From Podospora anserina (Eukaryota): 64,000 bases of DNA. The notes below the pieces were generated by a model. The model ran no database searches. It saw nothing but the letters and a program-made list of their open reading frames with translations, and was not told the DNA's origin. Shown piece by piece: positions 1 through 64,000 of the stretch (positions are counted from its first letter, which is position 1; the number at the start of each line of letters is the position of its first letter). The stretch covers positions 1,426,001 through 1,490,000 of the forward strand of contig CM030333.1 of the NCBI GenBank assembly GCA_017654855.1, in the 5' to 3' direction. The position numbers and the translations under genes were made by a program.

Positions 1-391
1 AAAGAACGTGGGCAACTGGTGCCATGCCCCTACACTGGTGTCAATAACCTCAAGCCTTGGTTGCGCCGGCATCGGGCAGTCCGTGTTTTTGACGCCATCG
101 TCGCGGGGAGCTTACATTGGGGCACCGGGGTGACCGGAGTTGGCATGAGCGGTCGCATCGGCCTGGAGGAGAGAAAATGTGAGTGGCTGGCCATGATGAA
201 TGCGCTCTCAGCAGTGTTGCCGTCGCCGAATTGGACACATGGTGGAATGCGAACAAGATTGCGATGGCGGGGGCGGGGTTCCCTTTTTTTTTTCTGTTGA
301 GAGACTCTTTTCGGGATGGAGGGGTCCGTTCACTTACGGCCAGAACACGGATCGTGTTGATGGTCTTGGTGTCAACCTCGGTGAAGCCCAT
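1..391 (-). CDS. TKL1: Transketolase, 5' part (runs off the left edge of the window); exons ~338-391, 116-162, 1-29
   Basis: Spliced translation MGFTEVDTKTINTIRVLA|ADATAHANSGHPGAP|MGMAPVAHVL matches the transketolase N-terminal SGHPG motif; GTAAG donors and YAG acceptors flank each exon. Confidence 0.93.
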
Positions 392-770
392 CTTTGCGGT
401 TTGTCTGGATGAATCTGAAGACAATGACAAGATAGGAAGATGTTACGAGGAGAAAGGGGAGGAGGGGGGGAGTCACTGGATATATGAAGAGGGAAGTGGG
501 AAGAGAGCGAAAGGTTCCTGGTGGGGTGTTTTAACCCAAGGGCTCCAAGGGGCAAGGGGAGGGCGTTGGGGGTCGGGACGGTGGTGTGTGTCGACAGAGT
601 GGGGTTGTGCCTCTGGGGAGTTCCAGGTAGGAGAGCTTCCCCTGCCCGTGCCTTCTGGAGCTCTGGTTCGCCCGGATGAATGCCAGCTGTGGGACCTTTT
701 GGGGGAGGCCAGGGACCTCGAGGATCTAATCTCTCACCTCTCTCGTCTCTGCCAGCCAGTTTTTGTCTCT

Positions 771-882
771 CTTTTTATTTTTTTTATTTCTTTTTTCATT
801 TTTTTATCTATTTTTTTTCTTTTATTTTTTTTATTTTTTATTTATTTTTTTTCCTTTAAATTTTTTTTCTAATTTTTTTTTT
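771..882. repeat. T-rich low-complexity tract upstream of transketolase
   Basis: Near-continuous T runs interrupted by single A/C. Confidence 0.8.
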
Positions 883-2040
883 GGCCCCAGCCGCGTTGAT
901 CTTTTTTCCCAACTTTTTTCTGTAGTCGCCTAGCATCGGAGCTGGCGGAGCTTGGTGACGTCGAGAAGTCTTTGACGTTGCTGGCGTGCTTACCTTAGCT
1001 CCGGCTTGTTCTTAGCTTCCCCATCAAAAAGATACATATCCTCAATAACTTCATCATACTATATACCTTTTACCTAGCTGTACCTCAAGGGAAAAGAGGC
1101 TGTCTAAGGGAATGCTTAGGTGGGAGCGCAATGAAACAACACAGCGGCACATTGGCCATTGCTTGCCCCTCCAAAGCTGCCCCGCGTTTCTCCAGCTTGG
1201 GTGGCTCCAAGAAAGATGATCAATCACGACCAAGATATCACAAAGCCATGCTGCTCACTCAGCGAACCAGAATCTCCGCTCCGCGGTAATGTTATCTTTG
1301 CCTTGGATATTTGGAATTCCTGATTCTCCGGCCGAACAGCTGGCTTTCTATGAACGGCCCTATCTCCGTCAGAAGGAAAGACCCCTGAAGAACGAAATCG
1401 GAGGTTCGCCCGATCTGAATGTCAGTTCACTTCGAGGATGGAAAACAAATGCAGGCACCTCTTCGTGGGGACGGCGGGGTCATCTTTTGCTTGCTGTGCC
1501 CATGAGCTGGTGGAGGCGAGCGTTATTGGCCACAACTTTGCCTCTGGTTGGGCCATGATGAGACGACTTATTCATAGCACAAAGCACCAGACACATAGTG
1601 CTTGCCACGCCATCCTGCTGCTGCTACATGCCGAGAGTCTTTTGGCGTTACGTGATGCCCGGCAGAATACATCCGTTTGATGGGGGTGGACTTACTCAGG
1701 GTGTCAGGGTCTGGTGAGGTGTAAATCCCGATAAGGGTTAGGGTCCAAGCGTAGATAACTTGGAGCTAAAAACTTCAATGGTGGGGGGAGGGGTACGTTC
1801 TTACACGTTTCTGTCTGTCTGTCTCAACACCAAATCTCATCCCGCGAACCGTCCAATTCAGGCTAAAATCTGATAGAGGCATTAAACCCGCCTAGACCCT
1901 GCGTCCCCACACCCCAGCTACCACCGGGCTGAGTGTTAGAGCAAGGCTGAGAAAGTCTCTTACAACAACATCTCCCAAAATAGAAATTACACAACATTCA
2001 GCCTCTGCCTCACTCACTCACAACCTGAGCCCATCTCATT

Positions 2041-3180
2041 ATGGTCCAAGCAAAGCTGGATACCGCCCCTCAAAAGGCACGGTCAAAACAAACAGCGTCA
2101 AAACCAAAGCGAAGACGTCAAACCCCAGAGCAACACAAGCTTAAACCAAACCCCAACAATGAAAAGGTCATCATCTCACCTTCGGAGCTAACACACTACC
2201 AACTCATCCTCGATATCTTCACCCGAACCTTCAACGAAACTCTCACCGATGCCGACTTCAGCAAGAACCTGCAAACCCTCAAGCAATCCCTCTTTGACCG
2301 AGACTTCGCCACGGCCTTCACGAACACCCCCTCCAACCTCCCAATCTACTCAGCCCGCTGGTCACCCCCACGAGCTCTGGCCTACTCATCCATCTTCACC
2401 TCCTTATCCCGCTACCTCCCCAGACTCTACTCACCCACCAAGACCCTCCCCTGCCTCGCCATAGGAGGCTGCTCCGCCGAACTGGCCGCCTTTGCCTCAG
2501 CCCTCACCCTCCTTCCCGGTTCCCCCTCCGGCAGCCTCACCCTCTTGGACTCTGCCCCATGGAGTGAAGTTCTCACCAACTTATCAACCTCCCTCACGAG
2601 CCCCCCCCCAATATCAAAATACGCCTCCAAACTCACCGTCCAACAACCACCCTTTATCCCCGCCGAGAAGCTCACCTACACCTTCCTCCAACAAGACGCC
2701 CTCACCACCCCCTTCAACAAGCTTTTCTCCTCTGACACCTCCCAACTGGTAACCCTCTTCTTCACCCTCAACGAACTCTTCACCTCCTCCGGCATAGGAA
2801 AAACAACCTCTTTCCTCCTCAACCTCTCCTCCGCCATCCCGTTAGGTTCACTCCTCCTAGTGGTCGACAGTCCGGGGTCCTACTCCGAAACAACCGTGGG
2901 AACCTCTCACAAGAAATACCCCATGGCGTGGTTGCTCGACAAGATTCTCTCGTCAGTCTGTCCGGACGTCAAGCCTTCAGAAACGCCCGAGGGGAGGATA
3001 AAGTGGAAGAAGCTCGAGAGCCACGAGTCGATTTGGTTCAGGTTGCCAGAGGGGGAGCTGGACTACCCTATCGGGCTGGAGAATATGCGGTACCAGATGC
3101 ACCTGTACAAGGCTGTTGATCCCGCTGCTCCAGAAAAGGAGGAGAGTGGTGATGAGGAGGGTGATGATGATGAAGAGTGA
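2041..3180 (+). CDS. BMT6: Putative 25S rRNA uridine-N3 methyltransferase, Bmt6/DUF3115-like
   Basis: Intronless 379-aa ORF with YSARWSPPRALAY, FTLNELF, LLVVDSPGSYSE and LENMRYQ motifs recalled from the yeast YLR063W/Bmt6 family; acidic tail. Confidence 0.75.
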   Translation: MVQAKLDTAPQKARSKQTASKPKRRRQTPEQHKLKPNPNNEKVIISPSELTHYQLILDIFTRTFNETLTDADFSKNLQTLKQSLFDRDFATAFTNTPSNLPIYSARWSPPRALAYSSIFTSLSRYLPRLYSPTKTLPCLAIGGCSAELAAFASALTLLPGSPSGSLTLLDSAPWSEVLTNLSTSLTSPPPISKYASKLTVQQPPFIPAEKLTYTFLQQDALTTPFNKLFSSDTSQLVTLFFTLNELFTSSGIGKTTSFLLNLSSAIPLGSLLLVVDSPGSYSETTVGTSHKKYPMAWLLDKILSSVCPDVKPSETPEGRIKWKKLESHESIWFRLPEGELDYPIGLENMRYQMHLYKAVDPAAPEKEESGDEEGDDDEE

Positions 3181-3333
3181 AAAAGGAAAAAAAAAAGAGA
3201 ATATACTATTAATCACCCACTAATTGACTTCCCTGCCATTGTTGCTATGTTCGCCTGCTATCTATCTACTCTCATTACGGCTCATGTAACCCGCCCGCAC
3301 TGCTATGCTTGAAAAGACACAACTCTCTCCCTC

Positions 3334-3430
3334 AAAACAAACAAGACAAAAAAAGAAAAGAAAAAAAGAAAAAAAGAAAAAAAAAGAAGAAAAAAAAGAA
3401 GAAAAAAAAGAAAAAACAAAGAAAAAAAAT
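3334..3430. repeat. A-rich low-complexity tract between convergent genes
   Basis: Repeated A(5-9)G units immediately beyond the Sac-domain gene stop. Confidence 0.8.
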
Positions 3431-3431
3431 A

Positions 3432-6400
3432 TCAAGCCCAAACCAACTTCTTAACCCTGTGCCCCAAAGTCTCCAGCAACCCCGTGTTCTTCTTCGCCTC
3501 CGCCACACTGATAATATCCCCCTTCTCAATCAAATGTCCCTCCCCCTCCTCCTTCTCCCCCTTCACCTCCCTCGGCTGATTCAACAGCGCCAACCTCTCA
3601 ATCTCGGCCGCGATAACAACCACCTGCTGAGTCTCGGTAAGCCGCGCAATGTCCTCATCCTCCTCCTCCTCCCCCCCAATCTTCACCTTCCCAGCACCAC
3701 CCTCCCCACTCACAGCAGCAGACGTCTGGCTGTACAACGCCTTCAACGCAATCTTCCTCGTAGGCGTCGTCACCGCAGCAGCAGCAGCAGCAGCAACATT
3801 CTTTCCCGAAAAGAAGCCCGCCACCCCCGACAGCGCCGCGCTCGCAAAGTCGTCATTTGTCGGTTTCGGGTGATCACTCATGCTCGACAACGACCTCGTG
3901 TTGACACGCGTGACGTCCGTCAACCCAGGCTTGTACTCAATCACCAACCCCATGTTCCTCAGCTCGTCCACCTGCGCAGGCGAGATGGTGCTCGTGATAT
4001 AAGTCCCGAATCTAATCTTTGTCACATGCGCCAGGTCAACCCTCTCAAAGCTAGAGACCTTGTCGAGGTTCCAGTCAAACCGGCAGAGATAGAGGGCCGA
4101 GTCGGTAAGTAGCAAGACTGCCTCCTCAAAGGTGGCACTGCGGATGGTGTCCGGCGTGCTAGGCGTGAGGAAGGCCCAACCACCAATAAACTCCTCTGCT
4201 TCGTCTTCAATAACCCGTTTCTGGCAGAGCTCAATAGCCTGCTGGCGCATGTTTTGCATCGATACCGCCGGGTCCTTGGTCATCATGTTTGCTTCAAACT
4301 CTTCAAACACAAGGGAGGTGACGTTCCCCAACAAAAAATCGATGCTGGCTTGGAGAAAAAAGTCGTTAAACATCCTGCCACACTGTTAGCAACCCAGCAA
4401 CCCACAGTCGGGATCAATGCAGAAACATACCCATTAAACAACCTCGTCAAGCTCAACCCAGCATCCGTCAACGCCCCCCTATAATTCCTCTTCCTCGTCC
4501 TCGTATAATCCCCCTTCATCGCCCCGGTCCCCGCATACTGCTTCCCGATCGCATCCCCATTATCCGCCCACAACCCATTAAACCAGCTATTCTCCTGATC
4601 TTTTTGCTTTTCCATATCAATCCCCTCCTCCCTCAGCTGCAAATCCAGCATAAACTTCCCAAACGAGCTCTGACAAACATTCGTCCGATCCAAACAATCC
4701 ATACAATTCGTCCTCAACACCCCCTTTTGTCTTCGCTCCACAACCCCATCCACCACAACACTACTCCCCAGCTCCTCCAGCCTCCCGCCCAAAATCCCCA
4801 ACAACACGCTCACATTCTCAAACTTCATCCCCCTGCACACCGAGTGAAAATCAAACCACTCGAACCCAATCTTTTCCTTTCCCTCCTTCACCAACTCCTC
4901 GTTCAACCTCTCCACGCCCCGTTCGTAAACCTCCCCAATCGGTGCCTCGACCCCATGTTTCTCCACCAAATTCACCACCTCCAACCCCCCGTACCGCTCC
5001 CCCAACCGTCCGAAATGCTTCCTCAACGCCGCAAAGTTCGCCTCCTGACTATGCTGCAACACCGGCGTCGGCTTCAACGAATACGGACTCTGAGTAAAAA
5101 ACACCGGGAAACTCCCCCTGACTTGCGCAAAACTATACACCCTCCCCTTATCCCCCCCATCAGCCTCATACAAAATCTGCTCCGTCTCGACCCCATTCGC
5201 CACCCATCCCTGCTCGTCAATCCCCCGACGCAAATACCTCAACCCCGCCCGTTTTATACTCCTCCTGCTTATCACCGTGATAACAAACTTCCTCTCCGTA
5301 CCCCCCTTCTTCCCGCCCAATCCCCCCCCCTCCCCCTCCCGTTTCTCCTCCGAAGGCGACAGATCCCTCATCTCCACACTCTCCTCTCCCCCCTTTTCCC
5401 CCTCATCCTCCTGAGCCGGGCTCTCGTCCACCGTAAACTCCCTCTCCCCCACAAACCCCTGCATCAGCGGCAAAACCACCCCCTCCACCCCCGCCTCCCT
5501 GAACCGTCTCATGATGTGCCCATTCCAGAAATACTCCCCCTCCACCCCCTCCCCCAGCCCTCTCAACCCCCCATCCGCCAACCTCCTCGTAACATCAACA
5601 TCATACCCAAAGAAGAACGTCCTGCTACTCCCAAACAGTATCTGTGCCGTCCTCAGCAACTTGGGCAACAACTCAATCGCAGCCTCGCTCCCATCCGCCC
5701 CATCCGGGATCTGAAACCTCGTCGGCACGTTCTTATTGCTCGCCCTATTCTGCTGGGCAGGAGGAGTGCCAGAGTCGGGCGTAAGGCCCATCTGCCTTTT
5801 GTTCTCCGCCGCCCACCCGGAGCGGGAAAACCACCTCTGCGCAAAACGGCCATAACTCCCCCGTCTGCTAATCACATCCTTCGCAATACTACTGCTGCTC
5901 GTATTCTCAGGAGGAGTGATGGCGTCGTCCTCCGTTGCTGACTCGACCGCGTCGTCACGGGGCAGTTCATCAATCCCTAACCCCCCCGTTTCTTCGTCAC
6001 CGCTGGTAGACTGGCTTGTGCTCCCCTCCTTCTGCAGCCTGTTCTTCAACGCCAGCGCCGTCTTCCCAATCGAATCCGCCGCTTCCTGCCGGGAGGTGAG
6101 GGGTGTCAAAGCGACTTCGGTGACGACGTAGATGGGGTGGCGACCAAACAAATTAGCGACCTGCTGCCTTCGGGTGACGGTGATGAGGTAGGAGTAGTGA
6201 AACACTGTTATTATGCCTGTATGATCATCCCACCCACTGCGTCAACATCATGTACCGGAAAGATGGTGGGGCGGGAAAGAGACAAACCAACAACCCCATA
6301 AGCCTCAAAACTCTCGCTCGTCGCTGGCGGTGCGTGATCCCTCCCGACGGTCGAAACAGAAACATTACTCCCATACTTGATCTTCACCAGCGGCAACGGC

Positions 6401-6501
6401 GGGGGCCGACTCCCGTCTTTGGAGGGGACAGGGTTCAAAGGGTGAAGAAGCAGGCCGTCGACCGCCGCGGCGACGAGGACCTTGCGGGCTAGGCCGGGCA
6501 T
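3432..6501 (-). CDS. SacI-homology phosphoinositide phosphatase with C-terminal hSac2-like region; 3 exons
   Basis: ORFs 6211-6501, 4283-6205 and 3432-4373 join through GT..AG introns near 6215-6288 and 4376-4430. Carries SRRS.KRAGLRYLRRG, QVRGS.P and the catalytic RTNCMDCLDRTN (CX5RT) motif. Confidence 0.9.
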
Positions 6502-7340
6502 TTTTCGTTGTTTCTGTGTTCCCTGCTGTAAATGATCCGAGGTCGGTATGTCTTACATGTATAAAAAAAAAGTTTATGCAGAAGGGGTTCAGGCTAGAAA
6601 AAGGGGCAGGCAGCTTGGAATGCAGTGTAAGTGTAAGCTATGACGCAAAATGTTGCTGTTGGGTCCATGAGCTGATCGATGTAAGCTCTCATACCGTTGT
6701 CGTCGTTCCTAAAGGTTGAAAATGCTCGAACAAGTCACACGAATCAATAACTGGCTGGTCCCGTGATCACTTGAGACTTGAGCAAAAGAAGGCCAACAAC
6801 CTTGAGGGGCACGGGGGGAGGGTCTCGAACTTGGGCTGGCAGGTGTGAGAGTGATGATGTCTTTTAAATGGGCATGGTGGGGCCCCACGCCAGCGCCAGT
6901 TGCGCAGCCAAAGAGCGTCACTGTGCAGAAGCAGCCCCCCCCCCCACGTCAGACGACCCAATGAATAATGAATTACACACACTCCACACCCAACCCCAAC
7001 CCTAGCTGTATCTAAATCCAAAATCAAATACCAGCCACCCCAACTCAAACGTGAAACGGTAAAGACCGATAGATACACAACGCAAAAAGAAAAGGCCCTG
7101 ATGACGATGAAGTTTTGATTTTCTAGAAGGAAGGCTACTGCAGAAAACGTCTGCCAGTTGATGTAGCAACCCCAACGCTCACAAAAATGACGTTGGGGAT
7201 ATAGATAAAAGCAACATATCTCAGTTTGTTTTTCATCCATTTCTGTCCATCCATCCAATAGTATAAACCATCCTCGGATTTTCCCTTTTTTTTCTTCTTT
7301 TTTTCCTCTCTCGCTTTAGCCAACCGCAAAAATTGCTACT

Positions 7341-7782
7341 TTACATAGCAAGTCTCTCGACCTTGTCGCGGAGGGCGCGGATCTTGGAGTTGAGGTCGGA
7401 AGCCTCGTTGGAGGTGAGGGAGACGGCGATCACGGCGCGGGAGACACCGCAGGCACGACCCTGTAGGAGTCATTAGTTATACTGCGTCTTCAGAACTTGA
7501 CAGACAAAAACATACCAGAGCAATCTTGCTGGGCACGTAAACGTAGGGCACGTTCTTCTCCTCAGAGATCAAGGGAATGTGGAGGACAATGCTGAGGGGA
7601 GCAGTGTCGGCGGCAAGGATGACAAGCTCGCTGGTGCCGCGGTTGATGGACTTGGTGGCCTCGTTGGCGCCCTTCTTGAGCTGCCTGTAGTGGCTGGCCT
7701 GCTGGACGCAGTCGAGAAGCTCCTGGACGAGAGCAGGGTCCTCGGCCTTGGGCCAGGCGGCAGAGTCGTTTTGACCAGACAT
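7341..7782 (-). CDS. SNU13: Snu13/15.5K L7Ae-family RNA-binding protein; exons 7516-7782 and 7341-7460
   Basis: MSGQNDSAAWPKA...RQLKKGANEATK...LAADTAPL...NVPYVYVPSKIAL|GRACGVSR...KVERLAM*; one GTATG..CAG intron. Confidence 0.95.
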
Positions 7783-7946
7783 TGTCGGTGTGGAAATGGA
7801 TAGCGATAGTGTGTGCTTCTGTTTCCGATCGTCTCCAGGGTTCACTGCAGGTTTGCTCGCCCTGGGGGTGCTAGGGGATGTTGCTGGGGATTGCGACGTG
7901 AACGATGCAGAAGAAAGAGAAGATCTCAAAAATCAAAAATGCGCCT

Positions 7947-7959
7947 GCGAAAAAATTCA
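7947..7959. promoter_or_regulatory. RRPE-like element (GAAAAAATTCA) in the SNU13/VMA3 divergent promoter
   Basis: Resembles the ribosome-biogenesis RRPE motif, about 170 bp upstream of SNU13; resemblance only. Confidence 0.3.
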
Positions 7960-8342
7960 TCCATGTGTTTGCGCCTGCCCACCACCACCCAGCCGAGAGT
8001 TTGGGCGGTGTGGGGTTTCTGCCGGGCAGTTGTGGCACGGTGGCACGGCGACAGCGACACGGTGACAACGCTTACCTAAGGCAAAGCTCGCTGGGGCCTG
8101 CCGAAGCAAAGCTTTGCCCAGCCGATGCACAGCCAACCAACCTGCAACCTGGAAACACCTCGTCCAGCAAACACCAGCCAACAACTTGGAACCGTCATCC
8201 CCCCATCCACAGCAACTCGCCTTCAACCGCTGCCCGCCGACTTCAGTCAACAAACGCATCGCAACCACGCTTCCATCGCGTTCGAGCCTTTTATTTTCGA
8301 ATCTTCCCTCAGTCGATACAGCTTCGTGCTTAAACAACCACA

Positions 8343-9258
8343 ATGTCGGATCTCTGGTAAGCCGCTAGCCCGGGGGGTGTCCCCTCACACTTCCAACCAC
8401 CACAACCACAACACACATACGCGGAGGCTGGAGCTATCCGCTCGCTACTCGTCGACCACCACCACAAACACAACCCCCTCTTCAGCACCATGCATTGGCT
8501 TTGCGCATCTGCTGCGATGCCTTCTTCTTGAATGGCTTTGCTAACATGCTTTTTGTCTACAGCCCCGTCTACGCGGTTAGTACCCTCGCTCCACCCCGTT
8601 GAAACCAACATCAGCTCTGTGGCGTCGGCGAATACACCTCGCTTCGACTCCATACCGATATCAACATATACATACTAACATGCCGTAACAGCCCTTCTTC
8701 GGTGCCATGGGCTGCACTGCGGCCATTGTCTTCACCTGCCTGGGTGCCTCGTACGGTACCGCAAAGTCCGGTGTCGGTATCGCCGCCATGGGTGTTCTCC
8801 GTCCTGATCTCATCGTCAAGAGTATGTTGCACCCCTTCCCAAGTCAAGGGATGCTTGACTAAACCTTTCTCTAGACATTGTTCCCGTCATCATGGCTGGT
8901 ATCATTGGTATCTACGGTCTCGTCGTGTCTGTCTTGATTTCCGATGCTCTCACACAAGACTCCTACGCTCTCTACACCGGTTTCGTACAGCTCGGCGCTG
9001 GTCTCTCTGTCGGTCTCGCCGGCATGGCTGCTGGTTTCGCTATCGGTATCGTTGGTGACGCAGGTGTCCGCGGTACTGCTCAACAACCGAGACTGTTCGT
9101 CGGCATGATTCTCATTCTCATTTTCGCTGAAGTCTTGGGTAAGTTTGTGTCTGTCATGCATGCGCCGCAGCAAGCACTAACGACATGCAGGTCTGTACGG
9201 CTTGATTGTTGCTCTTCTCATGAACTCGAAGGCCACCATCAACACTGTCTGCGCCTGA
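8343..9258 (+). CDS. VMA3: V-ATPase 16-kDa proteolipid subunit c; 5 exons including a 14-nt first coding exon and a 13-nt microexon (8563-8575)
   Basis: Spliced [36 protein letters not shown]...|[16 protein letters not shown]...[31 protein letters not shown]; the conserved proton-binding Glu is in FAEVL. Confidence 0.95.
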
Positions 9259-10049
9259 GCGTCTCTTTTGGTTCTCGCCGCGGGCCGATGTGGACGGACA
9301 AGATGGTTTATTGCAGCAAATCCACATCTCAACGCGGACCACACATCCACACATCGCCTCGTCTCGTCCCTGTAACGGGCTCCGAGATGGGGGTACATCC
9401 GGGGTTGTCATGACATGGCGGAGATGATGATTGGTATACATTATTTGGGGGTTGAGCGAGCGGCGCATCTCGACGATTGGAACGGTTAATGGTTTGGTGG
9501 CAACTCGGAACGTACATGTACTATTGTCTCATTATGGTTGCTTTATCACACTCGCGGGGTCTGGTTTTCTTTTTCTCATCATAGACGGATGATGGGCAAA
9601 GACTGTAGTTTAGGTTGGAATGGTGTTCTTTGCTATCTGTGTGTTTCTCTTTGGTTTATGTGTGACGTTGCAAGGTGGCTGGCTGTGTGTGTGTTGTCAT
9701 GGTAAGTGTTTTTGAGAAGATTGTGTTGGGAGTTGTTTTCTGACCCTGGCACGGTGTTTCTGGACCGCGTTTGGTTCCGTTTAAATCATTGAGAGGTATC
9801 GCTACTCTGTCCTTGTCAACACTTGTTGCAACATCACTGTTCAGGTGCTTGATGGGAGGTTGGGTGGTCAACCAGGCTTTCCCCTTACTATCATGGGCTA
9901 TCTTGTCTGACTTGTTGGTGTTGTCCCCACAGACATGTGACAGCCAGCAAAAGGTTTTGTTCCGAGTCACTCCACCACCACCACCACCTCCTCCTCCTTC
10001 TCCACAAAAGCTGAATTTCTCTCACCACTACACAACCCAAAATAGCCTC

Positions 10050-10136
10050 GCCCGGCTAGCTCAATCGGTAGAGCGTGAGACTCTTAAGGAGTACTCCGAA
10101 ATCTCAAGGTTGTGGGTTCGACCCCCACGTCGGGCT
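10050..10136 (+). tRNA. tRNA-Lys(CTT) with ~14-nt intron (~10087-10100)
   Basis: Acceptor stem GCCCGGC/GTCGGGC, D-arm TAGCTCAATCGGTAGAGC, anticodon stem TGAGA/TCTCA around CT-CTT-A, T-loop GGTTCGACCC, downstream T-run terminator near 10158. Confidence 0.95.
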
Positions 10137-11529
10137 CAATTCCCGATCTACGATCACTTTTTTGATGTTTTGACTGTATGTCTGTACTGCAGACAGGATT
10201 GGGTGATGTAATGTAATGTAATGTAATGTGGAGGGAAGGTGTGTCAACTTCAGTTTACAGCAGACAGGATCGGGTGATGTGATGTGGGGAGGGAGGATGT
10301 GGCAACTTCTTTTTTGGTTGACTATGAATAACGTACGAGGAGACCTCTGCTCATGGTTTTCCCGCTTCAGTGTGTATATATATATGTGTAATGTAGGAGA
10401 CATTAAACCTCGAACTGGGCGGTATAAGTCTCTTGTACTCGTGCATTTTCACTCTCAGGGTTTTATAGGGACATGAGAAAGTTCCCTCGAGACAAGTGAT
10501 TCATAATGGGCCAACGAGGAACAAATACAGAAGAGGTGTGTTTGGTCATTGACGGACAGGGTGATCCTGGAGAGAATTGCTGGACGATGAGAAGATGGGC
10601 AAATAGACAGTCAATGCTTTGTCTTGGTAATTATATATCAGATCGGTTTTGAGCCATCTGAAGTTGTCGTGGCTAGGACCCTGCCGACGGGAACCCAAAC
10701 CTTCCCGTAGACTCCGGACGACTCCGAATACTAGTATTTCGGCAGTTGATGTCTTGTTTTGAGATGGATCGATCTTCAGCCCCAGGTGAAGGAAGGATCG
10801 CATTCGCAAAACGTTCCCATTGTGATGATGCGATGTTCGTTCAAGGTGCAGGTGGAGAATGTGACAACGCAAACGCTTAAGGGACCAACAAATGCGACGG
10901 TGGTATTAGGTAATACTAGTATTCCGCCGTGTTGGGTGCCGCACCAGCCACGAAGGAGGCTGGATGGCTGGAATACTGACAGATTGTGGCTCGGACAGTG
11001 TCATGCAAGGGGACGCGGGAACTGCCGAGTGGTCAATTGGGTTTGTTCAGCCGGGTTAGATTCCCCGCTATTTCTGCTGTGATCCTGCCAATTGTTTCGC
11101 GCAGATGGGAGCTCGCTGCTTTCTCGGCCGGCGGGTGAGAGAGCGAGAGAGAGAGAGAGACATGGGTCGGGAATGTCGTTGCAGTGTGCCAGCAAAGAGA
11201 CACAGCAGCAGTAGCGAGCAGCAGCGAGTCTTGGCCCTTGTCGGATGTCTTTTTGTACCTACCGTGTACAACGATTTTTGGGGGCTGTTTTTTTCTCTCG
11301 ATCCCGCTCCTTGTCGCGTTTCCCCTCCCCCTTTTCGACCTCAAGGCGCAGTGTTCTTTTTTTTCCCCTTCTTCTTCATACCTAGGTGTCCTAGTTTACC
11401 TCGCCTCTCTCTTGCGCCCGCCACCTACCATCATATCGAATCATATTCTTACGGTTACACTCCGCGCACCCTGTACGCGCTGCTGCTTGCTCCACACCTC
11501 GACTAGGGAATACTAGTATCCAGATCAAC

Positions 11530-11537
11530 CTAAACGA
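11530..11537. promoter_or_regulatory. Candidate sterol-response element CTAAACGA (TCGTTTAG)
   Basis: Matches the Upc2-type TCGTTYAG motif of yeast ergosterol promoters, about 170 bp upstream of the ERG4 ATG. Confidence 0.35.
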
Positions 11538-11702
11538 CAGGGGTGTTGTTGTGTGTGGTGGGTGTGAGCTTGTTGCTTTGCTTTCACACAATTTCCGATC
11601 TTTTTTCTTTTTGTTGCTGTTGTCGGTTTTGACCCCCAAGTACGATTACGCTTGAAAAGTATATAAGACTGCGCGCGCCTGCCCCGTCGCGTTGTGGTCA
11701 AG

Positions 11703-13707
11703 ATGTCTTCTGGGACTAGATATTCTCTGAGGCAGACGCCGAGGTGAGTTGATACTTTTTTTGTTTTTTTTTTGTTTACACTACTGTTGCCCAACTTTGC
11801 CACCTGTTTACTTGGTGGTGGTGGTGGTCTCTGGCGCAAACTGGTGTCGCGTTTATCGTGTTTACACCCACCTAGGGGAATCAACCTCCCCTTTTGCGGT
11901 GTGGCCGGCTGGAATGCGCCGAGATCATGCCACACCCCTCTACAGCACTTGGTCGGTGATGAATGGGGTTGCTGACAGTATGGAGCAGGAAAAAAGAACT
12001 GTTTGATGGCATGGTAGAAACGCCTGCTCGCCGCAACACCCGTCGCAAGAATCAGCCCTCTATCGCGGAATCCGACGCCGAGTCTACCTCAGCCTCCGAG
12101 ACGGTTGCCAGCATGGCCACCAAATCTGTGCGCCAGCGTGGCGTCGCCAAGTTCACCGAGCACGTCGACGAGGCGGATGAGGTCCCTACGGCCCCCACCA
12201 CCCCCGAGAGCGACTACTCCAAGCCCCTCCTCGACAAGAAGGTCAAGACCAATGGCGCCGCCGAGAAGGAGGAGAAGATTGTCGACGGGTGGAAGCCCGG
12301 TATGGACCCCAAGGTTGACCTCTCGGGCGAGTACGAGTTTGGTGGGCCTTGGTTCGTGTCTGTCATGATGATCGGATTCCCTCTTCTCATGTGGTACATG
12401 TGGATCGGTGCCGAGTACTATGACGGCAAGCTCCCCCTCCCGGAGGCTGGTCAGTCCTGGACCGACTTTGGCAAGCACCTTTACAATCTCTGCTACACTG
12501 GCGCGTTCCCCCATGCCAAGGCTTGGGCCATTTATTGGATCTTTTTCGTTGTGGAGGGTGCCATGTACTGCCTGATGCCCGGTGTCTGGGCTTACGGCAA
12601 GCCCCTTCCTCACAAGAACGGCGAGCAGCTCAGGTACTACTGCTCGGCCTATGCCTCGTTCTACACCACCATCGCCCTCGTTGCCGGCCTTCACTTTTCC
12701 GGCATCTTCCCACTGTACACCATCCTCGACGAGTTTGGTCCCCTGCTCAGCGTGTCCATCTTTAGCGGCTGGCTGGTCTCGTTCATCGCCTACTTCTCGG
12801 CCCTCTACCGCGGCGCCCAGCACCGCATGTCTGGCAACCACATCTACGACTTCTTCATGGGCGCCGAGCTCAACCCCCGCATGTTTGGCATTCTCGACTT
12901 CAAGATGTTCTTTGAGGTGCGCATGCCCTGGTACATCTTGTTCCTCCTGTCGTGCGCCGCCGCGGCCCGCCAGTGGGACCAGTACGGATATGTCTCTGGA
13001 GAAGTCGGCTTCCTGGTGCTCGCTCACTACCTTTACGGCAATGCTACTTCCAAGGGCGAGGAGCTGATTGTTTCTTCATGGGACATGTACTATGAGAAGT
13101 GGGGCTTTATGTTGATCTTCTGGAACCTGTCCGGTGTTCCCCTGTCGTACTGCCACTGCACCTTGTATCTCGCCAACCACGACCCTTCGACGTACAGGTG
13201 GAACAGGTATTTCCTAGTCGCGCTCTATGTGGCGTACCTGTTTGTGTACTGGGTCTGGGACACGACCAACAGCCAGAAGAACGCCTTCAGGGCCATCGAG
13301 AAGGGCAAGCTGGTGAAGCGCAAGACGTTCCCCCAGCTGCCGTGGCAGGTGGTGAAGAACCCCAAGGTTATCGAGACGGGGTTGGGGGACAAGATTTTGG
13401 CGGATGGGTGGTACGGCAAGGCGAGAAAGATTCACTATAGCTGTGATACGTTTTTTGCGCTGAGCTGGGGGTTGATTACTGGGTTTGAGAGCCCGTTCCC
13501 GTGGTTTTATGGGGTTTTCTTTACGATTATGATTGCGCACAGGGCGTGGAGGGATATTCACCGGTGCAGGGAGAAGTATGGGGAGGCTTGGAAGGAGTAT
13601 GAGAGGCAGGTGCCTTATTTGTTTATTCCGGTAAGTTTGACACTCATTCTGCGAATCTGGGGTTGGAAAGGGGGTTGATGCTGACCGGATGTTAGTACGT
13701 CTTTTAA
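11703..13707 (+). CDS. ERG4: Sterol C-24(28) reductase (ERG4/ERG24 family); 3 exons
   Basis: Exon 1 [14 protein letters not shown] (GTGAGT donor), long exon with [41 protein letters not shown] and [15 protein letters not shown], last exon YVF* (13696-13707). Confidence 0.9.
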
Positions 13708-14442
13708 GGGGATGCGTGAACAGTGCCCGATGGGTTGGTTGTTTGGAGCTGCAGTTGCATTGCAGGTTGTCGGGTAGATGCATCATTGCGGGCAGGTGAC
13801 ACGTGGCCGCTACCTCGGGCACGGTTGAAGGGGGATGGGATGAACAGGTGGGATGAGGTTTGAAGTCTAATCCTGAAGAATGAAAGAATTGATGATACGG
13901 GACGAACGATGATTTGGGTTAGGATGGGTATGGATACGGGTATGGGATAGGATATCCGATACCTTTGGTAGGATAAGGACGGGACGGACGGACGGACGAA
14001 AGGGAATACCTGGGGTTGGTGATGTGAAAGGAAAAAGGATGGAAAGGAGGGTGGGATGGAGGGTTCAAAATTTGTTTGCTTTGAGTTTGTGTTTTCTGTT
14101 GTTGCTTTCTCATTTTTGCACAGCAGGAAGCAGGCGAAAGCAAAAGCGGGCGAGTTATAGTGGGATTTATCTCTTGTTGTAATCGTTAATGCCTTTTTTC
14201 GACATTTTTGGGTTGGGGTTTTTTTTTGTTTTTTTTTTTGGAAGAGTTACATGTTTATTGGATTATTTTTGCGTGTTTGCTTTTTGATGTTTGGTGGTTT
14301 TGATGCTTTGATGTTGGGTCCTCGGATTCATGGGATTGCTGGAGTCATCAAAGACAGGAAGGGGTGTAATGAGCGAGCGAGTTCGTGTAGTTGATTCTTT
14401 GTGTGTTGAAAGGGCGTTTTCATGCCCAAGTTAGGTACTTAC

Positions 14443-14493
<51 letters not shown>
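14443..14493. repeat. (GAT)17 microsatellite
   Basis: Perfect trinucleotide repeat in intergenic DNA. Confidence 0.95.
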
Positions 14494-14494
<1 letters not shown>

Positions 14495-14865
14495 GGTGCT
14501 TGTATGTCTTTCAAAAAGGAATTTCATGGAATTCGTAAACATGTCAGGAGAGCACATACATAGGTAAACTTAGTATTGAAATTTACACATATAATCTACT
14601 CTTCTTTTCAAGTTCAAAGCTATTCCCTCCAGCCCCCTTCTTTGGCCGCCCATATTTCGCTTAAATCAACTCTGTCGAAAAACAAATACTCCCCCCTTAC
14701 AAACAGTCTAAGAGAAAAAAGAGAGTGGGTATCTACAGCAATCCTACATCCTTTCACACAGCAGCAAAGAAAAACGCCAAAACCAAAAACCACATGCTAG
14801 CCAACCCTCGCTATACGTGTTTCCCTCTCCTCATTTCCCCCCCATTTTTCTTCCCACACCAATCC

Positions 14866-16923
14866 TCAAACCCCCCTCTTCCTCAGATCAACCATCATAA
14901 CCTCCCTCGCCTCCTCCATCCCCTGCCCCTCCCTCCCACCAACCTCGTCCCTCACCCTAAGGGAAGGTCCGGCCTTCATCTCCTCCCACCCCTCCCCGCC
15001 ATCCCACCTCCCCGCCTTGGTGTAATCGCCCCTCGTCCCCCCCGAAACCCACGCAAAACGAAAGTATTCCGGCTCGTCCTTCACCAACCCCTTCGGCCGT
15101 GTCCACGTAACATTCGACACCACCCCACTGCTCCCAGCCCCGGGCGCAGAGTTGCCATCATCAAAATATGTCCTAAACCTCTCCACGTCATTGACCAACA
15201 CGCTGATGCCATCGTATGACGGGGCGGGCGGTGCCTCCCATGAGAAGGTTATGCTGGTGTTGGGAGAAATCTTCGGCTCATCAATCACCGGAAGAGGCGA
15301 CTGAACCGGCGCATCCCCCCTCAGAGCGAGCGCAGTCTGCAAAACCGGATCGAACCCCCATCTCGCGATCCCGTTGATAAACAACCCCAGCAAAAGACCC
15401 TGAAACAACAACGACGGGCGAGTCTGAAGCGAGGTGCCCGGCAGGAGCAAAAGCGCGAGGATGTAATGATGAATACGCAAGTTCTGACCCGGCAGCAGCA
15501 AGAAAATAATCAAGCAAACAGCAAACAACCCGTACAGTTTGAGATGAGACCTCAACCTTGCTTCTTGCCTGAAAAACCAGATCTGGAAGACCACAGCAAA
15601 GAAGAGGACGATGATGATGATTGCCAAAGCGGCGCGGGCACCGGGTTGTTGGTTTATGTCGTGGCTGTTGAGCCGCTGGATGGGGATGAAGTCAAAGGTG
15701 TAGTTTGTCAACGACCCAACCCACGCGCCGCCGAGCCAGAGGATCGTCTTTTCCAAGTTGGCGGTCAGGCCTTTGAGGGTGCGCCGGATGCCCATCTTGT
15801 CGTACATCACCCAGGCGACGAACATGGCCGGGAGGTAGAGGCCGATTTCGCGGGAGAAGAGGGAGGCAAGGTCGGTGTAATTAGGAGTGTCCATTGCCAT
15901 CCCGACTGTCCAGAACAGGCCGCTGAATTGGGTGAAGAAGAAGAGGCCTGGGTGGCTGACGAAGAGGGAGAAGACTGTCGTGAAAACGACCGAGATGGCG
16001 AGGAGGGACCAGCGGGGGTCACGGGAGGAGCATTCGACGTCGGGTTCGAAGGTGAAGCTGAGGGGGAAGTAGGAGTCGAAGGGGACCGAGGTGATGCCGT
16101 TGCGCTTGGTGCTGTTGTAGTTGGATTGGAGTCCCACCAGGCGGACGACACCACAACCGCCTGTGGCGTCCGAGATGACGCCCGCATGGATGGCAGAGCC
16201 GCAGATGAAGGAATCGCCTCTGTAGATGGCCGGTCCGTCTCCATCAGCAGGAGGCCCGCCGACGACCAGTGGCTTGTAGATGACTTCTTGATCGCCAACC
16301 GCCCGGGGATTCAACACCTGGTAACTCCCACAGTTGCCTGGGCACCTGAACGGGAAACCCCCATCATCAAACGGTCTGCAGTCGATGCCGTCCAGGCCAC
16401 AGCCGTTACCTGCGATCCAGTAGGTCGAGCCGCAACCAATCTTGACCAGTCTTCCCCATTCTGCAATCTCGCTCACCGATTGCCCGTTTTTGAGCGTAAA
16501 AGTAAAGGATACGATCCAGACGACATACAAGACGAGCACAAGCGCGGCTCTGTGGAGTTTGTTGGGTAGGTACCTATCCAGTAACACAATCGGGAACTGC
16601 TGTACCTGGGGGAACAGCGGTTCGATCCGGAACCGTCGAGGTACAGCAGGCCCCTCGGTCCATTCGACACCAGCCTTTATCCACCGGCGCACCGGGTACG
16701 GAACCCACTTGAACCGTTTCCACGAATTTTCGTCTTGGATAAACCGTGGTGTTGGTGGGGAGCTGTCAGCCTCGTCTGCATTCCGGGCTTCTCGGATAGG
16801 CGCATCGGGGTGGTTGTTGTCGACGATAAGGATGTTGGCATTGCTCGAGGCAGCGGTGGACGTGGTACCGGAAGAGTCGCCGTTCACACCTGCTTCTCTT
16901 TCGATATCGTTTGTCTCGCCCAT
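14866..16923 (-). CDS. LCCL-domain multi-pass membrane protein
   Basis: Intronless ORF from ATG 16923; YRGDSFICGSAIHAGVI..GGC is the LCCL signature, followed by several hydrophobic helices and LRIHHYI. Confidence 0.85.
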   Translation of the reverse strand: MGETNDIEREAGVNGDSSGTTSTAASSNANILIVDNNHPDAPIREARNADEADSSPPTPRFIQDENSWKRFKWVPYPVRRWIKAGVEWTEGPAVPRRFRIEPLFPQVQQFPIVLLDRYLPNKLHRAALVLVLYVVWIVSFTFTLKNGQSVSEIAEWGRLVKIGCGSTYWIAGNGCGLDGIDCRPFDDGGFPFRCPGNCGSYQVLNPRAVGDQEVIYKPLVVGGPPADGDGPAIYRGDSFICGSAIHAGVISDATGGCGVVRLVGLQSNYNSTKRNGITSVPFDSYFPLSFTFEPDVECSSRDPRWSLLAISVVFTTVFSLFVSHPGLFFFTQFSGLFWTVGMAMDTPNYTDLASLFSREIGLYLPAMFVAWVMYDKMGIRRTLKGLTANLEKTILWLGGAWVGSLTNYTFDFIPIQRLNSHDINQQPGARAALAIIIIVLFFAVVFQIWFFRQEARLRSHLKLYGLFAVCLIIFLLLPGQNLRIHHYILALLLLPGTSLQTRPSLLFQGLLLGLFINGIARWGFDPVLQTALALRGDAPVQSPLPVIDEPKISPNTSITFSWEAPPAPSYDGISVLVNDVERFRTYFDDGNSAPGAGSSGVVSNVTWTRPKGLVKDEPEYFRFAWVSGGTRGDYTKAGRWDGGEGWEEMKAGPSLRVRDEVGGREGQGMEEAREVMMVDLRKRGV

Positions 16924-17639
16924 TGTTTTACCCACCTACGGCCCAAGGACAACAGCAAACAAGACACAACAAAGAGGGACGGACGGGCAGGGTAAACGAG
17001 CGATTGAATTTAGGAACTCAAAGAAGGAAAAAATACAACGAGGCAGAAAACAACTAGGGACGGCAGAGGAGGGGGAGCATAGCCAAGGACATATCGGGAT
17101 AAGCAATGACAAACAACAAATGCCATGAACAACCGTCCGAACTCCGAGAAGCCCGCGCCCGTCTCAACTGGCTTTTTAGCGCAACGCTGGCACACGCTGC
17201 CCTGTTCCTGTCCCCCTGTAGGCAGGGCTGAATGCGGGGACCCTAGCCGCTGCCTGACGTAAACACAGACTTGCGACCCCAGTGGATATCTCATTAGCGG
17301 GTGCATCAGCCCCGATAGAAACAAAACCGTTTGACCCCAAGGTTTCCACTTTGGGCGACTGTGTGCTTGGCATCGAGGGGCAGCATGAGAGCCGTCAGTG
17401 GGTGTTTGAAATTGATTCGTGAGTTAATCGTTGACATAATAAATGAAGGAGAGAAAGTACTAACATCTTCGAGCAAGACAGAGCTTGATTGATATCTCGA
17501 GTTGTGTTGCCTGAAGTACCAGGATCATCGTTACCAGTCTGCTGGGTCAGACGCTGTCAAGGATTTGATTTTCACTCAGTTCAGGAAAGACTTGCGGTCC
17601 AAGCTCGCTCATACAACCATCAACTGCAAAACTCGCAAA

Positions 17640-19146
17640 ATGACGGTTGATACCGAGCCACAAGAACCCGAGTCGACAGCCATGAGGTTTGAAGTAGTGT
17701 CCTCGGCTCTCAAGGAGGGCACAGCAGCTGCTGCCAGAGTCGGTCGTCTGGCTCTTCCGGGACGTCGTCCCATCGACACTCCAAACTTCATCGCCGTCAC
17801 TTCACGCGGCACTCTGCCTCATGTCACCCCTGACAATATCAGCAAGCACCTGCAAGTGAGCGGTGCATACTTTTCCCTCGAAGACTGTCAGTGTTCCCCC
17901 CTCATGCTCTATCAAAAACCACTCATTAACCCCCCACCAAGTCGTCGAAAAGTCCCAGCAAAACCTCTCCCGCCCACCACCCATCTTCAGCGCCCCGACC
18001 AGCACCAACCACCCCACCCCCTTATACAGCTTCACCGGCACCCCCTCCCACATAACCACCATCCTCGCCGCCCGCCGCCTCCCCGCCGTCCCCTCCCCGA
18101 TAGGCAACTCCACCAAATCCATCTCCGTCTTCACCAACACTGGCTTCCAAAACCTCTCCACAACCGACTACCTCTCCGCCGCCTCCACCCTCGAACCAGA
18201 CATCACCATCCCCCTAGCCGACCTAACCAACAACTCCCCCCCAGGCACCTCCCCAACAAGCAAACGAGCCCTCCGTATGGCCGAGCGCACGGACGAGTGG
18301 ATAGCAGACTGGTTCTCCTCCCCCCTCTCCACCTCCACATCAACCTTCGCCCCAGTCCTGCCAATCCCCTACCCAATCCAGTGGGAATACCTCTCCCGCC
18401 TGGCAGAAGACTACATCCCCTCGTCCCAACTCTCCGGGTTGGCAGTCCACGACCCGGATATCATCCCCGATCTTGCCACTCACCAACCCTCCCTCTTGTC
18501 CCTCCCCCTTTTGTCGCTTTCCAACCCGAGCAACCCCCACCTCATCCTCCGTCACATAGCCCACGGAACAGACCTCTTCGCCCTCCCGTTGATAAACGCC
18601 GTATCCGACGCTGGTTTAGCCCTAAACTTCACCTTCCCCGCCCCTCCCTCATCTGGGAGCCCCCCCCTTCCATTGGCAGTCGACCTCTCCCTCCCCTCTT
18701 TCAGCACATCCGTCACCCCCCTCTCCAAGTCCTGCACCTGCTACGCCTGCAAAAGCCACCACAAATCCTACATCCACCACCTCCTCCAAGCACGCGAGAT
18801 GCTAGGCTGGACACTCCTCCAAATCCACAACCACGCGACCATGTCCGCCTTTTTCGGCGGGATCCAGCGGTCGATCAAGGATGCCACCTTTGAAGACGAG
18901 AGGTTGAGTTTCAGCAGGGCGTACGACAGCGAGATGCCCGCGGGGGTGGGGGAGAGGCCGAGGATGAGGGGGTACCAGTATAAGAGTCAGGGAGGGGAGG
19001 AGAATGCCGGAAAAAAGAAGAATAAGCCTGCATGGCAAAAGGAACTGGCGGTTGAGGATGACAAGGTCGAGGTACCGGAGACAGATGGAGGGAGGGAATT
19101 ACAGGAGAAGGGGGTTGGGGAGGTGGTAAAGGGGTCAGGTAGATGA
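17640..19146 (+). CDS. QTRT2: Queuine tRNA-ribosyltransferase accessory subunit; intron ~17888-17941
   Basis: AARVGRL...IDTPNFIAVTSRGTLPH N-terminus and Zn-binding CTCYAC...YIHHLL.A.EMLGWTLLQIHN; the sequence resembles the non-catalytic subunit. Confidence 0.85.
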
Positions 19147-19599
19147 AGCGAAATAGACCTGGAGATGGGAAGAAAACAGAATAATAAATAAAAAATAAAT
19201 AAAAATATAAAAAACAATATCTTCGCTTTTGTGTCAAAGTCCTGGTCCAAGAGATGAATCTCGTCACCGGTAGATAATTCATCCATGTTTTGATAAAACA
19301 CTCAAAACCACCTTTTAATCACTACCTATCCAATATTTCTACCCTTTTCCACGTGTCACACACCGCAGCAAGTTATATACAACCCCCAAACACCCCAATC
19401 GCCCAGACAAAACATGATTCATCAAACCACACCCTATTCATTACAACCCTTTATATACCCTATAATAACAAAAAAAATGAAGAAAAAAAACCTTATCCTA
19501 TCTCTCTACGCCTTTCCCTAGTTTCCTAGTTTTTTTTTGGTTTTTGAACCCTCTCCCGCCCCTTCCCATCTTGTGCCCCACCACCGTTATCCTTCCCCT

Positions 19600-20403
19600 T
19601 TACTCATTCATACCAGGCAGGATGTTCTCCCTAGCTTTAGACACCGCCTTCAATCCAGCAACCCGCATCCCCCTCCTGGGTCGCTCTTGTAGCTGCAACA
19701 GGCCCAAGACTCCCTGTCGGTGTTCCCTTTGTGGACTACTACTCAGCATGGCGCTGATTCGTGACGTATACCTTCCCGCACTGGCTGGCGTGGCGGGAGT
19801 AGCTGGGCTAGGGGTTGCTGGGATAGGAGCAGGAATGGTGGGTCGAGTAGGACTGGTAGGTCGGGAGGGAGTAGCTGGCTCCAGAGAAACATGCGCGGGC
19901 CTAATAGCAGGAGTTGGTGCCGTTACAGGAGTTGGGACCGGAGCAGGAGCAGGAGCAGCAGCGGCAGCAGCAGCAGCAGCAGCAGCAACAGGACTATGAA
20001 CCACCACCGTCTCCATTCCCTCCTCCCCATCACCAGGAGCAGCACCCGTCCGATGGATAATAACCGTGCTGGCCCCTCCCCCCTCCACCACAGACCCCGT
20101 ATCAGGCGTAACAGGTGACGGGGGTGGTGCCGGCGGCAGCATACTCCCACCACTCCCACCACTCCCACCAACACCAACCCCGGGCGTCCCAGGATCCGGG
20201 ATCCTCCCCCTCTGCCTCTGATGCAACAGATACTGCTGGTGATGCAGCCTCTGCTGCAACAGCTGGTGTTGACTTCTTCCACCTGCACAACCACCACCAC
20301 CACCAGCAGTCTTAGCAGGCGACGGACTCAACCCGCTCCCCCCAGCCCCCCCATCATCCACCACCTCATGATACACCCTCTTCTTCATCGGCGAGTCACC
20401 TTT
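19600..20403 (-). other. In-frame open extension (267 sense codons plus stop) downstream of the SIN kinase TAG; putative editing/readthrough-dependent C-terminus
   Basis: ...AGG TGG CCT TAG AAA GGT GAC TCG CCG ATG AAG... continues in the same frame, with no stop until 19600-19602. Confidence 0.6.
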
Positions 20404-23400
20404 CTAAGGCCACCTCCCCTTATTATCCCCCCCATCCCGTCCCCCAGCCGGCAGGTTCACATCCGAAACCGACTCCATCCTCGAAATCGAACTCGGCGCC
20501 CTCGCCCTCCTGACTTTATTCCCGCTCTGTCCAGACGTGGCCGTCGTAGCCGTCGTCCCGCTGCTCCCAGTAGACAAACTAGTCGATCCGCTCCCCCCAC
20601 TGGCATCCCGCTCCCTCTCTATCCTTTCCAGCCTCTCCCCTAACCTATCAGCACCGTCCTGCCTCGCAGACTGGCTGAACCTCTCACTGCTGCTGCTGTC
20701 TTGCCGGGCACTCTGGCTAAAATAACTCCGGCTCTGGGAGTGACTATCCCTTCTGGCTTGGTGCCCAAACGCGGCAGAGCTACTGCTCGGTCTGTTGGAA
20801 CTGCTCGGGTTCACAAGATTGAAACCCGCTGCTGATAAAAAGCTAGAGCTTGTCGGGCTGGCAGAGTACTGCGACGCTCCCGTGATGGAGATCGACGATC
20901 CAGATCGTAACCGGCCCATGACGTGCTCCCGACTGCTAAGAGAAGAATCACTCCTCTCTGCCCTCGTAGCGGTAATAGGCATCGACGCCGCAGTCGACAA
21001 GCTCGGCCTTGTAAAATGCGAATGGCTCGTCCTCGGCAACCGACTCTTCACCCCCGACCCAGAAGACGGACTCATCGCCAACCCGGCCGCCGTGGCATCT
21101 TGGCTCACCCTCCTAGGTATGCTCGTCGCCACCACGGCCCCTTCTCTACTCCTCGGCCGAAACAACGCCGCCTCCCTATCCTGCGCCAACCCCACCACCG
21201 TCCTCTTCGGCGTACTATTCGCAACCTCGATGTAAGCCGCCGCACTCGAGCTCGACTGGCTAGCCCGATGCCCCGTCGGTGTATGCGGCCCACCACCACC
21301 ACCGCTCAAGTGCAAGCCCCCAGGCGGCGTATAACTGGTATTCCTCCTCGGCCCACTCCTGCTCCTCCCCGCACCCACCCCCGCTCCTCCTACCGACCCC
21401 CCCATCGACCCCTGAACACTGTTCCCCAACCCCAACCCACTCAACGCCAGCGCCTCATGCTGCAGGTCATTGCCAAAGTGAGCCCTCACCAGCTCCCCAG
21501 CCAAATTCCTAACCAGCACCGCCGGGTCCTTATCCGCCAACCCCTGAATATCATCAAACAACGCCCTCAACTGCTTCCCCGTGTTGGACGAGCTGTTAGA
21601 CGACATACTCAAATTATGCGCCTCGCACCCATCCATAATATTCCTCACCAGCCTCAGCAGATTCAACCTCACCACCGCCTTCTTATGCCCCAGCTTCTGG
21701 GCAATCCCGGCGTACATCTCCGCCTTGGCCAGACTCGCCGCCACGGCAGGACTCAGCCTCAAGACTTTGAGCAACGGCTCCAAAAGGTTCGGATCAAAAG
21801 CATTCGCCTTGGCAGGGTTAAAACAGCTCACAATAGCCGTCATAAACATCCCATCCATCAAGTGGCTCTCCACCTTGGCCGTCTCCTCCTGCAGCCAGAC
21901 ATGGATCGCATCCAGCGCCGTGACTTGCCAGTACTGATCAGCCAGCAGGGTAACGTAAAACTCCAATCCGTGATTCTGCCAGAGATACCTCCTCCCCTTG
22001 CTGCCGGAATGTGCCATATCGCAGAGAATAGGCAGGACAAACTCCTTTGGTGGGCGGTCCGTCTTCATGATTTTGAGGAGTAGCGGAATAATCCCATTGC
22101 TGGCGGCATATTCTTGGCGTTCTTTGCTTAGTCGACAAAGATTGAACATGGTGTTGAGGACTTGGTTCGAGATCTCGCGGAAGTGCTTCTGTCCCTTCTT
22201 CATCGAGAGACTCAGCACATCGATCAAGAAATCAATCGCATCGGCCGAGTGAAGTGCATCCAAAACCGCAGAGCACTGTGACATGTTCTTGATGAACTTG
22301 AGCATCGTGATCTGATGAGCAGGTGTCATCCGTCTCAGATCCTTGAGGACCGCTTTTCAGATCATTAGCAACCCTTTTCTCCGTAAAAAAAATAAAAAAA
22401 TAAAAAAAATATACTAAAAAAATTAAAAAAAAGATTTTTTTTTTAGGGGAAGGGAGGGACCTACTCTTCAAAACCTGCCTCTCAGCCACAACCTCCTTCA
22501 CATACGCCTCCGCCTGGGAAAACAGATAAAAAATCCCCACAATCCTCCCCTCCACCAGCTCGCTCAGCTCATCCCCCCGCTCCTCGTCCAGCACCTTGTG
22601 CAGTATCGCCGCCAGCGGATCCAAAATCTTGCTCCTGCTGAAAATCCGGCAGAAATCATTCTTCGGCGTCGGCCCCTGCAGCTCAAACACATTCCATATC
22701 CCATTCACCCCAATCAGCACCAGATCCTGACTCGTCTCATAGTCCTCGTCCAGAAACTCCACCAAGACATTCAACCCGCCCGCGCTGACAAACATTTGCA
22801 ATGTCAGGGTAGAAGTCTGATACATCTGCCTCACAAACGCCGCAGCCTCGAGCCGAATCTCATTCGAGTACTGCCTGGCGGCAAACTTGGTGACGATCGG
22901 TATCCCACCGACGAAGCACAAGTTCTCTTGCAACTCCACATCATCAAGGATAATCTACCCCTTTGTTAGTCCCCTTCCCACGACACCCAATTCACAAAAC
23001 TCACCGCATTAACAATCCTCAACAACCCCAACACCATGCCCCCCCGACTCTTAACCCCACACCCCTCCAAAATCTCCAATATCGGCAGCAGCCCATGCGC
23101 CCCCATGATCAGCCCCTTCACCTCCTCCCCCCCCTCCCACAAATACGCCAGCAAATCCTCGGCCAGCTCCCCCAACACCTCCTCATCCTCCACCTGCCTC
23201 ATCTTGGACAAACTCTTCACCAAACTCTCCACCTTCTCCGCCATCCTAGCATGTCGATCTCTCGCAATATTCGCCGCCAAATCCATCTCGTCCATCCACC
23301 CCGGCTCCTCCATCATGGCAAACGGATCGTCCTCGTCCCCGTCGTCGTCCCCAAGCCAGCTGCTATTCGACAGCTTACTCAGCACCAGCTGCTGCTGCTG

Positions 23401-26204
23401 CTGCTGACCATCTTCACTCCCCCTATCACTTTCTTCAGCCGTCGCCTCGTTCTTCAAGAAAGACGTCGCGTTGTCAGTCCCCGGGACAACGCCAAATATA
23501 TCCGAGAAATCCTCGTCCTGCTCGTCCTCGGCAAACTTTGTAATCTCCACTTGCGATCTCGTCCTTCGAACAGGCGGTTCAGGCGGCTGTAACGACGACC
23601 CCGTCGTTGCTGGCGGTCTCGAGGAGTTAGGTCTCCTTATGCTAGCCCCCAAGGGAGATTGCTGGTGTTGAGTGGCCGATCTCGGTGGAGGACTGGTGAG
23701 ATCCGAGGGGTGGAACAGCTGTGGAGCTTCCTATGAAAATCATCGATAGTTAGTCTCTATTTATTGATCTCATCTCCTCAATGTCCACAATAAACATGGT
23801 CATTCTCCTCAGCACAATAGAAAAAACATACCTTGACAACCCCCAATCTCCTGTCAAAAACCCCCTCGTTATCCGCAAACAAATCCGAATAATCATTGTC
23901 CCCCGACTGCTCCCGATACAGCAAATCTGGCCTCGGCGGTAGCTCAAACTTGCCGTTGTTCCCCAACAACTGCTGCTTCGTCGGTGACTTTGACACCCTG
24001 CTATCCCTGCTCCTCTGCCTCCTATGCTTCTCACTCAACCGGTCACTGCTCTTCTTCGGCAGCGGCCGTATCGTCTGCTCCTGCGCATCAAAGCTCTCAG
24101 ACCAGTGCTTTGGCCCTTTGATCGTCAGCAGCTCCCCCTCAAAGTTATCATCCCAGTTTTCCGAGTCCTGGTGGCTGTCAATAGAAGCAAACGCCTTGAG
24201 CCGGTCGCTGGACAACAACCCCCCAAAGTTATCCTGCCCCTTGATATGCGGGAGGTGAAGAGCCGTGGGCGAGATAGCAGACGCAAAGTCGTTGTCCCAG
24301 TTGTCGTCGTCGGGTACCTCTGGTGATCTGAACGCATCAGGAGTAGGTCTCTGCTTCGTCACCAGCGTCAACGGGCCCCTGATATTCGTAGCCAGGTTCG
24401 GCCGCTGGCTGATCGGGCCGTTGCTCTGATCAGACCCAATCGAGACTCTCATGTTGTGCTCCGAAGACCTGAGAGCCTTATTCCACTGCTTAACCTCCTC
24501 AACCGCCTGGTTGAAGTTGGCAGGTGGTCTCGACACCGGAGCGTCCGTCCTCCTGCACCCAATAATCCACGGGTGCTTCATCAGCTTCTTCGCCGTAACC
24601 CTCAAATTCGGATCTTTCTGAAAACAAGCCATAAGAAAGTCCCTCGCAACCTATCCCACCCAAATCATTAGCCCTTCCCCGAAACCTGTCCTACCCCAAA
24701 GAAAAACTCACCGGAGACACCCCCTCAGGCAAAGGAGGGTGATCATCATTAACAATGGCAAACAGCGCCGGCATAGCCGCCAAGTTATGATACGGCGGCT
24801 TCCCCTGCAGCAGCTCAATAACCGTACACCCGACGCTCCAGATATCGCTCGCCGACGTCGCACCCGACAGCTGAATAATCTCTGGCGCCATCCAGTACGG
24901 GGTCCCCACCACCTGAGCCTCCTTGTCGTTCCCCGTCATGAACTGGCTCGTCGAAACGCCAAAGTCGGCCAGCTTGACCGTCCCATCCTTGGTCGTCAGT
25001 ATATTCGCCCCCTTGATGTCCCTGTGAATCACACCCTGGTCGTGCAGATACTGCAAGCCCTGTAGGACCTGAGCCATGTACACTCCCACCAAGTTCTCGG
25101 GAAACTTTCCGTACGCCTTGCAAATCGAATGCAGTGATCCATTTTCGCAGTACCTAAAATACGAGTCAGTCGTCTCCCCATTCCCTCCGTAACAAACCAA
25201 AAACTCACTCAAGGATGATATTCAAGCACTCGGCCGTCTTGACAAACCCGACATACTTGACGATATTCGGATGCTGTACCACCCTTGTCAGCCTTTTCCC
25301 CCTTTCCCCTAACCCCTACCCATGCATCACAACTCACATTGAGATTCTTCAACAAATCGATTTCAACCTGCAGATCAACAACCCATTAGCAAAGCCCCGG
25401 CATTCCCCCAGTCTTGTCCCACCATCACCCCTCTCGGTCCGGTATCTTCTCAGCCAAACCTACCTCAACCATACGCAGCTCACTCTTCGGCACATCCACC
25501 AGCTTGATCTGCTTAACAGCCACCGCCTCCCCGGTCCCCCAATTAAAGGCCTTGTAGACAGATCCGAAAGCTCCCTTTCCGATGCAGTCTCCTAGTCGCT
25601 ACATAGAATTTTGGTCAGCTTATGTCTCATAACCCAGTGAAAACAGTCCGGGGCGGGGTGTGTGTATGCAAAAGTGTGATGTATCAGCCCCAAAACAAAG
25701 AAGAAGAAAAACCCAATCCCAATCCCGCCAAGCCACACACATGCGTATCCTGCACGGGGTATGTATGGCGGACGGTATACTGCACACCCCCTCCATACAT
25801 TCCCCTCCCCTCCCCCACAACACGAAAAAGAAAAGAGGCAGCATGGCTTTCGGGTATCGGGAAATCCCAGTCCATAAAGTGATCGATCCAATCTGATAGG
25901 AAGGGTAGACCTAAAGAAAAAAAAGAAAAACAAACGTCCTCCGGAAGGGGGGGTCAGTGAGACAAAAAAGAAAAAAAAGAAAACCTACATAATCCTTCAA
26001 CCCCGGATCCTGCACCGGCTTCTCCAACCGATAACTCTGCTCCCTCCTCGGCGTCCCCGGTGTCTTGCTGCTGCCCACCACCGCCTGCTGTTGTTGCTGT
26101 TGCTGTAGCTTTCCCCCATTCCCACCGCCTTGATGATATGCCGCCGCCGCCCGGTCCGAACCAGAGGGTCCTATCGGCGGCGGTGGTGGTGGTGGTGGTG
26201 CCAT
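20404..26204 (-). CDS. sepH: Septation initiation network STE-family kinase (SepH / S. pombe Cdc7 / yeast Cdc15 type) with C-terminal helical-repeat region; ~9 exons
   Basis: Spliced kinase domain [18 protein letters not shown]...VAVKQI...|YCENGSL...[10 protein letters not shown]...DFG...GTPYWMAPE...NDDHPPLP, then the conserved [10 protein letters not shown] and LLRLVRNI regions; first in-frame stop is TAG at 20404-20406. Confidence 0.9.
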
Positions 26205-28007
26205 GTCTGGCTGGTGCTGTCACTTTCCCAAACCCTCCTTGTGCCCTTTTCCTCAATTGTAGTAGTTGTCGTCGTGTGGTATTCCTCCTCCAGCAGCAGC
26301 AGCAGGAACCGGCGGTAAGAGGTAAGAGAAGGGTGTCGGTACCCTGATGGTCATATCCCCGCGCCCTCAATCCTCCGCGGGGTATCGATACTGGGCGATG
26401 GGACCGAAACAAATGGATTTTGTTGGAGGGGTAGATACGTCCTCGCAATTCGCCCGTATTTCTCTCGAATCTGGCGGGGAAAAGACGCAGTAAACAGAAC
26501 TATCCTTGAGATTGTTGGAGCCTCGGTTTTGCGGGTTGGGGCTCCGAGCAAGCAAGCAGTAGGTGAACAATCGCTCCCAATATTCACCGTCATCAGCAGC
26601 GGGGCTACCTAAATCAATTCGTTCCTTCGTTCGCTCGTTCGTCGTGAATTCCCCGTCGTCGTCGTCGTCGTCGTCGTTCGTTCGTTCGTTCGTTGTAGTG
26701 AATCAAAGAGAAATTATCCCACCACCTTCCCTGCCCGCTCAGGTAGTTTGGTGTCGGATATCGGACGACGCAGACGCAACAAGCGTTCCCTGTCAGGCTC
26801 CAAGGCCAGTACAACAAAAGAAGAAGAAGAAGAAGAAAGAAAAAAGATTCATGCAATCCCCTCCCCTCAGGTAATAAAAAAAAGCCCCAAGTTTCAAGAA
26901 TGCACCCCAGACAATACTGAAAACCCAGATCGCAAAATCGCGGGGTACTTAAACTAGGTATCACCTCTCTCTCTCTCTCTCTCTCTCTCTCCAGAGTTTC
27001 AACCAAAGAAACAGGAAATCGGAGGTCGAGATCCAGGCCAGGCAGGGCTGGGCTGCAGCCAGCGCGCCCCATGCCCCCCCCCCCCCAGTGGACCGTGCCT
27101 GCAGCAGGGCCAACATTGGCGTGTCACCCACTTTTGTTTAGCGCTCGAGTAAAGTGATAGGTAATGCCGCTACTTTCCATCCTCACCTCAGGGGCAGGGG
27201 TTATGAACTGTAAGGATGACACCTACCTGGGAGAAATGTTAATGTATGTATGTTATAACCAAAAGATTGTGAATAATAGGTTGATACTGGTATGCTATCT
27301 AACCAAGGAATACGTGCCGCCTCTTCTCTTCTTGTTGCTCAGAGTCTCAACAATCCAAGTCTGTGAACATGTTCCCCCCTATCCCATCACAGCTCTCAGA
27401 CTCCCCCCTTCCTTCCCACCGTGCCATCCATCCAGAGGAATTCATCATGAGCCGTGTGTGAGAAAGAGTGCACCACACACACATAAAAGGCGGGGACAAC
27501 CTCATGCACGACACCGTGAAACAAAACAAAACAAGGAATCACGATGGTGAACCCTGGAACAATAATCCATTACATCTGCTGCTGCCTCCTCCAACTCTCA
27601 AGGGCCAGTTGCCCAAAACTACCTCTATGTACAGAGAATATCATACAAGTCATCAATCCACCGTTAACCCTATGTGACTGAGAAACCAACCACCGCTGTG
27701 ATCCTTTCAAAACAATAAAACTAATACAAAGCTGTCGGTGCATCATTATAAGCCATATATTTCCTTCAAAGCCAAGAGTAAACAGCAATACCCACGAGCA
27801 AATGGGATGCACTTTTTTCCATGACAAGCTGCCAGACCGATACCAAAGGGTAATCCCTAAAACCAAAGCCCAGTAACGCCGTAAAATCAAATGTGCCAAT
27901 GACATTCAGAAACGCTTTTGCCGAGAATGAAAAAAAAAATGAAAAAAAAAAAAAATTGAAAAAATTGAAAAAACCAATAGACCGCTTCGAGAAATACACC
28001 CGGTGGC

Positions 28008-29594
28008 TCAGTTGGCCGAGGCCTCGCGGGACAAAGTCCTGCTCAGTCCCACCTCTGCCCACCAGTCGTCTGGAATATCCTCACGTTGAGCAAGGCTGCG
28101 GACGAGCCGCTGCATCACCTCAACTCCACCAAAGACCGAGGGGTCGTCGCTGCTGCTGCCGCTACGCCCGGCAACGTCTGCCCATGACCGTCCGGTGCTA
28201 CGAGCGCGGGGAAGAATAAAATTTCTAATATCATCCTCGAGCTCGTCCTCGTCTGTGTCAGAATTGTCGCATCCCGACGCGAGCTCCACCTCGACGGTCT
28301 GGGGGTTGGTGAAAGAGGTCCTGGAAGAGGCAGCAACGGTGCTCTGTGTCGCAGCCGCCGATGCTGTAGCAGAAGCAAAGGAAGAGCCAACGCTCGGGGG
28401 CTGCGGATCCGGAGCAATCGTGGTCAACAGCGTCTCCCATGCATTGTCGCCATCGGGACTAAGACTTCTGCTACGGTCACCGAGGCCATCAATGCCCGCC
28501 GCACCATGGCCAACAGCCGGGGGAACAAGAAGGGTTGACCCGCTGCGCTGAGCGCGTTCCTGCCGACGGGACTCAACCCATCGACGGCCGGCTGTGTAAG
28601 GATTTGAGGTTTCATCCCCAAAAATGTACGATTCGCCCCGTGTGTTCGAAGCTGGTCTGCTGAAGGGAGGAGCAGCTCCCGCCGGGGATGTAGTGGAGCT
28701 CCGCGACTATGAGAAAGTCAGCAACGATGAACAGGTTTTTATGGCAACCACGACAGCACATACCGGATGATTGGGAGCCTGGGTACTCCGGAGGCTCGAC
28801 ACCATGGGAAGCGGTTCCATACGAGACATGTAACGATCGCGGCGTTGAAAGTTGCTGTAGGCATCCTGTGCAGCTAACTGCGAATCGGTTGGCCGAGGTA
28901 AGATGGGGGAATTGTCGTCATCGGTTTGTGTTTGACTCGGATTCGAGCCGGCGTGCAAGTGAGCCCAGCGCTCACCAAACATGGTGATGACTCGGTCATC
29001 GAGCCCTACGTAGGCGCGACGACGGCCATATCTGGAAGCAGCATCGGTGGGTGGCTCTAGAGCGGGTGACCGGCGCCGTGGTTGCTCAGGATCCCAATGG
29101 GTGTCATTGACAAGGCGGCGACGGTTGGGGTTGGCCCCTGCAACTGGAACTGCTGCTATATGCGCAACAGCAGGAACGGGAGGCGGCTCCAGGGTGGGTG
29201 ATCGGCGGGGTTCCCAGATGGCATCCTCGAGAACGCGGCGGCGGCGCTCGCGGACCTGTTCCCGTGCGTGGTCGCGCGTGCTGTGGTATCCCCGGACAAG
29301 ACGGTGCCGGCGAATGGTCGAGCGCGCTTCTGCCGAACTTTTTTCAGCGGCAGGCTTGGATTGGATGTCCGACTCGACCGGCGCTTGGTACAACCTGATT
29401 GGTGAAGATGCAGGATTAGCTCATTGCTTTGCAAAGCAAAGAAAAAGAATTGCGCCCGCGATACGGGAGTGTCTTGAAGAGGGTGCTGGTGGGCTTGCGC
29501 GATGGCAAACCCCGGAAGTGGGATGGATATGCCGTTGTCCCAGGTACGCGGACAGGGAGGGCTGGCTTCAGGGGCAAACCTACCGGAGACCCAT
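28008..29594 (-). CDS. Conserved fungal hypothetical protein; 3 exons (11-nt first coding exon 29584-29594)
   Basis: MGL|RLYQAPVESD...|...GIDGLGDRSRSLSP..AWETLLTTIAPDPQPPSVGSSFAS...DIPDDWWAEVGLSR; GTAGGT/GTATGT donors with branch points and YAG acceptors. Confidence 0.75.
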
Positions 29595-30185
29595 TCTCTT
29601 CTGATTCTCTGAGCTTTGATGGCGTCGCGTAAGGCGCTCCGGTCAAAATCGAGGCGAAAAAGGTAAGGACGGCAACGGTTGGCTAATTTTCAAAGTGGCC
29701 GTGATGATGCGCCTCGTCAATCGATGGGAACGCGATGTCGGGGGATAATGCGCCAATGTGTCGATGTCGATGTCGATGTTGGGCGTCGCGGGTAATCGGG
29801 CGGAACAACAAGAGGGAGGGAGTTTTACGACCGGCTCGGGGGGGCTGCGTCAAAGTCTAAAGTTGGGCGGGTCATTCCTTTTTGTGGGTGGGGCTGTTTC
29901 TTCTGCTGGTGCACGGGAATGGGGCCCTTGGCGCAGAGCCTGGGCTTAGCCCCCTCTTTAAAGGATAACACTCAGCCAACCCCAGCCACAGTTGTTGTTT
30001 ACTGCACAGATGAAATGCTTCTATCAGTTAGTTCCATGCAAATAACCATACCTTAAGGTCCCTTGCGCCGATCCCGCATCCCGCCCCCCAAGCAAAAAGC
30101 TAAAATCGACAGGCTCCAGCAGTTCCCCATCGCCAATGACCGTTCTTGGCAGACCTCAAAAGCATCCGCGGGCCAATAAACACCA

Positions 30186-30192
30186 TGAGTCA
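30186..30192. promoter_or_regulatory. Candidate CPC-1/Gcn4 site TGAGTCA upstream of FOL3
   Basis: Exact heptamer about 60 bp upstream of the ATG; a single site can arise by chance. Confidence 0.3.
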
Positions 30193-30253
30193 CTCCTGAC
30201 ATCATTCCCTTGTATCACAATATCGATCCGAGCATACCAACGACGACAACACC

Positions 30254-31507
30254 ATGATTGATCTAGGGTTGGCCCGCATTGGCCATCTCATCAAGCACAC
30301 ACCCCAGACGTGGAAGGCCATCCATGTGGCCGGCACCAACGGCAAAGGCTCCATATGCGCCTACATCTCGGCCATGCTCAACGCCAAAGGCATATCATAC
30401 GCCAGGTTCACCTCCCCTCACTTGGTCGACCGGTGGGACTGCATTGCCATCAATGGCAAGCCCGTGTCGGAATCCTTGTTTCTTGAAGTTGAGAAGCAGG
30501 TGAAGCAGAGGGATGTGAGCGAGAACATTGGCGCAAGCGAGTTTGAGCTCCTGACCGCGACTGCCTTTGAGATCTTCAACCGCCAAAAAGTCGAATACGG
30601 AGTTGTCGAAGTTGGTCTTGGTGGCAGGCTAGATGCGACGAATACACTCAAACAGAAATCGGTTACCGTTATTTCCAAGATTGGTCTTGATCACCAGTCT
30701 TTCCTGGGAAACACCATTGAGGAGATTGCACTTCAGAAAGCAGGAATTATCCGCCAGGGCGTACCCTGTGTGGTGGATGGCAGCAACCAGCAGTCAGTTC
30801 TGCAGGTAATAGAACAGCATGCTAAGGAAACAGGGGCATCATTGCAGTTTCCCAACGCGACAGCTGTTGCGGAAGAGCTTGCGAAGTCAGGAGAGACCTT
30901 TGAGCCACACCAAATCCAGAACCTGGCAGCTGCTCATCTGGCCTTCCGTCTGGCTTGCCCAGAGCATGATGCCCCGTTAACAAGTCTTCTGCCCGCTATC
31001 AAGCAGCTCAAATGGCCTGGTCGCCTCCAAAAGATGAGTCTCGAAAACATCACCGGCCGTCAGCAAGACGTGCTCTTAGACGGCGCTCACAACACCCAGT
31101 CAGCTGAGGCACTGTCTGGCTACGTCCAAAGACACCTTCGTTCTTCAGGAAATCCAATAACCTGGGCGCTGGCCGCCACGCAAGGCAAGGATATGAACGG
31201 GATTCTCAGTCTGTTACTCCAACCTGGTGATCAAGTCGTTGCTGTCAGGTTCGAACCTGTGGACGGAATGCCCTGGGTCAAAGCAGCCGATCCCAAGGAG
31301 CTCCTCGACTTGGCCACTCAACATGGTGTCGACCAGTCATCGGTCTACAGCGCCGGAGAGAACGTAAAAGACGCCTTAACCAAAGCATCCGAGATGGCAG
31401 GCGAAAGGCCAGTAGTAATAGCCGGGAGCCTCTACCTCGTGTCCAGTGTCTTGAGGCTCTTGCGTGAGAAGTCTCAAGATTCTAGTGAAAATGCCATCTG
31501 GTCTTGA
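30254..31507 (+). CDS. FOL3: Dihydrofolate synthetase / folylpolyglutamate synthase family
   Basis: MIDLGLARI, IHVAGTNGKGS (P-loop), FTSPHL, EVGLGGRLDATN, WPGRLQ, LDGAHN, GSLYLV. Confidence 0.88.
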   Translation: MIDLGLARIGHLIKHTPQTWKAIHVAGTNGKGSICAYISAMLNAKGISYARFTSPHLVDRWDCIAINGKPVSESLFLEVEKQVKQRDVSENIGASEFELLTATAFEIFNRQKVEYGVVEVGLGGRLDATNTLKQKSVTVISKIGLDHQSFLGNTIEEIALQKAGIIRQGVPCVVDGSNQQSVLQVIEQHAKETGASLQFPNATAVAEELAKSGETFEPHQIQNLAAAHLAFRLACPEHDAPLTSLLPAIKQLKWPGRLQKMSLENITGRQQDVLLDGAHNTQSAEALSGYVQRHLRSSGNPITWALAATQGKDMNGILSLLLQPGDQVVAVRFEPVDGMPWVKAADPKELLDLATQHGVDQSSVYSAGENVKDALTKASEMAGERPVVIAGSLYLVSSVLRLLREKSQDSSENAIWS

Positions 31508-31609
31508 GCGAGATCACATGATTTTAACGCTTGAATACACCCATTCAAAAAGGCGGTCAACTGCTCGTGTTCAAACTGGTTGATAAAACATCCCACCACC
31601 GTCACTGTC

Positions 31610-32419
31610 ATGACAACCCCCAATCACCTCGTCATAGTCTGCGGCCACGGCATCTACCTCGGCGGTCCGCAAAACGGCCATGACGAATCAGAATGGCTCA
31701 TTGAACCATACAAAAAGGGGGAAACGCCCACTTTCATGGCGCATATCAAAGCCGGGGCGGATGTTGTGAATTCTGATCCGAGATCAGTGTTGGTGTTTTC
31801 TGGGTACTTGCCGATCTTACCACATGCTCCCAAGCACTTGTTTTGCTAACAAACCGCCCTCAGAGCCGCAACCCGCCCAGAAACGCACCTCTCCGAGGCA
31901 AAATCCTACTGCAACCTCGCCCTCGACAACAACTACTTCCCCCCGACCCTCGTGGGATCCCGTGTGCTGCTGGAGGAACGAGCCCTCGATTCCTATTTCA
32001 ACATCTTGTTCTCTTTGATCCTCTACTGGCGGCAGCACCCGTCAAATCACTGGCCGGAACGCATCACCGTCGTCTCCCACGAGTTCAAGCGCACTCGTCT
32101 TGTCGACGGCCACTGCGCAGCTGTTGGATTCCCTCTAGACCGGGTAACCTTCCTCGGCATCAACCCCCCCAGCCTCAAAGCCGAAGACCAAGCCAGCAAC
32201 CAGCTCACCCTCGGTCAATGGGAACAAGACCCCCACGGTGCCAGCCTTGACCTCCTCGCCAAAAGGCAAAAGAGAAACATCTGGGGTGTCAGCCAAGCCC
32301 TGTTCCTTGATAAAAACGAAGCCACAAAGGCAGGACTGGAAGGACAAATCAGGACTTCAAAAGACGGCTCTCAAACATTGCTCGACTACAAAGGCTGCAT
32401 CCGTCCCTGGGCTACGTGA
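31610..32419 (+). CDS. Conserved fungal protein, DUF218-like; intron ~31804-31864
   Basis: HLVIVCGHGIY...EWLIEP...TF..HI...LVFSG|AATRPETHLSEAKSY...EERALDSYFNILFS...ITVVSHEFKR.R. Confidence 0.7.
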
Positions 32420-32432
32420 ATACAAAAAAAAT

Positions 32433-33629
32433 TCAAATATTTGGGCTAGGCACAAAACCTTCCCTGCCACTCCTCTGCTCCTCCCTCGTCTCGGGGTTGT
32501 ACCTGTCCTCTCCCGCTCCCATCACCGCCCCGACAATAAACTGCACCGCATCCTTGACCATCTCGCTGCTGAACTCGTGGCCCACCCCAGGGTAAATCCT
32601 ATCATCAACCCAGAATCGCTGTTCCTTATCGAACGATGGGGACGGAGGGTTCACTGCCGCGGATTTGAGCCAGTTCATGAAGGGTTCTGAACACCTGGGT
32701 GGTACCAGCTTGTCCACTCCGCCCGAGCAGACAAGTAGCTTCTTTCCTTGGAGGCGTTCATAAAGGATGGTTTGCCGGATGAGCTCCTGCCTCGTCTGCT
32801 GCGGCTGGTCGGGGACAGGATGCGGGCCGAAGAGGATAGCTTTGGGGTCGTACTGATTGCAAGCCTTGATCAAGCTCGGAGGGAAATCCCTACTCCCCAG
32901 AAAACTCGCCCCGTCATCCTGAGCAGAGTACGTACTCAGCTTTGACAACCTCGCCCGATCGCTCATCAAGTCTGCACACACATCCCTTGTCAGCATACCT
33001 CTCAGAATCGCAGATTGGATGGGGGGAAACATACTCATAAAATCCGGACACCCAATCACACAAACCCCCGCCCTCACCCTCCTATCCGCAAACATCAGCT
33101 CCCAAACACTATGCCCCCCCAAACTAACCCCCAACCCCAGATGCTGATCCACCCTCTTCTCCCCCCTCGGCCACAAGCACCCCTCCACAACGTCAATCAA
33201 CAACCCCTGATCCACCACCATCCCCCTTATCCCACCAAACATATCCACCGCATGATTCTCGTTCCCCTCCCTCCAGCTCCCATTCACCCTGTCATCCACC
33301 AACCTCGTCCCGTGATTCCTCTGGTCATACGCAATGGCTATCAACCCCCTCCTCTCCGTTTGGGGTGTATTATGGGGGGAATGCGTATTCTGATGATGAG
33401 AAAAACTGTTCCAAGCAGCGATACAACGAGAGGCGATATCCCTCATCGACTCCTTATTCCTTGTGCGCTGGTGGTGAAGCCAGAGGATGGAGACGTGGTG
33501 CACAGAGGGAGAGAGCTCGGCCAGGCCGTAGATGTCGACTTGGAGGCCGGTGATGGGGCGGGTGGTGACTGAGATGAAGGGGCAGGGCGGCAAGCCGGAC
33601 GTGTTCTGGTTCCCGGAGTTGTTGGACAT
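32433..33629 (-). CDS. Alpha/beta-hydrolase fold protein; in-frame intron ~32972-33034
   Basis: DQRNHG, nucleophile elbow GVSLGG, D in GVDKLVP and H in GVGHEF give a full Ser-Asp-His triad. Confidence 0.8.
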   Translation of the reverse strand: MSNNSGNQNTSGLPPCPFISVTTRPITGLQVDIYGLAELSPSVHHVSILWLHHQRTRNKESMRDIASRCIAAWNSFSHHQNTHSPHNTPQTERRGLIAIAYDQRNHGTRLVDDRVNGSWREGNENHAVDMFGGIRGMVVDQGLLIDVVEGCLWPRGEKRVDQHLGLGVSLGGHSVWELMFADRRVRAGVCVIGCPDFMSMFPPIQSAILRGMLTRDVCADLMSDRARLSKLSTYSAQDDGASFLGSRDFPPSLIKACNQYDPKAILFGPHPVPDQPQQTRQELIRQTILYERLQGKKLLVCSGGVDKLVPPRCSEPFMNWLKSAAVNPPSPSFDKEQRFWVDDRIYPGVGHEFSSEMVKDAVQFIVGAVMGAGEDRYNPETREEQRSGREGFVPSPNI

Positions 33630-35425
33630 CTTCGAGGTTGTTGTCTCACGTGAACTGGATATCGTAGGGATTATGAGATGGGGTGGGAGGGTGTAAAAAA
33701 ATAAGAAAAATAAAAAGGGGATGTAAGACAGGGGAAGACGCGTGTAACAACTCTCGATTGAATGAGAAAGGGATGTACTAATAATAAGCTTTGGCGGGTT
33801 TATGGTTTATGTGAGTTCCTCATCCTGCATGGGATGAACGAACGAACGGTCGGGTCGTCGTCAATGAACAAACTACCTCGGCGCTACGGGTAACGATAAG
33901 AATAGCTCCCGATAAGAATGTTATTTCCTACCCCGCGTTTTTCCAACTTCCTACCTACCTTTGTGGGGCCCGACAAACCTGGCCGGGTGGACCCTCCTCT
34001 TCCCGCTTGGTTCCCGGGCCGAGTTCAATTCCGCCCCCGAACGACGGATAGGTACATCCCGACAAGGCTGTCGTAGATCGTAAGATCCCATCTTCTTGAA
34101 CTGACAACACGACCAAAAACGGCCATGCTAATTTTACACTTCTTTCTCGCCCTATTCTCCAAAATGTGTAAAAAAAAAAAAAAAACTCACCAGCCAGCCT
34201 AGAAGTGGCAATATCATCTGATCCAATACACGTATGGCTCTTCTGCCTGTTGGAAAGACACTCGCAAGAAAAGATTTATCAGCCCGTCAGAGTCACACAG
34301 GCCATCCGTCAGTCAGTTGCAGTCATCAGCACAAGTCCTCAACATACCTACCTACCTACCTACCTATCTACCTAGCCTTAGCCACCAACCCCTCCATGCC
34401 TCAGGCACATCTACATCTCTAGTTCCCCCCTTCCAAAAAAGATCTGCAGTTCCCGTGCCCCTGGAACGGCGCGCGCTGCAGGCAGGCAGCAGGGATCACC
34501 ATTCACACATCTTCTGCCCAAGAACAGGGGCGTACGTCAACCCGATGATGTGGACGACCCCGTCATTTTTAAAACAAAGCCACCCTACATGAAACAAAAA
34601 TAACCAGCAACCTGATACGTGCGTATCTTGACAAAGTATTCTCACATCGTGTTTGTACATGAGGCTATCTACCAGTGATTATCGTGTTCCATCTAGCGTC
34701 GTCCACGCTTATGGCCAAAGAGCAATCACCACCAACAACTCCGCCTCTTTCAACTGACAGAATACACTACTACATCCTTTTCCTCTTCCATACAGTGAAC
34801 AATAAGAACAAAGCAGGGTTTGAAGCGCAGTACAGATAAACAGCCCATGACCATAGGTCCATCTGAAAAAACGCCCGTTCTCTCCGTTTAACCCCATGTA
34901 AAACCCCGTGTAAAAGTTTCCAGTCTTGTGACCGTTTCTTGCCTATCACTGCCACCCAACCAAACCCAGACGCCCTAAAAGGAACATTGTATAGACCCAG
35001 CAGGAAATGCGATGTCGCTCAAGCCATATCGTTACATTAAAAAGAAATAGCAAAAAGAGTAAACGAAAAAAAGAAACAAAAAAATAAAGATGGAAAAAAA
35101 AAGACCAAACTCCTCCATATGCAATGCGTTCTCGTTGATGGTCGACCTGTCCGTGACCACAAAGAGATGGGAATCGTAACCGGTAAAAATGCCCAGGCCA
35201 AACTCGAACAGCCAAGCTCCTTGATAAAAATAGAGCCGTGAAAAAAAAAAGAAAAAAAAAAGGGAACACAAAAGAATGATGTATGTGCTGTTCCCTCGTC
35301 TAAGCAGAATACAGATAATGCTCGTCGCCGTCGATTTGGTTGCCGTATTGATAATCGTCCAGATCAGGGTAGCCGGGCGTGGAGATGCGAGGATCGAGAT
35401 AAGCTATATTGTCGTCTTCTGTTCC

Positions 35426-36506
35426 CTAAATCAGTTGTGACGTGGCTGCAACAAGGGAACTCGCTTCCATCGGGACCGCTGCCGCCACCGCCCGCTCGGC
35501 TTCGAGTTGGTGGATCCGTGCCAGAAAGTCGGCTGTCTGCTGGTTCTGCATCTGGACCTGCTTCTGCAGCTCCTCCTTCTCCTGCCGCAGCCTCTTGACC
35601 TCTTCCCGAAGACGTTCCGTCTCATCGTTCTGGTCGTCACGTTTGCGCTTGGCTGGACCTAGAACGAGCGCTGTTGAGACGTGATCGCTGGCAGCATCAT
35701 CTGCATCTCCTTCTGGCGACCCTCCATTCTGCGTATGCACACGCCGGAGGTGCTCGTTGAGATTTTCCTGACGAGAGAAGCCTTTGCCGGTGGCACGCTT
35801 GCAGTTTTGATGTGGACAGTTGAACGAGTTCTTGGGGCCGCCATGCTTCTGGTGGACTTCGCGCTCATGGCGCAATAGACCACCCGAATAAGTGAAGCCT
35901 GGCAGCTTCTCACATCCTGGAGCCAGACATTTATATGGCCGGTCATGCTTGTCCATGTGCTTGCTGCAAGGGGTGTTGGTCAGTGTTTGATCGAGGTGGA
36001 GGAGAAAGTTACTGGTTTTGGCGATACAAAAAAAAAAAAAAAGTCACTTACCTCCACTCGCATTTGCGGCTGAAGGTTCTGGTCTCCTCACCACATGACG
36101 GATATGTGCAGATGAACTTGCCCTCGTGGTTCTTTGTCTCCTCCCGATGTGGTTTTGGGATGGCCTTGCTTCGCTGAGGAGAAGTCGCAACAGGCGAGTC
36201 TTCCTTCACGGCCAGGGTGGGGGCAGGAGCTGGAGGAGCCAGGTCGAGGCTGGGGGTCTCCTCAGTCGAGACCGTCACGTCGACGAAGTTCTTGGCATCA
36301 ACAAAGGGAGCGGCTTGCTCAGCAAAACTGGCCACGTGAGCGAGCTCGTTCACCACAGCATCGTGAGTCTCAGCGAAGCGGTCGACTTCGGCAGCAGCAG
36401 CAGCATCGTGGTGCTCGTGGTGCTCGTGGTGCTCGTGGTGGTGCTCATCCATGGGCGGATAGTCGCTCTCATGCATGAAGTTGCGGGCCTCATATACCAC
36501 GCTCAT
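35426..36506 (-). CDS. C2H2 zinc-finger transcription factor (3 fingers plus coiled coil); intron ~35965-36051
   Basis: CTYPSC...KCEW|SKHMDKH-DRPYKCLAPGC...LLRHEREVH...CPHQNC...LNEHLRRVH; His-rich N-terminus; KRKR NLS-like segment followed by a heptad region. Confidence 0.9.
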
Positions 36507-39500
36507 CTTGAATATGGGCGAGTTCGAAAGGCAAAGGTGGTGAGATAAACGGTGGGAGCAAGAGTCGAACAGGTAAAAAGATAAAAGTCGTTCGATGTCT
36601 AGGTAAGGATGGCCGCTCTCGAGCAGATAAGTAACTGATATGAAGCTACAGCTTCAACGACTTTGTTTGGACCTGAGCAAAAGTGAGAGGTGAGGTGGTG
36701 TGCGGCAGTGATGTGGCGTGCAACAGAGGCGGGGTTATCGGTCCACACGTATTGGGGCTCGACGCGTAATAAGGATATGGCCTCGGTCTTGGTGGTGAAG
36801 AGAGGTGGGATGTTGTCGTCGCGGGGTGTTCCTGATCTAGAAGGAAAGCGATGTGTTAATGATTGAGGCCTGAGATGTCAGGAGAAAATTCGTCGAAGCC
36901 CAGTCGAGCTCAGGCAGAATAATGCTTGGCAAAAGGCACAGCCTGTCCCTTGCACCAGCGGGGCCACTTGGGTCGGTTTCAAAGCGGAGCAGCCGGGACA
37001 ACCAAGTGCCGGCGGAAGGGTACGTACTCTTGTGCAGTAATCAGCACGTGATCTAATCGTAGGCCCAAAGAGGCCGCCTACGCCTCGACGTCGGTTGACC
37101 TCTGGCGGATCAAACAGCTCTGAGATGCTCTCTCTCACGATTTAACAAGGTCCAGATGGAAATGCAAATTCAAGACTGCGCCTTTACAATTTGAACCTTT
37201 GGAAATACCGACCTTCACAGCCATGCGGGAAGAGGAGATGCCACCCTATTAGTATTTTTTGACACCCTCTTGTCGACGCAAGTTCTCAACTTCAAACGGA
37301 TGCCACCCTGGTCACTCAACATGAGGCAGCCATGGCCACCCCATGAGTCACTCGCACATCAACACCTTCACAGGTCCCTGTTCTAATGTACATGGACTAG
37401 GTGACTGGCGGCTGCAGCCTTGCTCTACTTGTCCACGGCTGCAAAAGATGGCTTCCGACTAGGAACCGGTGGCGATCATCCGCTTGCTCTCCAGGCACTG
37501 GGCCCTCGCGCTGCAAGCTCGAGATGGGGCAACTTTGACTGGCCGGCAGTGCTCCTAATCCTCGTCAGCCTCTTCCGGATACCGGTTGTGACTTCGAGCG
37601 ATATGCGGCTGGATCAGAGGCCAGGCAGCCAAGGCAGTCTACAGCAGGGCGACTGATAAGACGAAACAAAGATGTCCTCGTCCTCACATTTTGAGACGCC
37701 GCACAGTTGAGCAATAGCACCACCGTTTTCATTGTTCAAGGACGGCCTCCCGCAATTTCCCAGCTGTGAAGTACTGAACATCAGTTCAGCTTCACCTGGT
37801 CACCATCCTAGGTGTCCTCAACATGGAGTGTCAAGACTATGGATTGCGTCAGGCCTCTCAGGCACCTGTCACACGACTTGTGAGCCCAACTTTCCACGCA
37901 TGGCATGGCATCGGAAGTGTGATTTAGAGTTTGGGCTGTGAAGCTCGCGGAAATCCCGGACAGTCTCAGTCACCGAGGGCCTCGTTTCAGAGCGACGCGA
38001 ATTCCAACTGGTTACCGAAGAATCCTTAGGCCATGTGTTGGTGCTTATGGCATTCTGAGATCCTTCTGGAAAACAGCACAGCCATGATATCCTCGATATG
38101 TGACATTTCCAACCATTTACGATGAGTGCTGTGGGGCTCGGTGGTGCCAACTTGGAGCCTCACCGCGCCCAACGATGGTGTTGGATATGCTTATCACAAC
38201 GTCCAACTCGACGCTCCGGTATGCCCCTTCAGACTCGGTTCAATATTGGGTGCACTGCCGGTCACAGTAATGCCATTTCGAGGAAAATCGGCGTCGACTT
38301 TTGGCGCCGAGTGACTCAGCCCTACCCAACCATCGTCACACACCGGCAGTTTTGGAGAGCTCGAGGGGGTTGGTGATGGAAGGTTTCGGACTGGTTGCCT
38401 TCACACCGCACAGTCCGCATGCTGAGCGAGAGAACGGAAGGTAGGTGAACGAAACAAGTCTTATCCTGCAAGGCGCATGCTTCCCCGGGCCCATCGTGGG
38501 CCTGGTCGCCTCGGGGTCAGTCTTACCTTACCTTACCCACGTCTGCCTGTCAAGGTGGGACTGAGTAAACAGCTCTACAGTCGTCATACCAGTCGTCACA
38601 GTGCCCACCAATGTGTACAGCACACCACTATCACGCTAGGTAACCCTCTCCGTGCTCTGCAGTGTCATCCGTCGTTGCTGTTGTCGTCTGCAGGACGTCG
38701 TCTACAGGAGCTGTTGAGTTCTCTAGGCAAGCGGTCCATCAGTCAGGTTCCCAGCCCCCCTTCATCAAGGCGAAGCTCTCACTGCGGACACTGTGCAGAG
38801 AGGTTGGAAGGTTGAAAACACCCGACCTGTGGAACCATGGAATATTCCCCGGTTGCCCAACATCACACCAAGACGATTCTTACAGGGCCGAAGGTGACAC
38901 GAAATACAGGATAATTTGCCTTACTGCGGGGAGTCACTGTCCTTTAACTATTCTAACCTGATGAAACGCCGAAGTCAGGTATACAGCTCGCCTTGCCTTA
39001 TCATGAGGCTCATGTTCATCTATTCACACCCGTGGCAAGGTAAGCATGGCGCCTTGCAATAAGGCGCGAGGCGTTCAACTCTTTCCAGAAAGATGTCGAC
39101 CTAAAATAGATGTCGAGGAGATGACTAGACCTCTTGCGCAACCGGTGGTGGTTGTTTTGCCCACTATATGTATGTATGTCTAAGGCTCAAGGCTGTACAT
39201 GTCAGGCAGTCCCACCGAGCAGACAACGAATGAAATTTTGTATCTCGGGCCAAGCCTTTTGTCTCATGCATGCACTGCTGTAGCCTCCCCCACGGGGTAA
39301 GAATGACTGTTTAGGATGCTGACAAAAAGTCATCGGCCGGCTTACGGAGACGGGGGAACGGACGGATGTGGTCGTTTCGATACCGGCCCGATCCCGGGGG
39401 GTGGTTGGCCAAGCCTTCGAGAAGGGTTGATACACGTCAGAGTGGGTTGATGAGTAAGGCTAGGTGAGATTGTGCTGGGGAGTCGGTGGTGTAAGGGCTT

Positions 39501-39891
39501 TTTTTTGGGAAGGAGAGGGTCACGATGGCAGGCTTACGGCAGGTTATGTTCGTGGTAGTCTGCGGGTTTGGCTTGGTTGTCATGTCTACCATGGTTGGCA
39601 GTCATGTAGGATCGGATCATATCATGGGGTTGAGGCTTTGGGATTGGCCGTGAGGATATGGTGTTTAGTTAGGTACTTGTGTCTTCCCCGCTTGTGGTAC
39701 TGAAGATGTGGTGAGATGCGGGGAAGGTTAGATAGGAGTGGTGATATTCTCCGATTGTATATCTTGTACAAACATCCAATGGTAGAAGTTTCACAAGACT
39801 TTCTGAACATTGTCTATCCTCTGCGCTGCCTAAATTATGCACCTGGATACTAACCTGGACTTGTTGTGAGAGAACCAAACACCAATCCAAC

Positions 39892-41060
39892 ATGGCGGAC
39901 GTGGTCAAGCTCCCTGAACCCTTTGCTTCCAGTACGTAAAACTCTCACCTCTTCATCACATTTTCTTCCCACTCCCCCACAACGCTCACCCATTCGTCTG
40001 TTCACCCCCATTAACTCGGCTTTTTTTTTCTTTCCTCCTCCAAGTCCCCCGAACCCCCCTCACCCTCGGCCCCTCCCCAATCCACCCCCTCCCCCGCCTC
40101 TCCTCCCATCTCGGGGGCAAAGTAAACATATACGCCAAACGCGAAGACCTCAACTCTGCCCTCGCCTTTGGCGGGAACAAGACCCGCAAACTGGAGTACC
40201 TCCTCCCCGAAGCCCTCTCCCAAGGCTGCGACACCCTCATCTCCATCGGCGGCATCCAATCCAATCACACCCGCCAAGTCACCGCCGCCGCCGCCTCCCT
40301 CGGCTTGAACGTCTCCCTCATCCAAGAAGACTGGGTCCCCGGATGGGAAGATGCGTCGTATGAAAAAGTCGGGAATATACAACTGTCCCGTCTGATGGGC
40401 GCAGATGTCCACGTGATAAAAACAGAGAATTTCGGGATTGGGCACAAGGAGAGCCTGAAAAAATTGAGGAGGAGGCTGGAGGGGGAGGGGAGGAGGGTGT
40501 ACTACATCCCGGCGGGGGCGTCTGACCACCCCCTGGGGGGGTTAGGTTTTGCGAGGTGGGTTTGGGAGCTGGAACAGCAGGAAAGGGAGATGGGGGTGTG
40601 GTTTGGGACGTTGGTGGTTTGTGCTGTGACTGGGAGTACACTGGCGGGGGTGATTGCGGGGGTTAAGCATCAGGAGTTGAAAGGGGGAGGGAGAAAGAGG
40701 AGGGTGGTTGGGATTGATGCGAGTGCTAGGCCTAAGGAGACGTTTGAGCAGGTGTTGCGGATAGCGAGGCAGACGGGGGTGAAACTGGGGCTGGAGGAGG
40801 GGGATATTAACGAGGGGGATGTGACACTGGATGAGAGGTTTCATGGGGGGGTTTATGGTGTTCCGGACGGGAAGACGGTGGAGGCGATCAAGCTTGGGGC
40901 CGGGCTGGAGGGGTTTATCACTGATCCTGTTTATGAGGGGAAGAGTTTGGCGGGTTTGGTTGGGATGGTGAAGGGGGGGGAGATACGAGAGGGGGAGAAT
41001 GTGTTGTTTGCGCATTTGGGGGGTCAGGTTGCGTTGAGTGCTTATGGGGATATGGTTTAG
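39892..41060 (+). CDS. acdS: 1-aminocyclopropane-1-carboxylate (ACC) deaminase; one intron near the 5' end (~39932-44044 boundary region ends at ~40044)
   Basis: LGPSPIHPL.RLS..LGG...YAKREDLNS.LAFGGNKTRKLEY (PLP lysine), GGIQSNHTRQV, IPAGASDHPLGGLGF, TDPVYEGKS and HLGG. The Glu in YEGK and Leu in HLGG are the residues that separate ACC deaminases from D-cysteine desulfhydrases. Confidence 0.92.
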
Positions 41061-41886
41061 GGGGAGTGCCGTAGAATGGAATGAGATGGGACAGAGAAGA
41101 CTTGAGGTTTGAAGCAAGACCGGGGTTTCACATGCTTTGTGATTCTCATGAAATTGAGCGTTTGCGTGAAGCTGGGAGATAGTCAAAGATATATATATGT
41201 GCCCGAAAGCTGAAGCTGTCGTGTCACCACCTCCTCGCTCAAGAATGATATTATGCCCAGACAAAGCCAATCCGCGGCCAGCTGCGGCCCTCACACCATG
41301 GAAAATGATATTCGGCTGTCACTTCCCCGTCCAGAGGCTGAAGAGCAACCCCCCACACTCCCACCTCTCCCACTTGCTGTGTCTTTGGTTGGATTTTCCT
41401 GCGGCTTGACTTACATAACCGAATGGCAACTTCCGCGGGTGTGATGGGAAACTTTTGGCCTGGAACAAGCCTGATGTGGTCCAAAGCCCTGGAACTGTGG
41501 ATTTTCATCTGATGGTCCAGACTCTAGTTCGCTGTGGCTTCGGAGACGACGTGGAGTGATTGGACTCAACAAGTCGAAAAAGGTTGTCAGGGTTATTCTC
41601 GGCCCCGGCTTCTTGGGATGTCGGCCCGCTTTTTTTATCACGCACACCTGCACCCATAAGTTCGGGACCATCTCGACTTTTTTTTTTTCTGATTCCCTTC
41701 TGACTCTTTTGTTTTCGTCTCTTGTCCAATATTTCTCCTTTTGACTCTTGTCGTCCTGATATCGTCACAGGAAACGACAAAGACATTCAATACCACCACC
41801 ACCACTAACACCACCACCGCCACCAACACCACCCCCATCAAACCCCTCCAACCCCCACCATCACCATCTGCTCAACCAAACCACCC

Positions 41887-43018
41887 ATGACATCCCACGA
41901 TCCAGACCCGCCTTCTCCCCCCGCCGACCTCAAGGCTGGTTTGGGCGGCACAGGTCACATCAACATCGCCTCTCCTGCTCAAGAACCCATCCAAGACTAC
42001 CCCATTGAGCGGGTAGAGCAGGTGTACCGGTACGTCTTCCCCTTCTGCCCATCGCTACCTCTCCTCGCTGACCTCCTTCTTCCCCAGCAAACTCGACCTC
42101 CGCATCATCCCCGCCTTCTGGGTCCTCTACTTCCTCAACTCCGCCATCCGCTCCAACATCGGCATAGCCCAAACAATGAACGCCTCCGTCAAGCACGACC
42201 TCGTCTCGGTCCTCGGGCTCACCCCCAAAGACGTCTCCACCGCCCTGGCACTCTTTTATGTCTCCTACGTGCTGTTTGACCTCCCCTCCAATCTCATCAT
42301 GAGCCGTCTCTCCCCTCGGGTCTGGATGGCGCGTATTGTCATTGCTGTCGGTATCATCGGGACGTGCTTCACAGCTGTGAACGACGCCTGGTCTCTCAAG
42401 CTGTTGAGATTTCTGCTGGGCGTGGTGATTGCGGGCATGTGGCCTGGTATGGCGTATTATCTCACCTTGTTCTACCCACCGAGCAGAACAGGCAAGAGGA
42501 TCGGGATGTATTTCACCGCTGCGCAGGTTTCTGCCGCGGTGGTTGGGTTGGTGTCGGCGGGGTTCCAGCAGATGGATGGGTTGGGGGGGTTGGTGGGTTT
42601 TAGGTGGATGTTTTTGATTTATGGGTTGTTGGGGGTGATTTTGGGGGTTGGGTTGCTGTGGTGGTTGCCTGACCGGCCTTTGGCTCCGGGGGAGGTGAGG
42701 GAGAAGAGTTGGTGGGTGAAGTGGTTGCCGCCGAGTCCGGAGGCGCTGACGGGGGAGGATGCGATGGTGCATTATCATGATTTGAGGAGGGTGTATCACG
42801 CCAGGCCGTGGACGCTGAAGGATCTGTGGTTTGTGTTGTTGGACTGGCGGTTGTGGCCGTTGGTGTTGATGTACTTTGGGGTTGTTGGGGTGGGTATTGG
42901 GACGCAGTTGTACGGGAGCGTGATTATTGCTTCGATCAACTCGAACTTTACGGGGGTGCAGGTTAGCTTGTTGTTTGCGCCTATTTGGATTGTAGGTTTC
43001 TTTGTTTTCTTTTTTTTT

Positions 43019-43091
<73 letters not shown>

Positions 43092-43708
43092 TTTTTCTTT
43101 TGGAAGAGACGAGATTGAGAAACGTCGTACTAACACAGGCACAGATGGACTTGATCGCTATTCTCCTCGTCACCCCTATTTCGGATCGGTTCCACAAGTA
43201 CCGCCCCCTTTTCTTCTCGGCGGCCGTTTGTGTTCAGATCGCCGGCCTGCTCACTGTCACCTTTGCTTTGGACAACCAATGGGGCAGATACGGCGGTTTG
43301 TTGCTCATCGGATTTGGCCTCGGTCCCACGGTTCCCATTTGCATGGCCTGGACCAACGAGATCTTCCAGAAGCGTCACCGCGAAGTTGGTGTTGCTACTG
43401 CTTCCGCCTTGGTATCTGGCCTGGGCAACCTTGGAAGCATTGTCACGACATACGCCTTGTACACTGGCTGGCCCGAGGACGCGGCCCCGGGACGGTACCG
43501 CTACCGCAACAGCAACTTTGTCATGATTGGTATTCTCTGCATGAGTATCGCCAGCAGCTTCGTCATGATTGCTCTGCTCAAGGTCTTTGGCAATGAGCCC
43601 AGCAACAAGATTGTTGGTAGTGACGGCAACGACTCTGGAGAGGAGATTTTGGATGGTGCTGCTCGTCGTGAGGTGCACCAGCGCGGTTTCAGCCGCTTGA
43701 TCAAATAA
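41887..43708 (+). CDS. MFS transporter, anion:cation symporter (Dal5/Tna1-like); introns ~42030-42088 and 42992-43144
   Basis: KLDLRIIP.FW.LYFL....RSNIG, LPSNL, LRFLLG, LTLFYP, GFRWMFLIYG, LPDRP and multiple TM helices. Confidence 0.88.
43020..43090. repeat. ~71-nt poly-T tract inside MFS intron 2
   Basis: Uninterrupted T run between the GTAGGT donor (42992) and the TACTAAC branch point/CAG acceptor (43144). Confidence 0.9.
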
Positions 43709-45577
43709 TTTGATCGGCAAAATCTGGGGACGAGATGAGCTCGCGGTTCTGTTGTCATCGCTGAGTTTTATGAAGACGAAGACAACATCTACTTCACCAC
43801 ACTCTTTTACGATAACTTTTCGGAATGCTTTCACATATGACCCCTCTGGTCATCAACAGCTTCTATTCTTCCCAAGAGGGTAGAACAGCTTCCCCACACC
43901 ATCGGAAACGAAAATGCTTTTTACGCTATCGTTTCTCGAAGGTTGGGTAAGCCCAGAAAGGGAGCCCTCGACACGGCAGTCCAAGTCAGAGAAGAAGACA
44001 ATGCTCTGTACGCTATCTCCTTCTCAGACGAAGATTGCCAACGTCGGAGGGATCTGTTTCTGTCTCTTTTTTTTTCTGCTTTTGGTCTTGGTGTTTGGGT
44101 TGGGCTGGGCTGGTTTGGCTTTTATGATACCCCATCTGTGTTGAAGATACGCGCTGCAATATTGACGAAGAAAATTATGAAGTTATTCGGGACTATTACG
44201 AAGAAGAGTTTTCTTCGCCGGCGAAAGTGCTTTTACGCCATCGCTTGGACGGCGTGTCGAATGACCGAGGTGTTGCTAGATGACGACAATGCTTTTTACG
44301 CTATCGTTGGTCGGCCTCGTGGGAGTTTTTCTGGATATTATGAGGATAGGATAGGCGGGGGAGGGCTGGTCGCTCGTTTTTTTTTAAGAGGGGGGGGGAG
44401 GGTGAAGAGAGAGAAAGAAAATTGAGTCTGTTCCCCTGTCTACTTTGAGTGTTGTTGATGGTGCGTTGCTGTGTGATTGTGTGACTGAATTAAATTCCCG
44501 TTCACTGACTGCTTCTTTTGCTGTTGGCGTCGAAGGTTGGGAAGTCGCAGGACGAAAAGCCGGAGAAAAGTAGGGAGTTCAAGGCAGCAAGTCAAGTGCG
44601 AGTAAGCAGGTGATGAAAGGAAAGAAAGTAGAAGGGTGGGTAGGTAGTCGAAGCCCGGGATGTCGAAAAAAAATAGTCCCTTTGTCACCCTCTTTGCTGT
44701 CCTTGATGGATTGGTTCTCCTAAATAGGAGAGAGCCAGTGGACTGAAAAGATCAAAAGCTCACCGGCCAACTCTTAGAGGTGGCCGGCTACGAAACCCTC
44801 GTAGGGTTTACTTCGTCGATTGGGGGGTGGGCTGTTGTTGGTTGATTTGGGGAGGTCGGTCGATATCCTTGAAGGCCATCTCGAAAGACAGGGCCGCGTT
44901 GAGGAGGCGAACTTAGGTGTCCACGGAGCCTTGTTTTCAAGGGGCATTGGTTCGTTGCCTGATCCGGGCCGCCTACGACTTACACCGTTGAGCTAATCTG
45001 ACCATTCCAGTTACTAGATTTGTTGCGTAGGCGGTTGTTGGAAGACGGTTGCGGGGAGGGGTATATACACCGTGGTTGAGGAGGATGTTGACTTGGTGGT
45101 TGTTTACTTGTGCAAGTTGATCCCATTACTACGACCGCAATACTGGCAATCATTCCAGCAGTACAGTGCTCTCAAGTTAAAGCAAGTCCCTCATCTCGCA
45201 TCTTGGTCTCGCAGTTCCGTAGATTCTTGTTGTATTTGTCGAACTTACACATCAACGATTTCATCCTGGATTGTCCCATCACAGGACCTTCTTCGACACT
45301 AAAGGATCAACCTCGAAGGCGACACGTCCATCTTCTTTACATAACCACAGCTAGCCCTTCTCCAGCATTCGGGCATTAACGCGTCAGAACTGAAGCCGTC
45401 ACCATCATCTGCACTTACTCGCCGTCTCTACTCGTCGTCCCACTCACACTCACCACAAGCCACCACCGCGCACACACCTTTCACAAGTCAGAACCGTCAC
45501 TTCAGCAATTCATTTCTCATTTTACCATCCCTCTCCTTCCCTCATCACCACCCTCCCGTTTTTATTCACCCCCAAAT

Positions 45578-46360
45578 CTAAAAATGCTTCAACCTCTCCG
45601 CAAAAAACTCCATCAGCGGCAAAACCTCCTCCCGACTCCTCGGCATCCCATCATCCCTCCTCCCCTTCCACCTCACAACCCTCAGATCCTCAAACTCTTC
45701 CTTCAGCTTTTCCTCGGCATCATCATCAATAACCTCCCCCCCCTCCCCACAGAGCACCAACGTCGGGGTGGTTACCTTCCCCCTTCCACCAACAGTAGGA
45801 ATCATGCTCACGGGCAGCGCCCCTCCCACACTCACAATCCCCTTTAATTCCCTCTTTTCCCCCTCCCCATCCCCCTCACTCACATCCACCACCCTCTTTT
45901 CCTGCCCCCTCCGCAGCTCGCTCCCCAGCCCCAACGCCACCGAACCCCCCTGACCATACCCAAAAAGAATCACATCCCCCCACCCCCACCCCAGTCTCCC
46001 CACAATCACCCCCCCTATCAGTTCCCATAACGCCTCCCTCGCCTTTTGGAATCCAGGGTCCTGATCCAGCTCCCCTGTTCTCTGATCTAAAAGGAGATCA
46101 TCACCCCAGTGCCAACAGCCATTTTCCGGCACCGGTTCCGGTACCAGACCCTGCGGGAGGGGGTTCACACCTCTAACCGTAACCGCGTACGTTCCCGGAA
46201 GATTCAACGACTTGGGGAAATTACAAAAAGACACTGGGTTGTCGCCTAGACCGTGGAGGACGATGAGAAAAGTGGTTGTTGACTCTGGGGGTGAGGGGGG
46301 GTGGAGCTGGATGAGGGGGAATTGGGAAAAGTCTGAGGGGGAGGGGATGCGGGGTGGCAT
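45578..46360 (-). CDS. Phospholipase/carboxylesterase (acyl-protein thioesterase-like) family protein with atypical active site
   Basis: LIVLHGLGD, WGDD, ILFGYGQGGSVAL, GIVSVGG.LP, TPTLVLCG and MPRSREE..PLMEFFA. Confidence 0.75.
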   Translation of the reverse strand: MPPRIPSPSDFSQFPLIQLHPPSPPESTTTFLIVLHGLGDNPVSFCNFPKSLNLPGTYAVTVRGVNPLPQGLVPEPVPENGCWHWGDDLLLDQRTGELDQDPGFQKAREALWELIGGVIVGRLGWGWGDVILFGYGQGGSVALGLGSELRRGQEKRVVDVSEGDGEGEKRELKGIVSVGGALPVSMIPTVGGRGKVTTPTLVLCGEGGEVIDDDAEEKLKEEFEDLRVVRWKGRRDDGMPRSREEVLPLMEFFAERLKHF

Positions 46361-46652
46361 TTTTTTTTTGATTTGATGGATTGAAATGGTCGTGGTGGAT
46401 GGGTTGAATAGGGTAGATGGGGGTTGTATAGGTAAGTAACTTGTGAGAGGCGAGGTAGGTGAGAAGAGGTGAGGTCAGAAGGCGGGCTTGACAAGACCGG
46501 AAAGGTGGGGTTTCGGCCGGGAGCAAAAAGCGACGACGTCTGTCTGGCGGAATAAAAAAAAAAAAAAAAAAAAAAAGGCGGATAAAAAGAGAAATGGGAT
46601 GTGAGAGACAAGAGGTGGTAAAAAGGGCATCAATAGCAAAAATACAAGGCCT

Positions 46653-46726
46653 TGATTTCGTCCAGGCTCGAACTGGAGACCTTCAGTGTGTTAGACTGAC
46701 GTGATAACCAACTACACCACGAAACC
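46653..46726 (-). tRNA. tRNA-Val(AAC), intronless
   Basis: Reverse complement GGTTTCGTGGTGTAGTTGGTTATCACGTCAGTCT-AAC-ACACTGAAGGTCTCCAGTTCGAGCCTGGACGAAATCA folds as a cloverleaf; a T-run follows on the minus strand. Confidence 0.95.
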
Positions 46727-46915
46727 TTTGATTGGTTGTTGCTCGAGCGCAGAATTAGAGATTCTGTGGGGACGAGAAGGTGGTCTCCACCAGGGGAAAC
46801 AGAAAACCATCTCCCGATATACACGACAAGAAAGGCGCATCGCCCTGATATTCTCCTATCAATACTAACCATAACCATGCTTCTTTATTAACCCCCCTCA
46901 AAGCTGTATCTACCA

Positions 46916-49900
46916 CTACTCCCCTCCCATCCCCTCCCCATCTGGGCCATCCCCCTCATCCAACTTCACCACCCTCGCCGCCTTCTTCTTCTTCTTCTTC
47001 GTCACCACCCCCTCCCCCCCACCCCCCTCAACCTTCTTCTTCTTCTTCTTCACCACCCCCTCCTCCCCCTCATCCGCCTTCACAACCGTCTTTGTCTTTT
47101 TCTTCTTCTTCTTCACAACCGCCACCCCCTCGCTCGGCACCCCCTGCGCAACCTGAATCCTCTCATTCGCCCTCTGCATCTCCAACCTCAACCTCTGCAC
47201 CTCCTTCATCGCCAGCGCCATCTCCGCCTCCTCCTTCTGCTGCCTCTCGTGCGCAAACCCATCGTCCGGCCTCTGCTCATCCGTCAAGCTCAACCCGCCC
47301 AGCACGCTAGAGTTAAACTGCAACAGACTCTTCTGCTTAGGCTTCTTGGCCGTTTTGGAGAGATTAAAACTATCAGAGTTATTCTCCGAGTCATAGCCCG
47401 GACGAGCAGCACCCCCAGGAGTAGAGACACCGCTGTTGCCACCACTACCACCGAGCGTTTCGTCCGCTTCAATGACAATCTTCTGGCGGGCTTGTCGCGG
47501 GTGTTGAGATTGTTGATGCCTGGACGGCCCCGAGACGGAAAGTTTCTCCAAATCAAGTGACATGATCGGGATGGCGTCAATGTCGAGATCCGGCCCGTTT
47601 TCTTTTTGGAGAATGTTGTGAATTGGTGTCGAGGTACCCGTGCGGCTTGATGACATGTCCGGAATGTAAAACGGATCATCCTTGTTACGCTCCCTCCTCT
47701 CCGCTTTTCTCCTCGCAACAATGTCCGCGTCGAGGTAACTTTCCTCTCCCGCTTGCTGGTAGGAACTGCCGACTTCTTCTGGGGCATCAACCAGCCTCTC
47801 GATGGCGGGGCCGCTGTAGATGCTGGTTGGCGCTGGGCGCTGGTTGTAATACACCTCAAACTCATCATCACCCTGTGTAGGAAGCATCAGCGAGTCTGCC
47901 TGTGAAAGCAGGCTGCCCAAGTTGGGATGAATGGGCTCGTCAAGGTCCAGTCCTGATGGGATAGGGACATTGTACTGCGCCCCCGGTGCGACCGAGTTCA
48001 GCTCCCATCCCGTGAACAGTGATGGAATGGCCTGTGTAAGAAGCAAAGGTGCGTCTTGCTGAATCTCGTCTGTGGATGGCGCTTGTCCAGACGCGGCTTC
48101 GGCGGTGAGTCTGAGAAGCTCAATAAACTCGACCGCTCGTTCCTGGACTTCTAGGTAAGGATGTTGCGCAAATGGCTCGAGTATGTGAATAACCCGCGCC
48201 ATCAGCAACGATAGTGATGACTTTCTCTCGGGGGTCCACAACGCCCGATCATCCCCGGCAACATGGGCAAAAAGCTTGGGAATCGACTGGAGGCATGTTG
48301 CCAACACCTCAGGATAGTCAACTCGGGGCACGAGACCCAGCATGTTCCTCAACGTATCGTCAGGCGACGAGAGCTGGAAAGCGTACTCTCCCACCACAAA
48401 TGCCAACGGCTTCAGGGCGCCAGTGACCACTGGCCGTGAAGAAACCGTGTCAGTGCTGAGACGCGAGATAATCAACTCTGCAGCGCGCACAGCAGCAGGC
48501 CTCACAGCCTTGACCTTTACGGCCACGTTCCTGAGTTCGTTTCCAATCCTCTCCGAGATATCGACTGACTTGGGTGACGAAGAACTGTCCGAGTCGAGAT
48601 CCCGAGGGCTCGGAGGCGGAGCAATGCGGACGAGCTGGGTCAGGACGTCGATATACCAGTCAAAGTCGATCACGTTAGCGTAGTTGTTCTGAGAGCACAT
48701 GCCCAGTATCCGACCGATCACGTCGATGGTGTAGTCGTCTGGCAAAGGGGCCGTTTGCTCTTGTGACTTGGCACGCCGTCCAGAACCATCTTCACTGGAG
48801 TCGTCCAGATCCTCTTGTCCGTCTTGTTGCTGTGCCAGAGCACTCGACGAGGCTTTGAGCTGCCTCATCAGCCGGCTGACAATGGACAGCAGGTTGTCAC
48901 TGCTGACCATCCCTTGCACGAGGTCAAGTGCCTTGATTCTGATGGAGATATCCTCGCTGTCAATGCATTCCAGGATAACATCTTCCTGCTCAGCAACAAG
49001 CATTGGATGAGTGGTGACAATCCTGTTGAAGGCCAGCAGAGCAACATACTTCACTGATCGCCCTCGTGTCAGCCGAGTCCCACAATCCGATGAAAAAGCC
49101 ACTCACAGTTCGGGTCACTGTTGATTGACACCATGCCCCTGAGCTTGGACACGCATAGTGAGGCAACTTCTTCCCGGGCAGAGAAATCTTCACCGTCACC
49201 CAAAATGCCACCCTGAATGATACCGTTAATGCATTCATACAGGAGAGACATGGCAGGTGTAGTTTTGACGAGGTTGGTTAATGGCGGCAGCAGCTTTCGG
49301 ACCAGGCGAGGCTCGAGGGGAGTCAAAGTCGCAAACTGGACGCAGGTTAGGCAAGGAACTGAGGTGCAGGATGTCACATAGGCGTCCTACAAGTTTGATG
49401 AGCTTGATGGCCATCCAGTTATTCCCGCCATCCACCAGCAATTCAAACAGCCGCGGTGCCAGCGGGAGGAAATCCTGCGGCCTCCTCCATCCCAGCTCAC
49501 ACACCACGTTGACAATAGCAGCCGTCACACTCGGGTCCTCGTCCTTGTCCATCAACCGCTCTTTGATCTTGGGCCATGCTGCACGTAGCGCCTCGGGGTA
49601 AACCAGTGCTAGTCGGTAAAGAGTGACCACTGTCTTCTTTTTTATGGACGCGTGGGAGTGGGTGAGTCGTGGTAGCAAATCCCCTAGCAGTGAGAGAGCT
49701 AATGACGGGGTTACTAGATGTGGCAGCGCGACGATCGGTAGTGTTATTGTCGTCGGGTGGGAAGAAGCGAGGTCCTTCTTCAGCAAGTTTGTAGCCATCA
49801 TCAGGACATCGGTATCGGGACGGAAACTCTGGACAGCCCCCAGATATCCAACTCGTTTCTGGTGGTATTTTTGCGACGACATAACCTCCAATACGTGGAA

Positions 49901-50202
49901 GGAGGCCCAGGACATGTCGTGGCCGTTCATCTCGAGGTAGATTAGTTTGAGCAAGGCAGTGGCCTTGAGGTCTACGTCCGAGATCAGCTTGAGCGTCCGA
50001 GAGATTGACTGTGTGGAGGAGACGAACCCATATCTGGGCTTCTTATTTCAGACCGGCATTCTTTCAGACAATTTTGAATGTATTCCTTCTCGTTTCCCTT
50101 GTGATTGCGCAGACCTCTAATGAGGTCGTACAGTGATTTCTCGAACCTGCACCACGTCAGCACCACTCATGCTTCCAAGCATATGGCAAGACCGACATAC
50201 AT
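46916..50202 (-). CDS. APL5: AP-3 adaptor complex subunit delta; ~5 exons, start codon split by the first intron
   Basis: M|FEKSLYDLIRGLRNHKG...LKLIYLEM.GHDMSWASFHVLEVMSS...KRVGYL...NNWMAIKLIKL|FATLTPLEPRL...DPN|LKYVALLAF...DLEVQERA-like motif; Lys-rich C-terminus. Confidence 0.93.
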
Positions 50203-50893
50203 GGCTGTGGTTTTGTGATGTCAAAGGTGTATATGTCCAATACCTTATTCGTATGCGCTTGTGTGGGAAGACTCGAGGTTGAATATCGCGAAGCTTAGCT
50301 CGACGATCCGCGGTTCCTGGATTCGGGATTGAATGGCGGGGATGCAGGGGGCACCGTGCTGTGTTGTCGCGGGCTTCAGCGGCGGAAAGGGGCCTTGTAG
50401 GATCTGTGAAGGAGGTACGATGTAGGGATGGCAAGATTCGTAGAGGGCATCTTGGTTTGGTCGTCGTCAATCAGCTCGCAGGCGATTCTGCGCAGTGTTT
50501 CGTGGGCTTGCGCAACTCTCAACAAAGCTCCAGGGCAGTCTGATGCTGTCGTTGCACCTCCAGGTGGCCCCAAGGTGGGTTGGCCGCACGTCACCGTACA
50601 GTGCGTTCCAGCGGGCAGGGAACCCGGCCTGGCACTGTATTCGGGGCGGAACAAGCTCCCACCGCGGCCAAAACTGACAGGGAAGGCCCGAGCTTTGAAC
50701 CACATGAAGGTCTTGGCGTTTATTAGAGGTCCCCACTCTCCACATCCCGTCCCGTCGTCAAGTGGTTTGTTACATTCTGTGTTCCTGAATTCCATCATCA
50801 ATCAGTCAACCCAACGACAACACATTCAACAACAGACCCGACCCTATCCGAGACACATTCCCACCGAATATCTAATCTAATCTAATCGAATCA

Positions 50894-52059
50894 ATGGCAC
50901 CGTCCCTCATCCGCTCGCCGGTCCAGCTGCCACCGGCCGAGGCATTGGCCCTCTCCCAGCAAGCTCCTGTCATCCTCCAGAGCTCTCCGAGCACCGTGTC
51001 ATCATCCGCCCTGGGTTCATTGTTTTCCGCCACCGAGAAGCCCGAGCTATGGATACAATACGAGAACTTGATTCTTTCCTGTCTCCGAACTGGCGACGAC
51101 AGGGCGGCACAAGAATGCTACGATCGACTTGCTGCTCGTTTCGGAAACAATGACCGAGTCAAGGCGCTGGGAGGGCTCATCAAGGAGGCCCAGGCCCAAA
51201 ATAATGGCGAGTTGGAAAAGGTTCTGAAGGAGTACGACCAGATGCTCGAGGAGAACAACACCAATCTCGTTCGTGAACCACACTTTCCCTTCCTGCTGTG
51301 CTATCCATCCAAGATTGGCCAGGAACTAATCCCCTCTCCACAGCCTATCATGAAGAGACGTATTGCCCTCCTTCGATCCATGGGCCGCCTCTCGGATGCG
51401 GGCTCAGCCCTGGTGCAGCTTCTTGATTTCTCCCCGACCGATTCCGAGGCTTGGTCTGAGCTGTCGGATCTCTACTTTTCTCAGGGGTTGTACCCACAAG
51501 CGATCTACGCCATGGAAGAGGTCCTGATCCTGGCTCCAAACGCATGGAATGTACGCAATGCCACGGTGAAACAGTCTAAGCCCTATGCTAACGGGTCCCC
51601 TTCAGGTACATGCCCGACTAGGCGAACTGCAATACATGGCCGCCACTGCTTCGGGTGCCACCGGTGCACCCTATCAGAAGCAGATGGCAGAGGCCATCAA
51701 GCGTTTCTCGCGCAGCATTGAGTTGTGCGACAATTATCTGCGAGGTTATTATGGCTTGAAACTGGTTAGATATGCCGTTGGAACTGCCAAGACGATATGA
51801 TTGCTGACCCCTTTTCCAGGTCACAAAGAGACTGTTGAAGGACAATGCCAAGCCGGCAAAGCAGTCTGACGATGAAGACTTCTCTCTCCCAGATTCCAAC
51901 ACCATTGAGCGGTTGAATGAACTGGCCACAGCCAAGTTGGCCGAGATTGTCCGACACAGCAGTGCGCAAGACCGCGGTTGGAGGGGGTACGATGCCGCCG
52001 AGGTTGCAGCAGCGCGGGAGCTCCTCTCCGAGGATGCGCCCTCGGGGATGGAGAGGTGA
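50894..52059 (+). CDS. EMC2: ER membrane protein complex subunit 2 (TPR protein); ~4 exons
   Basis: WIQYENLILSCLRTGDD..A...IMKRRIALLRS...PTDSEAWSELSDLY....Y.QAIYAMEE...PNAWN|VHARLGE...FSRSIELCDNYLRGYYGLKL. Confidence 0.8.
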
Positions 52060-55000
52060 TTTCTTGCTCGGACCAAAGAAACAACGGCATCGCGACAATA
52101 CCCAGTGACGCGTTCGAAACTCGCAGACAACGTGAGTCACGATGGCTGCCGGCTAGATGAGGAGCTGCTTCTGCAATGCAGTGGACACACTGTCGCGTTC
52201 GACATTCAACCCCCAGGATTATTGGCGCATTCTTACAACTGCTTTGCTATTAGCCGAGGTGGTGGGTCTTGGGCAGGAAGACGTATGAGCATCGGCACCC
52301 AACGTGGCTCCAGTCAAGGAAACGGGATGCATCTGAGCTGTGTGTGTGTGTGTGCGGGTGGGGCACTTGCGGTGCGGCCCTTTGGAGCCCAACCGGAATG
52401 CGGCTCGATTACTCTTGCAGACCTGCTTCTTTCTCCCGACCACTCGCCGGCCACTTTGGGCACAAAAAAAACCAGAGCCACCGGTCTAGTCTGAGCACGA
52501 GGAGGATCGCGCCGCCCAGAAGGGAAACGCCGGTACCTGGCTGGAGCAACGTCAATGGTTGCTCTATGACCTAATGATGCAGCGTTGCAAGGAACCCGGA
52601 CGCCTTCTTCTGCTGTCCTTGAAACCTTGAAGCCTTAGCCAGAAGGGTCTCTGCAGGACATGTTGACGTGTCGGTCGCCAGAGTTTTGGTTTTGGGCACG
52701 GACTGAGTTGTCGATGCTGTGGGCTGTGGGCTGCGGGTTAGCAGAGCGAGAAACAGAGTAGAATCGAAAAAGGCAAATGGAGAAAAGGGTCGACATGGCC
52801 TATATCTAAGACCACATTGTCCACGCGGTGCCTCTTGCGCAAGCTCCTCCACATACAAACCCCTGCTTCCCTGTCACGAACCAACAACCGAAAATCGAGA
52901 TCCGGCGCATGCCGTTTGATTGCCTTGCGAAGCTGTTGCTTGATGGTTTCGCATCCCTGTGCACGCATTCTTGTTTGAACTCAACCCACGTACAGATAGG
53001 CAACCTATCCATCGAGAGCACCGGATCCCTTCGTTGCGGGAGTAGGGTCGAGGATGTATGCGCCTAGCGGGTGATGATTCTGTCATTCATGCCTCACCCA
53101 TCCATCTTCTCGTTGATGGCTGCTAGGCGTGGGAGAACCGGAAGGAAGAAGGACTCACCGCCTGACGAATGCGGCTTGGGGCCGACGTTGCAAGCTGGCA
53201 TCGGGCTCCGGGGTCTTCCCGGTACGGGCAGCCAGCAAAGAGATGCACACAATCCGAGAGCCCGGCCGATTAGCCCAGTGACAGGCCACCGTTTGGATGT
53301 GTACGGCCAAGATGGGATCAAGTCAGGGTGTGTAAGGGGTTTCCTGTAGGCAACACAACGCTCCGCCCTCCTGTTTAGTGCTACTGCAGCTCGAGTTGTC
53401 CCCTAGCATTTCTAATTCAGCCTACCCGGGCGTACATACACTTTATTCGCATTGCCTTGCCTGCTGCTGCTTGCTTCCTTCCATGGTGCTGTGTCGTGTC
53501 TCTAACCACTGACCACAAAGCAAACACACACATACATGCGGACAGAACAACATCTCAACGTAGACGAACTTTTCTTTTTTCTTTTTTTCTTTTCTTGCGT
53601 CCGCCTGCTTGACTGATCGGCCCGCGCACTGACAACACAGAAGACATATCAAAACTTCCCATTTCCACCCTCCGATTCTGTCCCACAGAAACACCCTCAC
53701 GAGCTACAAAGATACCTGCCGCAATCCAACGCCGCACGCTCGCATCTCTCGCACCACACCATCCACGGTTACATAATCTAATCATAGCCTCACCGCAACT
53801 GAGCACTCGACGACGAAGACGTTGAGCAACGCTCGACGAGGACGCATTTGCCGCCAATCCCACCGACACTGCGGGAACACTGAAACCACCCCCAACCAAA
53901 TCATAGCCTTGTTTGCTTGCTTTGAGGTATGGGTCATTCTCTCGTCTTATTCTCATTGCATGCTTTTTGTTGGATCACTTCTCTTTTTATCCATGATCGG
54001 TCCCTCCTGGGGCTGCATCAAGCACAGTGGCCATTCCGTTGTTCTTCATGAACGGCCATGCAGACCAACCGGGTGTTGAGTCGATGCCCTACAGGAACAG
54101 GAAACAACTGCACTGGACAGCCTTGGCAGTTAGATCGTCATGGGCAATACCACACTCATCATCACCGAGAGACGGGAATGGGGAGGCAAACTTGCCCCGT
54201 CAACCCTGTGCATAGTTGAGCACCTGATGATGATCATGATGATGATGAGGGTGGTGAGGGCGGTAAGCAGTGGTGGTGGTGGTGGTGGTGTTTAACGGTT
54301 CACAGCCCTGGGCCCGTTTCCACTGCCGTCGCGGGGATTCCACGTTCCATTTATCGTCAAGGTCGTCTCGAGCCGAGAGAACCCCTCACTGACGCTATGC
54401 TAGTATTGAGGCTTATACCTACCTCTCTTACCTTGGCGCCCGTGCTGCGTCTCGAGTCCTTGACAGACAAGAGTGTGAGTTGCGGTTCCTGTTTCTCTCC
54501 TGGCGCGGTCAGCGGTCACGAGTGTTACCCACCACAGGCCTGTCTGGTCTGGCCCGACACTGGCTTACACTACTACAAGATAGAGAAGCACATACACAAG
54601 CAGAATAAAGGTGGGTTGCCCGGCCCCGGCCCCCTCTTCCTATATCTTGGTGTTCTCCCCCTCCTTTCCACAGATATTCCCGTCCTCTCCTTTCCAGAGT
54701 GCTGGGTCCATCATTACACACGCTGTCCCCTCTCCCTCTCTTCCCTCTCTCCTTTCCCCCTTAACCCTCGCCCTCACCCTCACCCTCCTCACCTTGGTCG
54801 CGATGGCGAATGAACTGGGCTAGACGGCAGTCCACTTTCTTTCGTCGTCGCACTGAGAGAGACAGGGCCTGGCTCACTCACACAGCAGCCCCTCATTGTG
54901 GATCTGATCTAGGCGTTTTGTGCATACCGTTCCCTGCCGCTGACCGCTGACCACGGACCACCCCTTCCCCCCAGCAAGGACAACTCTCTCAACCCAAGTC

Positions 55001-55462
55001 CAGTCACAAACCAACCCGATCTCTCCCTTTTTTTTTTTTGCGCCCAACCCACTTTATTTATTTTTCGCCCGTGCATTCGTCCCAAGTTCTTCTGCCTCTT
55101 TTTTCACCCGAACTGAAAGAACAGACCCAGATCATCTGAGAGCGATTGCGATTGATACAGCCTACCCCTGACCCGACCAAGCATTTTCCCTCAAGCGTTC
55201 TTGTTGAACATCCACCACAGACTCCCCAAGACTCCCCAGACTCCTCCCCCGCTCCCGCTCCCTACTCTCCACCCACCACCCACCAGCCGGTAGTGCTCAG
55301 CCCAGCCCAGCCCACCACGAGACAGCGATAAACGAGAGACGATATCTATAAGAACAAGAATACTGCGCCAATTTCATTCCCCTTCAATTACTTGACTCCC
55401 ACTTTCTCGACAACATCTGTTGCGGATCAAAGGGTGACGGTAACAGATAGGAACCATTCCCA

Positions 55463-58308
55463 ATGTCGTAAGTAGACACACACACACACCCCTGGCCTGG
55501 ACGGCTCTGGAATTCCTCAGCCCGTGCCACCGAGAGCTGTGCCGCAACTCACCTATAACACCCCCCTCCAATAATGTGTCCCGGTTTGACTAACCCGTCG
55601 CGCCCTGTTTTTTCCCCCTCACGTTAGAATAAGAGGACGATCCGTAACAATAAACACACGCAGTCACAGCCACGCTGCACCATCGACATCTTCAGATTCA
55701 TACTATACTGACGAGGACTCGTACTCGCAACAAAGCCACGAGTACAGCGAATCGCTCGCTGACGACGACGACGAAGAGGAAGAGGACGACGACGACGAAG
55801 ACGAGTGGGGAGGAGAATACGACGACATTGACCCGTCGGATTCTGCATCCACCGCTCACCACGAGCCCTACAAGCGCCCCATTTCCCGAAACCACAGCGG
55901 CACCGGCAGACCGCACAGCGGCTCCCGACGTCACCGGCTTCCACCACCCCAGGGACGCCAGTCGGCAAGCTACTACCAATCACCCCAAGCGCCTCCAATG
56001 AGCCTGGACCCCTCGGACGAATACGGCTCGACGTATGGTCGCCCAAGCTATGCCCACGGCCCACCACCGCCCAACAACGTCGGCGCATTCTACGGAAACC
56101 GAGGTAACCAACCCCCAGCAGGGTATGCAGCAAGTCACGTAGGCGGTTTCGGCGCAAGTCCATACGGAGCCGGCCAAATGGTTCCCTACGGTGACTATTC
56201 GAATCCCTTCGCGCCCATGCGCGGCGCCAACGGGCCCCCTCAAAATGATTACTACAACGATCCCCGCGCACTCGGCCCACATGGTCACCAGTCGGGTCCG
56301 GGTCCGCAGCACTACGGACACGGCATGATGGCCCCCTACAACCCCGCCGGAGCGGCGGCCTCCATGTTTTACGGTGCTCACCAGGGCTATGGTGGCATGC
56401 CTCCACACATGCAGATGCACATGTATCAAGCACCCCCTCCACCGCCAACAGAAGTCAGCCCCAGACCGACGACACCCGCACCCGCCCCTCCTCCCAAGCC
56501 GGCCGAGCCAGACCCGGCTATGCTCAAACTGCAAGCCGAACTGGAAGCCTTCAAGAAGGCCCAGAAAGAAAAGGAAGAAGCGGAAAAGCAAAGGGCACTG
56601 GAGGAAAAGATCCGCCAAGACGCCGCAGAGGCCTACCGCCGGCAGATGGAAGAGACTGAACGGCAGAGGAAGAAGGCCGAGGAGGAAGCCGCCGCGGCAA
56701 GGAGAAAGGCCGAGGAGGAGGCTGCCAGGCAAAAGATGGAACACGAAAGGCAGCTTGCTCTCGCCAAGGCCGAAGCTGAAAAGGCGACGCTGGAAAGGTT
56801 GGAGAAGGAGCGAAGAGAGGCCGAGCAGAGGAGGAAGGAAGCCGAGGAGGAGCGCAAGAGGCTTGAGCGGGAGGCACGCGACAAGTTTGAGGCCGAGATG
56901 AGAGCTGCTGAGGAGCGCAGAAGGCGCGAGGCGGAGGCTGCTGCTCTTGCTGAGGCTGAAGCCAAGGCCCGTGTGGAAAGAGCCATCCGTGAGGAGCAGG
57001 AGAAGATGGCGGCCAAGATCAAGGCTGAGGAAGAGGCCAAGGCTGCTGCTGCTGCGAAGGCGGCCGAGGAGGCCAAGAAGCTCAAGGAGCTGGAAGAAGA
57101 GGCGAAGAAGGCTCTGGAAAGGGCCATCAAGGAGCAGGAGGAGAAGCTCGCGGCTGCTGTCAAGGCGGAGCGCGAGAAGATTGAGGCTGCTCAGAAGGCC
57201 GAGGAAGAGGCCAAAGCCGCGGCGGCGAAGAAGGCTGCCGAGGAGGAGGCCTGGAAGAAGAAGCTGGAGCAGGAGGCTCAGATGAAGGCAGAGCTGGAGG
57301 CGAGAGAGAAGATTGAGAAGGAGAGGCAGGCTGCCGAGGCGGCTGCTGCTGCCGCCGCCGCGGCGAAGGCCGCCGAGGAGGCCCTCAAGAAGAGGCTGAT
57401 GGAGGAGGCCAAGGTGAAGGTTGAGGAGGCTGTCAAGAAGAAGGAGAAGCCGCCCATCAGGTTTAAGGATGCTGTCGGGCGCAAGTTTAGCTTCCCCTTT
57501 CACCTTTGCGCCACTTGGACGGGCATGGAGGAGTTGATCAAGCAGGCCTTCCTTAACATGGAGGTCATTGGCCCTCACGTGCAGGAAGGGCACTACGACT
57601 TGATCGGCCCCGACGGCGAAATCATCCTGCCTTCGGTCTGGGAGCGTGTCATCCAGCCCGACTGGGCCGTCACGATGCACATGTGGCCCATGGAGAAGCA
57701 CCCCCTCCGCATGCAGCACCCGGGTATGCCGCCCCCGGGCATGCAAATGCCTGGCATGCCCCCCGGAATGGGCCGACCCCAACCCCAAGGTGGACACCAC
57801 GGACATGGGCACCGGCCCTCCATGGGGATACCATTCCGGCCACTTTCCCGTCCGAACGGTGGACAAGGCGGACCACCGCCCCCTCCTCCGCCTCCGGGCG
57901 GCATGCCATGGCCGCCTGCCGGTGGCGGCATGGGCGGCATACCGATGCCCGGTCAGGGACAACGTATCAGGGTTCCAATGCCCGGACCGAACGGCGCCGT
58001 TGTTGTGACGGCGGATCCGCCAAAGGTGAAGAAGTCCAAGGGCGCGCCGACGACGGTGCTGGGGTGGATGGCGGGCAAGCCGACCAAGAGCAGCGGGAAA
58101 AAGTATGTTGCAGACTCCTCCCCCCAGATTGTGGTATCCAAACCTGTCGTCCCCGAGAAGCACCGAGCACATTATGTGGAGTATGAGTTGAAGTCACGGA
58201 GTCGAAGTTTGTCGTTTTACCTTGCCCCCCTGTATCATCATCATTTATCACGGATGTTTTTTGAGATGGCACTGTGCTGACGTGTATTGGTGCAACAGGA
58301 AGAAATAA
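55463..58308 (+). CDS. Large coiled-coil protein with a fungal ubiquitin-like domain and Pro/Gly-rich tail; exons ~55463-55467, 55628-58102, 58299-58308
   Basis: ATG TC|GTAAGT...TAG joins in frame to ORF 55998; acidic DDIDPSDSAS N-terminus, long E/K/A heptad region, PIRFKDAVGRKFSFPFHLCATW.GMEELIKQAF...GHYDLIGPDGEIILP.VWE..IQPDW.VTMHMWP domain, terminal KKK* exon. Confidence 0.85.
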
Positions 58309-59308
58309 GCGTTGAGTTACCCAGACACTATCGAAGATAACATCCCTCGACTTACTCACCCGATATACAACCTTTCTCTCATCAACATTTCTCGCTGCTT
58401 TTTTTTTTTTTGGGTTTCTCTACTCAGTTTGTGTCTACAGTTTTTTTTTTGGCTTTTTGATACCTTGTCGCTTATTTTTGCCTCGCAGGTTTTTTCTTTT
58501 TTTTCTTTCAGTATAACATTTTGAAATTTGGACGGTGGGAGAGATATACGAGGTATGATGGAATATGATATTTGGATATGACGGAAACGAAACGTATATG
58601 GATGGATGGATGGTCAAGATATGGAGATGGGTATGGAAGATGATGGTGGGTGGCATTAGTTTTTTTTTCTTCTTTTTTTCTCCTTCTTCTCTTCGTTTCG
58701 GCCCGGCGCAAAAAGCTCAAGCATCACATCATGGTCAAAGCATTTGCAACAAAGCGTGGCGCGACGGGCGAGTGGAATATTTTTGTTTTTGTTTTTTTGG
58801 TTTAGTTTGTGTGGTGGTGGTGTGGTCCTAGATGCTTTTTTTGTGGTCCTTCGTTATTTTCTGCGATCTTCTAGGCTGGTTCGTGTTGTGTTGTTTATTG
58901 TTTACTTTTTACGTATTATAAAACAAAAAATGAGAAGTACAAAAATAAAAAAGGGTCAAAAATTGTTGTTAATGTTTTGAGCGTTCGGTGTGATTGGTTT
59001 GAGTGGTTGAAGGTGTCTATGTGTTGTGTGTGTGCTGAGTATCGCCTGTCTAACTCCTTCGCTTGCTGTCTATCTCTATTGTACATATTTTTACACTTTT
59101 CTCCTTCCAACTCCCAGCTCGCTCCCTTCTACGCCTGTGGTGTTACATATCCATAACCATACACCCTTCAAGCTCCTTGTCCCCATATTCTTACGCCTTT
59201 GCCCACCCTCCGGTACCTGAACCACCAGAACTCTAACCAACTTCCCAACCAGAGTAGCGGCGGCAAAGTGCTTGTCGCCAGAGCCGGCCCGGTGACTTTG
59301 CTTCCCAT

Positions 59309-60091
59309 CTACTCCCCCAAGGTAGCCACTCCTATACACACCCCGACCTGTGGCCTTCCCCCTCGTCCGCAAACCTCCCTGGCCCTCCCCTCAAAAGCAC
59401 ATATCATCCGTCCCACCATCTCATCCGCCACGGCCCGAACCGCGAGCCCGACAGCCGGATTCGCAAACCGAAACCTCACCACCAATTTCACCTCCGTCAC
59501 CCCCCCTTTTACTTCCCGCACCGTCCACTTCGTGCACAAACTCTCAAACACCCCCCCCTCCAACCCCTTTTTGTCCCCCTCTGTATTCTCATACCCGTGT
59601 TTTCTTAGGACGTCAAGCGGGATGGTAGGGCTGGCGTTTCCGGATACCGCCTCGACGGTGGTGCAGGGGATGCAGTACACTCTGGAAGTGTAGGATTGGG
59701 TGATGGGACCCCAGCCGACTGTGAGGTCGCCGGTTTTGGGGAGGTTGGTTTTGGGGGTAAAAGAGGTGATGAGGGAGTGGGTGCAGTGGGGGAGGAAGCG
59801 GTGGTAGGAGTTTATGTCGGCGATTAGTGAGTAGATTTCTGAGGGGGGGTAAGGGAGGACTTTGGTTGCGGAGAGAGTGGTTATTGGGGCGGTGGTCGGG
59901 AGGGGGGGGAGGAGGGAGGTGAGGAATGTTCTTGAATGGGGGCGAGATTGTGGTTTTCGGGACTGGAGAGGAGGTGGTTGTCGGGATTGGGGCGATAATA
60001 ATGATGATTGTTGTTGGGAGGGGAGGAGGAGCAAGGGTCGTCGAGAAAGGCGAGAAAGGGGGGCTGCTCGTAGTCGCAGGCTTGGGTGCAT
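59309..60091 (-). CDS. COQ10: Coenzyme Q-binding protein, START/polyketide-cyclase fold
   Basis: Arg/Ser-rich presequence-like N-terminus, LPYPPSEIYSLIADINSY..FLPHC..S, LTVGW, YTSRVYC, FESL.TKW, MI.AFE.RA. Confidence 0.85.
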   Translation of the reverse strand: MHPSLRLRAAPLSRLSRRPLLLLPSQQQSSLLSPQSRQPPPLQSRKPQSRPHSRTFLTSLLPPLPTTAPITTLSATKVLPYPPSEIYSLIADINSYHRFLPHCTHSLITSFTPKTNLPKTGDLTVGWGPITQSYTSRVYCIPCTTVEAVSGNASPTIPLDVLRKHGYENTEGDKKGLEGGVFESLCTKWTVREVKGGVTEVKLVVRFRFANPAVGLAVRAVADEMVGRMICAFEGRAREVCGRGGRPQVGVCIGVATLGE

Positions 60092-60981
60092 TGTGACGAG
60101 GGAGGTTTGTTGAGGGAGGTTCGGGGTGTTGTGCGATCAGATCGGATGGCAGATCGCGAAATGGGTTCGGGTAGTAGGTACCTTTTTGGCGGGCCCGAAC
60201 CAAGGTGCCCACTTTTGAGCCGGGGGGCTGCCGGCCGTTATTCGGACTGTGCTGGCTTGGGGTGACAACTATCGATGTCAGGGATGCTTCTGAATGAAGG
60301 CTGCATGCCTATCTTGTGCTCAAATAACAAGTGTTAAGCTTTTCCGGTGTTCTTGGTCAAGCTCAGAAAAAGCCCACTTCAGCCTGGCCAGTCATCAGAC
60401 ACATGTTTGAAAGGAACAAAACCTCTATTTTTTCTTCGCGGCCTGCGTCTGTAACAAATGGGAGAGCAATCCACTGGTAGCGTCCATTTCGCTGGTGTCA
60501 TCTAAGAGCTATCTCTTGAATAGCCCGAATCACGCCCAGCTTTACCCCCAGCTTTACCCACAGCATTAACCCCCATCGCTACCCCATGTCCAGCATCAGC
60601 TAGAGCATCAACTAGAGCATCAGCTAGAAAAGCGGCCAGAGCATTGCTCCCGGCATTCATCATAGCATTTTCCATAAAACCAAGCGGCAACCAGAGCATC
60701 AGCGGTTGAGGTGTAAGTGCTTCGGGCATAGATATGATTGGCTGAGCCGTCTATTGTGGGTTCCAACTCAGTTTCAGACCACAACGCCTGGAACAGGCCG
60801 TGTGTGGCTACACTCAGCTGGCAAGATTGTTTGGAACTGCCATAGGTACAGGTGAAATCCCTGCCACTTCAACCCCTCCGAGCTGTCTGTGCCCCTCCGA
60901 GCTGTTGCCCCTCCCTATTGCATCTTTGCGTCTTGCACGACAACCCCCTATCAACCACCTAACCTATAGCCATCATTCACG

Positions 60982-63743
60982 ATGGGAGGCCATCTAGTGA
61001 CGGTTGCGACATGCAACCTAAATCAGTGGGTTCTCGACTGGGAGGGCAACCTGAACCGCATCGTTGAGAGCATCCACATCGCAAAAGCGGCCGGTGCTCG
61101 GCTTCGTGTCGGTCCCGTGAGTTGTGTGTCATTGATGATAAGCAAGTGCAGCTGTCTAACTTGGAGATAGGAGCTTGAAATCACCGGCTACTCTGCGTAC
61201 GAATAACCAGTTACCACCTGGAATTCCCATGACTGATTCCCGTCCCTCTTTAGCTTGGACCACTTCCACGAGCTTGATGTCTACAGTAATGGAAACCCTT
61301 GGGCTTTTGACCCCCGAGCCTTTATGGACCAGAGTTAACTCTTGTGTCTAGCTCACAGTCTGGAGATGCTCAGCATCCTGCTCCAGGATGAGAGCACCCA
61401 TGGTATTCTCCTGGACATTGGCATGCCCATTCTCCACAGGAACCTCAGATACAATTGCCGGGTTATTTGCCTCGACGGAAAGATTCTCTTGATCGTGAGC
61501 CTGACCACTCTCGCCGCAATGGGCATCCGACTGATGGTTACTATGCAGAGACCGAAAATGTGGCTGGCCAATGATGGCAACTACAGGGAGATGAGGCACT
61601 TTACCCCCTGGATGCGCCCTAGAGAGACTGAGCTGTTCCACCTCCCCAAGATGCTGGCTGAGCTCCAGGGTGAAACCCACGTCTTGTTTGGTGATGCCGT
61701 TATTTCCACCCCCGAGACTGCCTTTGGTGCCGAGACCTGTGTAAGCTGCAATGGTGGCGAGAAAGACCATGGTTCGAGGACACTAATGTCTTGCAGGAAG
61801 AGCTTTTCACCCCCAAAGCTCCGCATATCGTGGGTCTCCCTTGTTGCCAACTTGGAGACATGATGTTGACAGTCTCACAGGACATGGCTCTGGATGGTGT
61901 AGAGATCATCACCAACAGCAGCGGCAGTCACTGTGCGTCTCATCATCACTTTGTTCTGGACATAAAAAGCTGACAGACAGCCAGTCACCTTACGGAAACT
62001 CGACACTCGTCTTCAGCTGATTATGGAGGCCACCAGAAAGTCTGGTGGTGTATACCTTGTATGGCCCCTGGGTGTTGTGTGAATGATCCGTTGGAGCTGA
62101 CACGTTCTGCAGTATGCCAACCAACAAGGCTGCGAGTAAGTGTCTCTGAAAAGTCTGGACCGCTGCGGCTAACAAGCACAGTGGCGAGCGCCTGTACTTT
62201 GACGGGTGTGCCATGATCATAGTAAACGGCGATATTGGTAGGTCACCTTGCTCATCCTCCCGAGCCCTGCTGACACCGCACAGTTGCCCAAGGATCCCAG
62301 TTCGGTCTCAAAGACGTCGAGGTGGTCACCGCCACTGTCGACCTCGAGGAAGTCAGATCATATCGAGCAGCCATCTCCCGCGGTCTCCAAGCCGCGACCT
62401 CGGATGCCAGGTATCAAAGAATTCAGACTCCATTCGAGCTGGCTCCCGAAGATGACGACGCCGATATCGAAAAGCGACCCACCCTCCCCATGCAGCCCAG
62501 AGTGCACCCCGTAGAAGAAGAGATTGCCCTCTCTGGCGGATGCTACCTCTGGGACTACCTTCGCAGATCCGGAACGGCAGGCTACCTCGTTCCCCTGAGC
62601 GGCGGTATTGACTCGTGCGCTACCGCCGTGATTGTGTATTCCATGTGCCGCATCGTCATGGATGCCGTCGAGGAGGAAAATCAACAGGTCATTGAAGATG
62701 TCAAACGACTTTGTCAATACAGCCAGGGTGTGTTGCCCAAGACACCGCAAGAATTGTGCAACCAGATTTTCACCACCATCTACATGGGTATGAAGAAGCA
62801 GAGCTCTCGTGACACTCGCCAGCGCGCAAAGGATCTTGCCGAGGCCATCGGGAGTCACCACGTCAACCTCGATATTGACGAGGTATACGAGGCTCAGAAG
62901 AAGCTCGTCGTCAACACCCTCAATTTTGAGCCTAGGTTCGAGGTGGAAGGGGGCAGCAACCAAGAAAACTTGACGCTGCAGTGCTTGCAAGCCAGAATCA
63001 GAATGGTAACAGCGTACGAGTTTGGGCAGATCCTTCCAACCGCGCGCGGAAGACCAGGAGGCGGCAGCCTGCTCGTCCTCGGCAGTGCAAACGTTGGAGA
63101 GTCTTTGAGGGGATATCTGACCAAGTATGACTGCTCGAGTGCGGATATCAACCCCATCGGCTCCATCGACAAGGCGGACTTGAAACGTTTCATCGCATGG
63201 GCCGAGAAAGAATTCGACCTACCCTGCCTCCACGAATTCCTGACGGCCGTTCCCACGGCCGAGCTGGAGCCCATCACCGAGAACTATGTTCAGAGTGATG
63301 AAGCCGACATGGGCATGACGTACGAGGAGCTCACCACGTTTGGGCGCCTCCGCAAGCTCAACAAGCTCGGCCCGTTCGCCATGTTCCAGCGTCTCGTCCA
63401 CGACTGGAGCATCGACCGGAAGCACGTCGAGGGCGATACCGCGCCACACTACACGCCTGCTCAAGTTGCGGAGAAGGTGAAGAGGTTCTTCCACTTTTAT
63501 GCCATCAACCGGCACAAGATGACAACCTTGACCCCAGCCCTTCACTGTAATGATTATTGTAAGTTGATATGCACTTTTTTTCCCGTCGGACCTTTATGAT
63601 TGACCGTGCCCATAGCACCGGACGACAACCGCTTTGATCTCCGACCGTTCCTGTACCCTAACTTTTGGAAGAGCTGGTCCTTCAAGAGGATTGATATGGA
63701 GCTGAAGAAGATTGAAAAGAAGCGGGCCAGTAAGGGGAAGTAG
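60982..63743 (+). CDS. QNS1: Glutamine-dependent NAD+ synthetase; ~12 exons
   Basis: [22 protein letters not shown]...GP|ELEITGY...[18 protein letters not shown]...ETC|EELF (nitrilase-type glutaminase triad), [51 protein letters not shown] at 63741-63743. Confidence 0.95.
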
Positions 63744-64000
63744 AGCATGATGAGGAATAGATTGTAATATTTCACCCCGTTCATCACCTCGACATCAACC
63801 AGAGGAATGCTCTCTTTGACAGACTGATAAGATAAAAACTGCTTGATTCGGCTAGCGGCAAGAGTGGGCTTGGACCCGGAACGGCGCAGAGTGATCCGGC
63901 CAATGAGCAGCCCCACAGGGCGAGTTTCACAGACAAAATGGGTCTCGATTTTTCCCTTTCTGTTCGCACTCTTCCTTTTCTTCTCAGCCTGCAAATTCTG

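Follow-up and report, generated by a model that had tools for sequence, protein, structure and literature searches.

The UAG codon that ends the Cdc7/SepH kinase gene of Podospora anserina lies in a small predicted hairpin loop, is followed by 267 open codons in the kinase frame, and is shared by every member of its clade in which the stop could be read. These features suggest that it may be a conserved, substrate-like site for sexual-stage A-to-I mRNA editing by Tad2/Tad3, a reading to which we assign an even chance. The window analyzed here is a stretch of 64,000 nucleotides, with positions counted from its first letter. The native stop TAG occupies 20404..20406 on the minus strand, and the candidate edited base is its A, at plus-strand position 20405. 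UAG is the one stop codon that becomes a sense codon through a single A-to-I change, namely UIG, which is decoded as Trp.

The kinase coding sequence extends over 20407..26204 on the minus strand, starting from ATG 26204, and encodes 1623 aa in 9 exons (26204-25989, 25598-25464, 25367-25338, 25273-25209, 25153-24712, 24650-23832, 23730-23005, 22954-22465, and 22352-20407). Seven of its introns are backed by spliced RNA contigs from 3 to 4 of the 4 runs, which show either GT..AG joints or a loose end, and the intron at 23004-22955 was placed from an ORF break and an 8-nt loose end in run X13. The protein contains a Pkinase domain (Pfam; E value of 3e-42), and an ARM_ARMC5 match scored only 24.4 bits, below the family cutoff. 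A phmmer search of 1.84 billion representatives returned 826 relatives, with names that include “Cytokinesis protein sepH,” “cell division control protein 15,” and “cdc15.” Based on the Pkinase domain and these orthologue names, the gene is assigned to the Cdc7/SepH/Cdc15-type SIN kinases, and its originally predicted identity is thereby borne out.

The minus strand carries the predicted kinase end, GGG AGG TGG CCT TAG AAA GGT GAC TCG CCG. The kinase C terminus reads ...GRWP before the TAG, and the orthologues end in ...RRSRAPS..RWS* (pattern ...RRxRAPS..RW[SP]*). This shared C terminus identifies the TAG, at the level of sequence comparison, as the native, ancestral, and conserved end of the protein.

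Past the TAG, the kinase frame remains open for 267 codons (19603..20403, minus strand), as had been predicted; this G/A/P/Q-rich extension ends in ...RRGMRVAGLKAVSKARENILPGMNE, followed by TAA at 19600..19602 (stop-to-stop ORF 19600..20403). Dinucleotide-preserving shuffles of these 801 nt are expected to contain 10.0 stops on average, and only 1 of 20000 had none, so the frame is open beyond chance. The GC3 value of the extension is 0.50 versus 0.70 in the kinase coding sequence. AF2 modeling indicates mostly disorder (mean pLDDT of 49.7), with one confident helix at extension residues 42 to 64. The extension has no Pfam family and no Atlas match.

A relative of the extension was found in a single named organism, Triangularia setosa, which we take to belong to the Podosporaceae (Sordariales). 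Its 228-aa protein KAK4177953.1 (P0095) is 63% identical to the extension, with 16 gap blocks, all of whole codons. Another sequence, P0005, is 99% identical and differs by an in-frame 8-aa deletion; the frame is kept in both. No homologue was found outside the Podosporaceae: tblastn against all 80 cdc7 loci had a best E value of 0.42, and of the 596 pattern matches that the extension alignment produced in metagenomes, not one was confirmed. The more distant members of the clade have unrelated in-frame extensions of 7 to 144 codons. Among these, only those of L006 and L011 exceed the shuffles in length (P = 0.003 and P = 0.018, respectively), whereas the in-frame runs after the TAG in L003, L016, L007, and L015 are no longer than in shuffles. 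An apparent [IL]S[AT]ML motif, present in the window extension and in those of L006 and L007, was dropped as not significant against shuffles. A protein that fuses the kinase and the extension was absent from the best 150 of the 826 phmmer matches, from the matches listed by a word-index search for proteins of 504 to 1607 aa (a blank weakened by low-complexity words, which filled the limit of 8000 candidates), and from 513 candidates of 469 to 2000 aa retrieved through the C-terminal block.

The hairpin around the TAG (20395..20413, minus strand) is present in the sequence as predicted. It consists of the 5' arm GUGGCC (20413-20408), the 7-nt loop UUAGAAA (20407-20401), and the 3' arm GGUGAC (20400-20395). 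The stem includes one G-U pair and one G-G mismatch. A 51-nt segment folds in RNAfold at -13.4 kcal/mol versus a shuffle mean of -8.29 (z-score of -2.68; 2 of 200 shuffles fold as well); for a 63-nt segment around the TAG, the z-score is only -1.87, and 12 of 200 shuffles are as good. The fold does place the A of the UAG in the loop, as expected; however, the minimum free energy (MFE) structure adds two U-A pairs, which make this A the first base of an AGA triloop. The candidate A is flanked by U at -1, G at +1, and A at +3 (U-A-G-A-A). These flanks and the loop position fit the published editing preferences for U at -1 and for A or G at +1 and +3 (PMC11156358).

The TAG is fixed in the clade of the window and variable outside it. 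In a kinase tree built on the ARM region, this clade has a support of 0.973, and all 10 of its readable stops are TAG, namely those of the window and 9 metagenome loci (L001, L003/4/5, L016, L006, L007, L011, and L015). The Colletotrichum-containing sister clade has TGA in 2 of 2 cases, and a more distant clade has TGA three times, TAA twice, and TAG once; overall, TAG accounts for 2 of the 14 readable stops outside the clade of the window. At a minimum, 3 stop-codon changes are needed over a branch length of 0.58 in the control clade, compared with 0 over 1.07 in the clade of the window. A rough Poisson expectation for the latter is 5.5 changes (P of about 0.004).

The pairs that close the loop also recur in this clade. 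With the loop fixed as N-UAG-NNN, five closing pairs were scored in 8 clade and 6 control sequences. All five pairs form in L001, L007, L011, and L015, half of the clade sequences, whose 3' arms differ; for a single sequence, the null frequency of this outcome is 0.008 to 0.043. Four of the 5 loop-proximal pairs form in the window, along with 2 further pairs, and none of the 6 control sequences reaches 4 of 5. The 5-bp stem is absent in this register from L003, L016, and L006. When 63-nt segments of the 8 clade sequences are folded, the A lies within a hairpin loop of the MFE structure in 5 of them (dot-brackets read by eye), and the z-scores of these segments lie between -0.78 and +1.16 in 6 of the 8. 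The base at +1 is G in all 8 clade sequences, the base at +3 is a purine in 6, and the first base after the stop codon is a purine in all 8. Covariation is weak. Paired alignment cells make up 67.9% versus 66.0% in shuffles, and 158 of 500 shuffles do as well; when the register is slid, the highest value is 58.9%. No stem pair has changes on both sides, and the RNAalifold consensus is a 4-bp stem of only -0.5 kcal/mol. The expectation that orthologues would share the site holds for the clade-wide TAG and, in four of the eight clade sequences, for the full set of loop-closing pairs, but the extension itself is kept only in close relatives.

The RNA evidence consists of spliced, unstranded contigs, rather than raw reads, from four runs (X1, X2, X13, and X4). 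Colinearity with the genome extends over 21370-19393 in the X1 contig; in the X2 contig it starts at 20444 and passes 19300. Both are in agreement with the predicted transcript that spans the TAG and the whole extension. An intron that would remove the TAG was rejected, as neither of these contigs, both of which cross the site, contains one. Both carry the genomic base at 20405; the stage of the samples is unrecorded and contigs drop minority variants, so this observation weighs little against editing. No listed piece of an X13 or X4 contig spans 20405.

If the site is edited, the RNA would present U-A-G in a small hairpin loop to the Tad2/Tad3 deaminase, deamination of A20405 would convert UAG to UIG (Trp), and ribosomes would go on for 267 codons. 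The resulting long isoform would have 1891 aa, its G/A/P/Q-rich tail being largely disordered, and would be formed alongside the 1623-aa vegetative form. The FgDbf2 case suggests that the tail could reduce the amount of the kinase or relocate it during ascospore delimitation; alternatively, its length and conservation could mean that it is an added regulatory module. We infer the occurrence of editing, its stage specificity, and a function of the tail, and mRNA editing in P. anserina as such would be expected by analogy with related fungi. The originally proposed role of the long isoform in retuning septation is purely conjectural. A more elaborate version of the editing model is doubtful as a whole. 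It would date the fixation of the editing-gated cdc7 stop to the ancestor of a large Sordariomycete clade, independently of and in addition to the DBF2, MOB1, and CDC14 sites. In the Podosporaceae, the tail would have grown into a module of 230 to 270 aa, kept by purifying selection, in which a helix and a C-terminal block are conserved. The fruiting-body-specific isoform would then do more than act as a degron and have a function of its own, perhaps in the way Podospora delimits spores with two nuclei each, which is unusual.

The extension could instead belong to a separate small gene, which we consider unlikely. Such a gene would start in the last kinase exon or use internal initiation at ATG 20388 (20386..20388, minus strand), five codons past the TAG in the same frame, and encode a 262-aa disordered protein; the kinase would always stop at the TAG, and the shared frame would be a coincidence, with a probability of 1 in 3. 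The T. setosa homologue is indeed annotated as a gene of its own, its first Met aligns with ATG 20388, and the searched collections yielded no fused protein. The Met start of P0005 at the same ATG carries no weight, because it comes from ORF calls on run assemblies. The X13 contig depth is 27.5 over 19300-19930, versus about 3 to 10 in the kinase body, but contig depth cannot rank gene parts and was not counted as evidence. However, the TAG and the ATG are just 15 nt apart, so that a promoter would have to lie within the kinase coding sequence, and the ATG has a weak context, with C at -3, where start codons prefer a purine. Furthermore, the X1 and X2 contigs bridge the junction, the putative small protein would be one with neither a recognized domain family nor homologues beyond the Podosporaceae, and neither the clade-wide fixation of the TAG nor the recurring loop-closing pairs would be explained.

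It is quite unlikely, in our estimate, that nothing past the TAG is translated, so that the extension would be part of a long 3' untranslated region (UTR), left open by a stop-poor, GC-rich, low-complexity composition; the TAG and the pairing would then owe their conservation to shared ancestry or to another cause, such as the context of termination or a site for RNA binding. Long ORFs do occur in other frames here, one of 134 aa on the minus strand and three (172, 117, and 174 aa) on the plus strand, and the low GC3 of the extension, the nonsignificant covariation tests, the ordinary length of the post-TAG runs in the four loci named above, and the A at 20405 in the RNA contigs all agree with this view. 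What it fails to account for is the rarity of open shuffles of matched composition and the frame kept in T. setosa through all 16 gap blocks at 63% identity, and the conserved region is not covered by any one antisense ORF. It would also require an unusual UTR, 1.0 kb or more in length and continued by a GC-poor tail of 0.2 to 0.4 kb, whereas a typical fungal UTR is shorter. Programmed translational readthrough of the UAG in the absence of editing, with the hairpin as a stimulator, would also fit the conserved UAG, the local structure, and the open conserved frame, but we regard it as very improbable. The purine that follows the stop in every clade sequence favors efficient termination, the known readthrough contexts UGA-CUA and UAG-CARYYA are absent, and a structure that stimulates readthrough usually follows the stop at a distance of a few nucleotides rather than enclosing it. 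Readthrough would also have no specific need for TAG.

Under the editing model, the cdc7 site is a candidate new case of a published kind, the stop-loss editing of other SIN genes. Such editing has been described in Fusarium graminearum for FgDBF2, FgMOB1, and FgCDC14, at levels of 70 to 78%, in a 2026 report (PMC13123824), according to which DBF2 has TAG in 94% and the hairpin in 82% of Sordariomycetes. The available part of that report lists Cdc7 as a SIN component and does not name FgCdc7 among the edited SIN genes. Similarly to those three genes, cdc7 is a SIN gene with a canonical UAG in a predicted hairpin loop, with TAG fixed only inside a Sordariomycete clade and with a disordered extension kept only in close relatives. 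It differs in being the upstream kinase (Cdc7/SepH), with editing predicted here, in a TAG clade that, unlike the one reported, excludes the Colletotrichum-like sister clade (TGA), and in the length of the extension, 267 codons compared to 24, 11, and 27 in the F. graminearum genes (PMC13123824). In Sordaria macrospora, the transcript of white collar 1 and 14 others are stop-loss edited, with peptide evidence (PMC6794485). As a member of the same order, Sordariales, with a long extension, cdc7 resembles WC-1, which gains 131 aa after UAG-to-UGG conversion; whereas the S. macrospora events are backed by RNA and peptides, the cdc7 site is known here from its sequence (PMC6794485). Editing has been published for other Sordariales (PMC13123824 and PMC6794485), and a P. 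anserina paper, in its available part, only notes the ADAT genes (bioRxiv 10.1101/2024.12.09.627484). The literature search found no report tying Cdc7, SepH, or NCU01335 to editing; supplementary site lists may contain one.

Tad2/Tad3 (ADAT), the A34 deaminase of tRNA anticodon loops, has been reported to edit fungal mRNA (PMC11156358 and PMC10962958). The cdc7 element shares with its tRNA substrates a 7-nt loop with U-A at bases 2 and 3 and a G-C-rich closing stem, but, as part of an mRNA, it lacks a tRNA body, and its stem contains a mismatch. The A34 tRNA of the window itself, tRNA-Val(AAC) at 46653-46726, has the loop CUAACAC, as read from its sequence, likewise of 7 nt and with U and A as the second and third bases. 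The loop UUAGAAA may also be that of the yeast tRNA-Ser(IGA) anticodon, as originally proposed; tRNA scans that covered the window and 41 of the 80 related loci found no tRNA-Ser gene.

If cdc7 is edited, four SIN components (Cdc7, Dbf2, Mob1, and Cdc14) would be gated by stop-loss editing, pointing to a coordinated RNA-level rewiring of cytokinesis signaling for ascospore formation. The cdc7 extension would be the longest conserved editing-dependent extension in the pathway and, for that reason, a good test of whether such tails are mere destabilizers or functional. Clade-specific fixation of TAG could also serve as a cheap genomic predictor of conserved stop-loss sites. Should editing be absent, the locus would still have a conserved, unannotated coding sequence of 262 to 267 aa adjoining an essential kinase gene.

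Transcription continues past the extension stop, through a region of the minus strand at 19300..19599 with a GC content of 0.41; the RNA contigs reach 19393 (X1) or pass 19300 (X2, X13, and X4). As the contigs are unstranded, the transcript of a convergent neighbor may add to the signal at 19300-19599. Contig breaks at 20352, 20444, and 20453 (in X2, X13, and X4) were considered as potential editing bubbles and rejected as technical, lying, by eye, at or beside G-rich stretches. The sole variant in 6.6 kb is a synonymous C>T at 20185, a strain difference seen in all 4 runs.

The kinase gene (26204-20404, minus strand) comprises nine exons, its coding sequence having been built from the intron joints in spliced RNA contigs from four public runs, and the assembled product is 1623 aa long. 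Its N terminus holds a Ser/Thr kinase domain (Pkinase, E 3e-42), followed by a conserved ARM-like region and a long Ser/Gly-rich tail. A phmmer search of 1.84 billion representatives returned 826 relatives, the named ones including "Cytokinesis protein sepH" (Pseudocercospora) and "cell division control protein 15" (Phyllosticta). The domain and these names identify the gene as the Cdc7/SepH/Cdc15 kinase, which heads the septation initiation network (SIN). The first intron within the coding sequence (25599-25988, minus strand) is 390 nt long and reads GTAGGT...TGTAG, with support from 3 runs, in which a 255-nt loose end maps to 25989 onward; the other seven introns span 50 to 112 nt. The protein ends in ...GRWP, followed by TAG at 20406-20404. 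Because orthologues have matching C-terminal ends (...RRSRAPSSDLRWS, ...SDVKWSS, and similar), this TAG must be the native stop codon, not a premature one.

A metagenome scan with the kinase alignment yielded 80 fungal cdc7 loci. The C terminus and stop codon could be read in 18 of them through the YRPRSR motif and in 5 further Dothideomycete-like loci; groups were taken from a FastTree tree of the ARM region. In the clade of the Podospora anserina gene (support 0.973; loci L001, L003/L004/L005, L016, L006, L007, L011, and L015), all 10 readable stops are TAG. The sister clade with Colletotrichum (L010 and L070), in which we assume Fusarium to belong, has TGA in both loci. The next clade out, with 6 loci in the tree (L075 duplicates L074), uses TGA three times, TAA twice, and TAG once, and its sister pair L018/L079 differs in the stop (TAA versus TAG), while the Dothideomycete-like loci have four TGA and one TAG. 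By parsimony, the stop codon changed 0 times over a branch length of 1.07 in the TAG clade and 3 times over 0.58 in the control clade; at the control rate, ∼5.5 changes would be expected in the TAG clade (P near 0.004), which is rough arithmetic from one small control clade.

The original prediction placed the UAG in the loop of a hairpin, GUGGCC/UUAGAAA/GGUGAC, and this structure is recovered as described (RNAfold, −13.4 kcal/mol; z = −2.68 in 51 nt and −1.87 in 63 nt). In the relatives, the register was set by a 7-nt loop in which UAG is preceded by the third base of the last sense codon and followed by three more bases. All five loop-proximal pairs form in L001, L007, L011, and L015, with different 3′ arms (GGCCA, GGUCG, GAUCG, and GACCG, respectively); elsewhere in each 3′ region, such a 5/5 match has a background frequency of 0.008 to 0.043. 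The P. anserina sequence has four of the five along with two other pairs; L003, L016, and L006 have two or three, and 0 of 6 control sequences have four or more. L003, L016, and L007 fold instead as longer two-stem hairpins, in which the ∼35 nt immediately following the stop are base-paired with the ...APSSDLRW codons (L003, 9546-9608; L016, 1222-1284; L007, 9522-9584), with the UAG inside or next to the apical loop; the L016 hairpin reaches −34.3 kcal/mol (z = −3.47). Between L003 and L016, conservation of the ∼35 nt past the TAG equals that of the coding tail. Covariation in the hairpin is weak: the alignment contains no pairs changed on both sides, as Trp and Ser/Pro codons fix the 5′ arm; 67.9% of the cells are paired versus 66.0% in shuffles and up to 58.9% in slid registers; the RNAalifold consensus is a 4-bp stem of −0.5 kcal/mol; and the 63-nt z-scores of the clade sequences are mostly unremarkable.

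Downstream of the TAG, the predicted 267-codon open frame is indeed present (20403-19603, closed by TAA); it stayed open in 1 of 20,000 dinucleotide-preserving shuffles of its 801 nt, for which ten stops are expected on average. The protein search, among the best 150 of 826 matches listed, found only stand-alone proteins matching this extension. One of them (P0005, 254 aa, called on run assemblies) is 99% identical to it, differing by three substitutions and the in-frame loss of 8 aa. Another, the 228-aa hypothetical protein KAK4177953.1 (P0095) from Triangularia setosa, a gene model compared at the protein level, shows 63% identity with conserved blocks along the whole length: GSGLSPSPAK, LQQRLHxQQYLLHQRQRGR, PPPSPxTPD, STVIIH, and SAMLSxSxxREHRQGVLGxLQLQE. 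Sixteen gap blocks separate these, every one of whole codons, and no single antisense open reading frame spanning the whole extension region was found. We regard this as good evidence of selection for reading the frame. Its GC3 is 0.50, lower than the 0.70 of the kinase coding sequence. The extension has no Pfam family and no match in the Atlas search, and AlphaFold2 (mean pLDDT 49.7) predicts it to be essentially disordered, with one confident helix (residues 42 to 64).

The four runs (X1, X2, X13, and X4) are RNA, since their contigs lack the introns. One X1 contig matches the genome colinearly over 21370-19393, one X2 contig does so from 20444 to beyond 19300, and X4 covers 20352 to beyond 19300, so that the TAG and the entire extension are covered by RNA. 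No intron removes the TAG in these contigs, and polyadenylation ahead of the extension, likewise held by the original prediction to be incompatible with a stop-loss switch, is not indicated by them. The contigs carry no strand information and merge transcripts that overlap, which makes them compatible with a second transcript starting near the TAG. At the candidate editing site, 20405, crossed by the listed contig pieces of X1 and X2 only and not of X13 or X4, both have the genomic base; as contigs drop minority variants and the runs are of unspecified stage, this is compatible with editing as well as with its absence. The sole contig difference in 6.6 kb, 20185 C>T, occurs in all four runs, from four studies; as it is also synonymous in the extension frame (ACG>ACA), we read it as a strain difference between the sequenced strain and that used for RNA work.

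Among the 80 cdc7 loci, no homologue of the extension was found (best tblastn E value, 0.42). The frames after the TAG in L003 and L016 (43 codons each), L007 (45), and L015 (7) are not longer than in shuffles; those of L011 (5847-6104, 86 codons, P = 0.018) and L006 (9624-10055, 144 codons, P = 0.003) exceed composition-matched shuffles in length and are unrelated in sequence to the P. anserina extension. Extensions are unrelated across lineages, except for P. anserina and T. setosa and for L003 and L016 (Smith-Waterman score 99; shuffle maximum, 46). The same pattern, a conserved TAG with local structure and disordered tails conserved among close relatives only, is described for DBF2 of Sordariomycetes in PMC13123824.

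The most economical reading, to which we give about an even chance, takes the cdc7 stop to be a conserved site at which the Tad2/Tad3 system of the sexual stage carries out stop-loss editing. UAG would become UIG, read as Trp, and translation would continue into the extension; in the lineage of Podospora and Triangularia, this tail would have grown long and been kept in frame. The main rival, in which translation of a separate gene starts at ATG 20388, would account for the T. setosa homologue being annotated on its own and for the absence of fused kinase-extension proteins from the search matches listed. However, it leaves the TAG fixation and the hairpin without explanation and requires a promoter within the kinase coding sequence, and we consider it improbable. 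Somewhat less probable still is that the region past the TAG is an untranslated UTR, and readthrough of the UAG independent of editing appears quite unlikely.

For the stop-loss editing reading, the UAG-to-UIG (Trp) mechanism is established for other genes (PMC4817773, PMC11156358, and PMC10962958), as is, in F. graminearum, the stop-loss editing of three further SIN genes (PMC13123824), and a 131-aa WC-1 extension in Sordaria macrospora has been proven by peptides (PMC6794485). For P. anserina itself, we infer mRNA editing, its location at the kinase TAG, its stage specificity, and an effect of the tail. In PMC13123824, FgCdc7 appears among the SIN components, but stop-loss editing is listed for DBF2, MOB1, and CDC14 only, which fits the tree, given that the Colletotrichum-like sister clade uses TGA. 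No paper linking Cdc7/SepH/NCU01335 to editing was found, albeit the supplementary site lists for Neurospora and Sordaria may already tabulate the site. The kinase TAG is a candidate addition to the known stop-loss editing sites, with an unusually long and conserved extension.

Several minor features were noted. One X2 contig (depth 174.7) lacks 84 nt of a kinase exon (21352-21435) in frame, i.e., 28 codons of the Gly/Ser-rich tail, with noncanonical ends and 7 nt of microhomology (GAGTGGG). In the three other runs, contigs break at 21340-21525, and no direct repeat was found; a strain indel, a template switch, or an assembly artifact may explain the skip. X4 alone has a contig (depth 13.3) with a 9-nt deletion at 23124, in a kinase exon, which probably reflects strain polymorphism of the poly-Gln (CAG) stretch. 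At third codon positions, G is strongly enriched and A and C are scarce in 20407-26204, 3435-4385, and 4286-6241 (minus strand; G3 ∼0.5, kinase A3 0.08), with a plus-strand GC skew of about −0.23 to −0.44, whereas other long open reading frames in the window favor C3, so that it seems to hold two codon-usage classes. The window also encodes tRNA-Leu(TAA) (10050-10137, plus strand) and tRNA-Val(AAC) (46653-46726, minus strand; anticodon loop CUAACAC), the latter, as an A34 tRNA, being a natural Tad2/Tad3 substrate.
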